From Patescibacteria group bacterium (lineage in GTDB: Bacteria; Patescibacteriota; Patescibacteriia; JACRDY01): a DNA stretch of 64,000 bases. The notes beneath the pieces are model-generated. The model saw only the letters and a program-made list of their open reading frames with translations. It did not search any database and was not told the origin of the DNA. The stretch is taken from positions 86,175 through 150,174 of the forward strand of contig JBAZFH010000001.1 of assembly GCA_041653535.1 (NCBI GenBank). Reading direction: 5' to 3'. The number at the start of each line of letters is the position of its first letter. Within the stretch, counting starts at the first letter, position 1. Positions 1 through 64,000 of the stretch are shown one piece after another. Both the position numbers and the translations under genes were made by a program.

Positions 1-1017
1 TACTACGCCCAAGCTTTTTATGGCGTGCAATTCACTCTGCAAACCACCGTTAACAAAAACTACTTGCTCGTCGGGGCTATGCGGTCGGGCAGAACGGAAA
101 GTACGCGTAACGTCGGCGTCGCTCTGGCAGACAAGTTCTCGCTCAACTTCAATGATTCTTGCCGTACCTATCTGGTTGAACCGCGTTCCAACGAAAACCA
201 ACTGAGTATTACCAATCAATGGTTGGAATACTCTACCTATCTTTTTGCCACCAAGACCGCCAGTGATACCACTATACGGTTTTCCTCTGGTCAAAAAATA
301 GGTGAAGTTTACTTCGACGATGTTTCTCTCGAAGAATTGTCTTCGCTCCGTCTGCCGAAGACTTCGGTGTGGTTTTTCTATGATGGTGCCAAGGCCTATG
401 CCAAAGTCATTTATGGTCAAGGTTCCAGTATCCCCGGCTTTTACGGCGTTCCTCCCAGTCCTCAAAAGCTCGTTGTATTTATCGATGGCTACGGTATTTA
501 CGATACCCAAAACATCGATTTAAACAACGGTAACCTGATTCGTTTGCCGGTAGACAGCCGTTACAAAAAAGCTGCTTTCTACCTGGTTAACGCCAATAAC
601 AGTCAGAACTGGTTTAACGCCTGGGCTTGGCAGATTAACGGCGCCGTCAATGAAAATGGTTGGTTGAATTTTTCCCAGATTATCCCGTCTAACAACTTGA
701 GCGTACCCAAAATTACTTTCACTTCCACGCAAGTGAAAGTAACTTACAACGTCGGTTCCACGGGAAATATCGAAGGAATCTTTGATCCTATTGACCCTTC
801 TCGTGCGATACAGATATTTTTCTTTGTCGACGGCAGAGGTGTCTACGATCGACAAGACTTTAATCTGTCGGCAGGCAATACCTTCAACCTACCGTCTACC
901 TTCTCCCAAGGCACTTTCTACATTCTTGATCGGGTCAATGTACAACATTGGTTCGATATCTCCAAGTGGCAAGTCCAGGGTGGATCGGCAAACGGTGGGT
1001 GGTTTAAATGGAAGTAA
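1..1017 (+). CDS. C-terminal fragment of a larger hypothetical (likely secreted) protein with two ~100-aa aromatic/Gly-rich internal repeats. The ORF is open to the window edge, so the 5' end is missing.
   Basis: Frame 1 has no stop from nt 1 to 1017. The repeated blocks are 'F.DG.G.YD.Q...L..GN...LP' and 'NWF....W...G'. No recognisable catalytic motif. Confidence 0.45.
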   Translation, partial: YYAQAFYGVQFTLQTTVNKNYLLVGAMRSGRTESTRNVGVALADKFSLNFNDSCRTYLVEPRSNENQLSITNQWLEYSTYLFATKTASDTTIRFSSGQKIGEVYFDDVSLEELSSLRLPKTSVWFFYDGAKAYAKVIYGQGSSIPGFYGVPPSPQKLVVFIDGYGIYDTQNIDLNNGNLIRLPVDSRYKKAAFYLVNANNSQNWFNAWAWQINGAVNENGWLNFSQIIPSNNLSVPKITFTSTQVKVTYNVGSTGNIEGIFDPIDPSRAIQIFFFVDGRGVYDRQDFNLSAGNTFNLPSTFSQGTFYILDRVNVQHWFDISKWQVQGGSANGGWFKWK

Positions 1018-1159
1018 CGGTTAAATTTCAACCCATGACAAGAAAGGAAGCTAAACCAAAGCAATCCACACATCACTAAATACCCCCAAGAGTCCAAGAC
1101 TTTTGGGGGTTTATTTTTGTCATAGCTTTGCTATAATTAGGATAAATAAGGTAAATACT

Positions 1160-1999
1160 ATGTCAAAAATTCTCATTATCGAAGACGAAGAATCATTGTC
1201 CGATATGTATCGGTTGCGTCTTGAAAAAGAAGGTTATCAGATTTTTACCGCCAGTCGCGGTAAACAGGGAATTGAGATTGCCAAAAAAGAACAGCCGGAT
1301 TTAATTTTGCTTGATATTGTTATGCCGGAGATGGACGGCTATGAAGTTTTGGAAAAATTAAAATCCGACAATAAGACAAAAAACTTGAGAGTGTTTTTTT
1401 TGACTAATATGGGTCAGGACGAAGAAATAAAACGCGGCATGGACTTGGGAGCCGAAAGTTATATTATTAAATCCAGCCTTACTCCCAGCGCTTTGGTTTT
1501 ACGTTTGCAAGAAAAACTTGGAATTCAATCGTCGGCAATTACAAAGGAAAATAAAAATATTGTCAGTGGTGATAAAAAAGATGAGTTGGGCGTGCAAAGC
1601 TGTAAGGGCGTTCGGTTGTTAATGATAGAAGACAACGAGGCAATAATTGATATGTATAAACTACGTTTGGAAAAAGAAGGGGTGATTGTAGAGGTGGCTA
1701 AAAACGGTGCCTGGGGTCTGAAAGCGGCGGAAAAAGGAATTTATGACATTATTTTATTAGATATGGTTATGCCGGCATTGCATGGTCTAGAGACAATCAA
1801 GGTCTTGAAAAAAAATTCAAAGACTGCTAATATACCGGTGCTTGTTTTTTCTAACTCAGCTCAGGAAGGTGATATGAAAGAAGCCAAAGCAGCGGGTGCG
1901 GAAAATTATTTCATAAAATCAGATATTACTCCCGCAACGTTAATTAGGGAGATTAAAAAATATTGTCCGGTTGTTTTGTTAAAAAAAACGGACAGCTAA
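1160..1999 (+). CDS. Response regulator with two tandem receiver (REC) domains and no output domain
   Basis: Two copies of the CheY-like pattern: 'ILIIEDEE...LLDIVMPEMDG...FFLTN' and 'LLMIEDNE...LLDMVMPALHG...LVFSN'. ATG at 1160 is preceded by an AGGA-like RBS; the ORF track starts earlier at 1103. Confidence 0.8.
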   Translation: MSKILIIEDEESLSDMYRLRLEKEGYQIFTASRGKQGIEIAKKEQPDLILLDIVMPEMDGYEVLEKLKSDNKTKNLRVFFLTNMGQDEEIKRGMDLGAESYIIKSSLTPSALVLRLQEKLGIQSSAITKENKNIVSGDKKDELGVQSCKGVRLLMIEDNEAIIDMYKLRLEKEGVIVEVAKNGAWGLKAAEKGIYDIILLDMVMPALHGLETIKVLKKNSKTANIPVLVFSNSAQEGDMKEAKAAGAENYFIKSDITPATLIREIKKYCPVVLLKKTDS

Positions 2000-2010
2000 A
2001 AAATAAAAAC

Positions 2011-2199
2011 ATGAAAGTTTTAGTTGACAAAGACAAATGCATTGGCTGCGGTAGCTGCGTCAGCGTTTGTCCAGAAGTATTCGAGCTTAGTGCCAATGGT
2101 AAAGCCGAGATAAAAACAGGAGCTGATCTGGAAGCGCATAAGGATAAGGTACAAGAGGCAGTTGATGTTTGTCCGGTACAAGCAATTTCGGTAGAATGA
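2011..2199 (+). CDS. Small 4Fe-4S ferredoxin
   Basis: 62 aa with the motif 'CIGCGSCVSVCP ... CPVQAI' (CxxCxxC...CP), typical of single-cluster ferredoxins. ATG at 2011. Confidence 0.7.
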   Translation: MKVLVDKDKCIGCGSCVSVCPEVFELSANGKAEIKTGADLEAHKDKVQEAVDVCPVQAISVE

Positions 2200-2233
2200 T
2201 CTTTTGCAGGCGGCGCTGTCCGTCTGCTTTTGT

Positions 2234-2315
2234 GCGCGGGTGGCGAAATTGGTAGACGCACTACCTTGAGGTGGTAGCGCCGCAAGGCTTGGAGGTTCGA
2301 GTCCTCTCCCGCGCA
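2234..2315 (+). tRNA. tRNA-Leu (anticodon GAG), long variable arm
   Basis: Cloverleaf: acceptor gcgcggg/cccgcgc, anticodon stem ctacc/ggtag with loop ttGAGgt, long variable arm, T-arm ggagg-ttcgagt-cctct. Confidence 0.85.
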
Positions 2316-2332
2316 TTGAAAAATATTTTTTT

Positions 2333-2409
2333 GGGCAACTAGCTCAGTTGGTTAGAGCATCTCGTTTACACCGAGAGGGTCAGGGGTTCGAATCCCTTGT
2401 TGCCCACCA
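2333..2409 (+). tRNA. tRNA-Val (anticodon TAC), CCA encoded
   Basis: Acceptor gggcaac/gttgccc, anticodon stem tctcg/cgaga with loop ttTACac, T-loop ttcgaat, 3' 'acca'. Confidence 0.85.
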
Positions 2410-2652
2410 TTTAACTTTTTTGATGATAAATTCAGATATCCTCAAAATCATATTGGCGTTAAGGTGAAGTTGGTGTGTTTTATTTTATAAGCAGCGGGTA
2501 ATGGATTTAGATTCTATATTGTTTTATAGTAATATTGGGTGCTCCGTCAAATGGCGGGGTTTTTGTTTAGAACGGTTTTGGCGCAAGAGCGCATTTGATT
2601 TTTTGTTGAAAATTGGATAATCTTAAGGTAGTAATAAAAGTATTTTTAGAAA

Positions 2653-4101
2653 ATGTTTATGAGCGAAATATCGTTTTATAATACCCTTGGCAGAAGAATT
2701 GAAAAGTTCAAACCATTGGAAAAGGATAGTGTCAAAATATATAGCTGCGGTCCGACCGTTTATAACTATGTCCATTTGGGCAATATTCGCGCTTATGTTT
2801 TTGTTGATTTACTGAAAAGATATTTGCGTTATCGCGGGTATAAAGTTGAACATGTCATGAATATTACCGATGTTGATGACAAAACAATTCGTGACAGTCA
2901 GAAAAGCGGTAAAACGTTAAAAGAGTTTACCGATTTTTATCTACAAGCCTTTATTGATGATTTACAAGTGATGAATATTTTGTTGCCAGATGTTATGCCA
3001 AAAGCAACGGATCATATGTCGGAAATCGTTGATTTGGTGGAAAAATTAACAAAAAATGGTTACACTTATCGTTCCGGCGATTCTGTTTATTACAAAATTT
3101 CTCAATTCAAAAATTATGGTGAGCTAGCGCAGCTAGACAAGCAAATTCTTAAAAGTAACGCCTCTGGTCGGTTAAATGACAAAGATGAATATGAAAAAGA
3201 GCAGGTCAATGATTTTGTTTTGTGGAAAGCCTGGCAGCCGGAAGATGGAGAGGTTTATTGGCAGACGCGTATCGGTAAAGGACGACCGGGCTGGCATATC
3301 GAATGTTCAGCAATGTCAATGAAAAATTTAGGTGAAAGTTTTGATATTCACTGCGGTGGTGTTGATTTAATTTTCCCACATCATACCAATGAGATTGCTC
3401 AATCAGAGGCGGCAACCGGTAAAAAATTTGTTAATTATTGGTTGCATAATGCCCATTTGACCGTTGATGGTCAAAAAATGGCGAAATCATTAGGTAACTT
3501 TTATACCCTAAAAGATTTAAAAGAAAAAGGGTATGATCCATTGCTTTTGCGGTTTATTTTGCTCAAAACCCATTATCGTCAAACATTAAATTTTAGTTTT
3601 TCCGATTTTGACGAGGCAAAAAGCATTGTCGAAAAATTTATTAATCTTTTAACTATTTTGGATACAATTAAAGATGGTGGTAATAATGATGGCGGGGTAA
3701 AAAAAGAACTGAAAAAAATAATTGGTAGTTGCGACGAAAAATTTATTGCGGCTATGGATGACGATCTTAACGTCAGCTTGGCACTTGCCGCGGTTTATGA
3801 ATTTATCAACGAGGTCAATAAAATTATTAATCAGATGACGGTAGGTGATGCTGAACTGGCGAAAGATTTTATCGACAAGCTCGACAGCGTGTTAGGCTTT
3901 GTTAATTCTTTTTATAGCAAGCATGTTTTTTTGCTCAGTCAAAAAATAAACAATCCGCAGTTGCATGAAATTTTGATAAAAAGAGAAGAGGCGCGAGCGC
4001 AAAAAGATTATGCTGCGGCAGACGAGCTGAGAAAAGAAGCTCTCGATCTTGGATTTATTATCGAAGATACTAGCGACGGTTATAGAATAAAAATAAAATA
4101 A
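2653..4101 (+). CDS. cysS: Cysteinyl-tRNA synthetase
   Basis: Class I aaRS HIGH-like motif 'CGPTVYNYVHLGN', 'KMAKSLGNF' (KMSKS), and the CysRS zinc-binding region 'WHIECSAM'. Length 482 aa. Confidence 0.9.
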   Translation: MFMSEISFYNTLGRRIEKFKPLEKDSVKIYSCGPTVYNYVHLGNIRAYVFVDLLKRYLRYRGYKVEHVMNITDVDDKTIRDSQKSGKTLKEFTDFYLQAFIDDLQVMNILLPDVMPKATDHMSEIVDLVEKLTKNGYTYRSGDSVYYKISQFKNYGELAQLDKQILKSNASGRLNDKDEYEKEQVNDFVLWKAWQPEDGEVYWQTRIGKGRPGWHIECSAMSMKNLGESFDIHCGGVDLIFPHHTNEIAQSEAATGKKFVNYWLHNAHLTVDGQKMAKSLGNFYTLKDLKEKGYDPLLLRFILLKTHYRQTLNFSFSDFDEAKSIVEKFINLLTILDTIKDGGNNDGGVKKELKKIIGSCDEKFIAAMDDDLNVSLALAAVYEFINEVNKIINQMTVGDAELAKDFIDKLDSVLGFVNSFYSKHVFLLSQKINNPQLHEILIKREEARAQKDYAAADELRKEALDLGFIIEDTSDGYRIKIK

Positions 4102-4106
4102 AAAAT

Positions 4107-4355
4107 ATGGCAAAAGTTATCATCGGTTTTTTGGCGATAGTTTTAGGCGGGATAATGGTTTGGAAGGCGGAGTGGCTTTACCAAAATTTTGGCGCAAACG
4201 CTTGGGCAGAAAAAACCTTGGGTACGGAAGGCGGCAGCAGATTATTTTATAAATTAATCGGTTTGGTTATTATTTTAGTTGGTATTTTAACCATGACTGG
4301 TCTTATTCAGGGGATAATACTTTCTATCTTTAGTAAAATTTTTATGATAAAATAG
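4107..4355 (+). CDS. Small hypothetical membrane protein (2 TM)
   Basis: 82-aa hydrophobic ORF immediately downstream of cysS. No motif recognised. Confidence 0.35.
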   Translation: MAKVIIGFLAIVLGGIMVWKAEWLYQNFGANAWAEKTLGTEGGSRLFYKLIGLVIILVGILTMTGLIQGIILSIFSKIFMIK

Positions 4356-4361
4356 GGGCAT

Positions 4362-4919
4362 ATGGAAGAAGTTAGTGGCGGTAAACAATTTATTAAATCA
4401 GAAAAGGTGTTGCAAGAAATAGGGGTAAAACCCGGTGATCGTATCGCTGATATGGGTTGTGGCGCTCTGGGTTATTTTACTTTTGCCGCGGCAAAAGTAG
4501 TGGGTAAAAACGGTTTGATTTATGCGATAGACGTGAGACAAATCGTTTTGGAAGGTATTCGTAATCGTGCTCGGATTGATGGTTTGACAAATATCGAAAC
4601 GATTTGGGCTAACCTGGAAATCATCAAATCAACCGGCATTGCCGATGTCAGTGTCGATTTATCTTTTTTATTTAATGTTTTATTTCAAAATAAAAAACGC
4701 GAAGAAATTTTAACCGAAGCAATTCGTATTCTGCGACCCGGAGGGCGTTTAGCGGTAATTGATTGGTTGGGAGAAAAAAACCCTTTTGGTCCGCAAGTAG
4801 ATGCTTTGGTTAATAAGCAAGGTATTTTACAGTTTTGTAAAAAATTTAGTCTAACGTTGGAAAAAGAATTTAATCCAAGCAGTTATCATTTTGGTTTGTT
4901 GTTTATAAAAAATAAATAA
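4362..4919 (+). CDS. Class I SAM-dependent methyltransferase
   Basis: Motif I 'IADMGCGALGY' (DxGxGxG) and post-I 'LRPGGRLAVIDW'. Confidence 0.6.
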   Translation: MEEVSGGKQFIKSEKVLQEIGVKPGDRIADMGCGALGYFTFAAAKVVGKNGLIYAIDVRQIVLEGIRNRARIDGLTNIETIWANLEIIKSTGIADVSVDLSFLFNVLFQNKKREEILTEAIRILRPGGRLAVIDWLGEKNPFGPQVDALVNKQGILQFCKKFSLTLEKEFNPSSYHFGLLFIKNK

Positions 4920-4927
4920 AATTATTT

Positions 4928-5347
4928 ATGATTGATTGGAGCGGTTTACTCACTTTTAATTTTTGGTTTGCCCGTCAGCCGGGCGCTTTAGCTGGTCCGA
5001 TAACCAAATTTTTATTGGTTGTTTTTGGTCTTTGTTTGGTTACGGCAGTGATTCTTTATTTCGTTTCCCGGTCAAAGCGTGGTAATAAAGCAGTTTTTCG
5101 TATCTTCCGTAAAATTAAAAGCTTGCTTACCACTATGGGTATTTTTGGTTTTATAATTTTATTTTTATTTTGGCAGCAAGTGCCTTATTTATCTTCACGA
5201 TTTTGGTTGATTGTTTGGGTTTTAGTCGCATGTATCTGGGCGGGATTTGTGGGTCAGTTTGGATTTTTTGAAGCACCAAAAATAGTCGCAGCTGAAAAAG
5301 AAAAAGAAGCTAAGCTTAAATACTTGCCTCCGAGAAGGAAGAAATAG
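4928..5347 (+). CDS. Hypothetical membrane protein
   Basis: 139-aa ORF with 3-4 predicted TM segments and a K/E-rich tail. Confidence 0.35.
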   Translation: MIDWSGLLTFNFWFARQPGALAGPITKFLLVVFGLCLVTAVILYFVSRSKRGNKAVFRIFRKIKSLLTTMGIFGFIILFLFWQQVPYLSSRFWLIVWVLVACIWAGFVGQFGFFEAPKIVAAEKEKEAKLKYLPPRRKK

Positions 5348-5378
5348 TCTGAAGTTATATACAAAGCGTTTTAATAAA

Positions 5379-5404
5379 GGCCCGCCGAAAGGTGGGTTTT
5401 TTGG
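5379..5404 (+). terminator. Rho-independent terminator
   Basis: Hairpin 'ggcccgccgaaaggtggg' followed by 'tttttt'. Confidence 0.5.
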
Positions 5405-5487
5405 ATGGCACGAGGCGAATGGCACGAGGCACGCTGCCGGGGGAGAGTTTAGAAATATTTAATCTAGGTTCTGTTAGGATTTCTGAT

Positions 5488-5877
5488 ATGAATAAGAAGT
5501 TCATGGTCGACCGCGCGCTGCGTGCCTCGCGCCATAAGCTAATCGTCGGTCGTTGGGGGGAGGGAATTGCTTGTGATTTTCTGTTTCGTCGCGGTTATCT
5601 TATGGTCGAGCGCAATTTTCATTCCCGCAACGGCGAGATAGATATTGTTGCGCGTAAAGACGACATTTTTTATTTTATTGAAGTAAAAACCAGAACCACG
5701 GAAAAGTTTGGCCAGCCCGAAGAAGCTTTTGATTGGCGCAAGCAAAAAAAGATAGAAGAAACCATCGGTGACTACATTTTTTTTCGAAGTCTTGATATTG
5801 AAGAATGGCGGGTGGGACTGATCAGTATATTAGTTAGCGGTAAAGATAGAGTAAAAATAAGGTTTTTTTGTAAATAA
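5488..5877 (+). CDS. yraN: YraN/UPF0102-family PD-(D/E)xK endonuclease-like protein
   Basis: 'GEGIACDFLFRRGYLMVERNFHSRNGEIDIVARKDDIFYFIEVKTR' matches the conserved UPF0102 core (G..GE..A, E.D, E.K). Start uncertain: 5392, 5488 or 5506. Confidence 0.65.
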   Translation: MNKKFMVDRALRASRHKLIVGRWGEGIACDFLFRRGYLMVERNFHSRNGEIDIVARKDDIFYFIEVKTRTTEKFGQPEEAFDWRKQKKIEETIGDYIFFRSLDIEEWRVGLISILVSGKDRVKIRFFCK

Positions 5878-5923
5878 AAAAACCGTCCCACTTTACAGTG
5901 GAACGATTTTGGTTGATGGGGTT

Positions 5924-6352
5924 TTAGGGAATTACGATCTCATCGAGGTCGACTCCAAAGACATGAGTCATCTCATGATATTTCTCGGGGTACAGATCGC
6001 GCCAGCGTAGTGGCGGCAGTTCGCGACCGTTTTCGCGCAGAGTGTCGCGATCACACATGATGGCAAAGACGATGTTGCCCATGTTTATTTGGAGTATGAA
6101 CGCGTTGACGTTGCCGTTCTGATCGGTCGATTCTGCCACTGCCGTTGCCACTCGAGCGCTCGGCGGAGTTTCGGCGGTCAGAATCAATGCTTCTTCTTTG
6201 GTCACGCCCTTGGCCACGACCTTTTCGCGCGCCTGACGTTCGTCAGTATAATGCCGGTTAAAATTTTCTTCATCTTCGTAGGCGGCATAAGTGCGAACCC
6301 CGGCGTAGCCTTCGACTGCAGCAGTGTACTCAAATACCACAATAAACATCAA
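5924..6352 (-). CDS. Hypothetical protein encoded in a locally GC-rich (~55%) block
   Basis: 142-aa ORF on the minus strand. No confident family assignment; the 'MMFIVVFEY' beta-alpha start is weakly reminiscent of ABM/Dabb-like barrels. Confidence 0.35.
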   Translation of the reverse strand: MMFIVVFEYTAAVEGYAGVRTYAAYEDEENFNRHYTDERQAREKVVAKGVTKEEALILTAETPPSARVATAVAESTDQNGNVNAFILQINMGNIVFAIMCDRDTLRENGRELPPLRWRDLYPEKYHEMTHVFGVDLDEIVIP

Positions 6353-6511
6353 TCCTCTCCCTTCTTCGTTTGTTTTTTTGTTAAGTATTTTAGGTTTTCT
6401 AGTTGTTTTTTGAAGATTTTATATCTTATTATATCAACTCAATAATGTCAAGCGTTGGTGGTAAAAGAAAAAAATCGCCATTAATACTAACGGCGATTTA
6501 GATTTTTATTG

Positions 6512-6913
6512 TTAGTCGTGACCAAAATGCCATGACTGTAAATAGGGATCGGGATAATCCTGATGGTCTTTAGTGATTATTTTTTGGTTTTTGGACATAA
6601 TGTCAAGAGTCGCTTGGAGTAGGTGGTCGTCGTGGTCGTTAACGCCCAGCCAGGCAGACAGTTCTGCCAGAGTTGCCGAATAATGTACTTTTAAATAGTA
6701 ATAAACAGCTTCTTGAGCAAAGGTTTGTGCGGGGTGGCATTTTTTTGAAACTGAACCAGGAGAAAAAATTTGTACGCCCAGTTCTTTCGCCCGACTGGCA
6801 AAGCGGTTTGCCTGGGCTTGGCGCATTGTTATTACCGCGATTATTATTGCAGCCCAAATAGCGAGAGTGATCAAAACGCAAATGCCGCCGATTAAGAGAG
6901 GATGCACATTCAC
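6512..6913 (-). CDS. Hypothetical membrane-anchored protein
   Basis: 133 aa with an N-terminal TM 'LLIGGICVLITLAIWAAIIIAVI'. GC higher than the window average. Confidence 0.35.
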   Translation of the reverse strand: MNVHPLLIGGICVLITLAIWAAIIIAVITMRQAQANRFASRAKELGVQIFSPGSVSKKCHPAQTFAQEAVYYYLKVHYSATLAELSAWLGVNDHDDHLLQATLDIMSKNQKIITKDHQDYPDPYLQSWHFGHD

Positions 6914-7114
6914 CTCCTTGTTTTAATTGTGTTGTTTTAAGATTACTTTATTGATTGTTTTTTGGCAAATTTGACAAAAATAATCGTTTGATATATAATA
7001 ATATTATTAAGGTCACCTCCTATAAAGAGAGTGATTTTTTCTTTACCTTTTATCGGTTTGTTTAATTAACCAATTTAAATTATAATTAAAACACTAATTT
7101 ATTTTTAGAAAAAT

Positions 7115-8413
7115 ATGGCACAATCTCCAATAATGGCGGCGATCCAACAGATCTGCCAGGAAAAAAACCTCAGTCCTGAAGCGGTAATCGAGACTATCGA
7201 AGCGGCTCTCGCCGCTGCTTACCGTAAGGATTTTGGTCAAAAAAATCAGAACATCAAAGTCGAGTACGATCCGGAAAACGGAGAGTCTCGGGTTTTTGAT
7301 GTGAAAAATGTTGTCGAAGACGAGCTGAAAGAAAAAGCCGAAGCCGAAGCAGCCGAACGTCAGGCAGCTATTGATCGTGGCGAAGAGCCGCCAGTACGTG
7401 AAGCAACCCCAGAGTTAGAAGATGGTGAAGAGGGTGAGCTGCGTTACAATCCTAAGCTTCATATTTCTTTTACTGATGCCAAGGAAATAAAACCGGATGC
7501 CAAAGTCGGTGACGAGATTCGTGTTGAGCTGCAAGTGCCGGCTGATTACGGTCGTATGGCGGCTCAGACTGCTAAGCAGGTGATTATCCAGCGTTTGCGT
7601 GAAGCCGAACGCAGCACTATCTTTGATGAGTTTAAAGACAAGCAAGGTCAAGTGCTTGCCGGTACTGTTCAACGCCGTGAAGGTCGCAATGTTTTGATTG
7701 ATATCGGAAAAGTAGTCGGTATTATGCCGCCGGAAGAGCAAGTAGAAAGAGAACGTTACAATATCGGCAATCGTATTAAGGTTTATATTATTTCTGTTGC
7801 TCTTGGTTCTCGTGGTCCGGAAATCATCGTTTCTCGCAAAAGTCCGGAAATCATCCGCGAACTTTTCACCATGGAGATTCCGGAAATCGCTAACGGTTCT
7901 ATTGAGATTAAGGGCATTGCCCGCGAAGCCGGTGGTCGCAGTAAAGTAGCGGTTTATACTGAGGAAGAAAATATTGATCCGATCGGTTCTTGCGTCGGTC
8001 AGCGCGGTGCCAGAGTTCAGACTATTATTTCCGAGCTGTCCGGTGAAAAAATAGATATTATTGAATGGAAAGAAAACCCGTCAGAATATATTGCCAATGC
8101 TTTATTGCCGGCAAAAATTATCAGTATTGAAATAAGAGAAGAAACCAAAGAAGCGGCTGCTACAGTGGATACTGATCAACTGTCACTTGCCATCGGCAAA
8201 CAAGGTCAAAACGTCCGTTTAGCTTCCAGGTTGACTGGCTATCGTATCAGTATTATTGAAGTGAAGGGCGGAGAGAAACGTGAACTGACTGCCGAAGAAA
8301 TCGAGCAAGGTCTGATTGATACTGCCAATAAAAAAGACAGTGAAGCAGGGTTAGTTGCTGCAGAAGGAGAGGTGGAAGTAAAAAGCGAGGATATATCAGA
8401 AACTAAAGAGTAG
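7115..8413 (+). CDS. nusA: Transcription termination/antitermination factor NusA
   Basis: N-terminal NusA domain, S1 'GQVLAGTVQRREGRNVLIDIG', KH1/KH2 ('GSCVGQRGARVQ', 'AIGKQGQNVRLAS'). An acidic insertion follows the N-terminal domain. Confidence 0.9.
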   Translation: MAQSPIMAAIQQICQEKNLSPEAVIETIEAALAAAYRKDFGQKNQNIKVEYDPENGESRVFDVKNVVEDELKEKAEAEAAERQAAIDRGEEPPVREATPELEDGEEGELRYNPKLHISFTDAKEIKPDAKVGDEIRVELQVPADYGRMAAQTAKQVIIQRLREAERSTIFDEFKDKQGQVLAGTVQRREGRNVLIDIGKVVGIMPPEEQVERERYNIGNRIKVYIISVALGSRGPEIIVSRKSPEIIRELFTMEIPEIANGSIEIKGIAREAGGRSKVAVYTEEENIDPIGSCVGQRGARVQTIISELSGEKIDIIEWKENPSEYIANALLPAKIISIEIREETKEAAATVDTDQLSLAIGKQGQNVRLASRLTGYRISIIEVKGGEKRELTAEEIEQGLIDTANKKDSEAGLVAAEGEVEVKSEDISETKE

Positions 8414-8446
8414 ATAATAATTATAATCAAAAAATAAAAAACTTTT

Positions 8447-9244
8447 ATGGTTGCATTATATCAAATGGTTATTTATCAGCCATTATTCAATATCTTAGTC
8501 TGGCTTTACAACGTTATTCCTGGTCATGACGTTGGTATCGCTATTATTTTATTGACTATTGTGGTCAAACTAATTTTGTATCCTTTTTCATTGCAATCGA
8601 TCCGTGCGCAAAAATCAATGCAGGCACTGCAACCCAAGCTCGACGAGCTAAAGAAGAAGTATAAAGACGACAAGGAAAAACTATCGCAAGAAATGATGAA
8701 GCTTTACAAGGACGAAAAGGTAAATCCGTTTTCTTCGTGTTTGCCGGTTTTAGTGCAGCTTCCGATTTTGATTGCGGTTTACCAGGTTTTACGCAATGGA
8801 TTAAGCAACGGCAGTTTTGTCTTGCTTTATCCTTTTATCGCTAATCCCGGGCAAATCGGTCTAATTGCTTTTGGCTTTCTTGATCTTAGTAAACCAAATA
8901 TGGTATTGGCTGTCTTGGCTGGCTTAGCTCAATATTGGCAAACCACCATGGTTCAGGTGCAACAGCCGCCGAAAACTAAAGATGGCAAAGTACTTGCCGG
9001 AGCTAAAGATGAAAACGTTATGGCAACGATGAATAAGCAAATGAAATATACCATGCCATTAATAACGATTATAATCGGTTTTAGTTTACCCGGTGGTTTG
9101 ACTCTTTATTGGTTGATTATGACCTTGCTTACTGTTTTGCAGCAATATGTCGTTTTTCGTAAGGTGAACAAAGGGGAAAAGCCAAAAAATGATGGTAATA
9201 ATCATCCAGACGTAAAAGTGATTGAAGGAGAAATTATTAAATAA
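8447..9244 (+). CDS. yidC: Membrane protein insertase YidC/Oxa1 family (short Gram-positive-type)
   Basis: 'LTIVVKLILYPFSLQSIRAQKSMQALQPKLDELKKKYKDDKEKLSQEMMKLYKDEKVNPFSSCLPVLVQLPILIAVYQVL' carries the YidC signature. Confidence 0.85.
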   Translation: MVALYQMVIYQPLFNILVWLYNVIPGHDVGIAIILLTIVVKLILYPFSLQSIRAQKSMQALQPKLDELKKKYKDDKEKLSQEMMKLYKDEKVNPFSSCLPVLVQLPILIAVYQVLRNGLSNGSFVLLYPFIANPGQIGLIAFGFLDLSKPNMVLAVLAGLAQYWQTTMVQVQQPPKTKDGKVLAGAKDENVMATMNKQMKYTMPLITIIIGFSLPGGLTLYWLIMTLLTVLQQYVVFRKVNKGEKPKNDGNNHPDVKVIEGEIIK

Positions 9245-9258
9245 AAAATTTTATTGTT

Positions 9259-9582
9259 GTGCTTATTAATGCCAAAAAAATAATTACGTTACCCGTTTAT
9301 ACTAAAAGCGGGCAGTTTTTGGGTGAGGTGACTGATATCGAGATTGACAGTGATGGACAAATGGTGATTAATTATTTTGTCGGTAGCGCCGGAGTAATAA
9401 AAAAATTATTTGTCGTCGATAGTTTAGTGGTTCATCGCAGTCAGATAGTGTCTATTAGTAATGAGAAAATAATTGTTGAAGATAATGTTGCTAAAAAAAT
9501 AGAAGAAACATTAATTGATAAACAGATTGGCATGGAGACAAGCGAAACCGTTGTTACGTCTAATTCTTTTACTCAAAAATAA
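9259..9582 (+). CDS. PRC-barrel-like small protein (GTG start)
   Basis: 107 aa with beta-rich 'LPVYTKSGQFLGEVTDIEIDSDGQMVINYFV', resembling the PRC barrel/YlmC-YmxH fold. Weak call. Confidence 0.4.
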   Translation: MLINAKKIITLPVYTKSGQFLGEVTDIEIDSDGQMVINYFVGSAGVIKKLFVVDSLVVHRSQIVSISNEKIIVEDNVAKKIEETLIDKQIGMETSETVVTSNSFTQK

Positions 9583-9585
9583 AAA

Positions 9586-10527
9586 ATGACTGATCAATTT
9601 TTAATCTCAGCGATTGTGAAAACTTTGGCTTTCTTCGATCTTTTTAGTTTTCCGTTGACCGCAGTGGAAATTTGGCGCTATTTATATAGCGATAGAAAAT
9701 ATTCTCTTGAAGAAGTAATTGCGGTTTTACCGCAAATAACCTTGGTTGGACAAAGCCAGGGTTATTATTTTTTATCATCACGTGATGATAAAATTGTTAC
9801 TTTACGTAAAGAACGCTACGGTATTGCTGAAAAAAAATATCGTAAGGTAAAGAAAGTTTGTCGCTTTTTGGCATTTTTGCCTTTTGTCAGAATGATTGCC
9901 GTATGTAATACTCTGGCTTACAGTAACGCGGCGGACGGTAGCGACATAGATTTATTTATTATCACTAGAAGTAAAAAAGCTTGGACTACACGGTTTTTTT
10001 GCCTGTTTTTTTTGAAATTTTTTGGTCTTCGTCCCAAAGAGAATGATGTAAAAGATAAATTTTGCCTTAGCTTTTTCGTTGATGAAGAAAGCATGAATTT
10101 GGAAAAAACAGCCTTGCCGCGTAACGATATTTATCTTTGTTATTGGATTGATCAACTTTTTCCGGTTTACGATGCTGACGGGTGTTATTATAAAAAGTTT
10201 CAAGAGAGAAATGTTTGGATTAAAAAGTATTTAGCCAATAGTATCGGTGTTGACCCGAATTTACGTCGAACAATAGTGTTAGGATCGGTCGGCGGGTTTA
10301 TGAAAAAATCTAAAGAATATTTTTGGCAATCAGACAAAATGGAGAGATGGGCACAAAAAATGCAGTGGTATCGTTTACCGCAGCTACTAAAAGAAAAATT
10401 TAAAAATAAATACGTGGGCGTGGCGATAGAAGAGGGTTTAATCAAATTAATCAGTAATGACCGGCGGGAAGGTTATCGCAATGAGTGGATAATCAAGGTT
10501 AATGAGTTGGTGACCAAACTAAAATAA
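9586..10527 (+). CDS. Hypothetical protein with a nucleotidyltransferase-like 'GSDIDLFII' motif
   Basis: 'AADGSDIDLFIITRSKKAW' resembles the GS...DxD motif of the Pol-beta NTase fold. 313 aa; function unknown. Confidence 0.4.
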   Translation: MTDQFLISAIVKTLAFFDLFSFPLTAVEIWRYLYSDRKYSLEEVIAVLPQITLVGQSQGYYFLSSRDDKIVTLRKERYGIAEKKYRKVKKVCRFLAFLPFVRMIAVCNTLAYSNAADGSDIDLFIITRSKKAWTTRFFCLFFLKFFGLRPKENDVKDKFCLSFFVDEESMNLEKTALPRNDIYLCYWIDQLFPVYDADGCYYKKFQERNVWIKKYLANSIGVDPNLRRTIVLGSVGGFMKKSKEYFWQSDKMERWAQKMQWYRLPQLLKEKFKNKYVGVAIEEGLIKLISNDRREGYRNEWIIKVNELVTKLK

Positions 10528-10532
10528 TTATT

Positions 10533-11813
10533 ATGTGGCAAAAAATAAGTTTAGCTAAAATTGTCGAGTACGGCGTCTATCTGTTGATTTTTTTGTTGCC
10601 CTGGCAAACGCGTTTGATTTATAAAGTGGCGAGTTTAAATGGAGGATACTGGGAATACGGATCAAACAGTTTTTATGCCAGCGAAGCGTTTTTAATCGTT
10701 TTGGTTATACTATTTTTGGTTTGGCGCAAAAAATCGGGCGGACAAAAAGTGCAACGTAAAGATGTGGTTTTGCCGTTAGTTTTTTTAGTTTGGTCGCTGG
10801 TTTCTGTCGTCTGGTCGTTAGACCGTAATTTGGCGATTTATTATTGGTCTTTTTTTGCCCAAGGCTTCCTGCTTTATTTTTTGATTAGTTATGGACCTGT
10901 TGACAGAACAAAGGCGGTGGTTAGTTTTGTTATGGCCGCCGGAGTTCAGGCAGCGCTTGCCTGGTATCAGTTTTTAACTCAATCGATTTTTGCTTCCAAG
11001 TGGTTGGGGATGGCTAGCCAGTCAGCCAATGATTTGGGCGTATTTGTGATTGAATCGGGCGGGCAGCGTTGGCTGCGCGCTTATGGCTCTTTACCGCACC
11101 CCAATATTTTAGCTGCTTTCTTGGTGGTGGCTTTGATATTTTTATTTTTTCTTAGCTTAAATGTTAATAGTTCACGTCAAAAGCTGTTTATCGTTTCCGG
11201 ATTATCCTTGATTTTACCCGCTTTAATTTTCACTTTTTCTCGAGCGGCATGGTTATCATTGATCGTTTGTTTTTTGTCTTTTATTACTCTTTTGATAATA
11301 AAAAGAATCAAAAATAAATTTACTGCCGAAATTTTAGTTTTAAGCGTGATTTTGGTTATTATTATCGGAGCGATATTTTGGTCGCCGATAAAACCTCGTT
11401 TGGTTGGGGGAGAAAGATTGGAGACGTTGTCTAACCAACAAAGGGTTGGTCTTTATAAGCAAAGTGACATTTTGCTGCAAAAATATGCTTATTACGGCGT
11501 TGGTCCGGGCAACCAGACTTTGGCGGTATATAAGGAAATTGACAATAAGCAACCATCTTGGTTCTATCAGCCGGTGCATAATATTTATGTTTTAGTCTTA
11601 ATTGAAATTGGAGTGGTCGGTGTTGCTATTTATACAGTATTAATTATTTCATTTTTATTTTTTAGTCAAGGCGACTTAAGCGGCAAATTAGCCTTTTTGT
11701 CGTTATTGATAGTCGGGCTTTTTGATCACTTTCTTTGGAGTCTATATTTTGGTATAATTCTTTGGTGGTTAGTCGCAAGTTTAAGTAAAAAAAATGATTA
11801 TGTTAGGAATTAA
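10533..11813 (+). CDS. O-antigen ligase/polymerase (Wzy_C-like) family membrane protein
   Basis: ~11 TM segments. 'AYGSLPHPNILAAFLVVAL' and 'TFSRAAWLSLIV' resemble the O-antigen ligase domain. Confidence 0.6.
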   Translation: MWQKISLAKIVEYGVYLLIFLLPWQTRLIYKVASLNGGYWEYGSNSFYASEAFLIVLVILFLVWRKKSGGQKVQRKDVVLPLVFLVWSLVSVVWSLDRNLAIYYWSFFAQGFLLYFLISYGPVDRTKAVVSFVMAAGVQAALAWYQFLTQSIFASKWLGMASQSANDLGVFVIESGGQRWLRAYGSLPHPNILAAFLVVALIFLFFLSLNVNSSRQKLFIVSGLSLILPALIFTFSRAAWLSLIVCFLSFITLLIIKRIKNKFTAEILVLSVILVIIIGAIFWSPIKPRLVGGERLETLSNQQRVGLYKQSDILLQKYAYYGVGPGNQTLAVYKEIDNKQPSWFYQPVHNIYVLVLIEIGVVGVAIYTVLIISFLFFSQGDLSGKLAFLSLLIVGLFDHFLWSLYFGIILWWLVASLSKKNDYVRN

Positions 11814-12960
11814 AAAGGGACTACCGATGCTGTATTTTTTTGGTTTTGTTTTGTCGGTATCGCTGGCGTTGCCGGCATATATTGCTTCGACTTTTTTGGA
11901 GAAATTTTCCGGAATAGGCAATGTCGGTATTTTTTTTATTGGTTCGGCGCTGGTTGCCATGATTGCCGTTAATTTTTTCCCTTATTACATTAAAAGGTTT
12001 AGTAATTACAAAATAACTCTTTACGTTTTGATTTTATACTTTTTAAGTATTTTTTTATTAATTAATGCTCAGACAAAGATCAGTGCCTTTATTTATTTTT
12101 CTTTAATGACTGCTTTTACTAATTTACTTTTTATTAATATGGATGTATTTGTTGAACGTTTTACCAAGGTAGGGCTGACTGGACGGGTACGGACTGTATA
12201 TTTTACTTTTATCAACGCTGGATGGCTGATTTCACCTTTTATAGTTGGTCGTTTCGTTGGAATAGATAATTATGTTTATATTTATTCTATCTCTGCGGCG
12301 CTGGTCGTACCGGTTTTTGTGGTTTTGGCTTTAAAAAAGAAAACTTTTTTAGATCATACTGAGTATGAACACCATAATACTTTGGACACCATAAAGATGG
12401 TTTGGCAGAACAAAAATCTTCGCGGCGCTTTTAATATTTCTTTTTTGTTGCAATTATTTTATGGTGTTGCGGTTATTTATATTCCGATTTATTTGCATCA
12501 ATATATCGGTTTTAGTTGGGCGACCATCGGGATTATTTTTACCGCTATGTTATTACCGTTTGTTTTGATTGAGATACCGGCTGGTATTATTGCGGATAAA
12601 TATATTGGTGAAAAAGAAATAATGACTGGTGGTTTGCTTATTTTATCCGCAACCACATTTTCAATGTTTTTTATTCATTCAACAAATCCTTGGCTTTGGG
12701 CGGGGCTGCTTTTTACCAACCGTTGTGGAGCAGCACTTTTTGAAGCAATGCGCGAAACTTATTTTTTTAAAATGGTGAATATCAAAGACGTTGATTATGT
12801 GAATGTTTTTCGCAATACCAACAATCTAGGTTATTTAACGGCAGCTGTTTTAGGTGTTGTGGTTTTGCATTTTTTGTCTATTGGCTATATTTTTATTTTT
12901 ACCAGTTTGATACTTTTGAGCGGATTATATTTTATCTTTCACATGAAAGATACTAAATAG
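11794..12960 (+). CDS. MFS-type transporter
   Basis: 388 aa, ~12 TM, MFS-like loop 'GRFVGI' between TM2 and TM3. Overlaps the upstream gene by ~20 nt, so the start is uncertain. Confidence 0.5.
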   Translation: MIMLGIKKGLPMLYFFGFVLSVSLALPAYIASTFLEKFSGIGNVGIFFIGSALVAMIAVNFFPYYIKRFSNYKITLYVLILYFLSIFLLINAQTKISAFIYFSLMTAFTNLLFINMDVFVERFTKVGLTGRVRTVYFTFINAGWLISPFIVGRFVGIDNYVYIYSISAALVVPVFVVLALKKKTFLDHTEYEHHNTLDTIKMVWQNKNLRGAFNISFLLQLFYGVAVIYIPIYLHQYIGFSWATIGIIFTAMLLPFVLIEIPAGIIADKYIGEKEIMTGGLLILSATTFSMFFIHSTNPWLWAGLLFTNRCGAALFEAMRETYFFKMVNIKDVDYVNVFRNTNNLGYLTAAVLGVVVLHFLSIGYIFIFTSLILLSGLYFIFHMKDTK

Positions 12961-13027
12961 TTTTTTCAATCCTCATTTGGTTGTGGATAGGGGATTTTTT
13001 TGTTGAAAAATAGCTATTTATTTTATC

Positions 13028-13056
13028 TTGACAAGGTCTTGCTGATGCCATAAAAT
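13028..13056 (+). promoter_or_regulatory. Sigma-70-like promoter of groESL
   Basis: Perfect -35 TTGACA (13028-13033), 17-nt spacer, -10 TAAAAT (13051-13056). Confidence 0.65.
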
Positions 13057-13066
13057 ATGAACACGA

Positions 13067-13093
13067 TTAGCACTCTAGAAAATAGAGTGCTAA
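13067..13093 (+). promoter_or_regulatory. CIRCE operator (HrcA binding site)
   Basis: TTAGCACTC-N9-GAGTGCTAA is a perfect match to the CIRCE consensus. It lies between the promoter and the groES start. Confidence 0.85.
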
Positions 13094-13121
13094 TACCTCT
13101 AAGTAATAAAATAAAATCAAT

Positions 13122-13409
13122 ATGAACATCAAACCGTTGCGTAATAATGTGATTGTCCGACCGGTTCGTAAAGAAGAGGCTACTAAATCAGGAATTGTTT
13201 TACCCGATACTTTGGATAAAGAAAAACCCGAGCAGGGTGAGGTTTTAGCTATCGGACCAGGTCGACTACTGGACAGCGGTTCTCGGGCACCAATGTCAGT
13301 TAAAATTGGTGATAAAGTAATGTTTAAAAAATATTCTCCTGATGAAATTAAAGTCGACGGCGAAGAACTATTAGTTATCGAAGAAGGCGATATCATCGCT
13401 ATTTTATAA
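13122..13409 (+). CDS. groES: Co-chaperonin GroES
   Basis: 'IKPLRNNVIVRP...SGIVLPDT...GEVLAIGPG', 95 aa. Confidence 0.95.
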   Translation: MNIKPLRNNVIVRPVRKEEATKSGIVLPDTLDKEKPEQGEVLAIGPGRLLDSGSRAPMSVKIGDKVMFKKYSPDEIKVDGEELLVIEEGDIIAIL

Positions 13410-13427
13410 TTATTTTAATAACTATAA

Positions 13428-15080
<1,653 letters not shown>

Positions 15081-15142
15081 AAAATAAATAAAAAACTCCG
15101 GTCTTTCCGGAGTTTTTTAAAATATGTTATAATAGAAATGTT

Positions 15143-15676
15143 ATGGTAGAAGAAAAAAATCTATGGCAGGAGGACGAGACGTCAAAAGATCTAAAATTTT
15201 ATTTTAGTACCATTCGTCGTCCGTTTGTTATCTGCAGTGGGTTTATTTTATTTTTTTATCTTTTAAGCTTGGTTAGCTTTTTGCAGTGGACCAGAGAATC
15301 TTTAAGTTACTGTAGTTGGATCGTATCTCTGATTTTAATATTAGTAGTGGTTTTACGAGTAACTAAGACGCGGGTTAAAGATGGAATTCATGCCGTGACG
15401 GTTGGGTTTATGGCGGCGTTGCTTATTGGCTGGTGGCAAGTAGTACTAGAAACTATTTGGTTTTGGTCGTGGTGGAGATTAGTAGATATTTTTGTAGAGC
15501 CCTTGATAATAGCTTTGATCGGAGGGTTGATTGGCATTGTAATAGTAAAATTTTATCAATTAAAAAATAAGGTCATGGTTGCAACGGCAATGACTGAAAA
15601 AATGCCGGCGCCGCCTGCCGAAGAAATAAAACAATATGGAAAACAGTCAGAAGACTCAACAACCAAGCAAAATTAA
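15143..15676 (+). CDS. Hypothetical membrane protein
   Basis: 177 aa with 4 predicted TM segments. Confidence 0.35.
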   Translation: MVEEKNLWQEDETSKDLKFYFSTIRRPFVICSGFILFFYLLSLVSFLQWTRESLSYCSWIVSLILILVVVLRVTKTRVKDGIHAVTVGFMAALLIGWWQVVLETIWFWSWWRLVDIFVEPLIIALIGGLIGIVIVKFYQLKNKVMVATAMTEKMPAPPAEEIKQYGKQSEDSTTKQN

Positions 15677-15965
15677 TCTTAGCGACAACAAAACAATCGC
15701 CGCCTTGTCTTATATTTGGGTTTTATTTTTGATTCCGTTGTTAGCTAAAAGAGAAGACAAATTTTGTCAGTTTCATGCCAAACAAGGGTTAGCGTTGTTT
15801 TTAGTAGAAGTGGTTGGTGGATTTGTATTTTGGATACCACTGATCGGTTGGGCGTTATTTTTAGCAGTGTTGGTAGTTTCAGTCGTCGGAATTCTAAAAG
15901 CATTGGGCGGGCAATACTGGGAAATACCGGTGTTAGGCGAGTATGCTAAAAAAATAAATCTATAA
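15636..15965 (+). CDS. DUF4870-like small membrane protein
   Basis: 'AALSYIWVLFLIPLLAKREDKFCQFHAKQGLALFLVEV' matches the DUF4870 pattern (A.LSYI...P.....D.FV.FHA.Q). Confidence 0.45.
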   Translation: MENSQKTQQPSKINLSDNKTIAALSYIWVLFLIPLLAKREDKFCQFHAKQGLALFLVEVVGGFVFWIPLIGWALFLAVLVVSVVGILKALGGQYWEIPVLGEYAKKINL

Positions 15966-15989
15966 GTTTATATTTAAGGAGGGAAGTTT

Positions 15990-17429
15990 ATGAAAAAAAG
16001 AACAAAAATTGTTTGTACTATTGGTCCGTCGTCGGAAGACAAAAAAGTATTAGAATCTATGGTTCATGCGGGAATGGATGTTGCCAGGCTCAATTTTTCT
16101 CATGGTAAATATCGCCATCATAAAATGTTGATTAAAAATATTCGAATCGCTGCAGCTCGGGCGGGACACGCTGTCGCTATATTGCAAGATTTGCAGGGAC
16201 CGCGGATTCGTACCGGTAATATTGTCAAAGAAGGAGTTGAACTTTCGGTGAATGATAAAGTGGCTCTGTATGTCGAAAAAGAAACAACTGCTCCGCCTAA
16301 AGTCAAAGCAGATAAATTTTTGCCTATTCAGTATCAAAGTTTGGCAAAAGAAATAAAAATCGGAGCAACGATTTTTATCAGCGATGGAATAATCGAACTG
16401 AAAGTTACCAAGGTTGATAAAAAACAAGAGTTAGTTTTTGCTCGGGTTATTCGTGGTGGTACTGTTTTGGCTTTGCGGGGAATGAATTTACCCGGGACCA
16501 AAATATCAGCACCGTCGATTACTGCTAAAGACAAGGAAGATTTGAAATTTGGTTTATGCCAAGGCATGGATTGGGTAGCGCTGTCTTTTGTTCGAGAGGC
16601 AAGCGACGTGTCAGCTCTCAAAAGACTGATCCAGAGCTATCATCCTAAAAGTTTGGTGAAAGTGATGGCAAAAATAGAAAGACAAGAAGCAATAAAAAAT
16701 TTTGATAAAATATTGGCGGTTGTCGATGGCATAATGGTGGCAAGAGGAGATCTGGGAATTGAACTAGCACCAGCGCAAGTGCCAATATTACAAAAAGAAT
16801 TAGTGGCTAAATGTTTAGCTGCGGCTAAGCCTGTGATAGTAGCAACGCAAATGTTAGAATCAATGATGGAAAAACCGCGTCCGACTCGCGCTGAAGTTTC
16901 TGACGTTGCCAATGCTGTTATTGATCATGCCGATGCCGTTATGCTTTCCGGCGAAACAGCGACCGGGAAATATCCTGTTGAAGTAGTGGAGATGATGGCA
17001 AGTATTATTTCCAAAACAGAAAAATCACCATATGACGATTTGGCAATTCAGTCGCCTTCTTTGGCTAAATCAACGTTGTTTGCCGTCGCTGAATCAATAA
17101 AAGTTTTAGCAAATAAATTAAAAGTTAAAGTATTAGTTGTTTCTGATAGTACCGGTGAAGCCGTGCGAGCAATTTCCAGTTTTCGGCCGGAGGTGGATAT
17201 AATAGTTTTAACCAGGAGTAAAACAACACAGCAACAACTAGGTTTGAATTGGGGAGTTAGGGCAGAACTTAAAGATTTGAAAGCTCGGGAAGACAAATTG
17301 TCTGAACAAATGACAGGCTGGATTTATGCTCATAAAAAGCGTCTTGGCGGAAGCAGGGCAATAATAGTTTCAGCAGTTCGTCGTCATGGGATTTGTGAAA
17401 TAAATTTTGTAAAAGTAGTTGAATTTTAG
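15990..17429 (+). CDS. pyk: Pyruvate kinase
   Basis: 'KIVCTIGPSS', 'ARLNFSHG', and a C-terminal allosteric domain. 479 aa. Confidence 0.9.
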   Translation: MKKRTKIVCTIGPSSEDKKVLESMVHAGMDVARLNFSHGKYRHHKMLIKNIRIAAARAGHAVAILQDLQGPRIRTGNIVKEGVELSVNDKVALYVEKETTAPPKVKADKFLPIQYQSLAKEIKIGATIFISDGIIELKVTKVDKKQELVFARVIRGGTVLALRGMNLPGTKISAPSITAKDKEDLKFGLCQGMDWVALSFVREASDVSALKRLIQSYHPKSLVKVMAKIERQEAIKNFDKILAVVDGIMVARGDLGIELAPAQVPILQKELVAKCLAAAKPVIVATQMLESMMEKPRPTRAEVSDVANAVIDHADAVMLSGETATGKYPVEVVEMMASIISKTEKSPYDDLAIQSPSLAKSTLFAVAESIKVLANKLKVKVLVVSDSTGEAVRAISSFRPEVDIIVLTRSKTTQQQLGLNWGVRAELKDLKAREDKLSEQMTGWIYAHKKRLGGSRAIIVSAVRRHGICEINFVKVVEF

Positions 17430-17541
17430 TATAAATTAGCTAAATTTAAATAAAGAAGTAATGCGATATTGACAATATTTCTTTTTTTTGTTATTATATT
17501 ATCATTGTTGAAAACTTGAAATAAAGTCCTGGGAGGCTTAT

Positions 17542-17946
17542 ATGACTATGACGAAAACGGCGTTTTTGTTGGAACTCGTCGGTTACTTTATCGTCGAGTT
17601 CGTTGGTATCTTTATTTTCGTTCTGGTTTGTTCGCTGCTATCAATCGGTCTATTGATCGACGAAGCGGCGTACAATGCCGCCGGCGCGCCCATCTACGAT
17701 GTAGTTGTGGCACCGGTAGTGGCGTTATGGTGGTTATGGGGTGTTATTGCCTTTGCCGCGGCACTGTTCGTGGTTAAAAGACAAGAAAGAGACCGCCAAG
17801 GTTCATACTTACGGGTCATTAACGAGCTGTATAGACAGCTTCTTGACCCGAACTATACCGAGGAAGAAAAAAATGAGATTCGGTTTCGCCTTCACCTCAT
17901 TGAGCGAAACCAGCAGCAGCCGCTCATCGAGCGGCAAGAAAACTAA
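17542..17946 (+). CDS. Hypothetical membrane protein, GC-rich
   Basis: 134 aa, 2-3 TM. Local GC is clearly above its neighbours. Confidence 0.35.
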   Translation: MTMTKTAFLLELVGYFIVEFVGIFIFVLVCSLLSIGLLIDEAAYNAAGAPIYDVVVAPVVALWWLWGVIAFAAALFVVKRQERDRQGSYLRVINELYRQLLDPNYTEEEKNEIRFRLHLIERNQQQPLIERQEN

Positions 17947-18033
17947 GCAGCCATTTTTCGAGACCGTGAAACGCGCAGCGTTATCACGGTCTTTTTCTTT
18001 ATTCGTGTTTTTTAGTATAATGAGACTAAATAT

Positions 18034-18642
18034 ATGTTAAATGTAAAAACCAAGTTTTCTATTTTTATCGTGATTTTATTAATTTTTGTGTTTTTTTTGT
18101 GGTTTTTTATTTCCGCTTCAGATAAGGCGAGCCAAGGCAGCGACATCGCTGCGGGAACCATGAATCGCCCGGCCAGAGGCGGTGCTGACGCAAAAGTGGT
18201 ACTAGAAGTTTATTTTGATTTTCTTTGTCCAGTTTGTCGTGAAACAGATGCGACATTAACTAAAATATATCAAAAGTACGGCGATGAAATAAGAATTGAG
18301 CCACACTATGTGCCAACTAAAAAAAGTTCCATATTAATTAATGCTTCAGCTGAGTGCGCACAGCGACAGGGTAAGTATTGGGAATATCATGATTTACTTT
18401 TTGCCAATCAGGAAAAACTGACAAACGTCAGTGTTTTGCAAGATTACGCGGCGCAGGTAAAAATAGATATTAATGAATTTAATAATTGTATAAACTCCAA
18501 CCAAACCGTTCCGGCAATCGAGTATGACATGAATCGGGCAACAGAGCTAAAATTGCAAGACGTTCCTCATATTTTTGCTAATGGAGAAGAGATATCTTGG
18601 CAAAGACCGGAAAACGACATTATTCGTTTTTTAGCGGAATAA
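18034..18642 (+). CDS. DsbA-like thiol:disulfide oxidoreductase (thioredoxin fold)
   Basis: N-terminal TM anchor, 'YFDFLCPVCRE' CPxC active site, and a second Cys pair 'CAQRQ...C' further downstream. Confidence 0.7.
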   Translation: MLNVKTKFSIFIVILLIFVFFLWFFISASDKASQGSDIAAGTMNRPARGGADAKVVLEVYFDFLCPVCRETDATLTKIYQKYGDEIRIEPHYVPTKKSSILINASAECAQRQGKYWEYHDLLFANQEKLTNVSVLQDYAAQVKIDINEFNNCINSNQTVPAIEYDMNRATELKLQDVPHIFANGEEISWQRPENDIIRFLAE

Positions 18643-18643
18643 T

Positions 18644-19447
18644 ATGTTTAGCACCGCACCAAATAGTATTTTATTACAGCTAGGATCACTGGCGATTCAT
18701 TGGTATGGATTGCTGGTGGTTGTCGGTTTTGTTGTTGGTTTTTTAATTATGCTTTTTTTGTTTAAAAAGAATAATTTATCATCCGATGACGCTTATGATT
18801 TATTTTTTTATGTTATTGTTTTTGGGATAATCGGAGCGCGTCTTTATTATGTTTTTTATGCTTGGCAGTATTATTCGCAAAATTTGTTAGATGTTTTTAA
18901 AATTTGGCATGGCGGACTAGCTATTCACGGTGCTATTATCGCCGCTATAATTACTATTTATTTTTATTCAAAGCGCAAAAAATGGTCACCTTGGATGATA
19001 GCAGATGTTATCGCTACTTGTGTCCCATTGTCTTTGGCTATAGGAAGATGGGGAAATTATTTTAATCAAGAGCTTTTTGGCAAGCCCACGACCTTGCCCT
19101 GGAGCATCCCTATAGAACCGGCTAATCGTCCAGAACAATATAGTAATTTTACCAAATTTCATCCGACGTTTTTATATGAATCTATTTTGGATTTAATCTT
19201 ATTTACGGTTTTGTTTATTTGGCAAAAACGCAGGAGACGAGAGGCGGGGAGTGAAGGACAGGACGGTATTATTACTTTGTTTTTTTTGATTGGTTATTCG
19301 GTAATTAGATTTTTTATGGAGTTTTTGCGTACCGATTATTCGCCGTTGATTTTTGGTTTTCGCTTTGCGCAAGTTTTATCGGGCGTTGTATTTTTTGTAA
19401 CACTTAGTATTGTTTTATTTTTCAAATTTCGTCGAAAATGGTTTTAA
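18644..19447 (+). CDS. lgt: Prolipoprotein diacylglyceryl transferase
   Basis: 'HWYGLLVVVGF', 'GARLYYVF', 'HGGLAIHGA', 'GRWGNYFNQELFG' are Lgt signature motifs. Confidence 0.85.
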   Translation: MFSTAPNSILLQLGSLAIHWYGLLVVVGFVVGFLIMLFLFKKNNLSSDDAYDLFFYVIVFGIIGARLYYVFYAWQYYSQNLLDVFKIWHGGLAIHGAIIAAIITIYFYSKRKKWSPWMIADVIATCVPLSLAIGRWGNYFNQELFGKPTTLPWSIPIEPANRPEQYSNFTKFHPTFLYESILDLILFTVLFIWQKRRRREAGSEGQDGIITLFFLIGYSVIRFFMEFLRTDYSPLIFGFRFAQVLSGVVFFVTLSIVLFFKFRRKWF

Positions 19448-19497
19448 AATTATTTTTTTCAACAAAAAAACACGAATGTCTTTAATTCGTGTTATTT

Positions 19498-19573
19498 TGG
19501 CGGGCTCGAAGGGAATCGAACCCTCGGTCTCCTCCGTGACAGGGAGGCATGTTAACCGCTACACCACGAGCCC
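19498..19573 (-). tRNA. tRNA-Asp (anticodon GTC), CCA encoded
   Basis: Reverse complement gives gggctcg...cctcc-ctGTCac-ggagg...ttcgatt...cgagccc-g-cca. Confidence 0.85.
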
Positions 19574-19708
19574 ATTAATATTCAAAACCTATAAAACTAC
19601 GGCTTATTATATTACATCGGTTAAATTGTGTCAATATTTTTGGTTTGACAATGGTTGTCTTTTAGCCTATCCTTAAGATAATAAAATATTAAAATTATTT
19701 CTAAATTT

Positions 19709-20674
19709 ATGCGAAAAGAAGCTTTAAATAATGTGGCTGATCCTAAAAAAGAGCCAACTGAGGAGGGGGCGGGTAGAGATTTATTACATCCGGAGCAAGC
19801 AATAAAAGAAAGGAAGGATTTGGAACAGTTGCGGGAAGCTAATCGCGCCTTAGATCAAAAAAGGATTATTGATGTCAGACAAGAGATTGAAGATCAGTAT
19901 GACTATAGCGTTGAACCGCCGAGAAAAATATACCCTGTGAATACTAAAAAAGAGCCGATATCTTTTTGGGGCAAAGCAAGACAAATGATCAATGGTGCAA
20001 CAAAAAAAATTAAATCTTGGTTCAGTGCTTCTGGAGAGCAGCCGGAGCAAAAAGCGGTTAATAATATATTAAGTAAAAAAGTAGTAGCTGAGCCGGCCGA
20101 TGATTTTACTGAGAAAGAATCGAGGAGAATAAAAATCGCTGCAGTCAAAGAGAAAAGGATTTCCGGTGAAACAAAAAATATCATCAAGGCTTTTGAAAGT
20201 GAAAATTGGCAGCGAGTAATCGATTTACTGCCCAGTTCTCAGGAGGCTTTGCGTCGTTTTGGTGATAAATTAGACGTACGTTCAAAGCTCTATTATGATT
20301 TGAAAAGTAACGGAATCAATCCGACCGACGAAGTAGAGATTGCTAAATATCTTTATCGACAAGCATGGGAAAATTTAGATCAAGAAAATAATAAAAAAAA
20401 GCAGTATTTAGAAAAAGAATGGATTCAATTTGCTGATGCTATAAAAGGAGAAAGATATAAAGCCGCTTTAGAAATGTTGCCTTATTTGCAGGAAATAATT
20501 GAGCAAAAAGTTAAAGACAAGGATCGTAATATGATAAAGATGCTAGAGACTCAAAAGATCAAAGCGGACGATTATACTACTGTTGGTTTACGGTTACGCA
20601 GAGAACTAGAGCAGAGGATGAAACATGCTAGGAAAAAATCGGAAAAAAAAGATGATATAAAAATAGCCGCCTAA
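19709..20674 (+). CDS. Hypothetical K/E-rich (coiled-coil-like) protein
   Basis: 321 aa, highly charged, no motif recognised. Confidence 0.35.
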   Translation: MRKEALNNVADPKKEPTEEGAGRDLLHPEQAIKERKDLEQLREANRALDQKRIIDVRQEIEDQYDYSVEPPRKIYPVNTKKEPISFWGKARQMINGATKKIKSWFSASGEQPEQKAVNNILSKKVVAEPADDFTEKESRRIKIAAVKEKRISGETKNIIKAFESENWQRVIDLLPSSQEALRRFGDKLDVRSKLYYDLKSNGINPTDEVEIAKYLYRQAWENLDQENNKKKQYLEKEWIQFADAIKGERYKAALEMLPYLQEIIEQKVKDKDRNMIKMLETQKIKADDYTTVGLRLRRELEQRMKHARKKSEKKDDIKIAA

Positions 20675-20733
20675 ATAAAGGTATAATATAAAACAACCCT
20701 GCAATTACGGGGTTGTTTTATATTTCTAGGCAT

Positions 20734-21081
20734 CTATTTTTTTATTTCATTTACTATCGCGGCAAAAACTTTTGGATGTTCGGCGGCTAATTGGGCTAAT
20801 ATTTTACGATCAATGATAATTTTATTTTTGTTCAACGCGCCGATAAATTTACTGTAAGACAGGTTAAATTCTTTTAACCCGGCGCTGATCCGTTGATTCC
20901 ATAAAGCTCGCATGTCGCGTTTTTTTGTTTTTCGTCCGACGTAGGAATGAGCGCCGGCTTTAACCGAGGCAGTTCTGCCAAGGCGCATTGATGATTTACG
21001 TCCGGCGATAAAACCTTTAGTTCTTTTGCGTAATGTGCGACGTTTTTTGAGGTGCAGTATCGCTCTTTTTACTCTAGGCAT
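20734..21081 (-). CDS. rplT: 50S ribosomal protein L20
   Basis: 'MPRVKRAILHLKKRRTLRKRTKGF...RISAGL' typical of L20. Confidence 0.95.
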   Translation of the reverse strand: MPRVKRAILHLKKRRTLRKRTKGFIAGRKSSMRLGRTASVKAGAHSYVGRKTKKRDMRALWNQRISAGLKEFNLSYSKFIGALNKNKIIIDRKILAQLAAEHPKVFAAIVNEIKK

Positions 21082-21106
21082 ATCAAAAAGTTTAAAATAA
21101 ATTAAA

Positions 21107-21304
21107 TTAAGAATAGGGCATTAGACGACGTAAGTTTCGTTGTTCGGTTTTAGCGGTGGTGATATCGCGTCGTTTGTTGCGGCGGGTTTTACCGGTTTCA
21201 CGGGAATTAAAGTGGTCTTGACCGCCTTTGCGTTGGAGTAACTTTTTGTTTTTTGTCACTTTAATTCTTTTGGCTATGCTTTTGTGGGTTTTTAGTTTCG
21301 GCAT
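21107..21304 (-). CDS. rpmI: 50S ribosomal protein L35
   Basis: 'MPKLKTHKSIAKRIKVT', 65 aa, basic. Confidence 0.9.
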   Translation of the reverse strand: MPKLKTHKSIAKRIKVTKNKKLLQRKGGQDHFNSRETGKTRRNKRRDITTAKTEQRNLRRLMPYS

Positions 21305-21305
21305 A

Positions 21306-21848
21306 TTATTTTTTTACTACAATGACATTTATTTTGTCGCCTTGCTGAGTAATGGGTTGTTCAATGTTAATATCTTCTCCCAGCCCTTTGACAAAGTTAT
21401 TTAAATTTTCTCTGGCTTGATTGCGATATTGTTTCTCCCTGCCTTTAAGCGTTATTTCTATTTTTACCTTATCGTTGTTGTCTAAAAATTTTTTGGCTTG
21501 CATGACGCGGATTTCGGTATCATGTTCGCTGATTCGTAGAGAGAGACGAATACCTTTGACTTCGACTGATTTTTGTTTAGCTTTTTGCGCTTTGGCTTCT
21601 TTTTCTTTTTGGTATTTAAAAGATTTAAAATCCATTATACGACAGACAGGGGGGTCGGCTTTTGGGGAGACTTCCACTAAATCTAGCTCTGCTTCTTGCG
21701 CAAGGCGTAAAGCTTCTTGTGTACTAACAACTCCAACCATTGCGCTATTTTCATCAATCAGCCTGACTTGGGGTACGCGGATTCTTTCATTAACTAAAAA
21801 AACTGGGACTAATAATTTTTCCGGTCTTTTTTTGTAACTTTTTCGCAT
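21306..21848 (-). CDS. infC: Translation initiation factor IF-3
   Basis: 'INERIRVPQVRLIDENS...LDLVEVSP...PVCRIMDF' and a C-terminal domain. The true (possibly non-ATG) start is uncertain. Confidence 0.9.
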   Translation of the reverse strand: MRKSYKKRPEKLLVPVFLVNERIRVPQVRLIDENSAMVGVVSTQEALRLAQEAELDLVEVSPKADPPVCRIMDFKSFKYQKEKEAKAQKAKQKSVEVKGIRLSLRISEHDTEIRVMQAKKFLDNNDKVKIEITLKGREKQYRNQARENLNNFVKGLGEDINIEQPITQQGDKINVIVVKK

Positions 21849-22100
21849 TGTTTTGAAATTTAGAAACTAGAAGTTAAGAAATTGGAAATTAGAATATCTT
21901 TGACCGCGCCATTCGTAGCGCAGCTCCAATTAACATTACAAATTTTTGATAATTATCGCCCTTCTTCGCCAAGGCTTCGAAGGGCATTCTTCGCTGTGCG
22001 AATAATGGTGGAGATGGCGGGAGTTGTGTCCCTACGGGACATCCCCCGAAGGGGGAAACCCGCATATCCGAAACCGTTTTTTTGGATCAACGTTTATCTA

Positions 22101-22498
22101 TGGTGGAGATGGCGGGAGTTGAACCCGCGTCCAGAAAGACAAAGCCATTTAATCTACAAGTTTAGTTTGTTTAATTTTTTTTCGGCGAACAAGGTAATAA
22201 ACAAACAAAATCCTTTTTCGCTATAGCCTTTAGTCTCGTAGCTTTCCTAGGCAAAAAAACTACCAGCCCGAAATATAACACCGGTGGAGCCCCTATCGGG
22301 TGTCAGGGAACCGATGGACTGGTGCTTTAAGCAGCAGTCAAAGCAAAAGCCGGAACGGCAAAAGCTTGCGCTAATGCGTTTTTGGCCTTGTTAAATAAGT
22401 TTGCACTTATAATTTTCTAGAATGGTTTAATGAGACAATCTAGAATGCTCAACCTGCTAAATAACGTTGTAACCTTCCTGTCGAAGCCCAGCATCCCC
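22101..22498 (-). ncRNA. ssrA: tmRNA (SsrA)
   Basis: Minus strand 5' 'GGGGATGCTGGGCTTCGAC' and 3' 'GCGGGTTCAACTCCCGCCATCTCCACCA' form the tRNA-like domain. The internal tag ORF ends '...AFALTAA-TAA'. Adjacent to smpB. GC-rich relative to the genome. Confidence 0.8.
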
Positions 22499-22549
22499 CC
22501 ACACCAACAGCAGCTTTTGCCGGAGTTAGGGTTGGTGTAGGGGCAAGCT

Positions 22550-23011
22550 TTATTTATATTTCAATTGCCTGCGGACGTCGCGGTCGATATCACGTTTTTT
22601 GATGGTTTCTTTTTTGTCAAACTTCTTTTTACCTTTAACTAAAGCAATTTCCACTTTAATTTTAGTGCCCCTAGTATACACTTTAAGGGGGATTAATGTC
22701 AAGCCTTTTTGGGCAATTTGACCATAAATTGAGCTAATTTCCTTTTGGTGGAGTATCAGACTTCTGGTTCGGTCGGGTTTATAAGTCGGCAAGGGTCCGG
22801 CTTTTGTGTATTTGGAGATATGACAATTAAGCAAAGACACCTGAGGTTTAGTGGTTTTGGGGTCAATGGTTATAGTAACAAAAGATCCTCGCAACTTGAT
22901 TTGTTTAGCGCGAACGCTTTTGACCTCATGACCAAATAAAACGATACCTGCTTCCCAGGTTTTTAGCACTTCGTAATCAAATCTTCCTTTGTTATTTTCT
23001 GCTAATATCAT
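22550..23011 (-). CDS. smpB: SsrA-binding protein SmpB
   Basis: 'NKGRFDYEVLKTWEAGIVLFGHEVKS...GSFVTI', 153 aa. Confidence 0.95.
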   Translation of the reverse strand: MILAENNKGRFDYEVLKTWEAGIVLFGHEVKSVRAKQIKLRGSFVTITIDPKTTKPQVSLLNCHISKYTKAGPLPTYKPDRTRSLILHQKEISSIYGQIAQKGLTLIPLKVYTRGTKIKVEIALVKGKKKFDKKETIKKRDIDRDVRRQLKYK

Positions 23012-23125
23012 ACAAAAAGATTATATCAGTTAGGTGTTATAGTACAAGGATAAAGATAAAAGCGGGGATATTCTCCCCGCTGGTTTCGTGAATCGCGATC
23101 ACGGCAAATAAGATCGTTTGTCTTT

Positions 23126-23497
23126 TTACCAATCGTTTGCCAGACAGTAAATAAACGCCTGGCAATTATTTCGCGTTGTATCAGCGCAAGCGTATATACG
23201 AGACAATGGACTAAAGACCGGACTCTCTTGCTCACAAAGTGCAATTATTTCGTCAACACTTTGTCTGGTAAAGTCTCCGATCGGACAATTGTCGTACAGA
23301 TTGGTATAAAGAGGCTGGCAATAATCAATGTTCGCGGCAAAATTGATATAACCGTTAATCATTTTTTCCGGATTGGCTTTTTCCGCCGCACTTTTTTTAC
23401 TCCGATTGGTTTGAGAATTGAAGGCGAGTAGAAAATGAATTGCAATAAGAACAAAAACAAGAGTCAATATGGTGTTAAAATTAAATTCGACTTTCAT
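23126..23497 (-). CDS. Hypothetical small secreted Cys-containing protein
   Basis: Signal-peptide-like 'ILTLVFVLIAIHFLLAF' and 6 Cys in the mature part. Confidence 0.35.
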   Translation of the reverse strand: MKVEFNFNTILTLVFVLIAIHFLLAFNSQTNRSKKSAAEKANPEKMINGYINFAANIDYCQPLYTNLYDNCPIGDFTRQSVDEIIALCEQESPVFSPLSRIYACADTTRNNCQAFIYCLANDW

Positions 23498-23612
23498 TTT
23501 TGCCCTTCCTTTGCCGTTTGTTTAAGTACAATTATCTAAATGTAATAAAACCATAATTTTTTGTCAACCACTTTGTCTTTTACCCTATAATAGGTTATAA
23601 TGTAATCAGTTT

Positions 23613-24665
23613 ATGTCAAAACCAGTAAAGGTTACAATATCTACAATTTCCCTTTTGAAAGTAGTGGCAGTCGCTCTGGCGTTTTGGTTTTTGTATGACA
23701 TCAGGGCGGTTATCGCTATTTTGTTTGTGGCAATTATTTTAACTTCAGCCCTAGAGCCGACGGTCAGTTGGTTCGCTAAAAAAAAGATTCCCAGAATTTT
23801 TGGGGTTTTGGTTATTTATATTATTTTAGCGTCTTTTGTCAGCTCGTTGGTCATTTTGATTTTGCCTCCAGCCATTCATCAGATTCAGAATCTAGCGGCT
23901 GACTTTCCGGCTCATTGGTCTAAAATTTCTTCAAGTTTTTCTTTTTTGCAGGATTATTCAGATCGTTACAATGTTTCCGACGGGGTTCAGACGACATTGG
24001 ATCAATTAGAAAATTTTTTGACTCAACGCAGTAGCGGTCTTTTTGACACTTTGACTGGTATTTTCGGAGGAATATTCTCTTTTATTATTATTTTGGTATT
24101 AACCTTTTATTTGTTACTTGAAGAAAGCGCGGCTAAAAGAACTCTGCGTTTGGTTACTCCAGCTAAATATCAACCATATTTAACTCGCCTGCTTTTTCGG
24201 ATGCAAAATAAAATTGGTTTGTGGCTGCGAGGTCAGATAATTTTGTCTTTTATCGTCGGCATTATCGTTTTTATCGGTCTGAGTATATTTGGTATTTTTT
24301 ATCCGGTTTTTGGCAAGTATGCTTTGGTCTTGGCAATGCTGGCGTTTTTACTGGAATTTATACCTTATCTAGGACCAATACTTGCCGCCATTCCGGCTAT
24401 TTTTATTGGTCTAGCCCAATCACTGCCGTTGGCCGGATTTATTTTAGCTTTTTATTGTTTAATGCAATGGTCGGAAAACAATATTTTAGTTCCGCAGGTG
24501 ATGAAAAGAGCAGTCGGTCTTAATCCTATTATTGTTATTACAGCTTTAATGATTGGTGCTAAAATCGGCGGAATTATTGGTATGGTACTTGCCATTCCGG
24601 TAGCCACGGCAATAGCGGTATTAATGGAAGATATTTCCGGGCAATTTGACGAACAGGATGAATAG
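23613..24665 (+). CDS. AI-2E family transporter (PerM/UPF0118)
   Basis: 8 TM with conserved 'PYLGPILAAIPAIFIGL' and 'AVGLNPIIVITAL'. Confidence 0.75.
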   Translation: MSKPVKVTISTISLLKVVAVALAFWFLYDIRAVIAILFVAIILTSALEPTVSWFAKKKIPRIFGVLVIYIILASFVSSLVILILPPAIHQIQNLAADFPAHWSKISSSFSFLQDYSDRYNVSDGVQTTLDQLENFLTQRSSGLFDTLTGIFGGIFSFIIILVLTFYLLLEESAAKRTLRLVTPAKYQPYLTRLLFRMQNKIGLWLRGQIILSFIVGIIVFIGLSIFGIFYPVFGKYALVLAMLAFLLEFIPYLGPILAAIPAIFIGLAQSLPLAGFILAFYCLMQWSENNILVPQVMKRAVGLNPIIVITALMIGAKIGGIIGMVLAIPVATAIAVLMEDISGQFDEQDE

Positions 24666-24694
24666 CGGTAATCAATAAACTAAAACGATAAAAT

Positions 24695-25159
24695 ATGAAA
24701 AAAGAAAAAATTGTTTTCGTGTCGATCGTGGTTTTGGTTACTGTTATTATTACCGGTATTGTTGTATACAAGGTAAATAATAGCGATCGTTTTACTACAG
24801 CCGACAAAACTGGAGACAAAAGAGAAATGATTAATCCGGCGGTACAAAAAAAGATTCAAGGAGATTACGAGGTTGAGTTGCGCGCTATTTATAAAAAGTA
24901 TCAAGACAAATGGCAAGAGAGGGCTTTTGATGACAAAATTTTAACCGAACAAAAAAATGATTGGATCGAGTTTTTGGGAGAGGCTAAAAATCAAATCTTG
25001 GCGCTAACTGTACCTGGTCAATATCGCGAGCTACATTTAAATTTTGTTTTAGATATTGACGGATTACTGAACGGTTTTGAGCGTGGCGATGCAACGGCTA
25101 TAGTCGATTATAATAAAAAAATTAGCCAGCTAGCCGATACTTATAATTGGTTGAAATAA
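24695..25159 (+). CDS. Hypothetical membrane-anchored protein
   Basis: 154 aa with an N-terminal TM. Confidence 0.3.
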   Translation: MKKEKIVFVSIVVLVTVIITGIVVYKVNNSDRFTTADKTGDKREMINPAVQKKIQGDYEVELRAIYKKYQDKWQERAFDDKILTEQKNDWIEFLGEAKNQILALTVPGQYRELHLNFVLDIDGLLNGFERGDATAIVDYNKKISQLADTYNWLK

Positions 25160-25174
25160 AAACATAAAAAATTT

Positions 25175-25918
25175 ATGACCAGGGTGGAAAATAATTTTGG
25201 GAGCCAATCCGTTGATAGTAAAGAACTGCAGAAAATGATAAGAGAAGAGGCGGGTAGTTTGCGTCCAAAAGTGATTAAAAAGCGACCATTTTTTGGTTGC
25301 TGTAATTGTTTTGGTTTGGTTGTGGTTATTGTTTTAGTTGTTGCCGGCTACGGGGCGGCGGCTACCGCCAAAACGGGATTAATTAAAATTCCTGTTTTTT
25401 CTGATATTTTTTATAAGCAGCCGCAACCAGTCAGGGCAATCGAAATAGTCTCTGGTTTAACCTCTGTACCGGTAAACAGTTTGGTGTCTGGACAGGCGAA
25501 CAAAGATTTGATTTTTAAAGAAAATGATTTGTCCGCAATTTTAAATAATAGCTTGCAAGAGTTAAACAAGCAACAAAATAATTTGTTTTTTGATTCCGCG
25601 CAAGTGGCGATAGAAGAAGATAGAATTGAGGTTTTCGTAAAAATTCAAAAACCAAAAGAAATATATTTAACAATTGATTTTTTGCCTCAAGTAGAAGCAG
25701 GCAAACCCAAATTAAAAATTAAAGACTTAAAAATTGGTGTTTTGAAGATACCAACCAGTATTAGCAGTGTTTTTTTTGACCAGAAAATCAATGAAGAAGT
25801 GGAAAAAATATTTGGCAATTTACCGATAGTAATCAAAGAGGTTGTTTTGGAACGAGGTAAAATGATTATGAGGTTTGATATTGACCAGTCTAAATTAAAA
25901 AACGATGTTATCAAATAA
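25175..25918 (+). CDS. Hypothetical membrane-anchored protein
   Basis: 247 aa with one TM, 'CCNCFGLVVVIVLVV'. Confidence 0.3.
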   Translation: MTRVENNFGSQSVDSKELQKMIREEAGSLRPKVIKKRPFFGCCNCFGLVVVIVLVVAGYGAAATAKTGLIKIPVFSDIFYKQPQPVRAIEIVSGLTSVPVNSLVSGQANKDLIFKENDLSAILNNSLQELNKQQNNLFFDSAQVAIEEDRIEVFVKIQKPKEIYLTIDFLPQVEAGKPKLKIKDLKIGVLKIPTSISSVFFDQKINEEVEKIFGNLPIVIKEVVLERGKMIMRFDIDQSKLKNDVIK

Positions 25919-26708
25919 TTTGTTGTTAAAAAAAATGTCAGTTTTTCTGGCGCCATTGATCCTGATAATGGTTTGGGAAGTCTGGCTTTTGTATAGCCGT
26001 GCTGCCGTTGAAATAGGGATTTTGACTTGTTTGATAGTATTTTTTTCTGTTTGGTATTTGACTAATAGGTTCGTAGCAGTGAGTGAGCTGCAAAAATCTT
26101 TGCATTACAAAGAATTTTGGCGTTTTTTAATCACTCCCGGAGTTTTTATTTTGGCGGTGTATTTTTTTATAATGATTTTAGAAAGTGGTTTTTGGCAGCA
26201 GTTTATGGTATTTTTTGCTAATATTATCTTTCTTTTGATTTTGCAAAATCTTTTTGATCGTTTTTATCTTCCCGCTGGTTATCCGGCGCGATCATTTGAA
26301 AGTATTTCGGGGAATGTGAATATTATCAGCTTGTTTCTTTTTCTCACCGTTGCTTATAGTTTTATTGCTTTTTTAAACTTTTCGGTTTGGCTTTCGGCAA
26401 CATTTTTTTTATTTTTGGCAATCATGTTGATTTATCAGACAATGTGGATTTCTGGCATTACCGTGAAACAGAGTTGGCTATATTTGATCGTTATTGGTTT
26501 GTTGTTACTGGAAACATTTTGGTCTTTAGTTTTTTTACCAAACACTTATTACGTTAAAGCTTTGGTTATTTCCTTGGTTTATTATGCTTTGATTAATTTG
26601 GCGCGCAATCAGTTGATCGGATTATTAAACCGTAAAATGGTATTGCGGTATTTGTTAATCAGTGTTATTGTGCTGGGGCTTATTTGGGGTACCGCCCAAT
26701 GGTTATAA
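25905..26708 (+). CDS. Hypothetical polytopic membrane protein
   Basis: 267 aa, ~8 TM. Confidence 0.3.
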   Translation: MLSNNLLLKKMSVFLAPLILIMVWEVWLLYSRAAVEIGILTCLIVFFSVWYLTNRFVAVSELQKSLHYKEFWRFLITPGVFILAVYFFIMILESGFWQQFMVFFANIIFLLILQNLFDRFYLPAGYPARSFESISGNVNIISLFLFLTVAYSFIAFLNFSVWLSATFFLFLAIMLIYQTMWISGITVKQSWLYLIVIGLLLLETFWSLVFLPNTYYVKALVISLVYYALINLARNQLIGLLNRKMVLRYLLISVIVLGLIWGTAQWL

Positions 26709-26734
26709 TAATCAAATATTTTCAATAAATATAT

Positions 26735-27982
26735 ATGTGGAAAAAAATAATTCCTAATGACAAGAGTTTAAAGAGAACAATAGTTTTGAGTCTGGTCATA
26801 GCTTTGGTTTTTGGTTTGGCGGCGGGTATTGTTGGACAGATTTTTGCTCAAAAATTTATTTTTAATTATCTGGGGGAGAGCGATGAGTTGGTAAAACTAA
26901 ACAACAATTTTTACGATCTGCTTGCTAAATATAATTTTTTAAATCAGGAAAATAGCGATCAATCTTTAGAGATAGTTATTCGTCAATCGCAAAATAATCA
27001 GGAAGCAAATAGTGTCGCTCGGCAAGTAACAGTAGGTGGCTGGCTTGATGGCTTAAAACAAAGCACGGTCAATTTTTTTCAGTATCGGGAAGTATCTAGC
27101 AAAGACGTTTTACTCAGCGCTTATCGCAGTGAGGATAGCCTGGGTCGTGGAGTGATACTGACTAATGATGGTTGGATAATCACGACTAAACAAGTTTTAA
27201 GCAAAACTAAAGGTCAATATGTGGCGATCGGCGAAAAGGGAGATGTTTATGAGATAGAAAAAATAATTACCGATCCAATGACTCCCGTAGCCTTTGCAAA
27301 GGTGTCGGCAAGCAATTTGGTTGTTCTGGGTTTTGATAAAAAAATAAACGTTTCACCCGGGCAAACAGTTTTAGCTTTAGATAAAAATAAAGGTATCAAA
27401 ACTTCTTTACTGGAAAATATCAATTATCGAGCAAATAAAACTAATAAAGATTTAATAGAGAGCGCAGAAATTTTAGATAGCTATTATTTGCCTGAATCAG
27501 ATTTTGAAAAAGTCGCTTTAGGTGAAGCTGTTACTGATCAAAACGGTAAATTGATTGGTTTAGTTTATGCTTTGGACGGAGAGAATGTCGTTTTGCCGCT
27601 TTTAAATTTTAGTAATAAAATTGATGAAGCACTGAAAAATGGAAAAATATCACGCGTGAAAATAGGAATTAGTTATCTTGATTTAGGTCAGATGATGATC
27701 AATCCCGAAGTAGAAAAAAAATACCAAGGATTGCGTCGCGGAGTATTGGTTTATAAAAACATTTCCTTGGGAGCTATCGGAGTAGAAAAAGGCAGTCCGG
27801 CGCAAAAAGCTGGCCTGCAAATAGGTGATGTGATTTTGAAAGTTGAAGGAGAAGAAATAAATAGTGAAAATATATTTAGCCGCATGATTCAAGAGTATGG
27901 GGTTGGTACGGTTGTCGAGTTAACTGTTTGGCGAGAAGGGAGAGAAGAGAGGATAAATGTTACGCTTGAAGAATTTGTTTAA
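26735..27982 (+). CDS. HtrA-like trypsin-fold + PDZ domain protein, apparently lacking the catalytic Ser/His
   Basis: N-terminal TM. The 'GRGVILTNDGWIITTKQV' block is HtrA-like but has Q where His is expected. The 'GNSGGP' box is replaced by 'LGEAVTDQNGKLIGLVYA'. C-terminal PDZ 'GAIGVEKGSPAQKAGLQIGDVILKVEGEEI'. Confidence 0.5.
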   Translation: MWKKIIPNDKSLKRTIVLSLVIALVFGLAAGIVGQIFAQKFIFNYLGESDELVKLNNNFYDLLAKYNFLNQENSDQSLEIVIRQSQNNQEANSVARQVTVGGWLDGLKQSTVNFFQYREVSSKDVLLSAYRSEDSLGRGVILTNDGWIITTKQVLSKTKGQYVAIGEKGDVYEIEKIITDPMTPVAFAKVSASNLVVLGFDKKINVSPGQTVLALDKNKGIKTSLLENINYRANKTNKDLIESAEILDSYYLPESDFEKVALGEAVTDQNGKLIGLVYALDGENVVLPLLNFSNKIDEALKNGKISRVKIGISYLDLGQMMINPEVEKKYQGLRRGVLVYKNISLGAIGVEKGSPAQKAGLQIGDVILKVEGEEINSENIFSRMIQEYGVGTVVELTVWREGREERINVTLEEFV

Positions 27983-28008
27983 CATTTTGGCTTTATTTTT
28001 ATCTAAAA

Positions 28009-28037
28009 AGCAGTTCGAATATCGAGCTGTTTTTTTA
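28009..28037 (+). terminator. Rho-independent terminator
   Basis: 'agcagttcgaatatcgagctgt' hairpin followed by a T7 run. Confidence 0.5.
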
Positions 28038-28203
28038 TTGGTAAGATTAGCTTTATCTATTGACATAATGAATAAAATATGATAAGGTTGGATATTACAA
28101 TATTAAAAAGGAGAAATTGAGTGTTTTTAGCTATTTTTTTGTTTAATTTTAGAGATTTAAACACACAATATAAACAAGTCATTTTTTTGATGATTAATTT
28201 TTT

Positions 28204-29070
28204 ATGAACAATTTAACATATTTAAATATACTTAAAAATAAAGCCGGATTTATTCTCTCGGTAGTTTTGTTAATGGTGGTTATCGGTTTGACCGCGACTG
28301 TTTTTCAGCCTTTTAAATATCGCTCTACGGTTCAGGTATTAGTGATTGAGCAAGGTGAGGGGTCGGACGCTTATTCTGCTATTCGTTCAGCGGAAAAGAT
28401 GAGTAATAATCTTGCCTATCTGGTTTATTCCACTTCTTTTATGGATAAGGTTTTGCAGGGTGGTGTCGCAACAAAAGGGTTCTCCAATGATTTGTTTGCA
28501 CGTAAACAAGAATGGAAAAAAACCATCGTTACCAGGGTTGTTCCTGATACCGGTATTTTGAGCATTGATGTTTATCATACTGACAAAAACCAAACTGCTG
28601 CTTTAGCCGGTAGTATTGCCGCAGCTTTGTCTGGCGGAAGCGTTGAGTATACCGGTAATAGTAATATCGTGGTCAAAACCGTTGACCAACCGATTACTTC
28701 CAAATATCCGGTAAAACCGAATATTGCCTTAAATATTTTTACTTCGATTGCTTTAGGCTTGGTTTTATCCGTTGGTTATGTTTTATTCAGTTATAATCCG
28801 GAAAAAGAAGCACAGGCAGAAAAAATGATTTCTTTTGTTTCCAGTCCTTTAGAATATCCAGAGGTTAAAGAGAAAAACGAAACTGCCAGAAATTCGGAGG
28901 AAGAGACGGAGGCTCAATACATAAGTTTTAATGATGATTTTTCTTCTGCTCAGATTCCGGTATTAATCCCGGTGGAGACCGATAACCAGCCGATCGCAGT
29001 GACAGATGATGTATTGCGTGAAAAAGAGGAGTCGGACGCTTTTTATAAAATGTTATTTCCCGAAAAATAA
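28204..29070 (+). CDS. Polysaccharide chain-length determinant (Wzz/PCP-family-like) protein
   Basis: An N-terminal TM and a C-terminal TM flank a periplasmic-type domain, giving the typical PCP topology. Weak sequence-level similarity. Confidence 0.5.
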   Translation: MNNLTYLNILKNKAGFILSVVLLMVVIGLTATVFQPFKYRSTVQVLVIEQGEGSDAYSAIRSAEKMSNNLAYLVYSTSFMDKVLQGGVATKGFSNDLFARKQEWKKTIVTRVVPDTGILSIDVYHTDKNQTAALAGSIAAALSGGSVEYTGNSNIVVKTVDQPITSKYPVKPNIALNIFTSIALGLVLSVGYVLFSYNPEKEAQAEKMISFVSSPLEYPEVKEKNETARNSEEETEAQYISFNDDFSSAQIPVLIPVETDNQPIAVTDDVLREKEESDAFYKMLFPEK

Positions 29071-29220
29071 TTAATCATTGATAGCCGGTCCCGTCTGGAC
29101 GACGGGATCGTAATCAGTGCTTAAAGCGCTGGAAACGGTAAGAACTTTGAAAAAATAAATAAAATTTTATCGACCTACAACCACACCGGGGTGATCGCCC
29201 TGGAGAGAAGGGAGCTACGC

Positions 29221-30858
29221 ATGAAGAAGACGTATATGTTGTGGGCGGTCATCATGGTGGTGATCGCAATGTTTTTTTCGACGGCTTTTGCCGTCGATCA
29301 ACCCAGTAACTGGATTGATCAATCGTTGGTCGGAAAAAGGGTAGCGTTTTGCTACCAGTGCCTCGGCTTGGAAAGCAGGGTTGATGCCGGTACCAAGGAG
29401 CTAAAATTTACTGATGCCGGCTATCAGTTGGGCGAGGTGTTCCTCGTCCAAAGCGAGACAATTTTTATTCGCATGCCTGCGGCAGTTCCGGGCGGAGTTG
29501 ATGTGCCTGATTTATCCGGTCAAGCATGCGGTGAAAACCGTTGTTTGCCGGTCAAGACGGACAAAGCCGCCAGGTGCCTGTTTCTAACCAACCCGGAGGG
29601 GTCGGTCGCCGACAACGACGATGCTCAAGTGGCACTCGCCGAATGTTGGGCGGAAACAAAACGGCTGATCATGGAGAGTGATCAGCGCCTCGCTGCAGAT
29701 AAAACTGAAGAGCCCGTTCCTCTCCCGGAGGAAAAGGCGGCGACCAAGACGGCTAAGCCGTATCCCAGTTATCTGGGGTTGCCCCAGCATGCTAATAACT
29801 GGGTTATGGACGACGGTTTGTTGCCGTCACCGACTTCGACCAAGAATATGTGTGCTGCCGGCGAGACACCCGGTGTCTTAGGCACAGGCAGACATATTAA
29901 AGGCGGTCGTGTCGCGCAAGACGATTTGGATCGTCGACGCGTGGAAGCTATTGCGCCTCCGGACTGGGACGGTTCTTGGGCTATTGTGCCCAGAACAGTC
30001 GTTCCTGGCGCCGTCGCGGCGGCGACTTGGTGTTTACACCAAGACGAGTTGGTTGGTCCGGGACAAGCTACGAAAGTAGTTGCTGTTTCGCCTCCGGCAG
30101 CCGTTAAATCACCACCAGCCATTCCTAAAGTTCCACCTGTTATGACGGGCGGCGGTGATGGCGGTGGCGGTGATGGCAATGCCAAAAAGATCAAATTTGA
30201 AAAGGTTCTTTTTGATCTGCCTCCGGGTTCGGAGGAATGGTACTTTGATGTTGTCGAAAACGACGCGGAAGTCGTTGTGACGATGCACGTGGGAAAGCCC
30301 ACTGTTTCGCTTTGGGACAACTTCAAAGTGTCCCTTCGTCTGGAAGGCGGCTACGGCAATTACGGATCAGCGTACCGACCGATTAAGGGTTGGCACAAAG
30401 TCGATGAGCAAAAGCTCATCGATGAATCCGGAATGTTTGTTCCCGGGTTCGATGCTGATCTGATCTTGACTCATTTTCTGGAAATCGGAGCCGGGGCGAC
30501 CTTCCTTTACGCCTCGGAAAACCCCAGTACCCGTCAAACTGGATGGGGACTACTGGGCAACGTCCGATTTTATCCTTTTTCTTGGTGGGAGATTCGGGTT
30601 GGTCCGTTCGCGGATTTTCCCGGAATCGCTCGTCATAGTTATTGGCAAAACGGCGCTCGTACCGCTAACCGGTATGAATCGTCTGCCAATATTTATGGCG
30701 GATATGCCACTATGTCTTGGCGGCTTTACGCCGCGGATCGTTTTGCGGTGTTTCTTTCATTGCCGCAAGGATATCTCGGTCAGGACGAAAACGATGAAAT
30801 GCGTTGGCGGCTGGGCGGAGGGCTACACCTCCGCTTCGGCGGACCAGCGGCACAGTAA
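29221..30858 (+). CDS. Secreted hypothetical protein with a beta-barrel-like C-terminal half, encoded in the high-GC island
   Basis: Signal peptide 'MKKTYMLWAVIMVVIAMFFSTAFA'. The C-terminal 180 aa shows alternating hydrophobic residues typical of OM beta-strands. GC ~58%. Confidence 0.5.
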   Translation: MKKTYMLWAVIMVVIAMFFSTAFAVDQPSNWIDQSLVGKRVAFCYQCLGLESRVDAGTKELKFTDAGYQLGEVFLVQSETIFIRMPAAVPGGVDVPDLSGQACGENRCLPVKTDKAARCLFLTNPEGSVADNDDAQVALAECWAETKRLIMESDQRLAADKTEEPVPLPEEKAATKTAKPYPSYLGLPQHANNWVMDDGLLPSPTSTKNMCAAGETPGVLGTGRHIKGGRVAQDDLDRRRVEAIAPPDWDGSWAIVPRTVVPGAVAAATWCLHQDELVGPGQATKVVAVSPPAAVKSPPAIPKVPPVMTGGGDGGGGDGNAKKIKFEKVLFDLPPGSEEWYFDVVENDAEVVVTMHVGKPTVSLWDNFKVSLRLEGGYGNYGSAYRPIKGWHKVDEQKLIDESGMFVPGFDADLILTHFLEIGAGATFLYASENPSTRQTGWGLLGNVRFYPFSWWEIRVGPFADFPGIARHSYWQNGARTANRYESSANIYGGYATMSWRLYAADRFAVFLSLPQGYLGQDENDEMRWRLGGGLHLRFGGPAAQ

Positions 30859-30921
30859 ACAGTAAATCGGTGAGCGTCTCTATTTTGAGGCGCTCACCTC
30901 CAATCTTGAGGGAGTACGACA

Positions 30922-32643
30922 ATGAAGAAAGTTCTTTTGTTAACCGCGGTTGTTTTAGCCGTGCTTTTTCTCGGCTGTGCCGGGGAGGATACGGTGTTGG
31001 ATAAAGAGTCGGCATCGTCGATCGATGATGACGATGATAACAACGATAACGATAACAACGATAACGACACTGTCGACGATGATGTCGACGATGATGATGA
31101 CGATGACGATGACAACGACGACAATAATGACAATGATGATAACAACGATAACGATAACAACGATAACGACACTGTCGACGATGATGACGACGATGACAAT
31201 GACGATGACAATGACGATGACAACGACGACAACGATAACAACGACGATGATAACGACGACACTTCGCCGCCGTCGGTTTGCACGGTAACGCTAGCCGGAA
31301 CCGAATTGTTCATTTACTACCCGGAACAACCGATTGATTTGGTTGACTTCGGGTGTGATGACCCGGGTACGGCGTGTGACCTGCTGACGGTCACACTGAA
31401 TCCTCAGGGCGGGCATATTTATCATGTCGTGGTTCCGGCAGGGAATTACGACTCGGCGAGACCGAAGACGCTGGCAGGCGGGTATTTTAATCTGTCTGCT
31501 TGCGAATATTATGGTGAAGTCTCGTGGACGCCGACCTGCGACGGAGGTATTGTTGATTTCACACCCGGCGTTTTCAAGGGTGTGGATGTAGATTTCTCCT
31601 ACATGCCAACGATCGGTATGGTGGGAGAAGTAATGAATTTTTTCGACCAGTCGTGCACTTCGCCGCTGGTTGATCCGGTGGATTTGCAGTATTATTGGTC
31701 CTTCGGCGACGGTACTACTCCGGGGTTTGGGGCGGACGTCAATCATACTTACGCCACCGCCGGCAGCTATGTCGTACATCTGGATATCTACGATGGCGTG
31801 TATACGTATGCGACCCAAAAAGTCGTTTATGTTATCGCGCCGGTCCAGTGTTATAACAACTCCGACTGTGACGATGGCGTTTTCTGCAACGGGCAGGAAG
31901 TATGTGTTGGCGGTAGTTGTGTCGCTGGCGACACCCCCTGTGGTGACGACAGTGTTTTCTGCAACGGCGTTGAAGGATGTAACGAAAACACGGATAACTG
32001 CACTTCCAGCGGTTATCCGTGTGGTGACGACGGTGTTTTCTGCAACGGGCAGGAAACATGTAATGAGTCGGTAAACAGTTGCGCGCACACCGGCAATCCT
32101 TGCGATACTAACGGTGGCGAGGTTTGCGACGAGAATCTCGCCCAGTGTGTGATCCCGCCGCCGACTTGCGACGACAACTCCGACTGTGACGATGGCGTTT
32201 TCTGCAACGGGCAGGAAACATGCGTTGGCGGGACATGTTTTGAATCCGCCATTGATCCTTGCGATGACGGTCATTTCTGCACGATTGATTCGTGCGACGA
32301 AGCGACTGACATGTGCGGGGGTGCGGGGTCTCCCTGTTTGCCGGAGGAGACCTGCGACGAGTCGACTGACGAGTGTGTAGCGCCGGTCTGCACTGTTGAG
32401 GTTGACACTATGCAATGCATGGCTTGGCGGCGATATGAAGGCGAACGCTTCGTGATCTACGATCAGGGAGCGATCGATGAACATTTGTGGAAGATGGTGA
32501 GCGGTCCGTTTAACGGCTGCTCGTTTTTCCCGGAGGGCGACGATGATGCCGCTCGACTAACGTGGTGTAATTCGCATTACGCCATGGTCGACTGCGCTAT
32601 CGCCGAGCGCCATGACGGCTTTTGGAACTGCAGTTTCAAATAG
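30922..32643 (+). CDS. Lipoprotein with D/N-rich spacer, PKD-like domain and cysteine-rich '[15 protein letters not shown]' repeats, encoded in the high-GC island
   Basis: Lipobox 'LFLGC'. PKD-like '[12 protein letters not shown]...[19 protein letters not shown]'. At least 6 Cys repeats resembling Myxococcus-type cysteine-rich repeats. Confidence 0.6.
31021..31263 (+). repeat. In-frame imperfect tandem repeat (period 102 bp, ~2.4 copies) encoding Asp/Asn low-complexity
   Basis: 'aacgataacgataacaacgataacgacactgtcgacgatgat' occurs at 31042 and again at 31144. Confidence 0.75.
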
Positions 32644-32663
32644 TCGTTTCATTAATCTCAATC

Positions 32664-32695
32664 GGGGTGGTCCAAGACCGCCCCTTTTCTTTTTG
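32664..32695 (+). terminator. Rho-independent terminator at the island end
   Basis: 'ggggtggtccaagaccgcccc' hairpin followed by 'ttttctttttg'. Confidence 0.6.
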
Positions 32696-32764
32696 AAAAA
32701 AATTTGAAAAATTAGGCAAAAAATGTTAGAATAAAATTAAAACAAGGTATTAATAATTACTTTT

Positions 32765-34222
32765 TTGTTGTTTTTTGGCTTTACTTTAAATATGCATAAA
32801 TTTTCTAAAGAGTTCGTATTTACCGCTATCGCGATATTGGCGATCAGTCTTTTTACGGTGGTTAGTATTTTTTGGTCTTTTAACCTGCTATTGTATGTAT
32901 TTTGTTTTGCTATTGCCGGACTAGCTATTTTAAAATTTCCCCAAGTCGGCGTTTATGCGATTATATTTTGCACCATGGTTTTTGAGCGCTGGTTTACCTT
33001 GCAGTCTTTAGTTTGGGCGGATCAAGCGATAAAATTTTATCCCCTAGATTTAATTATCGTTTTTACTGTCATCTCTCTTTTTTTACACTGGAAGGTCGGT
33101 CAAAGGTTTGTCTTTGCCGGCAAGGGTTTGCGCTGGGCGTTGTGGCTTTGGCTGGCAGTGATTACCGGCAGTTTTATTCGTTCGTTTTCAGAGGTTAGTG
33201 CTGATTTTTCTTCTTCTTTTTCGACATTTAAAAATTTTGCCGTGTACTTTGTCGTTTATTTATTGTTAGTTAATATTATAAAAAACAAAGAACAGTTTGA
33301 CCGGATGATAAAAGTCATGATTTCTGCCGGTGTGATTTTGGTTTATTTCATCGTCTACGGACTGGTCAGCGGACAGGGGATATGGGTCGAATATGTACCG
33401 TTATCAACTCCGGGAACGCGGTTGCTCGGCGGACCGCACAGTTTTTACCTGACAGCGTTGATAATCATTTTGATTAATATTTTAGCTTTTCGCAGTAAAT
33501 GGACCAAGACCGAATATTTTTACCTGACTTTACTTGGCGTTTTTTTCGTCGGATTGCTTGCTTCACTGCAAAGACATTTATGGCTGGCGCTGATTCTGGG
33601 TTTAGCCATAACCTTTTTTTATTATCAGGCGGAGCAGAGAAAAAAGTTTTTTCAAATGATTGGCTTTGGTTTACTGGTTTTGCTTTTTGTCGCTCTTTTG
33701 TCGTTTTGGCTTTATTCCTGGCAGACGACTAATTTTTTGACCGACGCGGAGTTGACCCATTCTCTTCAATTCAGGCTGTTTTCTTTTTTTACTGCCGAAA
33801 GCCAGGATTCCAGCGCGATGTGGCGGCTAGCCTCCTGGCAATCAGCCTGGCAGGTATTCAGTGCTAATCCGCTCTGGGGTATTGGTTTTGGCAAGCGACT
33901 TAATTTTGATATTAGCGGTTTGGAATACAATATTGAAATGCGCGACCTGCATAACGATTTTGTCGGCATGGCGGTACAAATGGGTTTTTTTGGTATATTG
34001 ATTATTTTGTCTTTGTTTTACGGTTTGTGGCGATTTTTCAAAAATCATTACAGAAAAATGTTACCTGAATATAAAGGCCATCTCTTGACATTTTTTACCT
34101 TAGCTATAATGTTTTTATGGTCTGCCAATTTTGGCATTTATTTTGACATCAATATGTTAGTGGTGTTTTTTTGGGTATTTTTGGGCAGTATGGTAGCGGT
34201 TAGCCGGGTTGGCGGAAAATAA
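32765..34222 (+). CDS. O-antigen polymerase/ligase-like (Wzy-type) polytopic membrane protein
   Basis: 485 aa, >10 TM, with a large extracytoplasmic loop near the C-terminus 'RLASWQSAWQVFSANPLWGIGFG' (Wzy_C-like). Confidence 0.5.
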   Translation: MLFFGFTLNMHKFSKEFVFTAIAILAISLFTVVSIFWSFNLLLYVFCFAIAGLAILKFPQVGVYAIIFCTMVFERWFTLQSLVWADQAIKFYPLDLIIVFTVISLFLHWKVGQRFVFAGKGLRWALWLWLAVITGSFIRSFSEVSADFSSSFSTFKNFAVYFVVYLLLVNIIKNKEQFDRMIKVMISAGVILVYFIVYGLVSGQGIWVEYVPLSTPGTRLLGGPHSFYLTALIIILINILAFRSKWTKTEYFYLTLLGVFFVGLLASLQRHLWLALILGLAITFFYYQAEQRKKFFQMIGFGLLVLLFVALLSFWLYSWQTTNFLTDAELTHSLQFRLFSFFTAESQDSSAMWRLASWQSAWQVFSANPLWGIGFGKRLNFDISGLEYNIEMRDLHNDFVGMAVQMGFFGILIILSLFYGLWRFFKNHYRKMLPEYKGHLLTFFTLAIMFLWSANFGIYFDINMLVVFFWVFLGSMVAVSRVGGK

Positions 34223-35486
34223 TTTTTTTAAAAAATCTATGAGAGTTTTACAGGTAAATAAATTTTATTATTTAGCTCGGGGCGCTGAGCGGTATTATTT
34301 TGATCTCAAAAAATTGCTTGAAGATAACGGCAACGAAGTGATTCCCTTTGCCATGGCTAATATCAGAAACCAAGCTACGCCTTATCAGGATTATTTTGCC
34401 AAGAATGTCGATTTAAAAAGACCAAATTATTCATTAGATTCGTTGAGAAAGGCTAAAAATATTATTTACAACCGCGCGGCGCAACAAGATGTGGCGCGTT
34501 TGATTATAAAAACTCATCCGCAACTTGTTCATATCCATAATATTTATCACCAGCTGTCACCGGCGATTTTGCCGGTTTTTAAGCATTTTAAACTGCCGGT
34601 GGTAATGACGATTCATGATTTTAAGTTGATTTGTCCTAATTACAGTTTGTTTATTGGTGGCAAAACTTGTGAACGGTGCAAGGTGCATCGTTATTACAAT
34701 TGCGTCTTGCACCGTTGTCTCAAGAATTCTTTTGGCGCTTCGACTGTGGCGGCGGCGGAAATGTATGTTCACAGTGCTTTAAAAACTTATCAGAAAAATG
34801 TTGATATTTTTATTGCTCCCAGCCAGTTTGTCAAAACCAAACTCGTCGAGTGGGGATGGCCGACAGAAAAAATAAAAGTAATACCGCATTTTACTCTTCC
34901 ACAACCAAAATTAGTCTTACCTAGGGCCAAAAATTATATTTTTTGTTTTGGCGCTTTGGAGCGCGGCAAGGGAATAGAAGAGTTAATTCGTGCTCTTTAT
35001 AGTGAGAAAATAGATATCGATTTGCATGTCGCCGGTGAAGGGTCGGATCGTAAAAATTTGGAAAAATTGGTTGATAAATATAATTTGGGCTATCGAGTGC
35101 AGTTTTTGGGCAAGCTCGGAGAAGAGCAATTAAAAGAAGAAATTCGTCATTGTAAGTTCGTTGTTGTGCCATCTATACAATACGAAGCTTTTGGCTTAAC
35201 CGTGTTGGAAGCTTTTAGCTATGGCAAGCCGGCGTTGGTATCCACCCAAGGTGCTTTGCCGGAACTGATCATCGGTCAGGTGGGCAGGATATTCAATCCA
35301 CAGAAAAAAGGATCACTTGGTGCTAACTTACGGGCAATGCTAGACGATCCTAATTTGGAGCAAATAGGAAAAAACGCTCAAGAATTGGCGCGAATCAAAT
35401 ATGGACCGCAAGAGCATTATCAAAGGATAATGGATGTCTATAATCAATTATTAGGTGGGGAAAAATATGAAACGCCGCCGCGGTAA
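34209..35486 (+). CDS. Glycosyltransferase family 4
   Basis: GT-B C-terminal 'EAFGLTVLEAFSYGKPALVS' (E-X7-E region). The start is probably ATG 34239. Confidence 0.75.
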   Translation: MAENNFFKKSMRVLQVNKFYYLARGAERYYFDLKKLLEDNGNEVIPFAMANIRNQATPYQDYFAKNVDLKRPNYSLDSLRKAKNIIYNRAAQQDVARLIIKTHPQLVHIHNIYHQLSPAILPVFKHFKLPVVMTIHDFKLICPNYSLFIGGKTCERCKVHRYYNCVLHRCLKNSFGASTVAAAEMYVHSALKTYQKNVDIFIAPSQFVKTKLVEWGWPTEKIKVIPHFTLPQPKLVLPRAKNYIFCFGALERGKGIEELIRALYSEKIDIDLHVAGEGSDRKNLEKLVDKYNLGYRVQFLGKLGEEQLKEEIRHCKFVVVPSIQYEAFGLTVLEAFSYGKPALVSTQGALPELIIGQVGRIFNPQKKGSLGANLRAMLDDPNLEQIGKNAQELARIKYGPQEHYQRIMDVYNQLLGGEKYETPPR

Positions 35487-37539
35487 AGGTAGAAAAATTT
35501 TAGCAAAGTTAACCAATGTTTTAATACCATTGGTGATTTTGGTAATGGTTTTTGTTTTTTTCTCCTGGCATCCGGCGTCGGTAAAAAGCAGTCAGTATCC
35601 CAGGCTAGCCAATTATTTTCTCAAAACTCCTATTACCGATGATGAGGCGGTTAAATTAGCCAAATGGGATTTAGTAATATTGGGTATGCAGGCTCAGGAA
35701 ACTTCTCCGGAACAGATTAAAAAAATCAAACAGCTTAATCCCGAGATAAAAATTTTAGCTTATGTCGCCAGTCAAGAATTTCCTCGCGGTCATTACGACA
35801 AGATCGAAAGCGTCAACGGTCCGTGGCACAAATTGTTAGCGGGTATGAGCGATGGCTGGTGGCTGATGCGTTCTAATGGTGAACATTTTTCTTCTTGGCC
35901 AGGCAACTGGTCGATCAACGTTACTAACCAAGCGCCGGTAAATGCGTCGGGACAGCGTTGGAATACTTATTTAGCGCAGTTTATGCACGACCAGGTAATG
36001 TCGACCGGACTGTGGGATGGTATTTTTTATGATAATGTTTGGGGCAGCGCTTCTTGGGTTGGTGACGGCGACATGGACATTAACCGTGACGGGGCAAAGG
36101 ACAACCCAACTTGGCTCAACACTGCCTGGAATGAAGGTATGCGTACAATGCTGGGTAAATCTCGACAGCTGGAAGGACCGGATAAAATAATACTTGGTAA
36201 CGGTACTAATGATTATAAAGATTTTCTTAACGGACGATTAATCGAAAACGCTTACGCCTGGAAAGATTGGGTGACTGATCAATATGCTTATACTGACTAT
36301 ATGTCTTATGGTCAAAATCCCAAATCAACGGTAGTCAATAATAACACGGCTAATACCGGTGACTGGCAAAATTATCGTTTGATGCGCTACGGATTAGCTT
36401 CAACTATGATGAATAATGGTTATTATAGTTTTGATTATGGTACGCAAAGTCACGGCGAATTGTGGTGGTATGACGAATATGACGTGGATTTGGGTCAGCC
36501 GATATCAGCCGCTTATAATACCGACACCGGTTCATCAGAGATCGCGCCGGGATTGTGGCGGCGAGACTATGAAAAAGGCGTAGTGTTTCTTAATTCGGGA
36601 AAAGAGGGCAGGATAATAACTTTAGGTGACGAAGAGTTTGAAAAAATATCCGGCAAACAGGACCCGACAGTTAATGACGGTTCAAGGGTTAATTATGTCA
36701 GCTTGTCCGGCGCTGACGGAGTGATTATGTATCGACCGTTGTCAGAGATTATCGGCAGTCCTTTTGTCAACGGCACTTTTGTTCGTATTTTTAGCGCTAC
36801 CGGCGAGCGTCTGCGCGGCGGATTTTATACTTACAAAAGACAATACCCTGGATTATCGCAGATAATAATTATTGATATTGATGCTGATGGGGAAATGGAA
36901 ACAATCGTGGCTGGTCGTTCCGGCGTTGATATTTATAGCTCCAACGGAGTAAAAGAGAGAACTTTTTATCCTTATGGTGAAAAATACAACAAGGGCGTAA
37001 ACATCGCTGTTGGTGATTTTGGCGATGACGGTACTAAAAAGATAATTACCGGCACGGAAAATGGCGGCGGTCCGCATATTCGGATTTTTAATAATCAGGG
37101 CAGACTGCTTAGTCCTGGATTTTTTGCTTATGGCACCGATTATCGCGGGGGAGTAAACGTTGCCCTGGGAGACCTCAACGGCGATGGTGTAGATGAAATA
37201 GTGGCCGGAGCGGGTGTGTCCGGCGGTCCGCAGATCAGAATTTTTAATAAAGACGGAAAACTACTTTCTGCTGGTTGGTTTGCTTATGATAAAAAATTTC
37301 GCGGAGGAGTAAATGTGTCAGTCGGTGATTTGAACGGTGATGGCAAAGCAGAAATAGTAACAGCGCCGGGATTTGGCGGCAGTCCGGAGGTAAAAGTCTG
37401 GGATTCTAGGGGTAAACAAATAGGTAAGAGTTTTATGGCTTTTGATCCAAGCAACAAAGACGGTGTGGAGGTTTTGTTGAACGATATTAATTATGACGGT
37501 AGTTTAGAGATTATACCCACCAGTCCCAATGTATTTTAA
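35455..37539 (+). CDS. Predicted TIM-barrel glycoside-hydrolase-like (GHL/GH114-like) domain fused to FG-GAP beta-propeller repeats
   Basis: N-terminal TM. 'WDGIFYDNVW' resembles the GHL/GH114 'DG.F.D' motif. At least 5 C-terminal repeats 'GD.NGDG..EIV.G...GGGP.IRIF'. Confidence 0.55.
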   Translation: MGKNMKRRRGKGRKILAKLTNVLIPLVILVMVFVFFSWHPASVKSSQYPRLANYFLKTPITDDEAVKLAKWDLVILGMQAQETSPEQIKKIKQLNPEIKILAYVASQEFPRGHYDKIESVNGPWHKLLAGMSDGWWLMRSNGEHFSSWPGNWSINVTNQAPVNASGQRWNTYLAQFMHDQVMSTGLWDGIFYDNVWGSASWVGDGDMDINRDGAKDNPTWLNTAWNEGMRTMLGKSRQLEGPDKIILGNGTNDYKDFLNGRLIENAYAWKDWVTDQYAYTDYMSYGQNPKSTVVNNNTANTGDWQNYRLMRYGLASTMMNNGYYSFDYGTQSHGELWWYDEYDVDLGQPISAAYNTDTGSSEIAPGLWRRDYEKGVVFLNSGKEGRIITLGDEEFEKISGKQDPTVNDGSRVNYVSLSGADGVIMYRPLSEIIGSPFVNGTFVRIFSATGERLRGGFYTYKRQYPGLSQIIIIDIDADGEMETIVAGRSGVDIYSSNGVKERTFYPYGEKYNKGVNIAVGDFGDDGTKKIITGTENGGGPHIRIFNNQGRLLSPGFFAYGTDYRGGVNVALGDLNGDGVDEIVAGAGVSGGPQIRIFNKDGKLLSAGWFAYDKKFRGGVNVSVGDLNGDGKAEIVTAPGFGGSPEVKVWDSRGKQIGKSFMAFDPSNKDGVEVLLNDINYDGSLEIIPTSPNVF

Positions 37540-37559
37540 ATATTGAAATAGTAAAAAAT

Positions 37560-39365
37560 ATGAAAGGCGTAATTGATTTAACTTTCGGACCATTTCGTTT
37601 GATTTTTCGCCGCCTAGGCAAACGCTATCAGGTTCGCTATAAATTTAACAAAAAACATCTTGTCGCCGATACGGTATTGTTTTTAGGGGTGGTGTTTTTG
37701 ATCGTATTTAATATTTATATCACCGTAGTTTTTACAAAATGGGCGGTGTCTCTGGGTGTAGATATGAATATTAAAGTAGAAAAACAAGTATTAAATGGTG
37801 CTCAGACTAAAATAGTAATAAATTATGATAATTCCAGGAAAAATGGTCGTTTAGTCGACGCTAAGTTGTCTTTGCAGTTACCTGAGGATTTTGTCCTTAA
37901 AGAAACTTCTAACGGTCAGTATGATGTTGTCAGTAGTAGTTTGTTAATTGGCGAGATCAAACCCGGAACCAGCGAAAAATTGGAATTATTAGGTGAAAAT
38001 TGGGGAAATTACGATACGACAGAAAAAATTTACGCTCGCCTTGATTATACCCAAGAGCGAACGATAAATGATCGGGTGGTTAGTTGGCGGGAAGAAAATA
38101 TTACTTCTGCTATCTATAAAATTTCTGGTTCAATGCTTGATTGCGGATTTATCTTGCCGCCGTTGGTTACTAACGGTAGTGACTTTGATTTTCAGCTTAA
38201 TTGTCAAAATAACTATGACGCGGATATTAATAAGGCAAGACTGTTGATTGTCCCTGGTGACGGTCTAGCGGTGAAGGCGACCAAACCACAGCTATCCAAA
38301 AATTTTTGGACACTAGGTGATTTGACAACCGGAGTCAAAGAAGATTTGTCTGGTAGTGCCAGTTTTAATATGCCAGCCGAGGCTGTAGAAGGAAATATTG
38401 GTTTTCAGCTCTACGGCTTTCATAATGGCAAGGCTTTGCTTTTGGATAAAAAAGAATCAACGGTTAAGATATTTCATCCTCATTTTTCTCTTGCCGTCCA
38501 GGTAAATGGAGCAGATAAATATTGGCCGATACCGGGCGAAGAAGTGAACTATCTACTCAATTACCAAAACCAAGAAGACTTTGATATTGCTGACGCTAAA
38601 GTTAAACTCGATTTTTCTCCCGCCGTATTTGATGTCAGCACTTGGAAATCTGGTCAAAAAGCAGTTTGGGACGGCAGTAATGCAACTTTAGACATCGGCG
38701 CTCTTACTATGGGACAAAAAGGGGAGATTGCCTTTAGTGTTAAAACAAAAAAACAAAATAGCGTCAGAGATTTGGAAATAACTCCTCGTGTCAGCTACGC
38801 GGTAGATTACCAGGGTCAACATCTGACCGTTGATGCAGAACTGCCGGCGATCAAACAGTCGTTTAGCGCTAACTTAGAGCTGGAATCTTTTGCTCGCTAT
38901 TACACGGTAGAGGGGGAGCAGCTAGGCATCGGTCCGTTGCCACCGGTTGTGGGCATTCCTACTCAGTATCGGATGTTTTGGCAAATTAGCAATGCTTTTA
39001 ATGCCGTTAAAGACGTTTGGGTTAGCTGTGTGTTACCAAATAATGTTATTTGGACGGGGCAAGAAAGTGTTAATACTGGATCGGGGCTGGAATTTAATTC
39101 TAAGACTCGAGAAATGATTTGGCGTTTACCTCGACTCGAGTCGTCCGTGGGAATAAAAAGTATCCCGGCGATAGCCAACTTTTCTTTGGAGCTAACGCCG
39201 TTAGTTAGTCAGTTAGGGCAGAATGCTATTATTGCTAAAGATGTGAAAATTAGCGCTACCGACGAGGTAAGTGGCAGAAAACTTGAGTTATTTTTGGGCG
39301 ATTTATTAACTAATCTACCAGGAGATAAAAAAGCTTCTAATCGTGGGAGAATAGTTAATTTTTAG
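37560..39365 (+). CDS. Hypothetical membrane-anchored extracellular protein (beta-sandwich repeats, DUF11-like)
   Basis: 601 aa with one N-terminal TM and repeated beta-rich ~100-aa segments. Confidence 0.4.
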   Translation: MKGVIDLTFGPFRLIFRRLGKRYQVRYKFNKKHLVADTVLFLGVVFLIVFNIYITVVFTKWAVSLGVDMNIKVEKQVLNGAQTKIVINYDNSRKNGRLVDAKLSLQLPEDFVLKETSNGQYDVVSSSLLIGEIKPGTSEKLELLGENWGNYDTTEKIYARLDYTQERTINDRVVSWREENITSAIYKISGSMLDCGFILPPLVTNGSDFDFQLNCQNNYDADINKARLLIVPGDGLAVKATKPQLSKNFWTLGDLTTGVKEDLSGSASFNMPAEAVEGNIGFQLYGFHNGKALLLDKKESTVKIFHPHFSLAVQVNGADKYWPIPGEEVNYLLNYQNQEDFDIADAKVKLDFSPAVFDVSTWKSGQKAVWDGSNATLDIGALTMGQKGEIAFSVKTKKQNSVRDLEITPRVSYAVDYQGQHLTVDAELPAIKQSFSANLELESFARYYTVEGEQLGIGPLPPVVGIPTQYRMFWQISNAFNAVKDVWVSCVLPNNVIWTGQESVNTGSGLEFNSKTREMIWRLPRLESSVGIKSIPAIANFSLELTPLVSQLGQNAIIAKDVKISATDEVSGRKLELFLGDLLTNLPGDKKASNRGRIVNF

Positions 39366-39442
39366 TAAAAATGTTTAAAATTAGATAAAAAACATGGGTG
39401 GAAATACCCTTGTTTTTTTAGTCTTTTTGTGTTGACAAAAAT
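39303..39442 (+). repeat. Left copy of a ~140-bp direct repeat (3' end of the upstream CDS plus the downstream promoter region)
   Basis: ~98% identical to 41411-41552: one substitution (a/g) and one T-run indel. Confidence 0.9.
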
Positions 39443-39517
39443 ATTATTATAGTATATTTTTTAGTCAGTACAACAGAAAAATTTTTCTGTCTTTGACAAC
39501 AAATAAAGGAGACATCT

Positions 39518-40819
39518 ATGAATACGACGGCAAGAGTTGCGTTAGTGTATCCAGAGGTTTATGACCTTGCTCACTTCAAGGAAAAAAGAAAAGAATTTCC
39601 TCCTTTTGGGGTATTGTATCTCGCTTCTTTTCTTGAAAAAAATAATATTGAAGTTAAGATATTTAAGACCGTTAGCGGGGATGAGCAATATGATTTTAGG
39701 GGTTATGATGTGGTTGGTTTTAGTATACCAGCTTCAGCGACATACAATCTTCTTAAAAATGTAAGATTTTTAGCTCGCTATTCAAAAGATGTTGTAATCG
39801 CTGTGGGCGGTGTTCACCCTAGTTTTTATCCCCAAAAAACCTTTATTGATTTTAAAGCCGATGTGGTAGCGATCGGATGTGGTGAAAGAACTATCGTTGA
39901 TATAGTTAATGCTTGCCATGATAAAGATTTTTCTCGAGTAAGTGGCGTCTGCTGTTTTAGTGGTCAATCTTTGGTCATAAACCAGGCAGGTCCTCTAGAT
40001 AAAGATATTGATTGGCTTGCTTTTCCTGCCAGACATTTGCTTGACGAGTCAGACTTTATTATGAATAATCGGTTGGCAGGCACCGATATTCGTATGACAC
40101 ATATAATGTTAAGTAGGGGTTGCCCCTTCTCCTGTCGCTTTTGTGCTGTAATGCAAAAGAAGTTACAATATCGTTCTGGTGTTAATGCAAAAACCGAACT
40201 CGAGTACTTAAAGCGTGAATATCAGATCAATGGGTTTGCAATTGTTGATGACAATTTTGTGGTCGACAAAAGGGCAGTTAATGTCTTGTGTAAGGAGATA
40301 GGTGGTCTCGGGCTAGCCTGGTCTGCGCTCTCTCGAGTTGATACAGTTGACTACGAATTGCTTGAGGTCATGCAAGATGCTGGATGTCTCGAACTTAAAT
40401 TTGGAATAGAGTCCGGGAGTGAGCGAATGCTCCAAGCCATGGGTAAGAACATCTCTTGTAATCAAATACGTAGAGCCATCACCCTGTCTTTTTCCCTGGG
40501 TATCAAGGTAAAAGCTTTCCTAGTACATGGTTTTCCCGGGGAAGACATGTCGAGTACCCAAGAGACTATTTCGCTCCTTAAAGACATCGGTGGTATGATT
40601 GACAGGGTTTCTCTTTTTCGTTTCACCCCTCTTCCAGGATCGTATGTTTTCAATAATGCAAGCAAGTTCGGCTTGTTAATTCCTGAAAATATTGAAGACT
40701 GGAGTAGATTCCACATCTATCATAATAATTATCATTGGTGGGGGAGCGCAGAAGACTTTCATCAGGTTGAAGTTTCTTATAGCGAACTCGAAAAATTTAT
40801 TACTGACAATTGGCAGTAA
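39518..40819 (+). CDS. B12-binding domain/radical SAM protein (class B radical SAM-like)
   Basis: N-terminal B12-binding-like 'FPPFGVLYLASFL'. Radical SAM 'CPFSCRFCAV' (CxxxCxxC). Confidence 0.8.
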   Translation: MNTTARVALVYPEVYDLAHFKEKRKEFPPFGVLYLASFLEKNNIEVKIFKTVSGDEQYDFRGYDVVGFSIPASATYNLLKNVRFLARYSKDVVIAVGGVHPSFYPQKTFIDFKADVVAIGCGERTIVDIVNACHDKDFSRVSGVCCFSGQSLVINQAGPLDKDIDWLAFPARHLLDESDFIMNNRLAGTDIRMTHIMLSRGCPFSCRFCAVMQKKLQYRSGVNAKTELEYLKREYQINGFAIVDDNFVVDKRAVNVLCKEIGGLGLAWSALSRVDTVDYELLEVMQDAGCLELKFGIESGSERMLQAMGKNISCNQIRRAITLSFSLGIKVKAFLVHGFPGEDMSSTQETISLLKDIGGMIDRVSLFRFTPLPGSYVFNNASKFGLLIPENIEDWSRFHIYHNNYHWWGSAEDFHQVEVSYSELEKFITDNWQ

Positions 40820-40837
40820 TAAATTTAAAATTCAAAA

Positions 40838-40867
40838 GTTGTGTCTTGAAAACACGACTTTTTTTTA
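40838..40867. terminator. Bidirectional terminator between convergent genes
   Basis: 'gttgtgtcttgaaaacacgac' hairpin followed by a T9 run. Confidence 0.45.
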
Positions 40868-40869
40868 GT

Positions 40870-41271
40870 TTATCGCTCAAAAGGTTTTATCCAACCGAGA
40901 TCTTGCCATAAAGCTAATTCATCAGAATAGGGCATTTCATTTTTCGAAATATGGTTTATGTAACATACTTCTATTTTTTTATTTAAAGCTCTGTTTAGTC
41001 CTAAAGCGAACGCCATTTCTGCAAATACGCCAGCTCCTATATAGCCAGCAATACCCTTTTTTTCAAAGTTTAGGGCTAGTACGATATCTGCCTTAGTTAT
41101 GGCATTGTAATGCTCGGAGAATTCTTTGTTGTAGCTATTTAGAAAATCGTTTTTAATTTTTGTAGGATATTTTAACACTTCAAAACCGTGTTTTTCTAAT
41201 CTATCTTTCCATTCCAGTATTTTTTCTTCAAAAGATGCGCTGGAACAAATTACGACTTTTTTCTTTTTCAT
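40870..41271 (-). CDS. Nucleoside 2-deoxyribosyltransferase-like (SLOG/NDT fold) small protein
   Basis: Rossmann-like 'KVVICSSASF...ADIVLAL...GAGVFAEMAFALGLNRAL' resembles NDT-like families. Low confidence. Confidence 0.35.
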   Translation of the reverse strand: MKKKKVVICSSASFEEKILEWKDRLEKHGFEVLKYPTKIKNDFLNSYNKEFSEHYNAITKADIVLALNFEKKGIAGYIGAGVFAEMAFALGLNRALNKKIEVCYINHISKNEMPYSDELALWQDLGWIKPFER

Positions 41272-41410
41272 ATTAATTTATTATTAAAGACTAAATATTT
41301 GTCACTTTTTATTATAATAACAACAACTCTTTTTTAAATCAAAGGGCTTTTAGGTTTTTGGCAAAAATACATATAATGATTAGTATTAATTGAGCGGGTT
41401 CCCTAGGGGC

Positions 41411-41552
41411 TTATTAACTAATCTGCCAGGAGATAAAAAAGCTTCTAATCGTGGGAGAATAGTTAATTTTTAGTAAAAATGTTTAAAATTAGATAAAAAA
41501 CATGGGTGGAAATACCCTTGTTTTTTTTAGTCTTTTTGTGTTGACAAAAATT
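41411..41552 (+). repeat. Right copy of the ~140-bp direct repeat; carries the promoter (TTGACA-N17-TAAGAT) of the downstream GT4 gene
   Basis: Duplicates the last 21 codons plus stop of the 37560-39365 gene and 77 bp of downstream sequence. Confidence 0.9.
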
Positions 41553-41598
41553 GTTATATATGTTAAGATGATTAATCGCATTGATAAAATTTTAATAT

Positions 41599-42753
41599 AT
41601 GAAAATAGCGTTTATCGGTCAAAAGGGTATTCCTACCAAATTTGGTGGAATCGAAAGGCATGTAGAAGAATTAGCTGTCCGTCTTGTTAAGGCTGGTCAG
41701 AAGGTTTTTGTTTATTGCCGCCCTTGGTATGCGCCAGTAGATAAAAAGTCCTTTCGTGGAATTAAATTAATTAGCCTGCCGTCTATCAGAACTAAACATT
41801 TGGATGCGATTTCTCATACTTTTATCGCCACTTTACACGCATTGTTTTCCGATTATGACATTATTCATTATCACGGAGTCGGTCCGGCTTTACTTTCTTT
41901 TATTCCGCGAATTTTTAAACCTCAAGTCAGGGTGGTGGCGACTTTTCATTGTATTGATCGCAAACATCAGAAATGGGGATTATTTGCCCGTACCTTTTTG
42001 AAGCTGGGAGAGCGTGCGGCTTGTTTGTTCGCTCATCAAACCATTACGGTTTCTAAAACATTACAATATTATTGTTCTCAGATCTATAATACCGATACTG
42101 TCTATATTCCCAACGGCGTTGGTCGCAAAAACGTTAATTGCGGCAGTGACCTGATCGCTAAAAAATTTGGCTTGCAGGAAAACGGTTATCTTTTAGTGGT
42201 TTCTCGTTTGGTCCGGCACAAAGGCATTCATTATTTGATTAATGCTTTTCATCGTCTAAAAACCGATAAAAAGCTGGTTATTGTCGGTGATTCTGCTTTT
42301 ACCGATGATTATGTTCAAGAGTTGCACGACTTGTCTTATGGCAGTAAAAACATTATTTTTACCGGATATCAAAACGGTAAAGTCTTAGATCAACTTTTTG
42401 CTAATGCTTACGCTTTTATTTTACCTTCTGAATCAGAGGGTTTGCCAATAGTTATCCTGGAAGCCATGGCTTACGGCAAGGCGGTGTTGGCTTCTGATAT
42501 TACTGAAAATCTGGAAGTAGTCCGCGGTCATGGTTTTAGTTTTCGTAATAAACAAATTGACGATTTAGTAAGCAGGCTAAAACATTTATTGGATAACCAA
42601 AAAAACGTGGAAGCTATTGGTAGAGAAAGTCGGGATTTTGTTATGCAAAATTATAACTGGGACGACATAGTAAAAAAGACCATAGTTCTTTATCACCAAA
42701 CTTTAAAAAGCGGAGCTAAAAAAGGCTTAGCGCCGTCTCAAGTGCAGGCTTAA
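41599..42753 (+). CDS. Glycosyltransferase family 4
   Basis: 'GIPTKFGGIERHVEEL' and C-terminal 'SEGLPIVILEAMAYGKAVLASD'. Confidence 0.75.
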   Translation: MKIAFIGQKGIPTKFGGIERHVEELAVRLVKAGQKVFVYCRPWYAPVDKKSFRGIKLISLPSIRTKHLDAISHTFIATLHALFSDYDIIHYHGVGPALLSFIPRIFKPQVRVVATFHCIDRKHQKWGLFARTFLKLGERAACLFAHQTITVSKTLQYYCSQIYNTDTVYIPNGVGRKNVNCGSDLIAKKFGLQENGYLLVVSRLVRHKGIHYLINAFHRLKTDKKLVIVGDSAFTDDYVQELHDLSYGSKNIIFTGYQNGKVLDQLFANAYAFILPSESEGLPIVILEAMAYGKAVLASDITENLEVVRGHGFSFRNKQIDDLVSRLKHLLDNQKNVEAIGRESRDFVMQNYNWDDIVKKTIVLYHQTLKSGAKKGLAPSQVQA

Positions 42754-42826
42754 AAAATTATAACTTAAAAGATAAAAAACCGCTCCAAAGAGGAGTGGTT
42801 TTTTAAAAAGCTTTCCCGGCAAGAAA

Positions 42827-43114
42827 CTATTTTTTATCTGTGTGTGGATAGCTTTTAGGGTTAGGGGAATACAAGGGGGAGGAAATTTTCCATTTTTCTA
42901 CAAACTGTCCGAGACCTTCTTTTGAAAGTTTATTTTTTACCGTTGGTCTCTTTTGTGACCACTTAAGAATATTTTCAAAGTTAAGGCGGTAGCGACCGCG
43001 AACAACTACGTACGTTATCTCTTGATTTTTTATAGCTCGGCGAATAGTTTTTTGATCAATGCCAAAAAGGCGAGCGGCTTCAGAAACAGATAGACGAATA
43101 GGAGAGTTGTTCAT
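42827..43114 (-). CDS. Excisionase/MerR-family-like helix-turn-helix DNA-binding protein
   Basis: 'LSVSEAARLFGIDQKTIRRAIKNQEI' matches the excisionase-family HTH pattern. Confidence 0.5.
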   Translation of the reverse strand: MNNSPIRLSVSEAARLFGIDQKTIRRAIKNQEITYVVVRGRYRLNFENILKWSQKRPTVKNKLSKEGLGQFVEKWKISSPLYSPNPKSYPHTDKK

Positions 43115-43469
43115 AATTTTATTTAGTTATTAATACAGGGATAATAGCATGTTTTGAAGATATATGTCCAGGATAGAGTGGACAAATACAAGTATACAGT
43201 ATGAAGTATCAGTATGCAGGGGGGGGGCGTGCTTGTTAGTTCCTGTTAACAAATTAGCGCCTGATACGTCTAATTATACGTATAAGTAATTAGCCGCTGT
43301 TATTAAATAGTAGATAAGGCCGTCGTTAGCAGTTAAGAGCTGTGTGCCAAGGCTATTTTAGTGGATAACCGCCTTGCTACCATAGCCCTTTTAAGCTACA
43401 ATAATTCCACTGTTTTACCTCAAATGTAGCACGAGGTGTAACAAAAAGACGGCTATTTCGTCATAGTAA

Positions 43470-44027
43470 ATGAGCAGTATTTCACAGAAAATCTTGTTAA
43501 TGAAGTTAAAGACCAAAGATCCGGAAATCTTCGGTCATTTTTATGATTTATATGTCAGTCGTATTTATCAGTTTATTTATTTTAAGGTTTCTTCCCGTGA
43601 GGAAGCTGAAGACTTAACCGCCGAAACTTTTTTGAAGATCTGGGAATACATTTTTGAGAATAAAAAAATTGACAATCTAAACGCTTTCACTTATCAGGTA
43701 GCGCGCAATCTCGTGATTGATTTCTATCGTAAGCGATCGCAGCAAAGATTGATTCCTGATTCCGATGAAAGTTTGGAGCAGTTACCCGATACTAAGACTA
43801 TGCCGGTAGACCAGCGGGTAGCTCTAGCCTCTGATGTAGAAAAGCTAGAAAAATATCTACGTCAGATGAAAGACGAATACCGTGAGGTGATCGTCCTGAA
43901 GTTTTTCGACGAATTAAGCATTAGTGAGATTGCCAGCGTGCTTGGCAAAAGCAACGGTAGCGTGAGGGTTTTGGCTCATCGCGCACTCAATACACTTAAA
44001 GAATTAGTTGAAAGAGATGAAAAATAA
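43470..44027 (+). CDS. ECF-type RNA polymerase sigma-70 factor
   Basis: Region 2 'AEDLTAETFLKIWE' and region 4 'ELSISEIASVLGKSNGSVRVLAHRAL'. Confidence 0.85.
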   Translation: MSSISQKILLMKLKTKDPEIFGHFYDLYVSRIYQFIYFKVSSREEAEDLTAETFLKIWEYIFENKKIDNLNAFTYQVARNLVIDFYRKRSQQRLIPDSDESLEQLPDTKTMPVDQRVALASDVEKLEKYLRQMKDEYREVIVLKFFDELSISEIASVLGKSNGSVRVLAHRALNTLKELVERDEK

Positions 44028-45159
44028 AGATTTCATCAATAAGCTAAAAGAAATTAAAACCGGTCAACCGGACTCCGAGTGGGTCAAACGGAACCGGGAT
44101 ATTTTGTTATACCAAGTTAAGGCCCAGCAGAGTTCTCGTTTCGAAATGTTTTCCAAAGACGGGGCTAATTATACATGGAGCGTATTTCGTTTATTATTTC
44201 CAACCAGCTTTGCCTATAGATTGACTGCCGTAGTTTGTTTGATGTTGGTTTTAATCGCCAGTAGTTCTGTTACCACTACTTGGGCTGATCGCAGTTTGCC
44301 TGGGGATTTTTTGTATCCGGTAAAATTAACATCCGAACGTGTTCAGCTAGCTTTTACTTTTGATCAAGAGTCGGAAACCAAATTGCAAGTCGAGTTTGCC
44401 GGTAAAAGACTGCAGGAAGTTGAACAGATTAGTCTGGGAGACGAGTCAGATGTTAATAAGGCCGACAAGATAAAGACTTCATTAAATGGTTATAAGAAAA
44501 ATATTCAACAAGTAAAGAACGATTTGGAAAAGATAAACAAGGAAAGTGAACCGGGAAAAGCAGCCGAACTCGCCTCTTTGGTAAGTAAGCAAGTTGGTGA
44601 TTATTCCACGGTCTTGGGTAACAAGGCTACTGTTCCAACGTCAGATATAAATGAGGCGATACTTGCGTCCGATCAGGTAGTTGATAAGAGTATTGATGTG
44701 GTTTTGGAAAAATATCAGCAAGTTGGCGGTACTAGCGTGCCGGTTTCTCCGCAGGAGCTCGCTATTATTTTTAATAAAAAAGCGGAAATAATTAGTAAGT
44801 TTATAGAAAATATAGAAGTGACTATCAAAGCGGGTAAAGATCTGACCGCTAGTGCTACCGGAGAGAACAAAGAATCTGTCCAAAAAGAAGCCGGAGACGC
44901 TCTGGGTAAATTTTTGGTTAAATTAGAAACTGCAAAAAACGACTTTAATAAAGTAAAAGAAACTTTTGCTAGCGGAGAAACGATAACGGCACTGAAAGAT
45001 ATCGTTAATATTTCTTCGACAGTAAAAGATTTGCAGGGCGATGTTTATAGCTTTGTTCAGGATTTACGAAATAAAGTAAAGGTTGAAATGCCGGAGGTTA
45101 AGGGCGAAGAGATAGAAACGGGAGACAGCAAAAATAGCCAATTGGAGGATTTAAAATAA
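44008..45159 (+). CDS. Putative anti-sigma factor: membrane protein with DUF5667-like extracytoplasmic domain
   Basis: Overlaps the sigma-factor stop. Single TM 'LTAVVCLMLVLIAS' followed by 'PGDFLYPVKLTSERVQLAF'. Confidence 0.55.
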   Translation: MKEMKNKDFINKLKEIKTGQPDSEWVKRNRDILLYQVKAQQSSRFEMFSKDGANYTWSVFRLLFPTSFAYRLTAVVCLMLVLIASSSVTTTWADRSLPGDFLYPVKLTSERVQLAFTFDQESETKLQVEFAGKRLQEVEQISLGDESDVNKADKIKTSLNGYKKNIQQVKNDLEKINKESEPGKAAELASLVSKQVGDYSTVLGNKATVPTSDINEAILASDQVVDKSIDVVLEKYQQVGGTSVPVSPQELAIIFNKKAEIISKFIENIEVTIKAGKDLTASATGENKESVQKEAGDALGKFLVKLETAKNDFNKVKETFASGETITALKDIVNISSTVKDLQGDVYSFVQDLRNKVKVEMPEVKGEEIETGDSKNSQLEDLK

Positions 45160-45370
45160 TTAATTAATTCACGTTAAGATTAATATGTAGGGTTCACTTT
45201 AGGTGGATTTTGCATAATTAATTGATATGTGAAAAATAACAAGGTCGATTCTCGCAAGAGAAGTTTTCACGGTTAATATTAATAAAATGTGCTTGTCTGG
45301 ATATATGTTAGTGCATTCCAATTGGGCATTAATATGTACTGGACGACACAAATGGAGAAAAAGGTCTATT

Positions 45371-48300
45371 ATGACAAAACTAATTAAAAAAGGTTTCACC
45401 GTCTCTGTTGTTGTAGCCACCATTTTTTGGGCTATCGGTTTAGCTGCATTTTTGCCTGTTGGCGCTGCAGCTGCTGTTGCCGAAGGTGACTTAATCAAGC
45501 AGGCCGGCAACCCGACTGTGTATTACTACTACGCCAGTAAGAGATATATCTTCCCGACTGAAGCCACTTACTTTTCATGGTACAGTGATTTCTCCGGCGT
45601 TAAGACTATTTCTCAGTCTGAGCTAGAAGCTATTCCTCTCGGTACTAACGTTGTAATCCGCCCAGGCACCAAGCTTGCAAAGATTACTACCAATCCGAAG
45701 GTTTATGCTGTTGCCCCAAATGGCGTTTTACGCCACATAGATAGTGAAGCTCGTGCTACAACTTTATTCGGCGCTAACTGGGCCAAGAGAGTCGTAGATG
45801 TTCCAGATGGTTTTTGGAACAACTACACCGAAGGCGCAGCTTTTACCTCCGATGTTCACCCAGCAGGTTCTTTAGTTAAATATGCCGCTTCTGGCGATAT
45901 TTACTATATTAATGCTGATGGCAAGAAGCAAAAATTTGCTTCTATGGATGCCTTCAATGCTAATCGCTTTAAATTAAGCGATGTCATCACAATTTCTGAT
46001 ACTTTGGTTTATACCACTGGTACTGAAATTACTGGTGCTCTTGGTAGTCTAACTAATACAGCTCAAGCTGGTGGTACCGCTACTGTTGGTACTGGCGCTT
46101 TGACTGTATCATTAGCTTCTGGTAATCCAGGCGCTATGACTGTTCCTACCAAGGCTTCTGGCGTTGAACTTCTACGCATTAATTTAACTGCTGGATCCAC
46201 TGCTTCTGCTCTAACCGAATTAACCGTCCACAGAACTGGCGTTGGCTCTGTATCTGACTTTGCTAACCTATATCTGTATGATGGTGCTACTCGTTTGACT
46301 AGCGGTCGCAGCATTGGTTCTTCTACCAATGATGCCGTGTTTACCAATTTAAATGTAGCTGTTGCTGCTAATACCACCAAGACTTTGATGGTCAAAGGTG
46401 ATATTGCTACTTCACCTACTGCTTCCGACGTTCACTACTTTGAGGTCAGCAATGCTGCCGCTGTAGTTGGCGCCGCTAGCGTAGCTGGCACTTTCCCTGT
46501 AAAGGGTAATGCCATCACTATTGGTAACCAGGCTGTTTCCACAGCTACTATCACCAAGGGTACTACCCCAGCTTCTCCGATTATCGGACAGACTGGCGCA
46601 ACCCTATCCGAGTTCAAGATTGCCGCTGGTTCTCATGACCTCGAATTGACTCAAATCGCTTTGACCCAGGCTGGTTCTACCAGTAATAGCAATTTAGCTA
46701 ATTTGAAGCTATATGCTAACGATGTTTTAGTAGCTTCTTCTGCTAGCATGACTGGTGATAAGATGATTTTCGTCTTGGACAGCGCTTATACTATTCCACA
46801 GGGTATTACCCGAATTTTCCAGGTCAAAGGCGACATCTCTGGTCGCTCGGGCTACACTGTTAGAACATATGTTGAATATGCTATCGATGTTGTAATTTCT
46901 GATAAGACTTACGGCATCGGTGCTTATGTTGATATCAGCACTTCTGGTACCTTTGATGGTTCCAGCACTGGTACCAAATACATTGAAGTTACTTCCAAGG
47001 GTGGTAAGGTGACCGTTGCTTTCAATGGTCCGCTCAAAGCCGATGTGGCCAAGGGTACCCAGGATGTAGAGTTCTACAAGTTTAGTATGACTGCTGCTGA
47101 TCAAGCAGTTGAAGTCAAGACTATCGGCTTCACTATTGCCAAACTTTCTACTGGTAATGGTAAAGTAAAAGGTTCTACCAACAATACTTTCACCGATCTT
47201 AAGATCACTGATTTGACTGCTGGTAAAACCATTATGGGTCCGAAGGAATACGTTGTGTCTGCTGATGCCACCACTACTGGCGAAGTTTCATTTACTGATT
47301 CTTTTGTCATTAATGCTGGCGAGACTAAGAATTTGGTCTTCACAGCCGATGTACGTAACACTGAGGATACTTCCGGTGACTTCATTGATGATGCTTTCCA
47401 GGCCACTTTGTCTGCCTTTGGCGACACCAGTATCCGCGAAGTATCAACCAACCAGTATCTAACTGCCTCTACTGACATCGTTCCGTATGCAGTTAACACT
47501 GGTAACAACATGACTGTCAAATCATCTGCTTTGACCGTTGCTCTAGCTTCTACCCCAAGTTCTGCGAACTTGGTCAAGAGAGCTACTGGTGTCAACACCG
47601 TTGCTTTCAGCTTCGATGCTGGTTCCCAGAGCGCTGTTAAGGTCAACTCTATAACCATGACTGGTTATGGCGATTTGGATGGTGGTGCTTCTTATACTGT
47701 TGGTGAATTTGATGATGTCGTTTTGTCCGCTTCTTTGTGGGATGGTACTACCCAAGTTGGTTCTACTGTCTCCCCAACTAGCGCAGGCGTATTAGCATTT
47801 ACCAACCTCAACTGGACCGTCCCAGCTGGCACTTCCAAGAAATTAACTGTGAAAACAGACGTTTCTTCTACTGCCGGTACAGGTGATAATGATATGTATT
47901 ATGTTCAGATGGCTGGTTCTGCCATTAGCGCTACTGACAAAGACAGCAATACTGTTGATGTCACTGGTACTTATAATGACAGCCCAACTGTTGCTCATAC
48001 CGTTTACAGCGCTGGTTCTTTGACCGTTGGTCAGGATTCAGCTTCCCCAGATGCTGATATCGTCGTTGCTGGTAATGCTGGCGTAGTAATGAGCAAATTC
48101 AAATTTGCCGCTACTCGCGAAGGTTACAACGTTACTAAAGCAAGAATTATTGTCTATAACGTAGGCGCTTCTGCTTATAACGCTAACACCGATGATAACT
48201 TTGACAGCATTGTTATCGAATATCCGAAGAAAGATGGTACTACTGGTACTGCTACTGGTTATCTATCCAGCGGCGCTGTCCAGTTCTCTGGTCTTGAGAT

Positions 48301-49144
48301 GTATGTTCCTAAAGATGGCGTAGCTGTGTTGACTGTTAAGGGTAACCTTAACACCATCAATGCTGGCGCTGACAGCGGTGAACAGCCAAGGCTAGATATC
48401 GACAACGATAATGCCACTGACAACGGATACTTCGCTGCTTCCGGTGAAGATTCTGGTACTGCTGTCTATGACAGCGGTTCAGCTGATATCACTGGTAAGG
48501 GTGGTATGGTTGTTCGTGCTACCAAGCCGACTGTAACCAAGGAAACCCTTGGCACTACTTTGACCACTGGTGACAACCAAGTCTTCAAGTTCAAGGTAGC
48601 TGCTGACGCTGCTCATTCTGTTGCGTTGAAGACTCTATGCTTCAACATCTCAACTTACGATGACAGTGCCTCTGCTTTGACTCTCGGTGTGTTCAAGCTC
48701 TACAACGCCGCTAACATGTCAACTCCGTTGAATGTTACTATCGTTGATGCTACCGCCACCGATTTGGAAAGCGGTACCTTAGCTGAGGGTAATAACCAAA
48801 AAGTATGGGTGCAGTTTGATGATGGTTCGGCTGAGACCATTGCCGCTGGTTCTTCTAAGACTTATGTCTTGAAGGGAACCGTGGCCAATGCCGCTCTCTA
48901 CGACAACATTACTACTACTCTCTATACCACTGGTGAAGTCCTTACAACCGGTGCTTTGGCTGCCGGCGCTACTCATGGTCGCGCTCAGGTTACCAACTCT
49001 ACCGAAAACGACTACTTCGTGTGGTCTGATTACTCTGGTGGTGACTCTGCTTGGTCTGATACTGTTGCGTCCTCGTCTTCTGACTGGACCAATGGTTATC
49101 TCGTCAAGACTCTACCTTCAGACAGTCATACTTTGACTTGGTAA
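45371..49144 (+). CDS. Giant (≈1257 aa) secreted Thr/Ser/Ala/Gly-rich surface (S-layer-like) protein
   Basis: Strong RBS 'ggagaaaaagg' before ATG 45371. Signal peptide present. Three N-terminal ~50-aa repeats are followed by a long beta-rich low-complexity region. Codon usage shifts toward GCT/ACT/GGT, consistent with high expression. Confidence 0.6.
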   Translation: MTKLIKKGFTVSVVVATIFWAIGLAAFLPVGAAAAVAEGDLIKQAGNPTVYYYYASKRYIFPTEATYFSWYSDFSGVKTISQSELEAIPLGTNVVIRPGTKLAKITTNPKVYAVAPNGVLRHIDSEARATTLFGANWAKRVVDVPDGFWNNYTEGAAFTSDVHPAGSLVKYAASGDIYYINADGKKQKFASMDAFNANRFKLSDVITISDTLVYTTGTEITGALGSLTNTAQAGGTATVGTGALTVSLASGNPGAMTVPTKASGVELLRINLTAGSTASALTELTVHRTGVGSVSDFANLYLYDGATRLTSGRSIGSSTNDAVFTNLNVAVAANTTKTLMVKGDIATSPTASDVHYFEVSNAAAVVGAASVAGTFPVKGNAITIGNQAVSTATITKGTTPASPIIGQTGATLSEFKIAAGSHDLELTQIALTQAGSTSNSNLANLKLYANDVLVASSASMTGDKMIFVLDSAYTIPQGITRIFQVKGDISGRSGYTVRTYVEYAIDVVISDKTYGIGAYVDISTSGTFDGSSTGTKYIEVTSKGGKVTVAFNGPLKADVAKGTQDVEFYKFSMTAADQAVEVKTIGFTIAKLSTGNGKVKGSTNNTFTDLKITDLTAGKTIMGPKEYVVSADATTTGEVSFTDSFVINAGETKNLVFTADVRNTEDTSGDFIDDAFQATLSAFGDTSIREVSTNQYLTASTDIVPYAVNTGNNMTVKSSALTVALASTPSSANLVKRATGVNTVAFSFDAGSQSAVKVNSITMTGYGDLDGGASYTVGEFDDVVLSASLWDGTTQVGSTVSPTSAGVLAFTNLNWTVPAGTSKKLTVKTDVSSTAGTGDNDMYYVQMAGSAISATDKDSNTVDVTGTYNDSPTVAHTVYSAGSLTVGQDSASPDADIVVAGNAGVVMSKFKFAATREGYNVTKARIIVYNVGASAYNANTDDNFDSIVIEYPKKDGTTGTATGYLSSGAVQFSGLEMYVPKDGVAVLTVKGNLNTINAGADSGEQPRLDIDNDNATDNGYFAASGEDSGTAVYDSGSADITGKGGMVVRATKPTVTKETLGTTLTTGDNQVFKFKVAADAAHSVALKTLCFNISTYDDSASALTLGVFKLYNAANMSTPLNVTIVDATATDLESGTLAEGNNQKVWVQFDDGSAETIAAGSSKTYVLKGTVANAALYDNITTTLYTTGEVLTTGALAAGATHGRAQVTNSTENDYFVWSDYSGGDSAWSDTVASSSSDWTNGYLVKTLPSDSHTLTW

Positions 49145-49192
49145 TCTTTACCAAATCGGGTTTGATAAAAAATTGTTAATTTAACTATTTTT

Positions 49193-49233
49193 CCTCCCGT
49201 CCTGCAGTTTGCATGGCGGGGGGTTTTTGTTTT
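49193..49233 (+). terminator. Rho-independent terminator of the giant surface-protein gene
   Basis: 'cccgtcctgcagtttgcatggcgggggg' hairpin followed by 'tttttgtttt'. Confidence 0.55.
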
Positions 49234-49688
49234 AATTAGTTAAAACTCCGCATGTAAGAGAAGAGTGCTCTTGGAAGTGTAGTCCTTGGATAGATAAAGC
49301 AAATATTTTTATCTTGTTACCCATCTTTTGCCCTCATGCCGCCTGCCTGCCGGTAGGCAGGGGCGGGCAGTTGCTTTCTGTAACTAGAAAGCAACCAAAG
49401 AGTTCCGGGGGCGCAAGCAAGCGCATGTCCTTACCACCTTAAGGTTTCCTTACCCCGCCCCGCCCCTGCAGACCATAATTACCGAAACGGGTCGGGGCTC
49501 GGCGCAGCTTACGCCCCCGGACCCTCGACGTTTTAACAACTTAATATTTTTGAAATAAGATTAATGTCTCGGCTGAAGTAGCCAGTAAATAGAGGGGCGG
49601 TAGTTCATTATCCACCCCTCTTGGCGAAAGTCGAAATATGCTATAATATAGTAGTTAATCTATTACGAGGAGATTTTTTATTTAAAAT

Positions 49689-50357
49689 ATGACTGATTTT
49701 ATAAGAAAACGTTGGCCCAAGATAGTTGTTGCCGTGATATTTGTAGTGTTAGCCGGTACTTTTTTATGGAAATCAAATATCAAAGAAGGTCAGTTGGAGT
49801 GGGGTTCGGTAGAGGGACTTAATCTAACTGATCAGCAAAAACAGCAATACGAAGAAACAGTGAAAAAGTTGGAAGACAGTAACGGCGACAAAAAAAATCC
49901 GACTGCACTTTCTGATTTAGCGCGACTTCGTGATCAGGGCGGTGATCCAGAAGGATCTATAAAAATTTACCAAAAAGCTTTAGCTGAAGAGCCGGACAAT
50001 ACTTTAGTTTTGTACAATTTAGCTGATGTATACTATTCGATAGGCGACTATGGTAAAACAGAAGAAATGTACCGTCGGATAATTAACAATCATCCGCTGG
50101 AGATGCCGGTTTATCGTCGGTTATTTGATTTATATCGAGATAAAATAAAAACTAAATATCCGTCGGTATTGGAAATTTTATTACGCGGTTGGCAGTACAA
50201 TTCCGATCGACCGGCAGAATTTATAAAAATGCTCGCGCTGTATTATAGCGATATGGGAGACATTGAAACTGCTAAACAATATTATCAACAGCTTTTGATA
50301 ATCGAGCCAAATAATCAAGATGCCAGAGATCAGCTCAAGCGTCTTGGAGGGAAATAA
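49689..50357 (+). CDS. Membrane-anchored TPR-repeat protein
   Basis: N-terminal TM plus 3-4 TPR-like repeats ('YQKALAEEPDN', 'LADVYYSIGDYGKTEEMYRR'). Confidence 0.55.
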   Translation: MTDFIRKRWPKIVVAVIFVVLAGTFLWKSNIKEGQLEWGSVEGLNLTDQQKQQYEETVKKLEDSNGDKKNPTALSDLARLRDQGGDPEGSIKIYQKALAEEPDNTLVLYNLADVYYSIGDYGKTEEMYRRIINNHPLEMPVYRRLFDLYRDKIKTKYPSVLEILLRGWQYNSDRPAEFIKMLALYYSDMGDIETAKQYYQQLLIIEPNNQDARDQLKRLGGK

Positions 50358-50428
50358 AATAATTAATAATTACTAATTAATAATATTTTGGTTATTAATT
50401 ATCGGTTCTTAACTCTTTTTTAAAAAAT

Positions 50429-51760
50429 ATGAAAAACAAAATTTTATTTGTCGGAATTTTACTAGCGGCGTTTTTTTGTTTACCTAGCGGATCTTTTGCT
50501 TTTGTTTCGGAGGATTTGACCAGCTATTTGACCCAGACTGTTAATGTTTATCCCGCTACTTGGGACAATTTAGCGATGGACGCGCTAATACCAAATCAAA
50601 AAGAGGACAAAAGCGTTGATGAACTAAACTTTTTTTCAGTCAAAAATACCGGCTCGGCTGATTTTGGCAGGGAATTTGAAAATGTAAAGCTTTGGATTGA
50701 TGCCGGCGCTGTTGGTTGGCAGGGTTGGGGAACGGATAAGGATTTAGGCGAGGCCGCTTATGAAAATTCAATGTGGATTTGGTCGGGATTAAAAGAGCCA
50801 ATACCAACAAATGGCTTGCGAGTTTTTGTTACAGTAGATATTCGGAGCACTCTTTACGTTGATGGACAGCGTATATCCGCAGTGATACCTCAATTGAATG
50901 ATGATAACGCTAATAAAGTTCGAGATGCTGGCGAATATGGTGTTTTTGTTGCCTCAAAAAATAATGGTCCGACTAACAGTGAGTGGGGCTCTACTCCCAG
51001 TGAGCAGGTAAGTCGAAATACTCATGATGTTTGGCAACCACAGCTAATTACTACCAATTTGGTCGAAGGTCAAAAGCTAGAAGGTGTGACCGCTTATAAG
51101 ATTAGCGGTAAGGCCAAAGACCAGGGTACGGCCGGCATTGCTACGATAAAAATAAGTATTAATAAATCTGGTGCTACTGACAACTGGATCAATATTACTG
51201 ATAATGGATCGGCTTTTGCCACTTGGGATTATCAGTGGAGCGATATTACGGATGGCACCTATACTGTTAAGTTAAAAACAGAGGACTATGCGGGAAACAT
51301 CTTAGATAAAAGTTACGGGGTAACTGTTCTTGCCGTTGTTAGTCAGCCAGTGGTTACTACTCCAACAACTGAAGTTGCCGAGAAGGTAAATGATGGTGAA
51401 CTGATAAAAGGCAGCGGTGATCCCAAAGTTTACGTGGTTGCTGATGGTCAGAAACACTGGATTACTACTGGTGAGGTTTTTTTGGGACTCGGCTATCAGT
51501 GGAGTAAGATAAAAGCTGTAAGCGCAATTACGCTTAATAGTTTGGTAACCGGCAGCGATGTTATTAAAGCCTATACTCACTTAAACGGCACCCTGATTAA
51601 ATACAAGACTTATCCGCAGGTTTTTTTGCTTCAATCCGGATATCGCAGACATATTGCTAATGAACAGGTTTTTCTTGGTTTAGGCTACCATTGGGATGAC
51701 ATTATTACTGTGCCAGATACAGAGTATTATCCTGACGGAGAGGAGATTACTACTTATTAG
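50429..51760 (+). CDS. Secreted hypothetical protein with Ig-like middle region and two C-terminal ~50-aa repeats shared with the giant surface protein
   Basis: Signal peptide. C-terminal 'DPKVYVVADGQKHWI...' and 'YPQVFLLQSGYRRHI...'. Confidence 0.45.
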   Translation: MKNKILFVGILLAAFFCLPSGSFAFVSEDLTSYLTQTVNVYPATWDNLAMDALIPNQKEDKSVDELNFFSVKNTGSADFGREFENVKLWIDAGAVGWQGWGTDKDLGEAAYENSMWIWSGLKEPIPTNGLRVFVTVDIRSTLYVDGQRISAVIPQLNDDNANKVRDAGEYGVFVASKNNGPTNSEWGSTPSEQVSRNTHDVWQPQLITTNLVEGQKLEGVTAYKISGKAKDQGTAGIATIKISINKSGATDNWINITDNGSAFATWDYQWSDITDGTYTVKLKTEDYAGNILDKSYGVTVLAVVSQPVVTTPTTEVAEKVNDGELIKGSGDPKVYVVADGQKHWITTGEVFLGLGYQWSKIKAVSAITLNSLVTGSDVIKAYTHLNGTLIKYKTYPQVFLLQSGYRRHIANEQVFLGLGYHWDDIITVPDTEYYPDGEEITTY

Positions 51761-51786
51761 ACAGAAGCTACGATCTAGTAAAATTA

Positions 51787-51810
51787 AAACCCCCGATAAA
51801 AGGGGGTTTT
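51787..51810 (+). terminator. Rho-independent terminator
   Basis: 'aaacccccgataaaagggggtttt'. Confidence 0.6.
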
Positions 51811-51853
51811 AGAAATTGTTTTTTATCTTATTTTGGGGTAAAATGTAAGACAT

Positions 51854-53977
51854 ATGAATAGCTATAAGAAGAGAAGGATTGTTTTTTTGGCGGTTATTTC
51901 TTTGTTTTTATTATCCATGTCTTTTACTGCCTCTGCCATGATGCCAAATGATCCTGATTATTATCAGCAGTGGCATTTAGGTCAAATGAATTTGCCAGCT
52001 GCTTGGGATTATACGCAAGGATCGGAACAAGTAGTGGTGGCGGTGCTCGATACTGGGGTGGATATTACCCATCCTGATTTGTCGCGAAATATTTGGGTAA
52101 ACATGGATGAAATAGGTGAAGATGGTATAGATAATGATGGTAATGGTTATGTCGACGATATTAACGGTTTTGATTTTTTGGACGGTGATGCTGATCCGGT
52201 GCCTAGGATTGATAACGGATATAGCATTGATTCTTTTACCCACGGTACTATAGTCGCTGGTATTTTAGGGGCAGTAGGTAATAACAATGTTGGTATAAGT
52301 GGTGTCGCTTGGAATGTTAAAATCATGCCATTACGGGTTTTAGATAATTACGGTACCGCTGATATCAGACCGACGATTGAAGCGATAAAATATGCTATAA
52401 AAAACGGAGCGGATGTTATTAATCTTAGCTTCCAAGGAATAGAGCAGAGCGATGAATTTAAGAAAGCTTTAAACGATGCTTATAATGCTGGTATTTTTAT
52501 CTCCGCCGCCGCCGGCAACGGCAATGGTTATAATCGCGGCATAGATATGGACAGGTTTCCTTTTTATCCGGTTTGTTATCGTACGTTTAATAGTGACGAG
52601 ATGGTTACCGGAGTCGGTGCTTTGGGCAAAAATAATGTTATCGCTCCTTTTTCTAACTACGGCAAGGAGTGTATTGACCTGATGGCTCCCGGTGAAGATA
52701 TTTTTTCCACCCAGCTTTTCCTGGGTTCCAATGTAGATGTTTTGAATGTTTACTATAGCGGTGGTTGGCAGGGAACGTCAATGGCGGCTCCAATGGTAAC
52801 GGGCGTGGCAGCGTTAATTAAATCAATCAATAAAGATTTTACTCCGGCGCAGATTTATAATTTTTTAATTCAAGGAGCAACCAACATTGACTCAATAAAT
52901 CCTTTGTTGCCAGGCAAGCTTGGTTATGGATTGGTTGATGCCGGCAAGTCGATAAAAGCGGCATATGATTACAACGCCAAAAATTTTTCTAGCACTGTTG
53001 TCGTACCTGCCTTAACGCCGGTTTTGCAGCCAGTGGTTTCAACCGATCCGGCGGTAGCGGTCAAGACATATCTAAGGAATGGTTTAGTGTTTGGCGCTAG
53101 TAGCGGTAATAAACCCTGGGTTAAGATTTTTAATAATTTTGCGCTAGATATTAAAACCTTTCTTGCATATGCTGAAAATTTTAAAGGCGGTGTAAATGTT
53201 GCCGTAGGCGATGTTAACGGCGATGGGCAAAAAGAAATAATTACGGCCCCGGGTAATGGCGGAGGACCGCATATCAGAATTTTTGATCAAGAGGGAAATA
53301 TTATTAGTCAATTTTTTGCTTATAGCACCAAATTTTCCGGAGGTGTTAATTTAGCGGTTGGTGATGTTGATGCTGACGGTGTGGAAGATATTATTACTGC
53401 CCCGATGGGTCAGTATCAGCCAGAAATAAAAATTTTTGATTTACTAGGTGAAGAAAAAAATAATTTTTTAGCTTACGATGTTAAATTTAATGGCGGCGTA
53501 AGCGTTACTACCAGCGACGTTAATCTAGATGGTACAAGCGAGATAGTAACTGCTCCGAGTAAGGGCGGAGGACCGCATATTCGTATTTTTAATCAAAGTG
53601 GTAAAGTGATGGGGCAATTTTTTGCTGATGATAAAAAATATCGCGGCGGGATCAAGGTAGCGGCGGGAGATGTTGACGGTGATTATCATGATGAAATAGT
53701 AGTTAGTCGTTTGGGAGTCGGAGAATATTTGGTGAATATTTACGACGTAGCAGGAAGTTTTAAAAATCGTTTTTTTTCGTTTGGCACAGAATACGCCAGC
53801 GGAATTAATCTCGCGGTTGGTGACTACGACTTTGACGGACAACTGGAGATCGTCACGACCAAGACGAACGTGTTTCCGACGGTAAAAATTTTCGATAATA
53901 ACGGTGTTATCAAAACCGAATTTTCCGCTTTTAGTCAAGATTACAAAGGTGGTGTAAATGTTGCTATAATAGATTAG
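51854..53977 (+). CDS. Subtilisin-like serine protease (peptidase S8) fused to C-terminal FG-GAP repeats
   Basis: Signal peptide. Catalytic Asp 'VAVLDTGV', His 'HGTIVAGI', Ser 'GTSMAAPMVTG'. At least 6 FG-GAP repeats ('GD.NGDG..EI..AP..GGGPHIRIF'). Confidence 0.85.
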   Translation: MNSYKKRRIVFLAVISLFLLSMSFTASAMMPNDPDYYQQWHLGQMNLPAAWDYTQGSEQVVVAVLDTGVDITHPDLSRNIWVNMDEIGEDGIDNDGNGYVDDINGFDFLDGDADPVPRIDNGYSIDSFTHGTIVAGILGAVGNNNVGISGVAWNVKIMPLRVLDNYGTADIRPTIEAIKYAIKNGADVINLSFQGIEQSDEFKKALNDAYNAGIFISAAAGNGNGYNRGIDMDRFPFYPVCYRTFNSDEMVTGVGALGKNNVIAPFSNYGKECIDLMAPGEDIFSTQLFLGSNVDVLNVYYSGGWQGTSMAAPMVTGVAALIKSINKDFTPAQIYNFLIQGATNIDSINPLLPGKLGYGLVDAGKSIKAAYDYNAKNFSSTVVVPALTPVLQPVVSTDPAVAVKTYLRNGLVFGASSGNKPWVKIFNNFALDIKTFLAYAENFKGGVNVAVGDVNGDGQKEIITAPGNGGGPHIRIFDQEGNIISQFFAYSTKFSGGVNLAVGDVDADGVEDIITAPMGQYQPEIKIFDLLGEEKNNFLAYDVKFNGGVSVTTSDVNLDGTSEIVTAPSKGGGPHIRIFNQSGKVMGQFFADDKKYRGGIKVAAGDVDGDYHDEIVVSRLGVGEYLVNIYDVAGSFKNRFFSFGTEYASGINLAVGDYDFDGQLEIVTTKTNVFPTVKIFDNNGVIKTEFSAFSQDYKGGVNVAIID

Positions 53978-53980
53978 TTA

Positions 53981-54373
53981 GTGCTTATGTTATTTCAATT
54001 AATAAGGTTTTGCCTGGTAGGGGTTGCCAATACAGCCATAGATTTTACGATTTACCTTTATTTGACCAGAGGTTGGGACTTTTGGGGCGAGCAATATTTG
54101 TTTGCTAATATCGTAGCTTTTGCTACAGCTAATGTTTTCAGTTTTATTATTAATAAAACCTGGACTTTTCATGACGAGAAGCGCTTAAGTTACCAGCGGC
54201 AATATTTGAAATTTTTATTGGTTAGTTTGGCGGCGCTTAGTATAGTAGAGACGTGTTTGTATATTAGTGTTGACGTGTTTGGCTGGTATGATTTAGCAGG
54301 AAAGGCAATTGGGATAGCGTTGTCATTACTTGTAAGTTTTTCCTTGCATCGAGTCTGGACTTTTAAAAAGTAA
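53981..54373 (+). CDS. GtrA-family membrane protein
   Basis: 130 aa with 4 TM. 'RFCLVGVANTAIDF' and 'INKTWTF' are typical GtrA features. Confidence 0.7.
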   Translation: MLMLFQLIRFCLVGVANTAIDFTIYLYLTRGWDFWGEQYLFANIVAFATANVFSFIINKTWTFHDEKRLSYQRQYLKFLLVSLAALSIVETCLYISVDVFGWYDLAGKAIGIALSLLVSFSLHRVWTFKK

Positions 54374-54444
54374 TAATTGAAATAATAATTTAATTTTTTG
54401 TCCCTTTGGGACATCTCCTGGACGGAGATAATTTTTGTATCTTT

Positions 54445-55443
54445 ATGTCAGCTAATCGTAAAAATATTTTAGTTACCGGAGGAGCCGGTTTTTTGGGTTC
54501 GCATTTGTGTGACCATTTAGTTCAATATCACAACGTTGTTTGTGTGGATAATTTTGTTTCTGGATCACAAAGCAATATCAATCATCTTTTAAGCAATCCT
54601 AATTTTGAATTTATTAAACATGATATGGTCGAACCGCTTGATTTGGAAAAATTTCCCGAATTAGATAAGTTTAAAGTTAAGGTTGTTGGTATAGCTGAGA
54701 TTTACAATCTTGCCTGTCCAACGTCAGTAAAAAATTTCGAACCTCAGCGGATAAAAACTTTAGAAACTAGCAGCTGGGGTACACATAATGCTTTAGAGGT
54801 GGCTTTAAAATACAAAGCGAAGTTTTTTCATGCTTCTTCTTCCGTGGTTTATGGACCGCGAATAAATGGTAGTAAGTTTTTTAGTGAAGATGTTGTTGGC
54901 AGCGTTAATATGATGTCTCCGCGGGCTTGTTATGACGAAGGGAAGAGATTCTCCGAGTCAATTGTTAATACTTATCATCAGGTATATAGTCTTGATACTA
55001 AGATTGGCAGAATATTTCGCACCTATGGTCCGCGCATGCCTCTTTTTGACGGACAAATGATTCCGGATTTTATTACCAATGCTCTCGACGATAAAGATTT
55101 GGTGATTTATGGCGATAAAGACTTCAAAACGTCTTTAGTTTACGTTTCCGACGTTATTGACGGAATGATTAAAATGATGGAGTCTTCCGAGTCCGGTCCA
55201 ATAAATTTGGGATCTCCCGATGAATTTAGCCTTTATCAGGTAGCGGAGACAATAATCAAAATGATTGGATCAAAGTCAAAAGTAACTTTTGAAGATCCAT
55301 TGTTGTTTATGAGCCAGTTGGGATTACCAGATATTACTCTTGCTAAAGAAAAATTAGGTTGGTTGCCGGTGGTGAGACTGGAAGAGGGATTGCAAAAGAT
55401 TATTGACTATACCAAAGCGGAAAAAGGCGTTGTCAGTATATAA
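54445..55443 (+). CDS. NAD-dependent epimerase/dehydratase, UDP-glucuronate decarboxylase (UDP-xylose synthase)-like
   Basis: 'ILVTGGAGFLGSHLCDHL' Rossmann motif. 'NPNFEFIKHDMVEPL' closely matches the UXS 'NFELINHDVVEPL'. Confidence 0.7.
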   Translation: MSANRKNILVTGGAGFLGSHLCDHLVQYHNVVCVDNFVSGSQSNINHLLSNPNFEFIKHDMVEPLDLEKFPELDKFKVKVVGIAEIYNLACPTSVKNFEPQRIKTLETSSWGTHNALEVALKYKAKFFHASSSVVYGPRINGSKFFSEDVVGSVNMMSPRACYDEGKRFSESIVNTYHQVYSLDTKIGRIFRTYGPRMPLFDGQMIPDFITNALDDKDLVIYGDKDFKTSLVYVSDVIDGMIKMMESSESGPINLGSPDEFSLYQVAETIIKMIGSKSKVTFEDPLLFMSQLGLPDITLAKEKLGWLPVVRLEEGLQKIIDYTKAEKGVVSI

Positions 55444-55446
55444 ACT

Positions 55447-56118
55447 ATGTCTCAAATTTTTATAGTTGTTCCGGCGTATAAGGAAGAAAAAAATATCGTC
55501 GCTACTCTCGATGACCTGAAGAAATATTATCCGGTACAAAATATTATCGTCGTAGACGACGGCTCGCCAGACAAAACTTATGATTTGGCTAAACTAAGTG
55601 GTGTAAAAGTTTTACGCCACTTAATTAATCGTGGCCAAGGAGCGGCTCTTCGTACCGGTACACAGTACGCGTTGGATAACGGTGCTGACGTTATTGTTCA
55701 TTTTGATGCCGACGGTCAACATCAGGCAAGAGAAATAAGCGAATGGATAAAACCAATTGTTTCCGGCGAAGTCGATGTTGTGCTTGGATCAAAGTTTTTG
55801 GGTAAAAAGGCAAGGAATTTACCACTCAGTAAAAAAATACTTTTTAAAATTATTATTCCTTGGCATAATTTATTTACCGGGTTACATTTAACTGATTTGC
55901 ATAATGGCACTAGGGTTCTCTCTCGTGAAGCAGCGGAAATGATTAAAATCACACAAGATCAAATGGCGCATAACTCAGAGATTCAAAGTGAAATTGCTAA
56001 ACATCGTTTGCGTTATCGCGAAGTGCCGGTAGAAATTATTTACAATCAATACGGCAGGGGAGTAAAAACCGCTATAAAAATTTTTAAAGATTTAATAAAA
56101 AAAAGTATAGTTGGTTAA
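55447..56118 (+). CDS. GT2 polyisoprenyl-phosphate glycosyltransferase (GtrB/Dpm1-like)
   Basis: 'IVVPAYKEEKNI', 'VVDDGSPD', DAD 'HFDADGQH'. Confidence 0.8.
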   Translation: MSQIFIVVPAYKEEKNIVATLDDLKKYYPVQNIIVVDDGSPDKTYDLAKLSGVKVLRHLINRGQGAALRTGTQYALDNGADVIVHFDADGQHQAREISEWIKPIVSGEVDVVLGSKFLGKKARNLPLSKKILFKIIIPWHNLFTGLHLTDLHNGTRVLSREAAEMIKITQDQMAHNSEIQSEIAKHRLRYREVPVEIIYNQYGRGVKTAIKIFKDLIKKSIVG

Positions 56119-56124
56119 AAAAAT

Positions 56125-56445
56125 ATGATGATTAAAATTTTGTTACTCATTTTTATCTTGTTCGTTTTACTACGCACTGTTTTTCGTTTTGTAAAAAAGG
56201 AAATCCGCGGACGCGAGCTATTAGCTTGGTTAATCTTTTGGCTATTAGTTGGTGCGGCGGTAGTTTTGCCGCAGACGACCGATGTGCTGGCAAATAAACT
56301 AGGCGTCGGTCGTGGTGCTGATCTATTGGTTTATGTTTCGGTATTAGTCTTATTTTACATTGTTTTTCGGATTTTAGTACGACAGGAAAGGATCGAGCGG
56401 GAAATAACCAGGGTGGTGCGGGAAATAGCGGTGAAAGATAAGTAA
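56125..56445 (+). CDS. DUF2304-like small membrane protein (commonly paired with GtrB-like GT2)
   Basis: 106 aa with 2-3 TM and a charged C-terminal tail. Its position directly after the GT2 gene fits the usual pairing. Confidence 0.45.
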   Translation: MMIKILLLIFILFVLLRTVFRFVKKEIRGRELLAWLIFWLLVGAAVVLPQTTDVLANKLGVGRGADLLVYVSVLVLFYIVFRILVRQERIEREITRVVREIAVKDK

Positions 56446-56499
56446 AAAATTAAAAGTAAAAAGTTAAAAATATTTTTACTTTTTATTTCTCTGAAAAAT

Positions 56500-57558
56500 A
56501 TGGATGTTGCAATTATACTAATCAACTATAAAGACTATGCCCGTAGATACCTCGCGGAGTGTATTGCTAGCGTGCGAGCGCAAAAGTATAGCGGTTCTTT
56601 TAAGGTTATTATTGTTGATAACGAATCGAGTCAGGAAACGGTTGATTATATCAAAAACGTGGCGCCAGAGGCGGAAATTGTGGTTAATAAAAATAATGAC
56701 GGTTTTGCCAAGGGCAATAACGATGGTGTTAAAAAAGCAATTGAGCTTGGTTTTCAGTATTTTGTTTTGCTTAACATGGATACAGAAGTAGAGAATGATT
56801 GGCTGCAAAAACTAGTCGATGCAGCCGCAAAGTTGGATAATTGGGGTGCGGTACAGTCGCGAGCAATGCTGTACTCGGATAAAAATAAAATAAACACATT
56901 GGGAAACAGTTTGCATTATCTAGGTTTTGGTTTTTCCTCCGGCAGCGGAGTCGATTACATTGCCCCAACTACTAATTACCACCTACCAATCGTCATCACG
57001 TATTTCTCCGGAGTTTCTGTTTTGCTTCGCAGGGACGTCCTAGAAAAAGTTGGTATGTTTGACGAAGAATTTTGGATGTATCACGATGATTTGGAATTAA
57101 GCTGGAAAATACGTTTGGCTGGATATAACCTTTATTTGGCGCCGGATTCGGTGGTGTATCACAAATACGAGTTTGCCAAGAGCATCAAGCAGTATTACTG
57201 GATGGAGCGGAATCGTTTTATATTTTTTCTTACCGTCTTTCATCCATTAACAATAATACTACTTTTGCCGATGTTTATGGTGATGGAAATCGGGTTAATA
57301 TTTTTTTCGATTAAGGGAGGATTTTTAGGAGAAAAAATAAAAGTTTATCAATGGATTATCGAAGCGGATAATTGGCGCTATATCAAATTACGGCGAGCAA
57401 AGATAAGAAAAATCAGAAAATTAAAAGACAGGGATTTAATAAAACATTTAGTAAGTAAAATAGAGTTTCAGGAGATAGACAATCCGCTTTTACGCGATAT
57501 AGCTAATCCGATCATGACCGCATATTGGTGGATAGCGAAAAAAATAATTATTTGGTAA
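56500..57558 (+). CDS. Glycosyltransferase family 2
   Basis: 'VAIILINYKD', 'IIVDNESS', 'LNMDTEV' (DxD-like), with a C-terminal TM segment. Confidence 0.75.
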   Translation: MDVAIILINYKDYARRYLAECIASVRAQKYSGSFKVIIVDNESSQETVDYIKNVAPEAEIVVNKNNDGFAKGNNDGVKKAIELGFQYFVLLNMDTEVENDWLQKLVDAAAKLDNWGAVQSRAMLYSDKNKINTLGNSLHYLGFGFSSGSGVDYIAPTTNYHLPIVITYFSGVSVLLRRDVLEKVGMFDEEFWMYHDDLELSWKIRLAGYNLYLAPDSVVYHKYEFAKSIKQYYWMERNRFIFFLTVFHPLTIILLLPMFMVMEIGLIFFSIKGGFLGEKIKVYQWIIEADNWRYIKLRRAKIRKIRKLKDRDLIKHLVSKIEFQEIDNPLLRDIANPIMTAYWWIAKKIIIW

Positions 57559-57560
57559 TT

Positions 57561-58700
57561 ATGAAAATAGCTCAAGTTGTTTGTACCTTTCCTCCCTATA
57601 AAGGCGGGATCGGCAACGTCGCCTTTCACTATAGTTTAGAATTGTCTAAAATAGGACACGAGATTGTTGTCTTTATTCCTCATTATAAAAAAAGCGAGCA
57701 TCAGTTTTTAAATTTTAAGTTAAAAAGTTTTGTTCCTTGGTTGAGTTATGGTAATGCCGCTTTTTTGCCGCAACTTTTTTGGTCGTTACGAGATTTTGAT
57801 ATTATTCACCTTCATTATCCTTTTTTTGGTAGCGCTTTGCCGATTTATTTTCTCAAAAAAAAATATCCAGAAAAAAAATTGGTGCTGACTTATCATATGG
57901 ATGTGGTTGGTGGCGGCCTACTGGGTAAATATTTTTCCTGGCATACCAAAAAATTAATGCCTAAAATTATCAGGATAGCGGACAAAGTGATTGTTACTTC
58001 TCTTGACTATGCTAAAAATTCAAATATTGCTGAGGAAATAAAAAAAGATCAAAAAAAGTTTGTTGAAATACCGCTAGGTGCTAATCTTAGTATTTTTCAT
58101 AAGCAGAAAAAAGATGACGCGCTGGTAAAGAAATATCAATTAAAGACCGGAGAAAAAATAATATTATTTGTTGCCGCGTTAGATGCCGCGCATTATTTTA
58201 AAGGGTTGAATTATTTATTAGAAGCCATGTCAAAGATTAAAACTCCCGCCAAATTAGTGATTGTTGGCCGCGGGTCAATGCATGATTGTTATATAGCTCA
58301 GGTAAAAAGATTGGGCTTGGCGGATCGGGTTTTATTTGCCGGATATGTCAGTGATTTTGATTTGGCAAGATATTATAATTTCGCTAACGTTTTTGTTTTG
58401 CCTTCAGTTGATAAGTCAGAAGCATTTGGCTTAGTCTATGTTGAGGCTATGGCTTGCGCAACACCGGTAATTGCGTCGAATTTAGCTGGTGTTCGCACGG
58501 TGGTTGACGACGGTCTAACAGGGTTTTTGGTCGAACCGAGAAATGTTTCTGATCTGGCGGATAAAATAGATAGAATATTAAGTAACGACAGTTTGGCGCA
58601 AAAAATGGGGGAAGCTGGCGCGGAGAAAGTAAAAGAAAAATATACTTGGCCGGAAATAGCCAAACAAATAGACAGGGTTTATCGAGAGGTGGTTAGTTAA
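57561..58700 (+). CDS. Glycosyltransferase family 4
   Basis: 'EAFGLVYVEAMACATPVIAS'. Confidence 0.75.
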   Translation: MKIAQVVCTFPPYKGGIGNVAFHYSLELSKIGHEIVVFIPHYKKSEHQFLNFKLKSFVPWLSYGNAAFLPQLFWSLRDFDIIHLHYPFFGSALPIYFLKKKYPEKKLVLTYHMDVVGGGLLGKYFSWHTKKLMPKIIRIADKVIVTSLDYAKNSNIAEEIKKDQKKFVEIPLGANLSIFHKQKKDDALVKKYQLKTGEKIILFVAALDAAHYFKGLNYLLEAMSKIKTPAKLVIVGRGSMHDCYIAQVKRLGLADRVLFAGYVSDFDLARYYNFANVFVLPSVDKSEAFGLVYVEAMACATPVIASNLAGVRTVVDDGLTGFLVEPRNVSDLADKIDRILSNDSLAQKMGEAGAEKVKEKYTWPEIAKQIDRVYREVVS

Positions 58701-58763
58701 AAATTATAAGTTTTTTGTCTAAAGTGGAGTAGTTTTTGGCGTAAAAAATAATTATTATTTTTT

Positions 58764-59861
58764 GTGAAAATTTGCATTATAAATAGTTTATACACTCCTT
58801 ATTATCGTGGCGGGGCGGAGTTGGTGGTTAAAAAAGATGTTGATCGACTAAAAAGCTACGGTCATGAAGTTTTTGTTATTACGGTTTGTCCCTGGGAGGG
58901 TCGGAAAAGTATGAAACCGAAAATAGACGAAATTGAAGGAGTTAAAATTTATCGTTTTTATCCGTTCAATTTGTTTTCCTTTGTTAATATAAATAAAAAA
59001 CCGATGTGGTTGCGCCTGCCATGGCATTTTTTTGATATTTTTAATATTCATTCTTATTTTACGGTCAAAAAGATCTTGCAACGGGAAAAAACTGATTTGG
59101 TTTTAACTCATAACCTTAAAGGTATCGGTTATACCGTTTGGCGGGCAATCAAAGATTTGAAAATAAAAAATACTCATATTATTCACGACGTTCAGCTGGT
59201 CGTGCCCTCGGGGCTTTTGTTGTTTGGCAGGGAAAAGATAGTTAATGGAATTTTTTATAAAATTTATAGCGCAACTTGTCGCTTGCTAATCAATTCTCCT
59301 GATGAGGTGATTTCGCCGTCTCGGTGGTTGCTGGATTTTTATACTCAAAGAGGGTTTTTTAAAGATTCTAAAAAAATAGTCAATCTGGCTTTCGGCGCTC
59401 TGCCGGAAGTAAAACAGTTAAATCTTGAACCGCAAAAAGAAACAATAAAGTTAATTTATGTCGGGCAGATCGAAGATCATAAAGGGGTTGTTTGGTTGGT
59501 GGAAATTTTAAAAAAAATAGAAACTGATAAATTAAGAAATTGGAAACTAGACATTATTGGCGATGGAACAAAATTAGCTGATATTAAAAAACTGGTTATA
59601 AAAGATAAGCGGGTTACAATCTATGGACGAGTTGAGGGGAGAGATCGGGATGAATTGATCAAACAAACCGATTTTGTGGTGGTGCCGTCATTGTGTTATG
59701 AAAATTCACCAACGATTATTTCGGTTGCTTTGGGTTTGGGTATACCAGTGCTGGCCGCGAAAATTGGGGGTATTCCGGAGATGGTTAAAGAGGGTGTCGA
59801 CGGATGGCTGTTTACGCCAAATAACAGCAATGATTTTTTGGAAAAAATTTTTAAATTTTAG
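58764..59861 (+). CDS. Glycosyltransferase family 4 (GTG start)
   Basis: N-terminal 'YRGGAELVV' and C-terminal 'YENSPTIISVALGLGIPVLAA'. Confidence 0.7.
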   Translation: MKICIINSLYTPYYRGGAELVVKKDVDRLKSYGHEVFVITVCPWEGRKSMKPKIDEIEGVKIYRFYPFNLFSFVNINKKPMWLRLPWHFFDIFNIHSYFTVKKILQREKTDLVLTHNLKGIGYTVWRAIKDLKIKNTHIIHDVQLVVPSGLLLFGREKIVNGIFYKIYSATCRLLINSPDEVISPSRWLLDFYTQRGFFKDSKKIVNLAFGALPEVKQLNLEPQKETIKLIYVGQIEDHKGVVWLVEILKKIETDKLRNWKLDIIGDGTKLADIKKLVIKDKRVTIYGRVEGRDRDELIKQTDFVVVPSLCYENSPTIISVALGLGIPVLAAKIGGIPEMVKEGVDGWLFTPNNSNDFLEKIFKF

Positions 59862-60204
59862 GTCTATTTTTTAACCTTGTTTTCTTATCCACAGGGGGTC
59901 GAGAAAAATGTTTTTTTTGATAAAAAGCGACACTATAAAAAGACAGTATTTTGGCGACGAAAGCTGTCTTTTGCTAAATATTTGACAGTACTACATCTAG
60001 TGTTATACTAAAAACATAGACACAATATATTGGGTTGATTGAAAAAATAGCATTTCACCACGGCAGCATTTTTTAAATCACCCTAAAAAACAAAAATAAA
60101 AATATTTCTGAATTTTTTAGGGGTAAAATTAGCCAAAATATTTGGGGGGATAAAAAGTACCCACTCTAGGGACTTTTTTTAACCCTCAAAATTTCTAAGA
60201 TTTT

Positions 60205-60663
60205 ATGAGATGTCCTGCTTGTTATCATGAAGAAACTAAAGTCGTTGACTCGCGTACCGGAGCTGATGACATTTCTATTCGTCGTCGTCGAGAATGTCTC
60301 AAATGCGGTTTTCGTTTTTCAACCCAAGAAGAAGTGGTAATTCTTGATTTAACAGTAATAAAAAAAGACGGTCATAAAGAGTCTTACTCTAGAGAAAAAC
60401 TCCAGGGTGGTCTGAAAAAGGCATTAGAAAAGCGTCCGATTAGTCGTGATGACTTTTTAAAACTAGTAAATAATATTGAACGTGATATTCAAGTCAGATC
60501 AAAAGGCAATGAAATAAGCACTGTACAAATTGGAGAACTGGTAATGAAGCGGTTAAAAAAAGTAGATAAAATTGGTTTTATAAGATTTGCTTCCGTGTAC
60601 CAGTCTTTCAAAGATGCTAAGGCTTTTCAGCAAGAGTTGGGGAAGTTACTAGGGAAAGACTAG
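60205..60663 (+). CDS. nrdR: Transcriptional repressor NrdR
   Basis: Zn ribbon 'MRCPACYHEETKVVDSR...CLKCGFRF' followed by an ATP-cone. Confidence 0.9.
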   Translation: MRCPACYHEETKVVDSRTGADDISIRRRRECLKCGFRFSTQEEVVILDLTVIKKDGHKESYSREKLQGGLKKALEKRPISRDDFLKLVNNIERDIQVRSKGNEISTVQIGELVMKRLKKVDKIGFIRFASVYQSFKDAKAFQQELGKLLGKD

Positions 60664-60790
60664 TTGGTAGTTGGTAGCTGGTAGTTGGGGATTAGAAAAT
60701 TTTTATAACCACCCGTCTACGTTCGCCGCGGCGGACTTCGGCGAGGCAAGCTAATCACTAATCACTAATCACTAACCACTAACCATCTGC
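60662..60790 (+). repeat. Two heptanucleotide microsatellite arrays: (TTGGTAG)~3.5 and (AATCACT)3+(AACCACT)
   Basis: 'agttggtagttggtagctggtagttgggg' and 'aatcactaatcactaatcactaaccactaaccatc', read directly from the nrdR-nrdD spacer. Confidence 0.75.
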
Positions 60791-60872
60791 CCGTAATACT
60801 ACCTGTCCGAAATGCCATATCAATGGCAGGCGGGCGCGGAAGCGTTGCAGGCGGGCTAACCACTAAATAATT

Positions 60873-62972
60873 ATGTCGGCAGCAGTTTTGGGTAAAAATC
60901 ACATCAAGCAAATCATCAAACGGGATGGGCGTATTGTTGATTTCGAACAAGAAAAAATCACTAATGCTATTTGGAAGGCGATGCAGGTCACTGGTGAAGG
61001 CAGTAAAAAAATAGCCGGAAAGGTGTCAGATCAGGTAGTAGATTTAGTCAGCAAAAAGTTTCACGAGAGATCAATTCCGGCTGTTGAAGAGATTCAAGAT
61101 ATTGTCGAAGAGGCTTTGATTCGCAATAGACATATCAAGACTGCCAAGGCCTATATTTTATATCGCGACCAGCGTCGTCAAATCAGAGATTTTCAGACGA
61201 TGATTGATTCTAACGAGCTAGTAGAGGGGTATTTGCGGCAAGTTGATTGGCGGGTCAAGGAAAATAGCAACATGAGTTATTCGTTACAGGGACTTAACAA
61301 CCACGTTGCTTCAGCCGTATCAGCTCATTATTGGCTTAACCGGGTTTATCCTGTAGAGATTCGCGAGGCTCACTCTAGCGCAGGTATTCATATTCACGAT
61401 CTGCAGCTGCTCGCTGCTTATTGCTGTGGTTGGGATCTTAAGGATTTGCTTGTCAAAGGTTTTGCTGGTGCAGCCGGTAAGGTAGAAAGTAAACCAGCCA
61501 AGCATTTTCGTACCGCTCTTGGTCAGCTAGTTAACTTTTTTTATACTTTGCAGGGCGAAGCCGCTGGCGCACAGGCGGTGGCAAACTTTGACACGCTACT
61601 TGCTCCGTTTATTCGTTACGACAAACTTGATTATAAAGAGGTAAAGCAAGCATTGCAAGAATTTTTGTTTAACATGAACGTCCCGACTCGAGTTGGTTTT
61701 CAAACCCCATTTACTAATGTGACTCTAGATTTACAAGTGCCTTCTTATTATCGCGACGAAGCCGTGATTATTGGGGGCAAGTTAATGCCGGAAAAATATG
61801 GCGAGTTTCAGGCAGAGTTAGATACTTTCAACCAAGCCTTTGCCGAAGTATTGTCTGAAGGTGACGCTAAGGGACGCGTTTTTACCTTTCCCATTCCAAC
61901 TTACAATATCACCAAGGATTTTAACTGGGAAAACAGAGTCTTGGATAAAGTTTGGGAAATGACTGCCAAATACGGTATTCCTTATTTTGCCAATTTTGTT
62001 AACTCGGACATGAATCCGGAAGATGCTCGTTCAATGTGTTGCCGTTTGCGTCTGGATAACAGAGACTTACGTCGTCGGGGTGGCGGACTTTTCGGCGCCA
62101 ATCCGCTAACTGGCAGTATCGGAGTAGTTACTATAAATTTGCCGCGGATTGGTTATTTGGCTAAAGGAAAAAGTTTAGACGAACTAAAGGCATCTCTGGC
62201 TGAAATTATGGACTTAGCCCGCTCTAGTCTGGATATTAAACGTAAAACTCTGGAAAATTTTACCGAGCAGGGTCTTTATCCTTATTCTTCTTTTTACCTT
62301 CGTGGTGTCAGGGAGCGTTTTGGCGAATACTGGAAGAACCATTTTAATACCATTGGTATTAATGGTATGAACGAACTATTACTTAACTATTTAGGACCGG
62401 ATAAAAATATTGCTACCCCAGAAGGAAAGGCGCTTGCCACCGAATTGATGGATTTTATGAGAGAAAAAATTGGTAAATACCAGGAGGAATCTAATAGCTT
62501 GTTTAATCTTGAAGCTACGCCAGCTGAAGGTACTTCTTATCGTTTTGCCAAGCATGACAAAAAACATTATCCTGATATTCTTGTGGCCAACGAAGACGCT
62601 TATAAAGAAAAGAACGCCGACCCTTATTATACTAACTCGACTCATTTGCCGGTTAATTATACCAACGATATTTTTGAAGCCCTCGATTTACAAGATGACT
62701 TGCAGTCTAAATATACCGGCGGTACCGTGTTGCACGGTTTTATTGGTGAAAAAATGCCGTCACCGGAAGCGACTAAAAATTTGGTCCGTAAAATCGCTGA
62801 AAATTATCATTTGCCATATTATACTATCACTCCGACTTTTTCGGTTTGCCCTAAACATGGATATATTGCCGGTGAGCATTTTTTCTGCCCCAAATGCGAT
62901 GAAGAAATCGGTCTGGTAAACGAGCAGACCAAAGCAGATTTGCCTATTGAGTCGCTGACTCCGCAAAATTAA
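60873..62972 (+). CDS. nrdD: Anaerobic ribonucleoside-triphosphate reductase (class III) NrdD, lacking the C-terminal glycyl-radical motif
   Basis: N-terminal ATP-cone. Active-site 'MCCRLRLDNRDLRRRGGGLFGANPLTGSIGVVTINLPRIG'. C-terminal Zn site 'CPKH...CPKC', then a stop with no 'RxxGY'. Confidence 0.85.
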   Translation: MSAAVLGKNHIKQIIKRDGRIVDFEQEKITNAIWKAMQVTGEGSKKIAGKVSDQVVDLVSKKFHERSIPAVEEIQDIVEEALIRNRHIKTAKAYILYRDQRRQIRDFQTMIDSNELVEGYLRQVDWRVKENSNMSYSLQGLNNHVASAVSAHYWLNRVYPVEIREAHSSAGIHIHDLQLLAAYCCGWDLKDLLVKGFAGAAGKVESKPAKHFRTALGQLVNFFYTLQGEAAGAQAVANFDTLLAPFIRYDKLDYKEVKQALQEFLFNMNVPTRVGFQTPFTNVTLDLQVPSYYRDEAVIIGGKLMPEKYGEFQAELDTFNQAFAEVLSEGDAKGRVFTFPIPTYNITKDFNWENRVLDKVWEMTAKYGIPYFANFVNSDMNPEDARSMCCRLRLDNRDLRRRGGGLFGANPLTGSIGVVTINLPRIGYLAKGKSLDELKASLAEIMDLARSSLDIKRKTLENFTEQGLYPYSSFYLRGVRERFGEYWKNHFNTIGINGMNELLLNYLGPDKNIATPEGKALATELMDFMREKIGKYQEESNSLFNLEATPAEGTSYRFAKHDKKHYPDILVANEDAYKEKNADPYYTNSTHLPVNYTNDIFEALDLQDDLQSKYTGGTVLHGFIGEKMPSPEATKNLVRKIAENYHLPYYTITPTFSVCPKHGYIAGEHFFCPKCDEEIGLVNEQTKADLPIESLTPQN

Positions 62973-63012
62973 AAAAATAATAAAAATATAAAAAAGAATA
63001 ATTACAAATAAT

Positions 63013-63162
63013 ATGACAGCTAACAAATTGCAGCGTCAAGAATGTGAGGTTTACTCCCGCGTGGTCGGATACTTGCGTCCGGTTCAGCAATGGAACAAGG
63101 GTAAGCAAGCCGAGTTCCATGATCGCCAGGAGTATAACAAGCAACTTTGCGACAACTGCTAA
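63013..63162 (+). CDS. 49-aa ORF encoding an NrdD-type glycyl-radical motif ('SRVVGYL') with flanking Cys pairs. Probable detached C-terminal piece of NrdD.
   Basis: 'MTANKLQRQECEVYSRVVGYLRPVQQWNKGKQAEFHDRQEYNKQLCDNC'. It is in a different frame from nrdD, with an in-frame TAA at 62989-62991. Below the ORF-track size cut-off. Confidence 0.55.
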   Translation: MTANKLQRQECEVYSRVVGYLRPVQQWNKGKQAEFHDRQEYNKQLCDNC

Positions 63163-63232
63163 ACCTTTTTTACAAAAACAAAAATCAAAAAGCTGGTCTG
63201 TCTTTAGGACCACTTTTTGTTATAATAATCAT

Positions 63233-63934
63233 ATGTTAATAGGCGGATTACAAAAAACTTCGTTGATTGACTATCCGGGTAAAATAGCGGCGGTTGTTTT
63301 TACCGCTCGCTGCAATTTTAAATGCGGTTTTTGCCACAATCCGGAGCTATCCGGAGAGAAGGATCAATTAACCAAAGATTTTTTTCTTGAAAAGGAAATA
63401 TTGGATTTTTTGGAAAAAAGAAAAAAAGTGCTTGACGGCGCAGTGATTACCGGTGGTGAGCCGACGCTACACAAAGATTTACCTGAATTTATCAGAAAAA
63501 TTAAAAATTTTGGTCTAGCGGTGAAACTCGATACCAACGGCACTAATCCTAAAATGGTGGAAAAACTGATTAAAGAAAAGATGGTTGATTTTATCGCTAT
63601 GGATATCAAGGCGCCACTGCGGCTTTACGCCAAAGTGACAAACAGCAAGCTAGGCACGGATAATATCAAAAAAAGCATTAAGCTAATCATGAATAGCGGA
63701 ATTGACTATGAATTTCGTAGCACGTTGCTACCGGCGCTGCACACCAGGGAAGATGTCGCAGCGATGGCTAGGCTGATAAAAGGCGCCAAAAAATACGCTC
63801 TGCAAAAGTTTTTCTCTAGCGGTGGTAAGCTGCTCGACGAGAGTTTCGCTGATAAGCGTGGTTTTACGGATAAAGAAATGAAGGAATTGGCGGTAGTTTG
63901 TGAAGGCTTGGTTGAGAAGGTAGTGGTGAGGTAA
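63233..63934 (+). CDS. nrdG: Anaerobic ribonucleotide reductase activating protein (radical SAM) NrdG
   Basis: 'CNFKCGFCHNPE' CxxxCxxC, 'DGAVITGGEPTL'. ATG at 63233; the ORF-track 5' extension is in frame but non-homologous. Confidence 0.85.
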   Translation: MLIGGLQKTSLIDYPGKIAAVVFTARCNFKCGFCHNPELSGEKDQLTKDFFLEKEILDFLEKRKKVLDGAVITGGEPTLHKDLPEFIRKIKNFGLAVKLDTNGTNPKMVEKLIKEKMVDFIAMDIKAPLRLYAKVTNSKLGTDNIKKSIKLIMNSGIDYEFRSTLLPALHTREDVAAMARLIKGAKKYALQKFFSSGGKLLDESFADKRGFTDKEMKELAVVCEGLVEKVVVR

Positions 63935-64000
63935 AGGCACGCAGCGCGCGGCACGCGAGCGATAAAATATATGGATTTTAGAGATAGGGTTTACAAAATA

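Follow-up and report, generated by a model that had tools for sequence, protein, structure and literature searches.

A 64-kb stretch of DNA from an uncultured member of the Patescibacteria (CPR), called here the window, contains a glycan locus in which the gene of a 601-aa protein is separated from a GT4 glycosyltransferase gene by two convergent genes, and these two genes lie between direct repeats. The features of the locus are the following:

37560-39365, plus strand: 601-aa host gene, whose product has an N-terminal membrane anchor and a weak DUF11/CLIPPER-like Pfam match
39303-39442, plus strand: left repeat copy, R1 (140 nt), with gene tail, stop, hairpin, T7 and -35 box
39396-39409, plus strand: terminator-like hairpin in R1, GGGTGGAAATACCC (fold -15.3 kcal/mol, z = -3.4)
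39432-39442, plus strand: -35 element TTGACAAAAAT in R1
39432-39460, plus strand: hybrid radical SAM promoter from the promoter scan, with -35 TTGACA in the repeat and -10 TATTTT/TATATT in the insert
39473-39490, plus strand: 5'-UTR hairpin of the radical SAM gene, ACAGAAA-AATT-TTTCTGT (computed fold)
39518-40819, plus strand: radical SAM gene with a B12-binding domain, 433 aa (Pfam PF02310 and PF04055)
40834-40862, both strands: hairpin terminator common to the convergent genes (-10.9 kcal/mol on plus, -8.9 kcal/mol on minus)
40870-41271, minus strand: 133-aa NDT-like gene, convergent with the radical SAM gene
41272-41410, minus strand: right-hand non-coding end of the insert, with the 133-aa gene promoter and about 70 nt ending ...CCCTAGGGGC at the right junction
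41311-41342, minus strand: predicted promoter of the 133-aa gene (scan for promoter-like sites)
41411-41551, plus strand: right repeat copy, R2 (141 nt), with non-coding tail, hairpin, T8 and -35 box
41504-41517, plus strand: hairpin in R2
41541-41551, plus strand: -35 element TTGACAAAAAT in R2
41541-41569, plus strand: native GT4 promoter, with -35 TTGACA within the repeat and the extended -10 TGTTAAGAT beyond it
41599-42753, plus strand: GT4 glycosyltransferase gene (Pfam), ancestral right neighbour of the 601-aa gene

R1 and R2 are 98.6% identical over 141 columns (blastn, E = 6e-71), and blastn found no third copy in the 64-kb window. They differ by a single substitution, A at 39317 versus G at 41425, which is synonymous (CTA to CTG) in the reading frame of the tail, and by a single indel, T7 (39413-39419) versus T8 (41521-41528); an identical core of 95 nt separates the two differences. 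The repeat unit and insert together measure 2108 nt and the insert alone 1968 nt. This is the only long dispersed repeat within the window, where the other recurring exact 20-mers are confined to tandem-type repeats in a gene at 31-32 kb and to a duplicate of the tmRNA end, and 89 control tests elsewhere in the window detected no other repeat pair flanking a segment of about 2 kb. R1 comprises the final 20 sense codons and the stop (39363-39365) of the 601-aa ORF, the hairpin with its T-run, and the TTGACA box. The tail in R1 aligns with the C-termini of seven homologues and is the authentic gene end, while the copy in R2 is non-coding and is preceded by an in-frame TAG at 41405-41407. The original prediction had described the repeats in this way, with one substitution, one T-run indel, a genuine left tail and a non-coding right one, and the alignments bear it out; its right copy starts correctly at 41411 but was drawn one base too far, to 41552 instead of 41551, and the 21 codons it counted before the stop are 20.

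The insert encodes a radical SAM protein with the cluster motif CPFSCRFC, as read from the sequence, which stays under the cut-off of all NCBIfam equivalogs and has 2081 homologues, the nearest being 80-83% identical. The -35 box is 86 nt from its ATG, compared with 87-89 nt in the loci L004, L005, L006, L090 and L092. The hairpin in its 5' UTR, which has no match in Rfam, is kept with two-sided changes, GCAGG/CCTGC in L005, L090 and L092 and GCAGGA/TCCTGC in L006. The 133-aa protein matches no Pfam family; its own family comprises 113 clusters, almost all of them at 51-77% identity. Its AlphaFold model (pLDDT 95.6) finds 4mcj, 2a0k and 8os9 as best Foldseek matches, and the predicted fold is that of nucleoside 2-deoxyribosyltransferase/DNPH1-like proteins. 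Pfam matches, predicted structure and hairpin folding together confirm the anticipated convergent radical SAM/NDT-like pair with a shared terminator at 40834-40862, a region that includes a 16-nt stretch identical in L004. The right end of the insert, more than about 45 nt from the 133-aa ATG, has no similarity to the other loci of the module. The radical SAM gene is ordinary for the window in GC (z = 0.2) and GC3 (z = -0.2) and the 133-aa gene leans just slightly towards AT (z = -1.5), so base composition does not independently point to a foreign origin.

The pair is found in at least nine unrelated contexts, at 63-83% identity for the radical SAM protein and 64-77% for the 133-aa protein, and it is convergent in every locus that is at least 63% identical and long enough to show the arrangement. 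Its neighbours there are tRNA, translation-factor, NUDIX, efflux and other genes. The pair is a portable unit and, by these gene contexts, is not functionally tied to the glycan locus.

Relatives that lack the insert reveal the ancestral arrangement. Homologues of the 601-aa protein are 33-46% identical, end in the same C-terminal motif and are syntenic with GHL15 and GT4, and GT4 orthologues (68-72% identical) follow directly 3' of them. The order GT4a-GHL15-601aa-GT4 is contiguous in at least seven loci (L087, L007, L008, L009, L012, L027 and L036), in which the spacer before GT4 measures 140-480 nt and contains neither the radical SAM nor the 133-aa gene; these genomes are of other species, as the 68-72% identity of GT4 indicates. 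The closest relative, L087, whose 601-aa protein is 46% identical, has an empty site, and no conspecific strain with an empty site was found. The proposed check, whether related genomes carry the 601-aa gene directly followed by GT4, gave at least seven insert-free loci, and the pair is, as had been suggested, a lineage-specific insertion in a conserved glycan locus.

The spacers of L087, L007 and L008 share with the repeat TGTTTAAAwTTAGA, a GGG..CCC hairpin and a T-run, and their GT4 promoters present the same TTGACAAA, 17 nt and TGnTAAGrT. Comparison at the sequence level demonstrates that the repeat is a duplicated host target and not sequence borne by the element, because R2 and the DNA downstream of it form the native GT4 promoter, while R1 lends its -35 box to the incoming gene. 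R2 does supply the -35 of GT4, as had been proposed, only as part of that gene's own promoter; the lent -35 is that of R1.

The left junction lies within the 11-nt TTGACAAAAAT, which is common to the pair's own promoter and to the GT4 promoter. The module promoter in L004 opens with the identical TTGACAAAAAT, and those of L006 and L090 open with TTGACAAAA; beyond the junction, R1 resembles module promoters and R2 resembles GT4 promoters. A -35 hexamer is expected where any promoter-bearing unit starts, so the TTGACA part of the match is unsurprising, and only the additional AAAAT and the preserved spacing add weight. Among the other copies of the pair, the second-best case (L163) has a flanking repeat that stops about 28 nt short of the -35 box, and a -35 junction can therefore not be taken as the rule. 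At the right junction, GGGGC|TTATTAAC, no microhomology is evident from the recipient side. The independent Logan assembly of SRR18595300 supports the insert junctions. Its cassette contig (L002) spans 39413-41455, running 30 nt into the left repeat and 45 nt into the right gene-tail copy, and both of its ends coincide exactly with the last 31-mers that distinguish one repeat copy from the other; the contig carrying GT4 begins at 41522.

The locus contains a two-gene insertion with a host-derived repeat, empty sites in relatives and microhomology at one junction. Its origin was probably a one-off illegitimate insertion, guided by microhomology and accompanied by target duplication, with no recombinase of its own; this reading is favoured because the left junction falls in the 11 nt common to both promoters. 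The ancestor would have had the 601-aa gene, a short spacer with the terminator hairpin and the GT4 promoter, and then GT4. A DNA of 1968 nt, most likely from another Patescibacteria genome, would have entered this spacer, bringing the coding region of the radical SAM gene together with that gene's -10 box, 5' UTR and ribosome-binding site, the shared terminator, and the NDT-fold gene with its own promoter. On the left it would have joined at the -35 region common to its promoter and that of GT4, and on the right the host sequence restarts 140 nt upstream of the left joining point, so that the last 20 codons, the terminator and the -35 box are present twice. Such a product could result from a switch of the replication template to the donor and back, or from staggered joining to two sister chromosomes. 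To our knowledge, no experiment in any organism has demonstrated how long target duplications originate. The outcome leaves the neighbours unbroken: the 601-aa gene retains its end and terminator, the native promoter of GT4 is complete, and the radical SAM gene gains a correctly spaced hybrid promoter. The repeats, with 95 nt identical, are a substrate for RecA-type deletion, which would give the empty site and a 2.1-kb circle, and the insert may therefore be unstable.

In a model put forward in the original prediction, such a circle, carrying the pair and one 140-nt host segment, integrates by a single reversible homologous crossover of the Campbell type. This would produce exactly the observed geometry, a 2108-nt unit between near-identical direct repeats, and the identical core has sufficient length for homologous recombination. 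In SRR18595300 the de Bruijn-graph contigs fit the integrated copy and a circle with an empty site equally. However, the repeat is host sequence whose position and architecture are conserved in cassette-free relatives, and it is absent from the pair's other loci; a circle bearing it could come only from an already duplicated locus, which leaves the origin unexplained. Genes for replication or recombination are missing from the cassette, and the in-register microhomology at the -35 box is left without a cause. We consider this explanation unlikely overall, although such a crossover may have been the last step. Still less probable is a site-specific event catalysed by a recombinase from another part of the genome or from a helper element; R1 and R2 would then represent attL and attR, with the 601-aa gene offering its 3' end as a target in the way that tRNA genes do for genomic islands. 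Duplication of a gene 3' end is the classic mark of integrase-driven islands, and copies of the pair are found beside tRNA genes or tRNA-like remnants in L004, L005, L090, L093, L096 and L170, yet none of the scanned genes from 25 to 52 kb has an integrase or transposase domain, and copies of the module in other genomes come without the repeat. Direct repeats flank other copies of the pair more commonly than expected (4 of 10, versus 2 of 310 controls). These repeats are of differing sequence and range from 25 to 141 nt, a diversity that does not suit a single att site. An HTH_17/excisionase-family gene is located 1.3 kb from the insert, and the original prediction had pointed to it. A link to the cassette is not supported, since this gene is part of a block, HTH-ECF sigma-DUF5667-1285-aa, that adjoins GT4 in the insert-free relatives L013, L015 and L035, and also in L008, L027 and L031.

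It is very unlikely that the arrangement is an assembly artefact in which a shared or collapsed repeat caused a cassette from another molecule or organism to be built into the contig. The source is a metagenome-assembled genome, the window is assembled sequence and not reads, and the Logan assembly breaks at the repeat; nevertheless, the stretches by which its cassette contig reaches the repeat on both sides are host-specific, so that the cassette is physically joined to host sequence in the reads. The two differing positions indicate distinct loci and not one collapsed copy, the 95-nt core does not reach the length of ordinary reads or large assembler k-mers and should hence be resolvable, and the promoter geometry at the rejoined site, like the intact genes on either side, has a biological look. 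Just as improbable is an ancient arrangement in which the pair was originally at the site and was lost from all sampled relatives by recombination between repeats homogenised by gene conversion. Deletion between direct repeats would leave precisely the empty site of the relatives, and gene conversion is able to keep repeats similar. Under this history the pair would have been lost precisely and independently seven times or more, or lost once early on, against the tree that the identities imply, in which the closest relative is empty. It also has to accommodate a non-coding tail with only one change in 63 nt, though the protein and its nearest homologue share just 46% identity, and the presence of the pair in unrelated contexts elsewhere.

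HFIR, alt-EJ and FoSTeS/MMBIR are mechanisms of microhomology-mediated illegitimate recombination. The 11 nt common to donor-type and recipient sequence at the left junction resemble their products, and a flanking duplication is expected when a replicating end switches out and back. No homologous anchor is visible here; HFIR usually yields deletions, and duplications of 140 nt are atypical of it. Microhomology is also enriched at the junctions of horizontal transfers (PMC11317153).

The closest described class is the insertion with long target duplication (Nobusato et al. 2000, Gene 259:99; Furuta, Abe & Kobayashi 2010, NAR 38:2428, PMC2853133), which has long (>30 bp) and variable target duplications, no mobility genes and repeats that often lie across gene ends (PMC2853133). 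The present insertion agrees in its small unit, its direct repeats above 30 bp across a gene stop, the single copy at the related empty site, and the absence of integrase, transposase or IS. All described members are restriction-modification genes, and DNA breakage by the restriction enzyme was proposed as the driver (PMC2853133), whereas the cargo here is a radical SAM enzyme and an NDT-fold protein, in which no nuclease or methyltransferase domain was detected. It differs further in its host phylum, in empty sites that belong to other species and not to strains of the same species, and in a junction placed in the -35 microhomology of a promoter. The insertion type is already known; what sets this case apart within the class is its other kind of cargo and a phylum new to it.

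Genomic islands and prophages share with this locus repeats that copy a gene 3' end and leave the target gene intact, and possible circular excision. They differ in having an integrase and true excisionase, where the present element is a 2-kb cargo without mobility function whose repeat is not carried by the element elsewhere and changes in length and sequence between insertions. Integron gene cassettes are also small promoter-proximal units in a conserved locus, and in L160 a repeated boundary element lies between the pair and an adjacent APH gene. However, no IntI integrase is found among the scanned genes, the repeats are plain local copies of the target and, unlike typical integron cassettes, the unit brings its own promoters and terminator.

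The insert between the 601-aa gene and the GT4 gene of the glycan locus is bracketed by two direct repeat copies of 140 and 141 nt, which align by blastn with 98.6% identity over 141 columns (E = 6e-71). The gapped alignment joins a block of 117 nt (39303-39419 and 41411-41527, 99%) to an adjoining block of 39 nt. As the original prediction described, the copies differ by one substitution, A/G at 39317/41425, and one T-run indel, T7/T8 at 39413-19/41521-28; the 95 nt between these two differences are identical. Blastn finds no third copy within the 64-kb window, these 64 kb hold no other long dispersed repeat, and none of 89 control placements at other positions of the window shows a segment of ~1.8 kb between two repeats. 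The features are the following.

Features of the insert and its borders (window positions)
37560-39365, the 601-aa gene
39303-39442, left copy, which holds the final 20 codons of the 601-aa ORF with its stop, the hairpin GGGTGGAAATACCC, a T-run and TTGACAAAAAT
39518-40819, gene with B12-binding and Radical_SAM domains and the motif CPFSCRFC, between the copies
40834-40862, hairpin able to terminate both strands, between the copies
40870-41271, minus strand, 133-aa gene, between the copies
41411-41551, right copy
41599-42753, the GT4 gene

The coding tail in the left copy was predicted as 21 codons, one more than is present, and in the right copy an in-frame TAG just upstream of the tail leaves it non-coding. 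The tRNA and tmRNA genes of the window all lie elsewhere, Rfam gives nothing significant in 39-42 kb, and no terminal inverted repeats are found at the insert ends.

Relatives of the locus were collected with the GT4 protein as query, which gave 80 loci from species-representative genomes, each compared by tblastn to every window protein of the region; a scan of genome contigs with the 601-aa protein found no relative, and an exact look-up of that protein gave no match. The gene order GT4a-GHL15-601aa-GT4 is conserved among relatives. The expected arrangement without insert, a 601-aa homologue directly before GT4, is present in seven loci, six of them with gaps of ~140-480 nt (L007, from Falkowbacteria, L008, L009, L012, L027 and L036) and one, L087, with a gap of 249 nt on the contig that carries the closest 601-aa homologue (46% identical). 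None of the seven has a tblastn match to the radical SAM or the 133-aa protein. These empty sites belong to other species, with a spacer ~77% identical at best, and hold a single tail, a single hairpin and a single promoter.

Seven homologues have C-termini that align with the tail LLTNLPGDKKASNRGRIVNF, with T, L and D invariant. The spacers of L087, L007 and L008 have, in identical order, TGTTTAAAwTTAGA, a GGG..CCC hairpin, a T-run, TTGACAAA, 17 nt, TGnTAAGrT and GT4, and therefore the right copy and the bases that follow it (TGTTAAGAT) are the native GT4 promoter. The left copy and the gene before it are the native gene end, and the duplicated sequence is the target. In L007 (9520-10000) the spacer is swollen to ~480 nt by several palindromic elements of the CCAGGGTTTTAAAACCCTGG type, so this spacer takes up small repeats in other lineages too. 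Elsewhere in the window, a PKD-domain gene at 30922-32643 has internal near-exact repeats and Asp/Asn-rich coding repeats, with 20-mers that recur at 31033/31135, 31856/2174 and 31879/32035/32197; its product is probably a variable surface protein, part of the same envelope locus.

The window comes from a Patescibacteria metagenome-assembled genome (locus tags WC310_). In the Logan assembly of SRR18595300 the cassette is a separate contig of 2043 nt, which equals window positions 39413-41455, and the contig on the GT4 side begins at 41522. The contig ends are exactly the last 31-mers that still hold a base unique to one copy; therefore the reads contain the repeat and both inner junctions, with the cassette in physical continuity with a copy of the tail of the host gene; the k = 31 graph fits an integrated cassette and an empty site plus a circle equally.

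The position of the left junction is given by a comparison of promoters. The pair has a promoter of its own, conserved in relatives, and after it comes a 5'-UTR hairpin. The promoter begins with TTGACAAAAAT in L004, TTGACAAAATA in L006 and TTGACAAAAGT in L090, and its -35 box is separated from the start codon by 87-89 nt in relatives and by 86 nt in the window. In relatives, TTGACAAA stands at the start of the GT4 promoters. The identity of the repeat copies stops exactly after TTGACAAAAAT, and beyond this point the left copy resembles module promoters and the right copy resembles GT4 promoters. The left junction therefore lies in register within 8-11 nt common to both promoters. At the right junction …CCCTAGGGGC is joined to TTATTAAC….

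The favoured reading is a one-off, recombinase-free, microhomology-guided insertion that duplicated 140 nt of the target. It could have proceeded by switching template to donor DNA and back again, or by joining in a staggered way to sister chromosomes. With the junction inside the -35 box, GT4 would lose its promoter unless the region were duplicated, and therefore selection may explain why the product that bears the duplication is the one that survives. Given the 95-nt identical core, deletion is predicted to happen occasionally; it would free a circle of 2.1 kb. Campbell integration of a circle by a single crossover, as the original prediction had it, is a possible last step and is not needed; such a circle requires an earlier duplicated locus as its source. 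As to an integrase-driven integrative element, with the repeats as attL and attR, the genes from 25 to 52 kb include no integrase, transposase or relaxase by Pfam and NCBIfam, and no tyrosine or serine recombinase is found. The HTH_17/excise-domain gene (42827-43114, 95 aa) is part of a block of HTH, ECF sigma, DUF5667 and 1285-aa genes, and this block lies next to or near GT4 in relatives without the insert (L013, L015, L035, L008, L027 and L031). The proposed excisionase link thus falls, and the HTH_17 gene is no part of the insertion event. An att core should also go with its element, but none of the other loci with the pair has a sequence that matches the window repeat. A DNA transposon or IS is expected to have a transposase, terminal inverted repeats and a short target duplication of fixed length; here there is no transposase and no inverted repeat at the ends, and the duplication is 140 nt long.

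Insertion with long target duplication was identified by genome comparison for restriction-modification systems in Helicobacter, Haemophilus, Neisseria, Campylobacter and others (Furuta et al. 2010; PMC2853133). In that class the repeats are longer than 30 bp, variable in length and often span gene ends, and mobility genes are absent; homologues of restriction and modification genes in the cargo were a criterion of the screen, and the mechanism is unproven, with DNA breakage by the restriction enzyme suspected by the authors (PMC2853133). In gut bacteria, microhomology is enriched at the junctions of horizontal transfers (PMC11317153). The insertion in the window has the structural features of this known and poorly understood class: repeats of 140/141 nt, above the >30-bp criterion and neither a tRNA nor a known att sequence, an insert of 1968 nt, below 20 kb, that neither contains nor adjoins an integrase, transposase or IS, and empty sites with one repeat copy between the same genes, here in other species. 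Unlike the published cases, its cargo is a B12-domain radical SAM gene and an NDT-fold gene, with no restriction-modification genes, and its host is from a different phylum. The class thereby comes to include cargo other than restriction-modification genes and reaches the candidate phyla radiation, and a non-restriction cargo weakens the idea that a nuclease of the inserted genes themselves is needed. The locus is a clean, empty-site-checked example of the gain of a ready-to-run unit, with its neighbours undamaged, by a genome that has hardly any classical mobile elements, and the in-register microhomology between two promoters at one junction is a concrete clue to the mechanism.

The tightly conserved, uncharacterised enzyme pair is also flagged as a portable unit. 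At loci with at least ~63% radical SAM identity and enough sequence, the radical SAM gene is always convergent with a small-gene homologue of 130-136 aa, in contexts such as the following.

Neighbours of the pair at other loci
L004: tRNA-Leu/Cys, RbfA, IF-2
L005: acetyltransferase, NUDIX, tRNA-Asp/Met
L006: NUDIX, GrpB
L160: efflux pump, APH, L31
L163: PHP, 2909-aa protein
L166: NUDIX, HD, methyltransferase
L170: NUDIX, YfiH-like, RNR

The neighbours are different at every locus. The main inference of the original prediction, an acquired, potentially mobile accessory pair, is borne out. Composition was discarded as a sign of foreign origin, the cassette being no outlier. The frequent NUDIX, HD, kinase and RNR neighbours would suggest nucleotide chemistry, and the recurrence of nucleotide-metabolism genes hints at a nucleotide-directed function. 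In one clade (L005, L006 and L093) a NUDIX gene, 89-91% identical, comes right after the 133-aa gene as a third travelling gene; L166 and L170 have several NUDIX, HD, APH, RNR and YfiH-like genes near the pair. For the cargo, PADLOC gives only a weak match to a radical SAM domain (PDC-M51A, 4e-11) and PHROGs gives none; a defence or phage assignment was dropped, as the two databases offered this generic match and generic HTH matches.

The radical SAM protein has the Pfam domains PF02310 (9e-12) and PF04055 (1e-15), and its CPFSCRFC, read at 40121-40144, fits the CxxxCxxC motif. With an N-terminal B12-binding domain, the core and the motif, it can be placed by sequence in class B, the class with a B12-binding domain. 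There are 2081 homologues, the nearest with 80-83% identity. A specific reaction was not assigned, since the protein approaches none of the NCBIfam equivalog cut-offs and its nearest solved relative by sequence, AprD4, matches at E = 4e-15 only. The 5' UTR of the gene (39462-39517) is conserved in L004, L005, L006, L090 and L092 and has a hairpin at 39473-39490, which is followed by an ACAAyAA...AAAGGAG stretch. Its pairing is kept despite changes on both sides, as ACAGAAA/TTTCTGT in the window and GCAGG/CCTGC and GCAGGA/TCCTGC in relatives. The hairpin has no Rfam match and may be a small regulatory RNA element.

The 133-aa family comprises 113 clusters, all but one at least 51% identical. 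The protein matches no Pfam family at E <= 0.01 and has no meaningful NCBIfam match. Its AlphaFold model (pLDDT 95.6) gives Foldseek matches to 4mcj, 2a0k, 8os9, 8pqt and 7o62, with E of 1e-4 to 2e-3 and TM of 0.46-0.62, and the predicted fold best resembles nucleoside 2-deoxyribosyltransferases and DNPH1. In that family the catalytic Glu lies in a G-x-G...E-x-G/A motif, and E85 of the 133-aa protein is invariant within GAGVFAEMAFA in 57 sequences. Distant homologues occur without the radical SAM gene in two IMG/VR contigs classed as viral, L176 (6001-6390, 37% identity) and L177 (749-1120, 25%); they were set aside as uninformative.

Other copies of the pair are also flanked by direct repeats, again of local sequence. 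In L160 the repeat is of 35 nt (32/35 identical), its right copy overlaps the 3' end of the APH gene and beyond APH there is a third, partial copy; in L163 it is of 25 nt at 96% plus 13 nt, and in L090 of 30 nt beside a tRNA-like remnant. No flanking repeat is found at L004, L005, L006, L166, L170 or L173 at E <= 1e-2. With 900-nt flanks and E <= 1.1e-5, a threshold picked after seeing the data and applied to a small sample, flanking repeats occur in 4/10 distinct contexts of the pair, the window with its 141 nt included, against 2/310 segments of 1.78 kb taken at random from 31 Patescibacteria loci (Fisher p = 7e-6) and 0/116 placements elsewhere in the same loci. This excess is a lead and not a result.

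The repeat of L163 ends ~28 nt short of the -35 box, and a promoter junction is therefore shown for the window alone; an extension of this repeat to the -35 box was dropped, because the similarity is weak past the first ~38 nt. In L170 (4830-4915) and L173 (1640-1671) the modules are 96.7% identical and the left flanks unrelated, with the break 4-6 nt upstream of the -35 box of the module (TTTACA) and, in L170, exactly at the end of a long-arm tRNA gene. A wider pattern beyond the window insertion is possible. Because of the flanking-repeat excess, the varied contexts, the strain-level breakpoint between L170 and L173 at the module promoter and the L160 element that also flanks APH, all of them hints, the pair might be a selfish, recombinase-free mobile unit of Patescibacteria, perhaps a nucleotide-directed defence or addiction module, amplified or popped out through its repeats. 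As proposed for restriction-modification systems, it would enter genomes repeatedly by long, variable target duplication. This broader reading is considered improbable.

Some smaller observations concern the borders of the pair. The L160 element is present in three copies of 35-58 nt (5486-5543, 7812-7846 and 8795-8843) with the palindrome CAAAACCGCGGTTTTG, which enclose first the radical SAM/133-aa pair and next the APH kinase gene beside it, like the boundaries of a small cassette array. A conserved tRNA-like remnant of ~140 nt lies upstream of the module promoter in one clade (L005 9776-9920, L090 5168-5319 and L092) and holds T-loop-like GGTTCAAATCC/GGATTCGAACC pieces; ARAGORN and Rfam do not recognise it in L005 or L090. 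L005 has a trailer element of ~35 nt by tRNA-Asp, and in L090 a copy of this element stands on either side of the module. The use of tRNA fragments as att sites was rejected, as the pieces in L005 and L090 are suggestive and nothing is consistent. An apparent strain polymorphism beside the module, L163 against L164 and L160 against L162, was also discarded; the difference is in the gene calls alone, the DNA being identical. Within the window, the tmRNA gene (22101-22498, minus strand) has an exact 22-nt duplicate of its 3' end 95 nt beyond the gene (22005-22026 / 22100-22121), which resembles the remnant attachment site of an element formerly integrated in ssrA, or a further small target duplication.

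Follow-up and report, generated by a model that had tools for sequence, protein, structure and literature searches.

The class III ribonucleotide reductase (RNR) encoded at the locus described here is most probably (we estimate a probability of about 0.85) an obligate two-polypeptide enzyme, in which the NrdD chain has a natural break just past the zinc ribbon, with the glycyl-radical loop carried by a separate protein of 49 amino acids. The usual picture of a glycyl radical enzyme (GRE) is a single polypeptide with a C-terminal domain that must swing out to the activase and back in to work. To our knowledge, the only known exception is GrcA, the spare part of pyruvate formate-lyase (PFL).

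Locus organization

The window, i.e., the whole stretch of DNA that was analysed, comprises 64,000 nt of contig JBAZFH010000001.1 (assembly GCA_041653535.1, forward strand, positions 86,175–150,174) from a Patescibacteria group bacterium. The gene order within it is nrdR, nrdD (large subunit), small ORF and nrdG, all on the + strand, with the following features.

59982–60035, + strand: putative operon control region, with a sigma70-like promoter TTGACA-16-TATACT with TG, then one NrdR-box-like site
60205–60663, + strand: nrdR, 152 aa, Zn-ribbon/ATP-cone repressor of nrd genes (Pfam)
60873–62972, + strand: nrdD, large (catalytic) subunit, 699 aa, TAA stop (Pfam NRDD, NF006126)
62973–63012, + strand: spacer, 40 nt, 5% G+C, A/T-only-like, from the large-subunit TAA to the small-subunit ATG, +1 frame offset
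63013–63162, + strand: predicted small glycyl-radical subunit, 49 aa, MTANKLQRQECEVYSRVVGYLRPVQQWNKGKQAEFHDRQEYNKQLCDNC (Pfam NRDD 530–562)
63194–63212, + strand: putative terminator-like hairpin TGGTCTGTCTTTAGGACCA, then CTTTTTG, between the small ORF and nrdG (consensus scan)
63233–63934, + strand: nrdG, radical-SAM activase, 233 aa from the ATG at 63233 (TIGR02495, Pfam)

The candidate promoter matches 11 of 12 consensus positions in a consensus scan, and the candidate NrdR box ACACAATATATTGGGT (60020–60035), found by pattern search, has one mismatch relative to ACACWATATATWGTGT; a regulatory function of either element is suggested by this match to consensus. The nrdR product matches the Pfam models Zn_ribbon_NrdR (E = 3.1e-18) and ATP-cone (E = 5.9e-18). 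The nrdG gene, which begins 70 nt 3′ of the small ORF, matches TIGR02495 (NrdG2) with E = 3.8e-61 and 205.8 bits (cutoff 131), as well as Pfam Radical_SAM and Fer4_12, and both nrdR and nrdG are intact. The small ORF has its own ATG and lies in the +1 frame relative to nrdD, and its nearest upstream in-frame stop is a TAA at 62980. This layout is the one given in the original prediction, which had placed a 49-aa ORF 40 nt downstream of the 699-aa NrdD ORF, in another frame and behind an in-frame TAA, with nrdG following. No Shine-Dalgarno sequence was found upstream of the small ORF, and the same is true of nrdR, nrdD and nrdG at this locus. The consensus scan of the spacer (62973–63012) gave no strong match to a promoter or terminator.

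The large subunit

The 699-aa ORF begins with an ATP-cone (aa 13–102), followed by the alpha/beta barrel, and it scores 1052 bits against the NF006126 equivalog model (cutoff 548). Its Cys loop, SMCCRL, is found at aa 387–392 (62031–62048), and both cysteines are invariant in 27 aligned homologues, consistent with a presumed catalytic role as the site of the thiyl radical. The zinc ribbon CPKH-x10-CPKC spans aa 659–675 (62847–62897); its predicted zinc ligands, C659-x2-H662 and C672-x2-C675, are invariant in 27 paired homologues of the clade, and relatives have either Cys or His at position 662. Beyond this ribbon, the chain continues only with a 24-aa tail, DEEIGLVNEQTKADLPIESLTPQN (62898–62969), which ends in LTPQ before the stop. 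A zinc site shared by the two chains was considered and set aside: it is not required, since the large subunit already holds the complete C/H/C/C set. The co-occurrence of His and Cys in fused forms is weak (13/17 vs. 23/46).

The RVxG[FWY] glycyl-radical motif is absent from this chain, and the motif SRVVGY sits instead on the separate 49-aa ORF. Pfam NRDD (PF13597) covers the large ORF from profile position 1 to 531 of 562 (E = 5.8e-184), which agrees with the earlier claim that it stops short of the glycyl-radical motif. Thus, among the features by which a class III RNR is recognized, the locus has the barrel domain, the Cys loop, the predicted zinc site and a nearby NrdG, and what is missing is a Gly motif on the same chain.

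The small subunit

The remainder of the family profile is found on the small ORF, which matches Pfam NRDD from position 530 to 562 of 562 (E = 1.4e-11, 44.2 bits vs. a cutoff of 26.2), so that the large and small ORFs together tile the NRDD family model; NCBIfam agrees. The match is far above chance, and this profile check bears out the proposal that the 49-aa ORF encodes the glycyl-radical loop of NrdD. When searched against Pfam and NCBIfam, the small ORF matched only NrdD models, with no PFL or Gly_radical match at E ≤ 1. The protein, of roughly 5.7 kDa, contains the motif CEVYSRVVGYLRP with the RVVGY loop, the predicted radical residue being Gly19 (63067–63069), and an invariant Cys11 eight residues before it (Gly-8, 63043–63045). 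The stretch at the junction side reads ...KLQRQECEVYSR, and one of its peptides reads VVGYLRPVQQWNK.

A database search with the small ORF returned 1430 homologues, and the best 120 of these 1430 are all free-standing proteins of 41–82 aa. They share the invariant core C-E-V-Y-S-R-V-V-G-Y/W...P...N..K..E...R, and some related small ORFs carry a VVGW flavour of the motif. Nine core residues are invariant in 78/78 small-ORF sequences. In the core codons, pS is 0.81 (saturated) vs. a pN of 0.25 (dN/dS ~0.24), a pattern of substitution by which the small ORF is a conserved gene under purifying selection. The Cys at Gly-8 is found in 198/198 split forms vs. 17/63 fused forms. Regarding the flanking cysteines that had been pointed out, the upstream one is therefore invariant in split forms, whereas the C-terminal CxxC (CDNC) is not conserved and is missing from most homologues.

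The split in relatives

The locus was compared with 80 loci of GTDB species representatives whose large subunits are 65–80% identical. The gene is split in 77 and fused in 2, and the remaining locus lies on a contig that ends 61 nt after the stop, so that the split occurs in 77 of the 79 scorable species genomes. This is strong support for one of the readings put forward originally, namely that the class III RNR is naturally split and its radical subunit acts in trans. Counting the window, the 78 split loci have gaps of 4–411 nt (median ~70) and relative frames 0, 1 and 2 in 32, 23 and 23 cases, respectively. An ATG is present in every small ORF at the same alignment position, and several are preceded by a visible GGAGG (Shine-Dalgarno). 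Some related spacers are richer in GC, and some loci have other genes in between; one MAG (L081) has the order nrdD-nrdG-small, and on a phage contig (L100) the small gene lies 1.4 kb downstream, beyond several ORFs. Wherever the small gene occurs among the related loci, its partner is a loop-less nrdD; neither of the two fused loci has an extra small gene. Fused relatives have only 3–5 residues between the CxxC and EVYSR.

The same split is also seen in a DPANN archaeon (L083/L084), in WS6 (L085) and in phage-like contigs (L087, L099, L123). Among the best 150 representatives of 50%-identity clusters, ~58 end right after the zinc site and ~51 are fused. In a rough NJ tree of 60 representatives, split and fused forms are interleaved, with at least ~11 changes of state; the internal branches are very short, and this number of fission/fusion events is only indicative. 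One locus (L020) looks like a re-fusion that has kept the former start Met (DEDD-MSPQKLERQKCEVYSR), and in two lineages with split NrdD, heptad-like helices are found on both sides of the break, in the large subunit's C-terminal tail and in the small subunit's N-terminus. By these sequence comparisons, a divided NrdD is the rule among the close relatives that were compared; the split is ancient and widespread in cellular lineages rather than confined to single phage genomes, being conserved in a large number of ultra-small bacteria and also present in some archaea and phages.

Other C-terminal rearrangements also occur in the NrdD family, namely NrdD-NrdG fusions and added redoxin domains, and inteins are found elsewhere in the family.

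Structure model

An AF2 model of the large and small chains together, built with an unpaired MSA that included fused homologues, has a mean pLDDT of 91.4 and a pTM of 0.91. The core of the small subunit is predicted as a beta-hairpin finger plus a helix (pLDDT 89–94), and the junction tails are modelled at pLDDT 57–73. The model aligns to solved NrdD structures with TM values of 0.67–0.76. However, since the unpaired alignment held fused homologues, which partly dictate the docking, the docked pose is not independent evidence for assembly; the concatenate modelled from a single sequence reached a pLDDT of 35.

Alternative explanations

Seen in the window alone, a stop followed by a change of frame resembles a disruption, and sporadic fragmented nrdD genes have been reported in phages, e.g., phiAS4 (PMC3653736); a recent frameshift or nonsense mutation would make nrdD a decaying pseudogene and the 49-aa ORF its orphaned 3′ end. 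However, the split recurs in 77 of the 79 scorable relatives with differing spacers and frames, in loci which are not copies of one assembly (65–80% identity, different contigs and studies), and the small ORF has kept its ATG and the nine invariant residues despite saturated synonymous divergence. The large subunit, moreover, scores well above the equivalog cutoff and is accompanied by intact nrdG and nrdR, and a recent pseudogenization, which the original prediction had also considered, is effectively excluded. The same early reading allowed for a sequencing or assembly indel that artificially breaks a full-length nrdD, and the junction is indeed an A/T run with homopolymer stretches, a sequence type prone to indels. 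Yet one indel cannot remove a TAA plus 31 residues without homology (22 in the tail after the conserved DE and 9 at the N-terminus of the small ORF), and the architecture recurs in independent assemblies from many projects, including those with GC-richer spacers or intervening genes, which leaves an artefact with a negligible probability. Programmed recoding, by a +1 frameshift or by translational bypass as in T4 gene 60, would instead yield a single NrdD chain, and the 40-nt gap is comparable to the 50-nt gap of gene 60, with an offset of +1. Such a mechanism is hard to reconcile with gaps of 4–411 nt, three frame offsets that are about equally common, an aligned ATG in every small ORF with GGAGG before several, and loci in which nrdG or 1.4 kb of sequence separates the two parts; the spacer showed neither conserved take-off and landing codons nor a conserved RNA structure, and we consider recoding highly improbable.

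A further alternative is that the small protein is a true GrcA-like spare part, which only rescues an O2-cleaved enzyme while a full-length NrdD is encoded elsewhere in the genome. There is precedent in GrcA/YfiD and T4 Y06I for pyruvate formate-lyase (PMC13450708, PMC8683613), and the visible sequence is 64 kb of the genome. However, there is no second nrdD within this 64-kb window, the adjacent large subunit has no glycyl loop and therefore needs the small protein constitutively, and the relatives always pair the small gene with a loop-less nrdD, the two fused loci having no extra small gene; a spare-part role is thus very unlikely. A different question is whether a real and functional split brings any repair or regulatory advantage, or is a selectively neutral fission at a permissive domain boundary that was tolerated (constructive neutral evolution). 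The interleaving of split and fused forms in the rough NJ tree, with its at least ~11 changes among 60 representatives, the apparent re-fusion in L020, and the NrdD-NrdG fusions and redoxin additions in the same family would all fit neutrality. Against it, the split dominates large clades and persists across saturated divergence, and split lineages have gained the Gly-8 Cys and, in two lineages, matching helical tails. These features suggest that split lineages have adapted to having two chains, which need not mean that the arrangement is beneficial, and neutrality is quite possible, if short of even odds.

Comparison with known systems

By HMM and fold, the enzyme belongs to the same family as the canonical single-chain NrdD of phage T4, E. 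coli, Thermotoga maritima and Prevotella copri (PDB 1H7A, 4COI/4U3E, 8P23), with which it shares the ATP-cone, the barrel, the Cys loop, the C-terminal zinc site, the RVxGY loop, the WNxGK...E...R tail, the nrdG partner and the nrdR control. All characterised NrdD proteins have the zinc site and Gly loop together in one C-terminal domain of a single chain (PMC11226230). The chain here, by contrast, stops soon after the zinc ribbon, and a separate 49-aa gene product provides the Gly loop and tail. In addition, His replaces Cys as the second zinc ligand (CPKH).

Like GrcA/YfiD and T4 Y06I, the small protein is free-standing and carries the glycyl-radical motif of a GRE, and by analogy with GrcA/YfiD it would presumably receive its radical from the cognate activase and then enter a barrel that has no working Gly loop. 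GrcA is homologous to the C-terminus of PFL, is ~127 aa long and coexists with full-length PFL, which it rescues after O2 cleavage. In contrast, the small protein here is homologous to the C-terminus of NrdD (Pfam NRDD, not a PFL-type domain) and, with its homologues, 41–82 aa long, and its partner never has a loop of its own, in the window or in the 77 of 79 related loci, making the small protein the sole radical carrier. The comparison with GrcA/YfiD drawn earlier thus holds insofar as a small radical protein acts in trans, and fails insofar as the catalytic subunit is loop-less, so that the small protein is no backup. According to a June 2026 review, no GRE class other than the formate lyases has known spare-part proteins (PMC13450708). 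The X-succinate synthase small subunits (BSS beta/gamma) are likewise small accessory polypeptides of a GRE, which contact and control the glycyl radical domain (PMC13450708); they differ in carrying FeS clusters and no radical glycine, and have no sequence relationship to the small ORF.

Fragmented RNR genes are known from phages, among them Aeh1 nrdA-a/nrdA-b, split by mobE, phiYS40 nrdJ-a/b and intron- or intein-interrupted nrdD. An active enzyme can form from an RNR catalytic subunit that is encoded in several pieces (PMC3045599, PMC3653736). The heptad-like helices at both junction ends in two split-NrdD lineages are reminiscent of the Aeh1 interaction tails. Unlike these phage cases, the junction in the window has no mobile element, intron or intein, and the break falls where the zinc ribbon meets the Gly loop, not inside the barrel. 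Several mobile origins were considered and rejected: the 40-nt spacer holds no ORF, and the window gave no Rfam intron match; for a split intein, the tails are far too short and lack HN/Cys+1 junction motifs; and nothing nuclease-like, as a homing-endonuclease origin would predict, was evident by eye between the halves in L100. No published description of a split NrdD of this kind was found in the literature, in which subscription journals were thinly covered.

Proposed mechanism

In the proposed two-polypeptide enzyme, the ATP-cone, the barrel, the Cys loop for the thiyl radical and the zinc site would reside on the 699-aa subunit. The 49-aa protein would contribute what is normally the end of NrdD, namely the glycyl-radical finger (RVVGY, Gly19) and a short C-terminal helix. 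The small protein would be translated separately, probably off the same transcript. NrdG would abstract the H-alpha of Gly19 using SAM, the small peptide would dock its Gly loop into the barrel opposite Cys388/389, like the fused domain, and the holoenzyme would then work like any NrdD.

O2 destroys the glycyl radical, and the chain is cleaved at the Gly. More speculatively, with the Gly on a peptide of ~50 aa, the part damaged by this cleavage would be cheap to replace, and a separate peptide may also leave the Gly loop freely accessible to the activase. This adaptive rationale of a "replaceable fuse" is speculative, and the split could be selectively neutral. A stronger version, which we regard as tentative and rather doubtful, treats the small protein as an exchangeable "radical cartridge", which NrdG would activate in solution, which would load reversibly into the loop-less subunit, and which would give way to a fresh copy once O2 has cleaved it; the invariant Gly-8 Cys, together with the matching coiled-coil tails in some lineages, might then latch the cartridge onto the zinc ribbon.

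Implications

If the cartridge model were true, this would be the first GRE with its radical cofactor as a separately encoded, diffusible mini-protein in the normal state. Genome-reduced CPR and DPANN organisms, as well as their phages, would gain a cheap way to survive oxygen pulses, and RNR activity would possibly be regulated via subunit association together with the ATP-cone.

If the two-polypeptide reading is true, the Gly loop can work in trans as the default state, and the small protein would represent a minimal natural substrate for target recognition and activation by NrdG. The dynamics of the glycyl-radical domain and the repair of O2 damage would then be directly testable by mixing, exchanging and mutating the peptide. 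Annotation would also be corrected: such large subunits are apt to be taken for "truncated" proteins, and a small ORF of this kind is easily overlooked or called hypothetical. This affects metabolic reconstructions of CPR and DPANN organisms, in which the capacity for dNTP synthesis is a key question.

The nrd locus and its two NrdD pieces

The nrd genes of the window and the spacer that separates the large from the small NrdD piece all lie on the plus strand.

60205-60663, plus strand: nrdR
60873-62972, plus strand: nrdD (large subunit), 699 aa; Pfam NRDD profile positions 1-531 of 562, E 5.8e-184
62973-63012, plus strand: spacer between nrdD and the small ORF, 40 nt, 5% G+C
63013-63162, plus strand: small ORF, 49 aa; Pfam NRDD profile positions 530-562, E 1.4e-11, exceeding the gathering score
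63233-63934, plus strand: nrdG, a clear NrdG2 equivalog (NCBIfam)

In the large ORF, aa 13-102 form an ATP-cone, the Cys loop SMCCRL occupies aa 387-392 and the zinc motif CPKH-x10-CPKC spans aa 659-675; a TAA stop follows 24 residues past the zinc motif. The original prediction, that this NrdD ends without the glycyl-radical (Gly) loop and that the loop is encoded by the small ORF (MTANKLQRQECEVYSRVVGYLRPVQQWNKGKQAEFHDRQEYNKQLCDNC, frame +1 relative to nrdD), holds in both parts: the NRDD match of the large ORF breaks off before the profile ends, and that of the small ORF is no chance match. Together, the two ORFs tile exactly one NrdD in Pfam, NCBIfam gives the same picture, and the activase gene nrdG adjoins the small ORF. 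Every tested feature of a class III RNR was found except a glycyl motif on the catalytic chain. The closest relatives of these nrd genes are in Patescibacteria MAGs, and the long ORFs of the window are almost all on the plus strand; the window most likely derives from a CPR bacterium.

Conservation of the split in relatives

A search with the 49-aa query against ~5.8 billion proteins returned 1430 matches; each of the best 120 is a free-standing protein of 41-82 aa, from (where named) Patescibacteria (Magasanik-, Azam-, Parcubacteria and WS6), a Synergistales-labelled MAG and a Pacearchaeota archaeon. These 120 share the core [RK][QT]xCEVYSRVVGY[LI]RPVxxWNxGKxxE[FY]xxR. The Gly loop was also located, by motif search and tblastn, in 80 species-representative genomes with a large subunit 65-80% identical; 77 loci are split vs. 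2 with the loop fused to NrdD (L020 and L070), and one contig is too short, ending 61 nt past the nrdD stop. In the 78 split loci including the window, between 4 and 411 nt (median ~70) separate the nrdD stop from the small-ORF ATG. The small ORF lies in frame 0, +1 or +2 relative to nrdD in 32, 23 and 23 cases, respectively, and its ATG always falls at one alignment position, with GGAGG before it in several. Two flavours of the mini-subunit occur, SRVVGYLRP and SRVVGWLTP. In the latter, seen in roughly half of the related species (L018, L022, L033, L038-L080, etc.), Trp follows the radical Gly and the downstream motif differs (CIVYSRVVGWLTPVKNYNPGKASEY). The general glycyl-radical fingerprint RVxG[FWY] (PMC13450708) covers both flavours. 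Within the 28-codon core, nine residues (C1, Y4, R6, G9, P13, N18, K21, E24 and R28) are invariant in 78/78 small ORFs, and pN is 0.25 vs. a saturated pS of 0.81 (dN/dS ~0.24 for usable pairs), a pattern consistent with translation of the gene and purifying selection on it.

Three readings of the break had been proposed. A recent frameshift or pseudogene fragment is effectively ruled out by the invariant residues and by the low pN relative to pS, and a sequencing indel by the same split, with varied gaps and frames, in the 77 related loci together with the purifying selection. Because the small ORF is conserved, free-standing and under such selection, the break is neither artefact nor decay, and the remaining reading, a natural split, is the one that the relatives bear out. 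Recoding that joins the small ORF to nrdD in a single chain would also account for the broken frame; however, spacing and frames vary among the split loci, and gene order, which varies too, settles the matter against it, because the small gene lies beyond nrdG in L081 (nrdD(679)-nrdG(230)-small(50)) or 1.4 kb downstream of nrdD, past several unrelated ORFs, in the viral contig L100. Elsewhere, the gap is 5 nt (a WS6 locus), the order is nrdR-mazG-nrdD(701)-small(55)-nrdG in a DPANN archaeal contig (archaeal RNA polymerase genes adjoin in a sister contig), and phage-like contigs carry the split (L087, beside a terminase; L099; L123). We conclude from these sequence comparisons that the class III RNR encoded here is split by nature, in a real and conserved arrangement with a ~50-aa subunit inferred to carry the glycyl radical, and that the split is the rule in a large CPR clade and occurs also in a DPANN archaeon and phage-like contigs.

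Some features of these loci stand apart. In L066 (2382-6915), an 8.2-kb contig, nrdD and the small ORF lie in an exact 2267-nt tandem duplication (100% identity), which is probably an assembly artefact rather than a real duplication. Cys pairs recur, with no overall conservation, at the very end of one chain or the other, either the small subunit (CDNC, CESC, CC) or the large-subunit tail (CETCQ, CVEC, CEEC, CSEC, CQSC); they occur in the window at 63148-63159 and in tails of L018, L038, L049, L058, L072 and L080. Class I/II RNRs have redox-shuttle cysteines at their C-terminus, which these pairs recall. In some fused relatives, a whole thioredoxin-like CPNC domain takes their place (P0155, P0178, P0187, P0193, P0210, P0223, P0236, P0237).

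Split, fused and other rearranged forms

An exhaustive HMMER search with the large subunit against 1.84 billion cluster representatives gave 8319 matches. Among the best 150, ~58 end shortly past the second CxxC, in ~51 the loop is fused, CxxC and EVYSR lying only 3-5 residues apart, and the remainder are fragments or a 'CPYPHTEE' variant (P0128, P0136, P0138, P0142, P0143, etc.), in which this motif replaces the second zinc knuckle CPxC and a long extension follows. The variant has no Gly loop and a separate small ORF, being split also in L100 and L145. In a rough NJ tree of 60 representatives, split and fused forms are interleaved, with at least about 11 state changes, a count that the short internal branches leave only indicative. 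The fused L020 looks like a secondary re-fusion, its junction reading CPKCDEDD-MSPQKLERQKCEVYSR with the former initiator Met still present. The interleaving and L020 therefore mark the boundary between zinc ribbon and Gly loop as a recurrent fission and fusion point.

Inteins heavily invade this NrdD family: among the related proteins P0121-P0270, many of the 50%-cluster representatives reach 800-1900 aa and align with the 699-aa query in 2-4 separate stretches, with breaks clustering near query residues 178, 277, 390 (beside the Cys loop) and 555, and L146 (567-3323) has a Pfam Intein_splicing match within NRDD. P0191 (836 aa) runs from the Gly loop through a linker into the NrdG N-terminal motif (...MTLSDYPGKV...), an apparent NrdD-NrdG fusion and the reverse of the split.

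Features tied to the split state

A Cys eight residues before the radical Gly (Gly-8) is present in 120/120 database small proteins (the best 120 of 1430), in 78/78 small ORFs of the window and related loci, and in 6/7 from more distant split lineages (L087, L147, L099, L123, L100 and L145; not L086), but in only 17/63 fused representatives, where Thr is commonest. The large subunits of the window's clade have a conserved CPKC-DEEIGY extension with invariant D, E and G. In two distant split lineages, L086 (4700-5035) and L147 (4870-5144), the large-subunit C-tail is charged and heptad-like (e.g., LAEARGEYEKKLSDLQQKKEALLAEVE; KDEKLHEIDKKIEKLQKELEVE), as are the helices of the small-subunit N-termini (RIARVDEQISQVEQKLKD; KEELKKELNDLRALRQEIL), and these may form a coiled-coil tether of both chains, reminiscent of the interaction tails described for the fragmented Aeh1 NrdA (PMC3045599). 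The Cys, the extension and the heptad tails suggest adaptation to life as two chains.

Predicted structure and proposed mechanism

The large subunit minus its ATP-cone was concatenated with the small subunit and modelled by AF2, using an alignment of window sequences and database homologues (mean pLDDT 91.4, pTM 0.91; TM 0.67-0.76 to the T. maritima, P. copri, S. thermophilus and T4 NrdDs). Confidence is low (57-73) in the 24-aa large-subunit tail and the 9-aa small-subunit N-terminus, and 89-94 in the small-subunit core (EVYS strand, RVVGYL loop, strand, KGKQAEFHD helix). The model agrees with the small peptide lying at the normal Gly-finger position; it is no independent proof of docking, because fused homologues informed it.

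We propose that nrdD and the small ORF would be co-transcribed and translated separately, that NrdG would generate the radical on Gly19, and that the peptide loop would insert beside Cys388/389, after which catalysis would follow the usual NrdD course. The glycyl radical domain of P. copri NrdD is mobile, its order and disorder being coupled to the ATP-cone (PMC11226230); in a split enzyme, such mobility could turn into association and dissociation. O2 cleaves GREs at the Gly (PMC13450708), and a separate loop would therefore cut the repair cost to ~50 residues vs. ~750. The idea of such a 'fuse', cheaply replaced after O2 damage, has its appeal but is speculative, and a neutral fission has to be taken seriously as the alternative.

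Candidate expression signals

Two regions of the locus carry candidate signals.

59982-60035, 5' of nrdR: sigma70-like promoter TTGACA-16-TATACT with TG, then the NrdR-box-like palindrome ACACAATATATTGGGT (consensus matches)
63194-63212, between the small ORF and nrdG: terminator-like hairpin with T-run, then a TATAAT-like sequence

The palindrome, with one mismatch to the consensus, directly follows the strong promoter-like match; it is the single NrdR-box-like site upstream of nrdR, no second box being found, and the arrangement suggests autoregulated nrdR-nrdD-small-nrdG expression. The nrdD-small ORF spacer has no strong promoter or terminator match. With the hairpin and the TATAAT-like sequence in front of it, nrdG might be expressed at another level than nrdD and the small ORF.

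The nrdR-nrdD spacer (60660-60875) contains short direct repeats, GTTGGTA-like (four copies) and AATCACT/AACCACT (five), which pair mutually; these repeats and a GC-rich stretch downstream of them fold as a pair of long hairpins (MFE -72.4 kcal/mol, z -2.87; 1/200 shuffles equally stable). It has no match in Rfam, and could be an nrdD leader or attenuator, or a repeat element. A tmRNA gene (155 bits) and three tRNA genes lie elsewhere in the window (coordinates given: 22101-22498, minus; 2234-2406, plus; 19501-19573, minus).

Relation to known enzymes

The suggested analogy with GrcA/YfiD, the small spare glycyl-radical protein of pyruvate formate-lyase (PFL), stands insofar as a small protein would supply the radical loop in trans. 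Unlike GrcA/YfiD, the small subunit is not a spare, because its partner large subunit has no loop; it also falls outside the GrcA family, with homology to NrdD rather than PFL. Pfam, NCBIfam and PHROG hold no dedicated family for it; it matches only the C-terminal end of full-length NrdD models, and its source labels are 'anaerobic ribonucleoside-triphosphate reductase', 'oxidoreductase' or 'hypothetical'. A full-text literature search of incomplete coverage found no published description of the split-NrdD architecture, and it is rather unlikely, though quite conceivable, that one already exists. Surveys of split phage RNR genes describe interruption by introns, inteins or endonucleases as well as sporadic fragmentation, but no split NrdD of this kind (PMC3653736), and a June 2026 review names formate lyases as the only GREs with identified spare-part proteins, the existence of others being 'yet to be determined' (PMC13450708). 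The split NrdD changes the architecture expected of a GRE and offers a tractable system.
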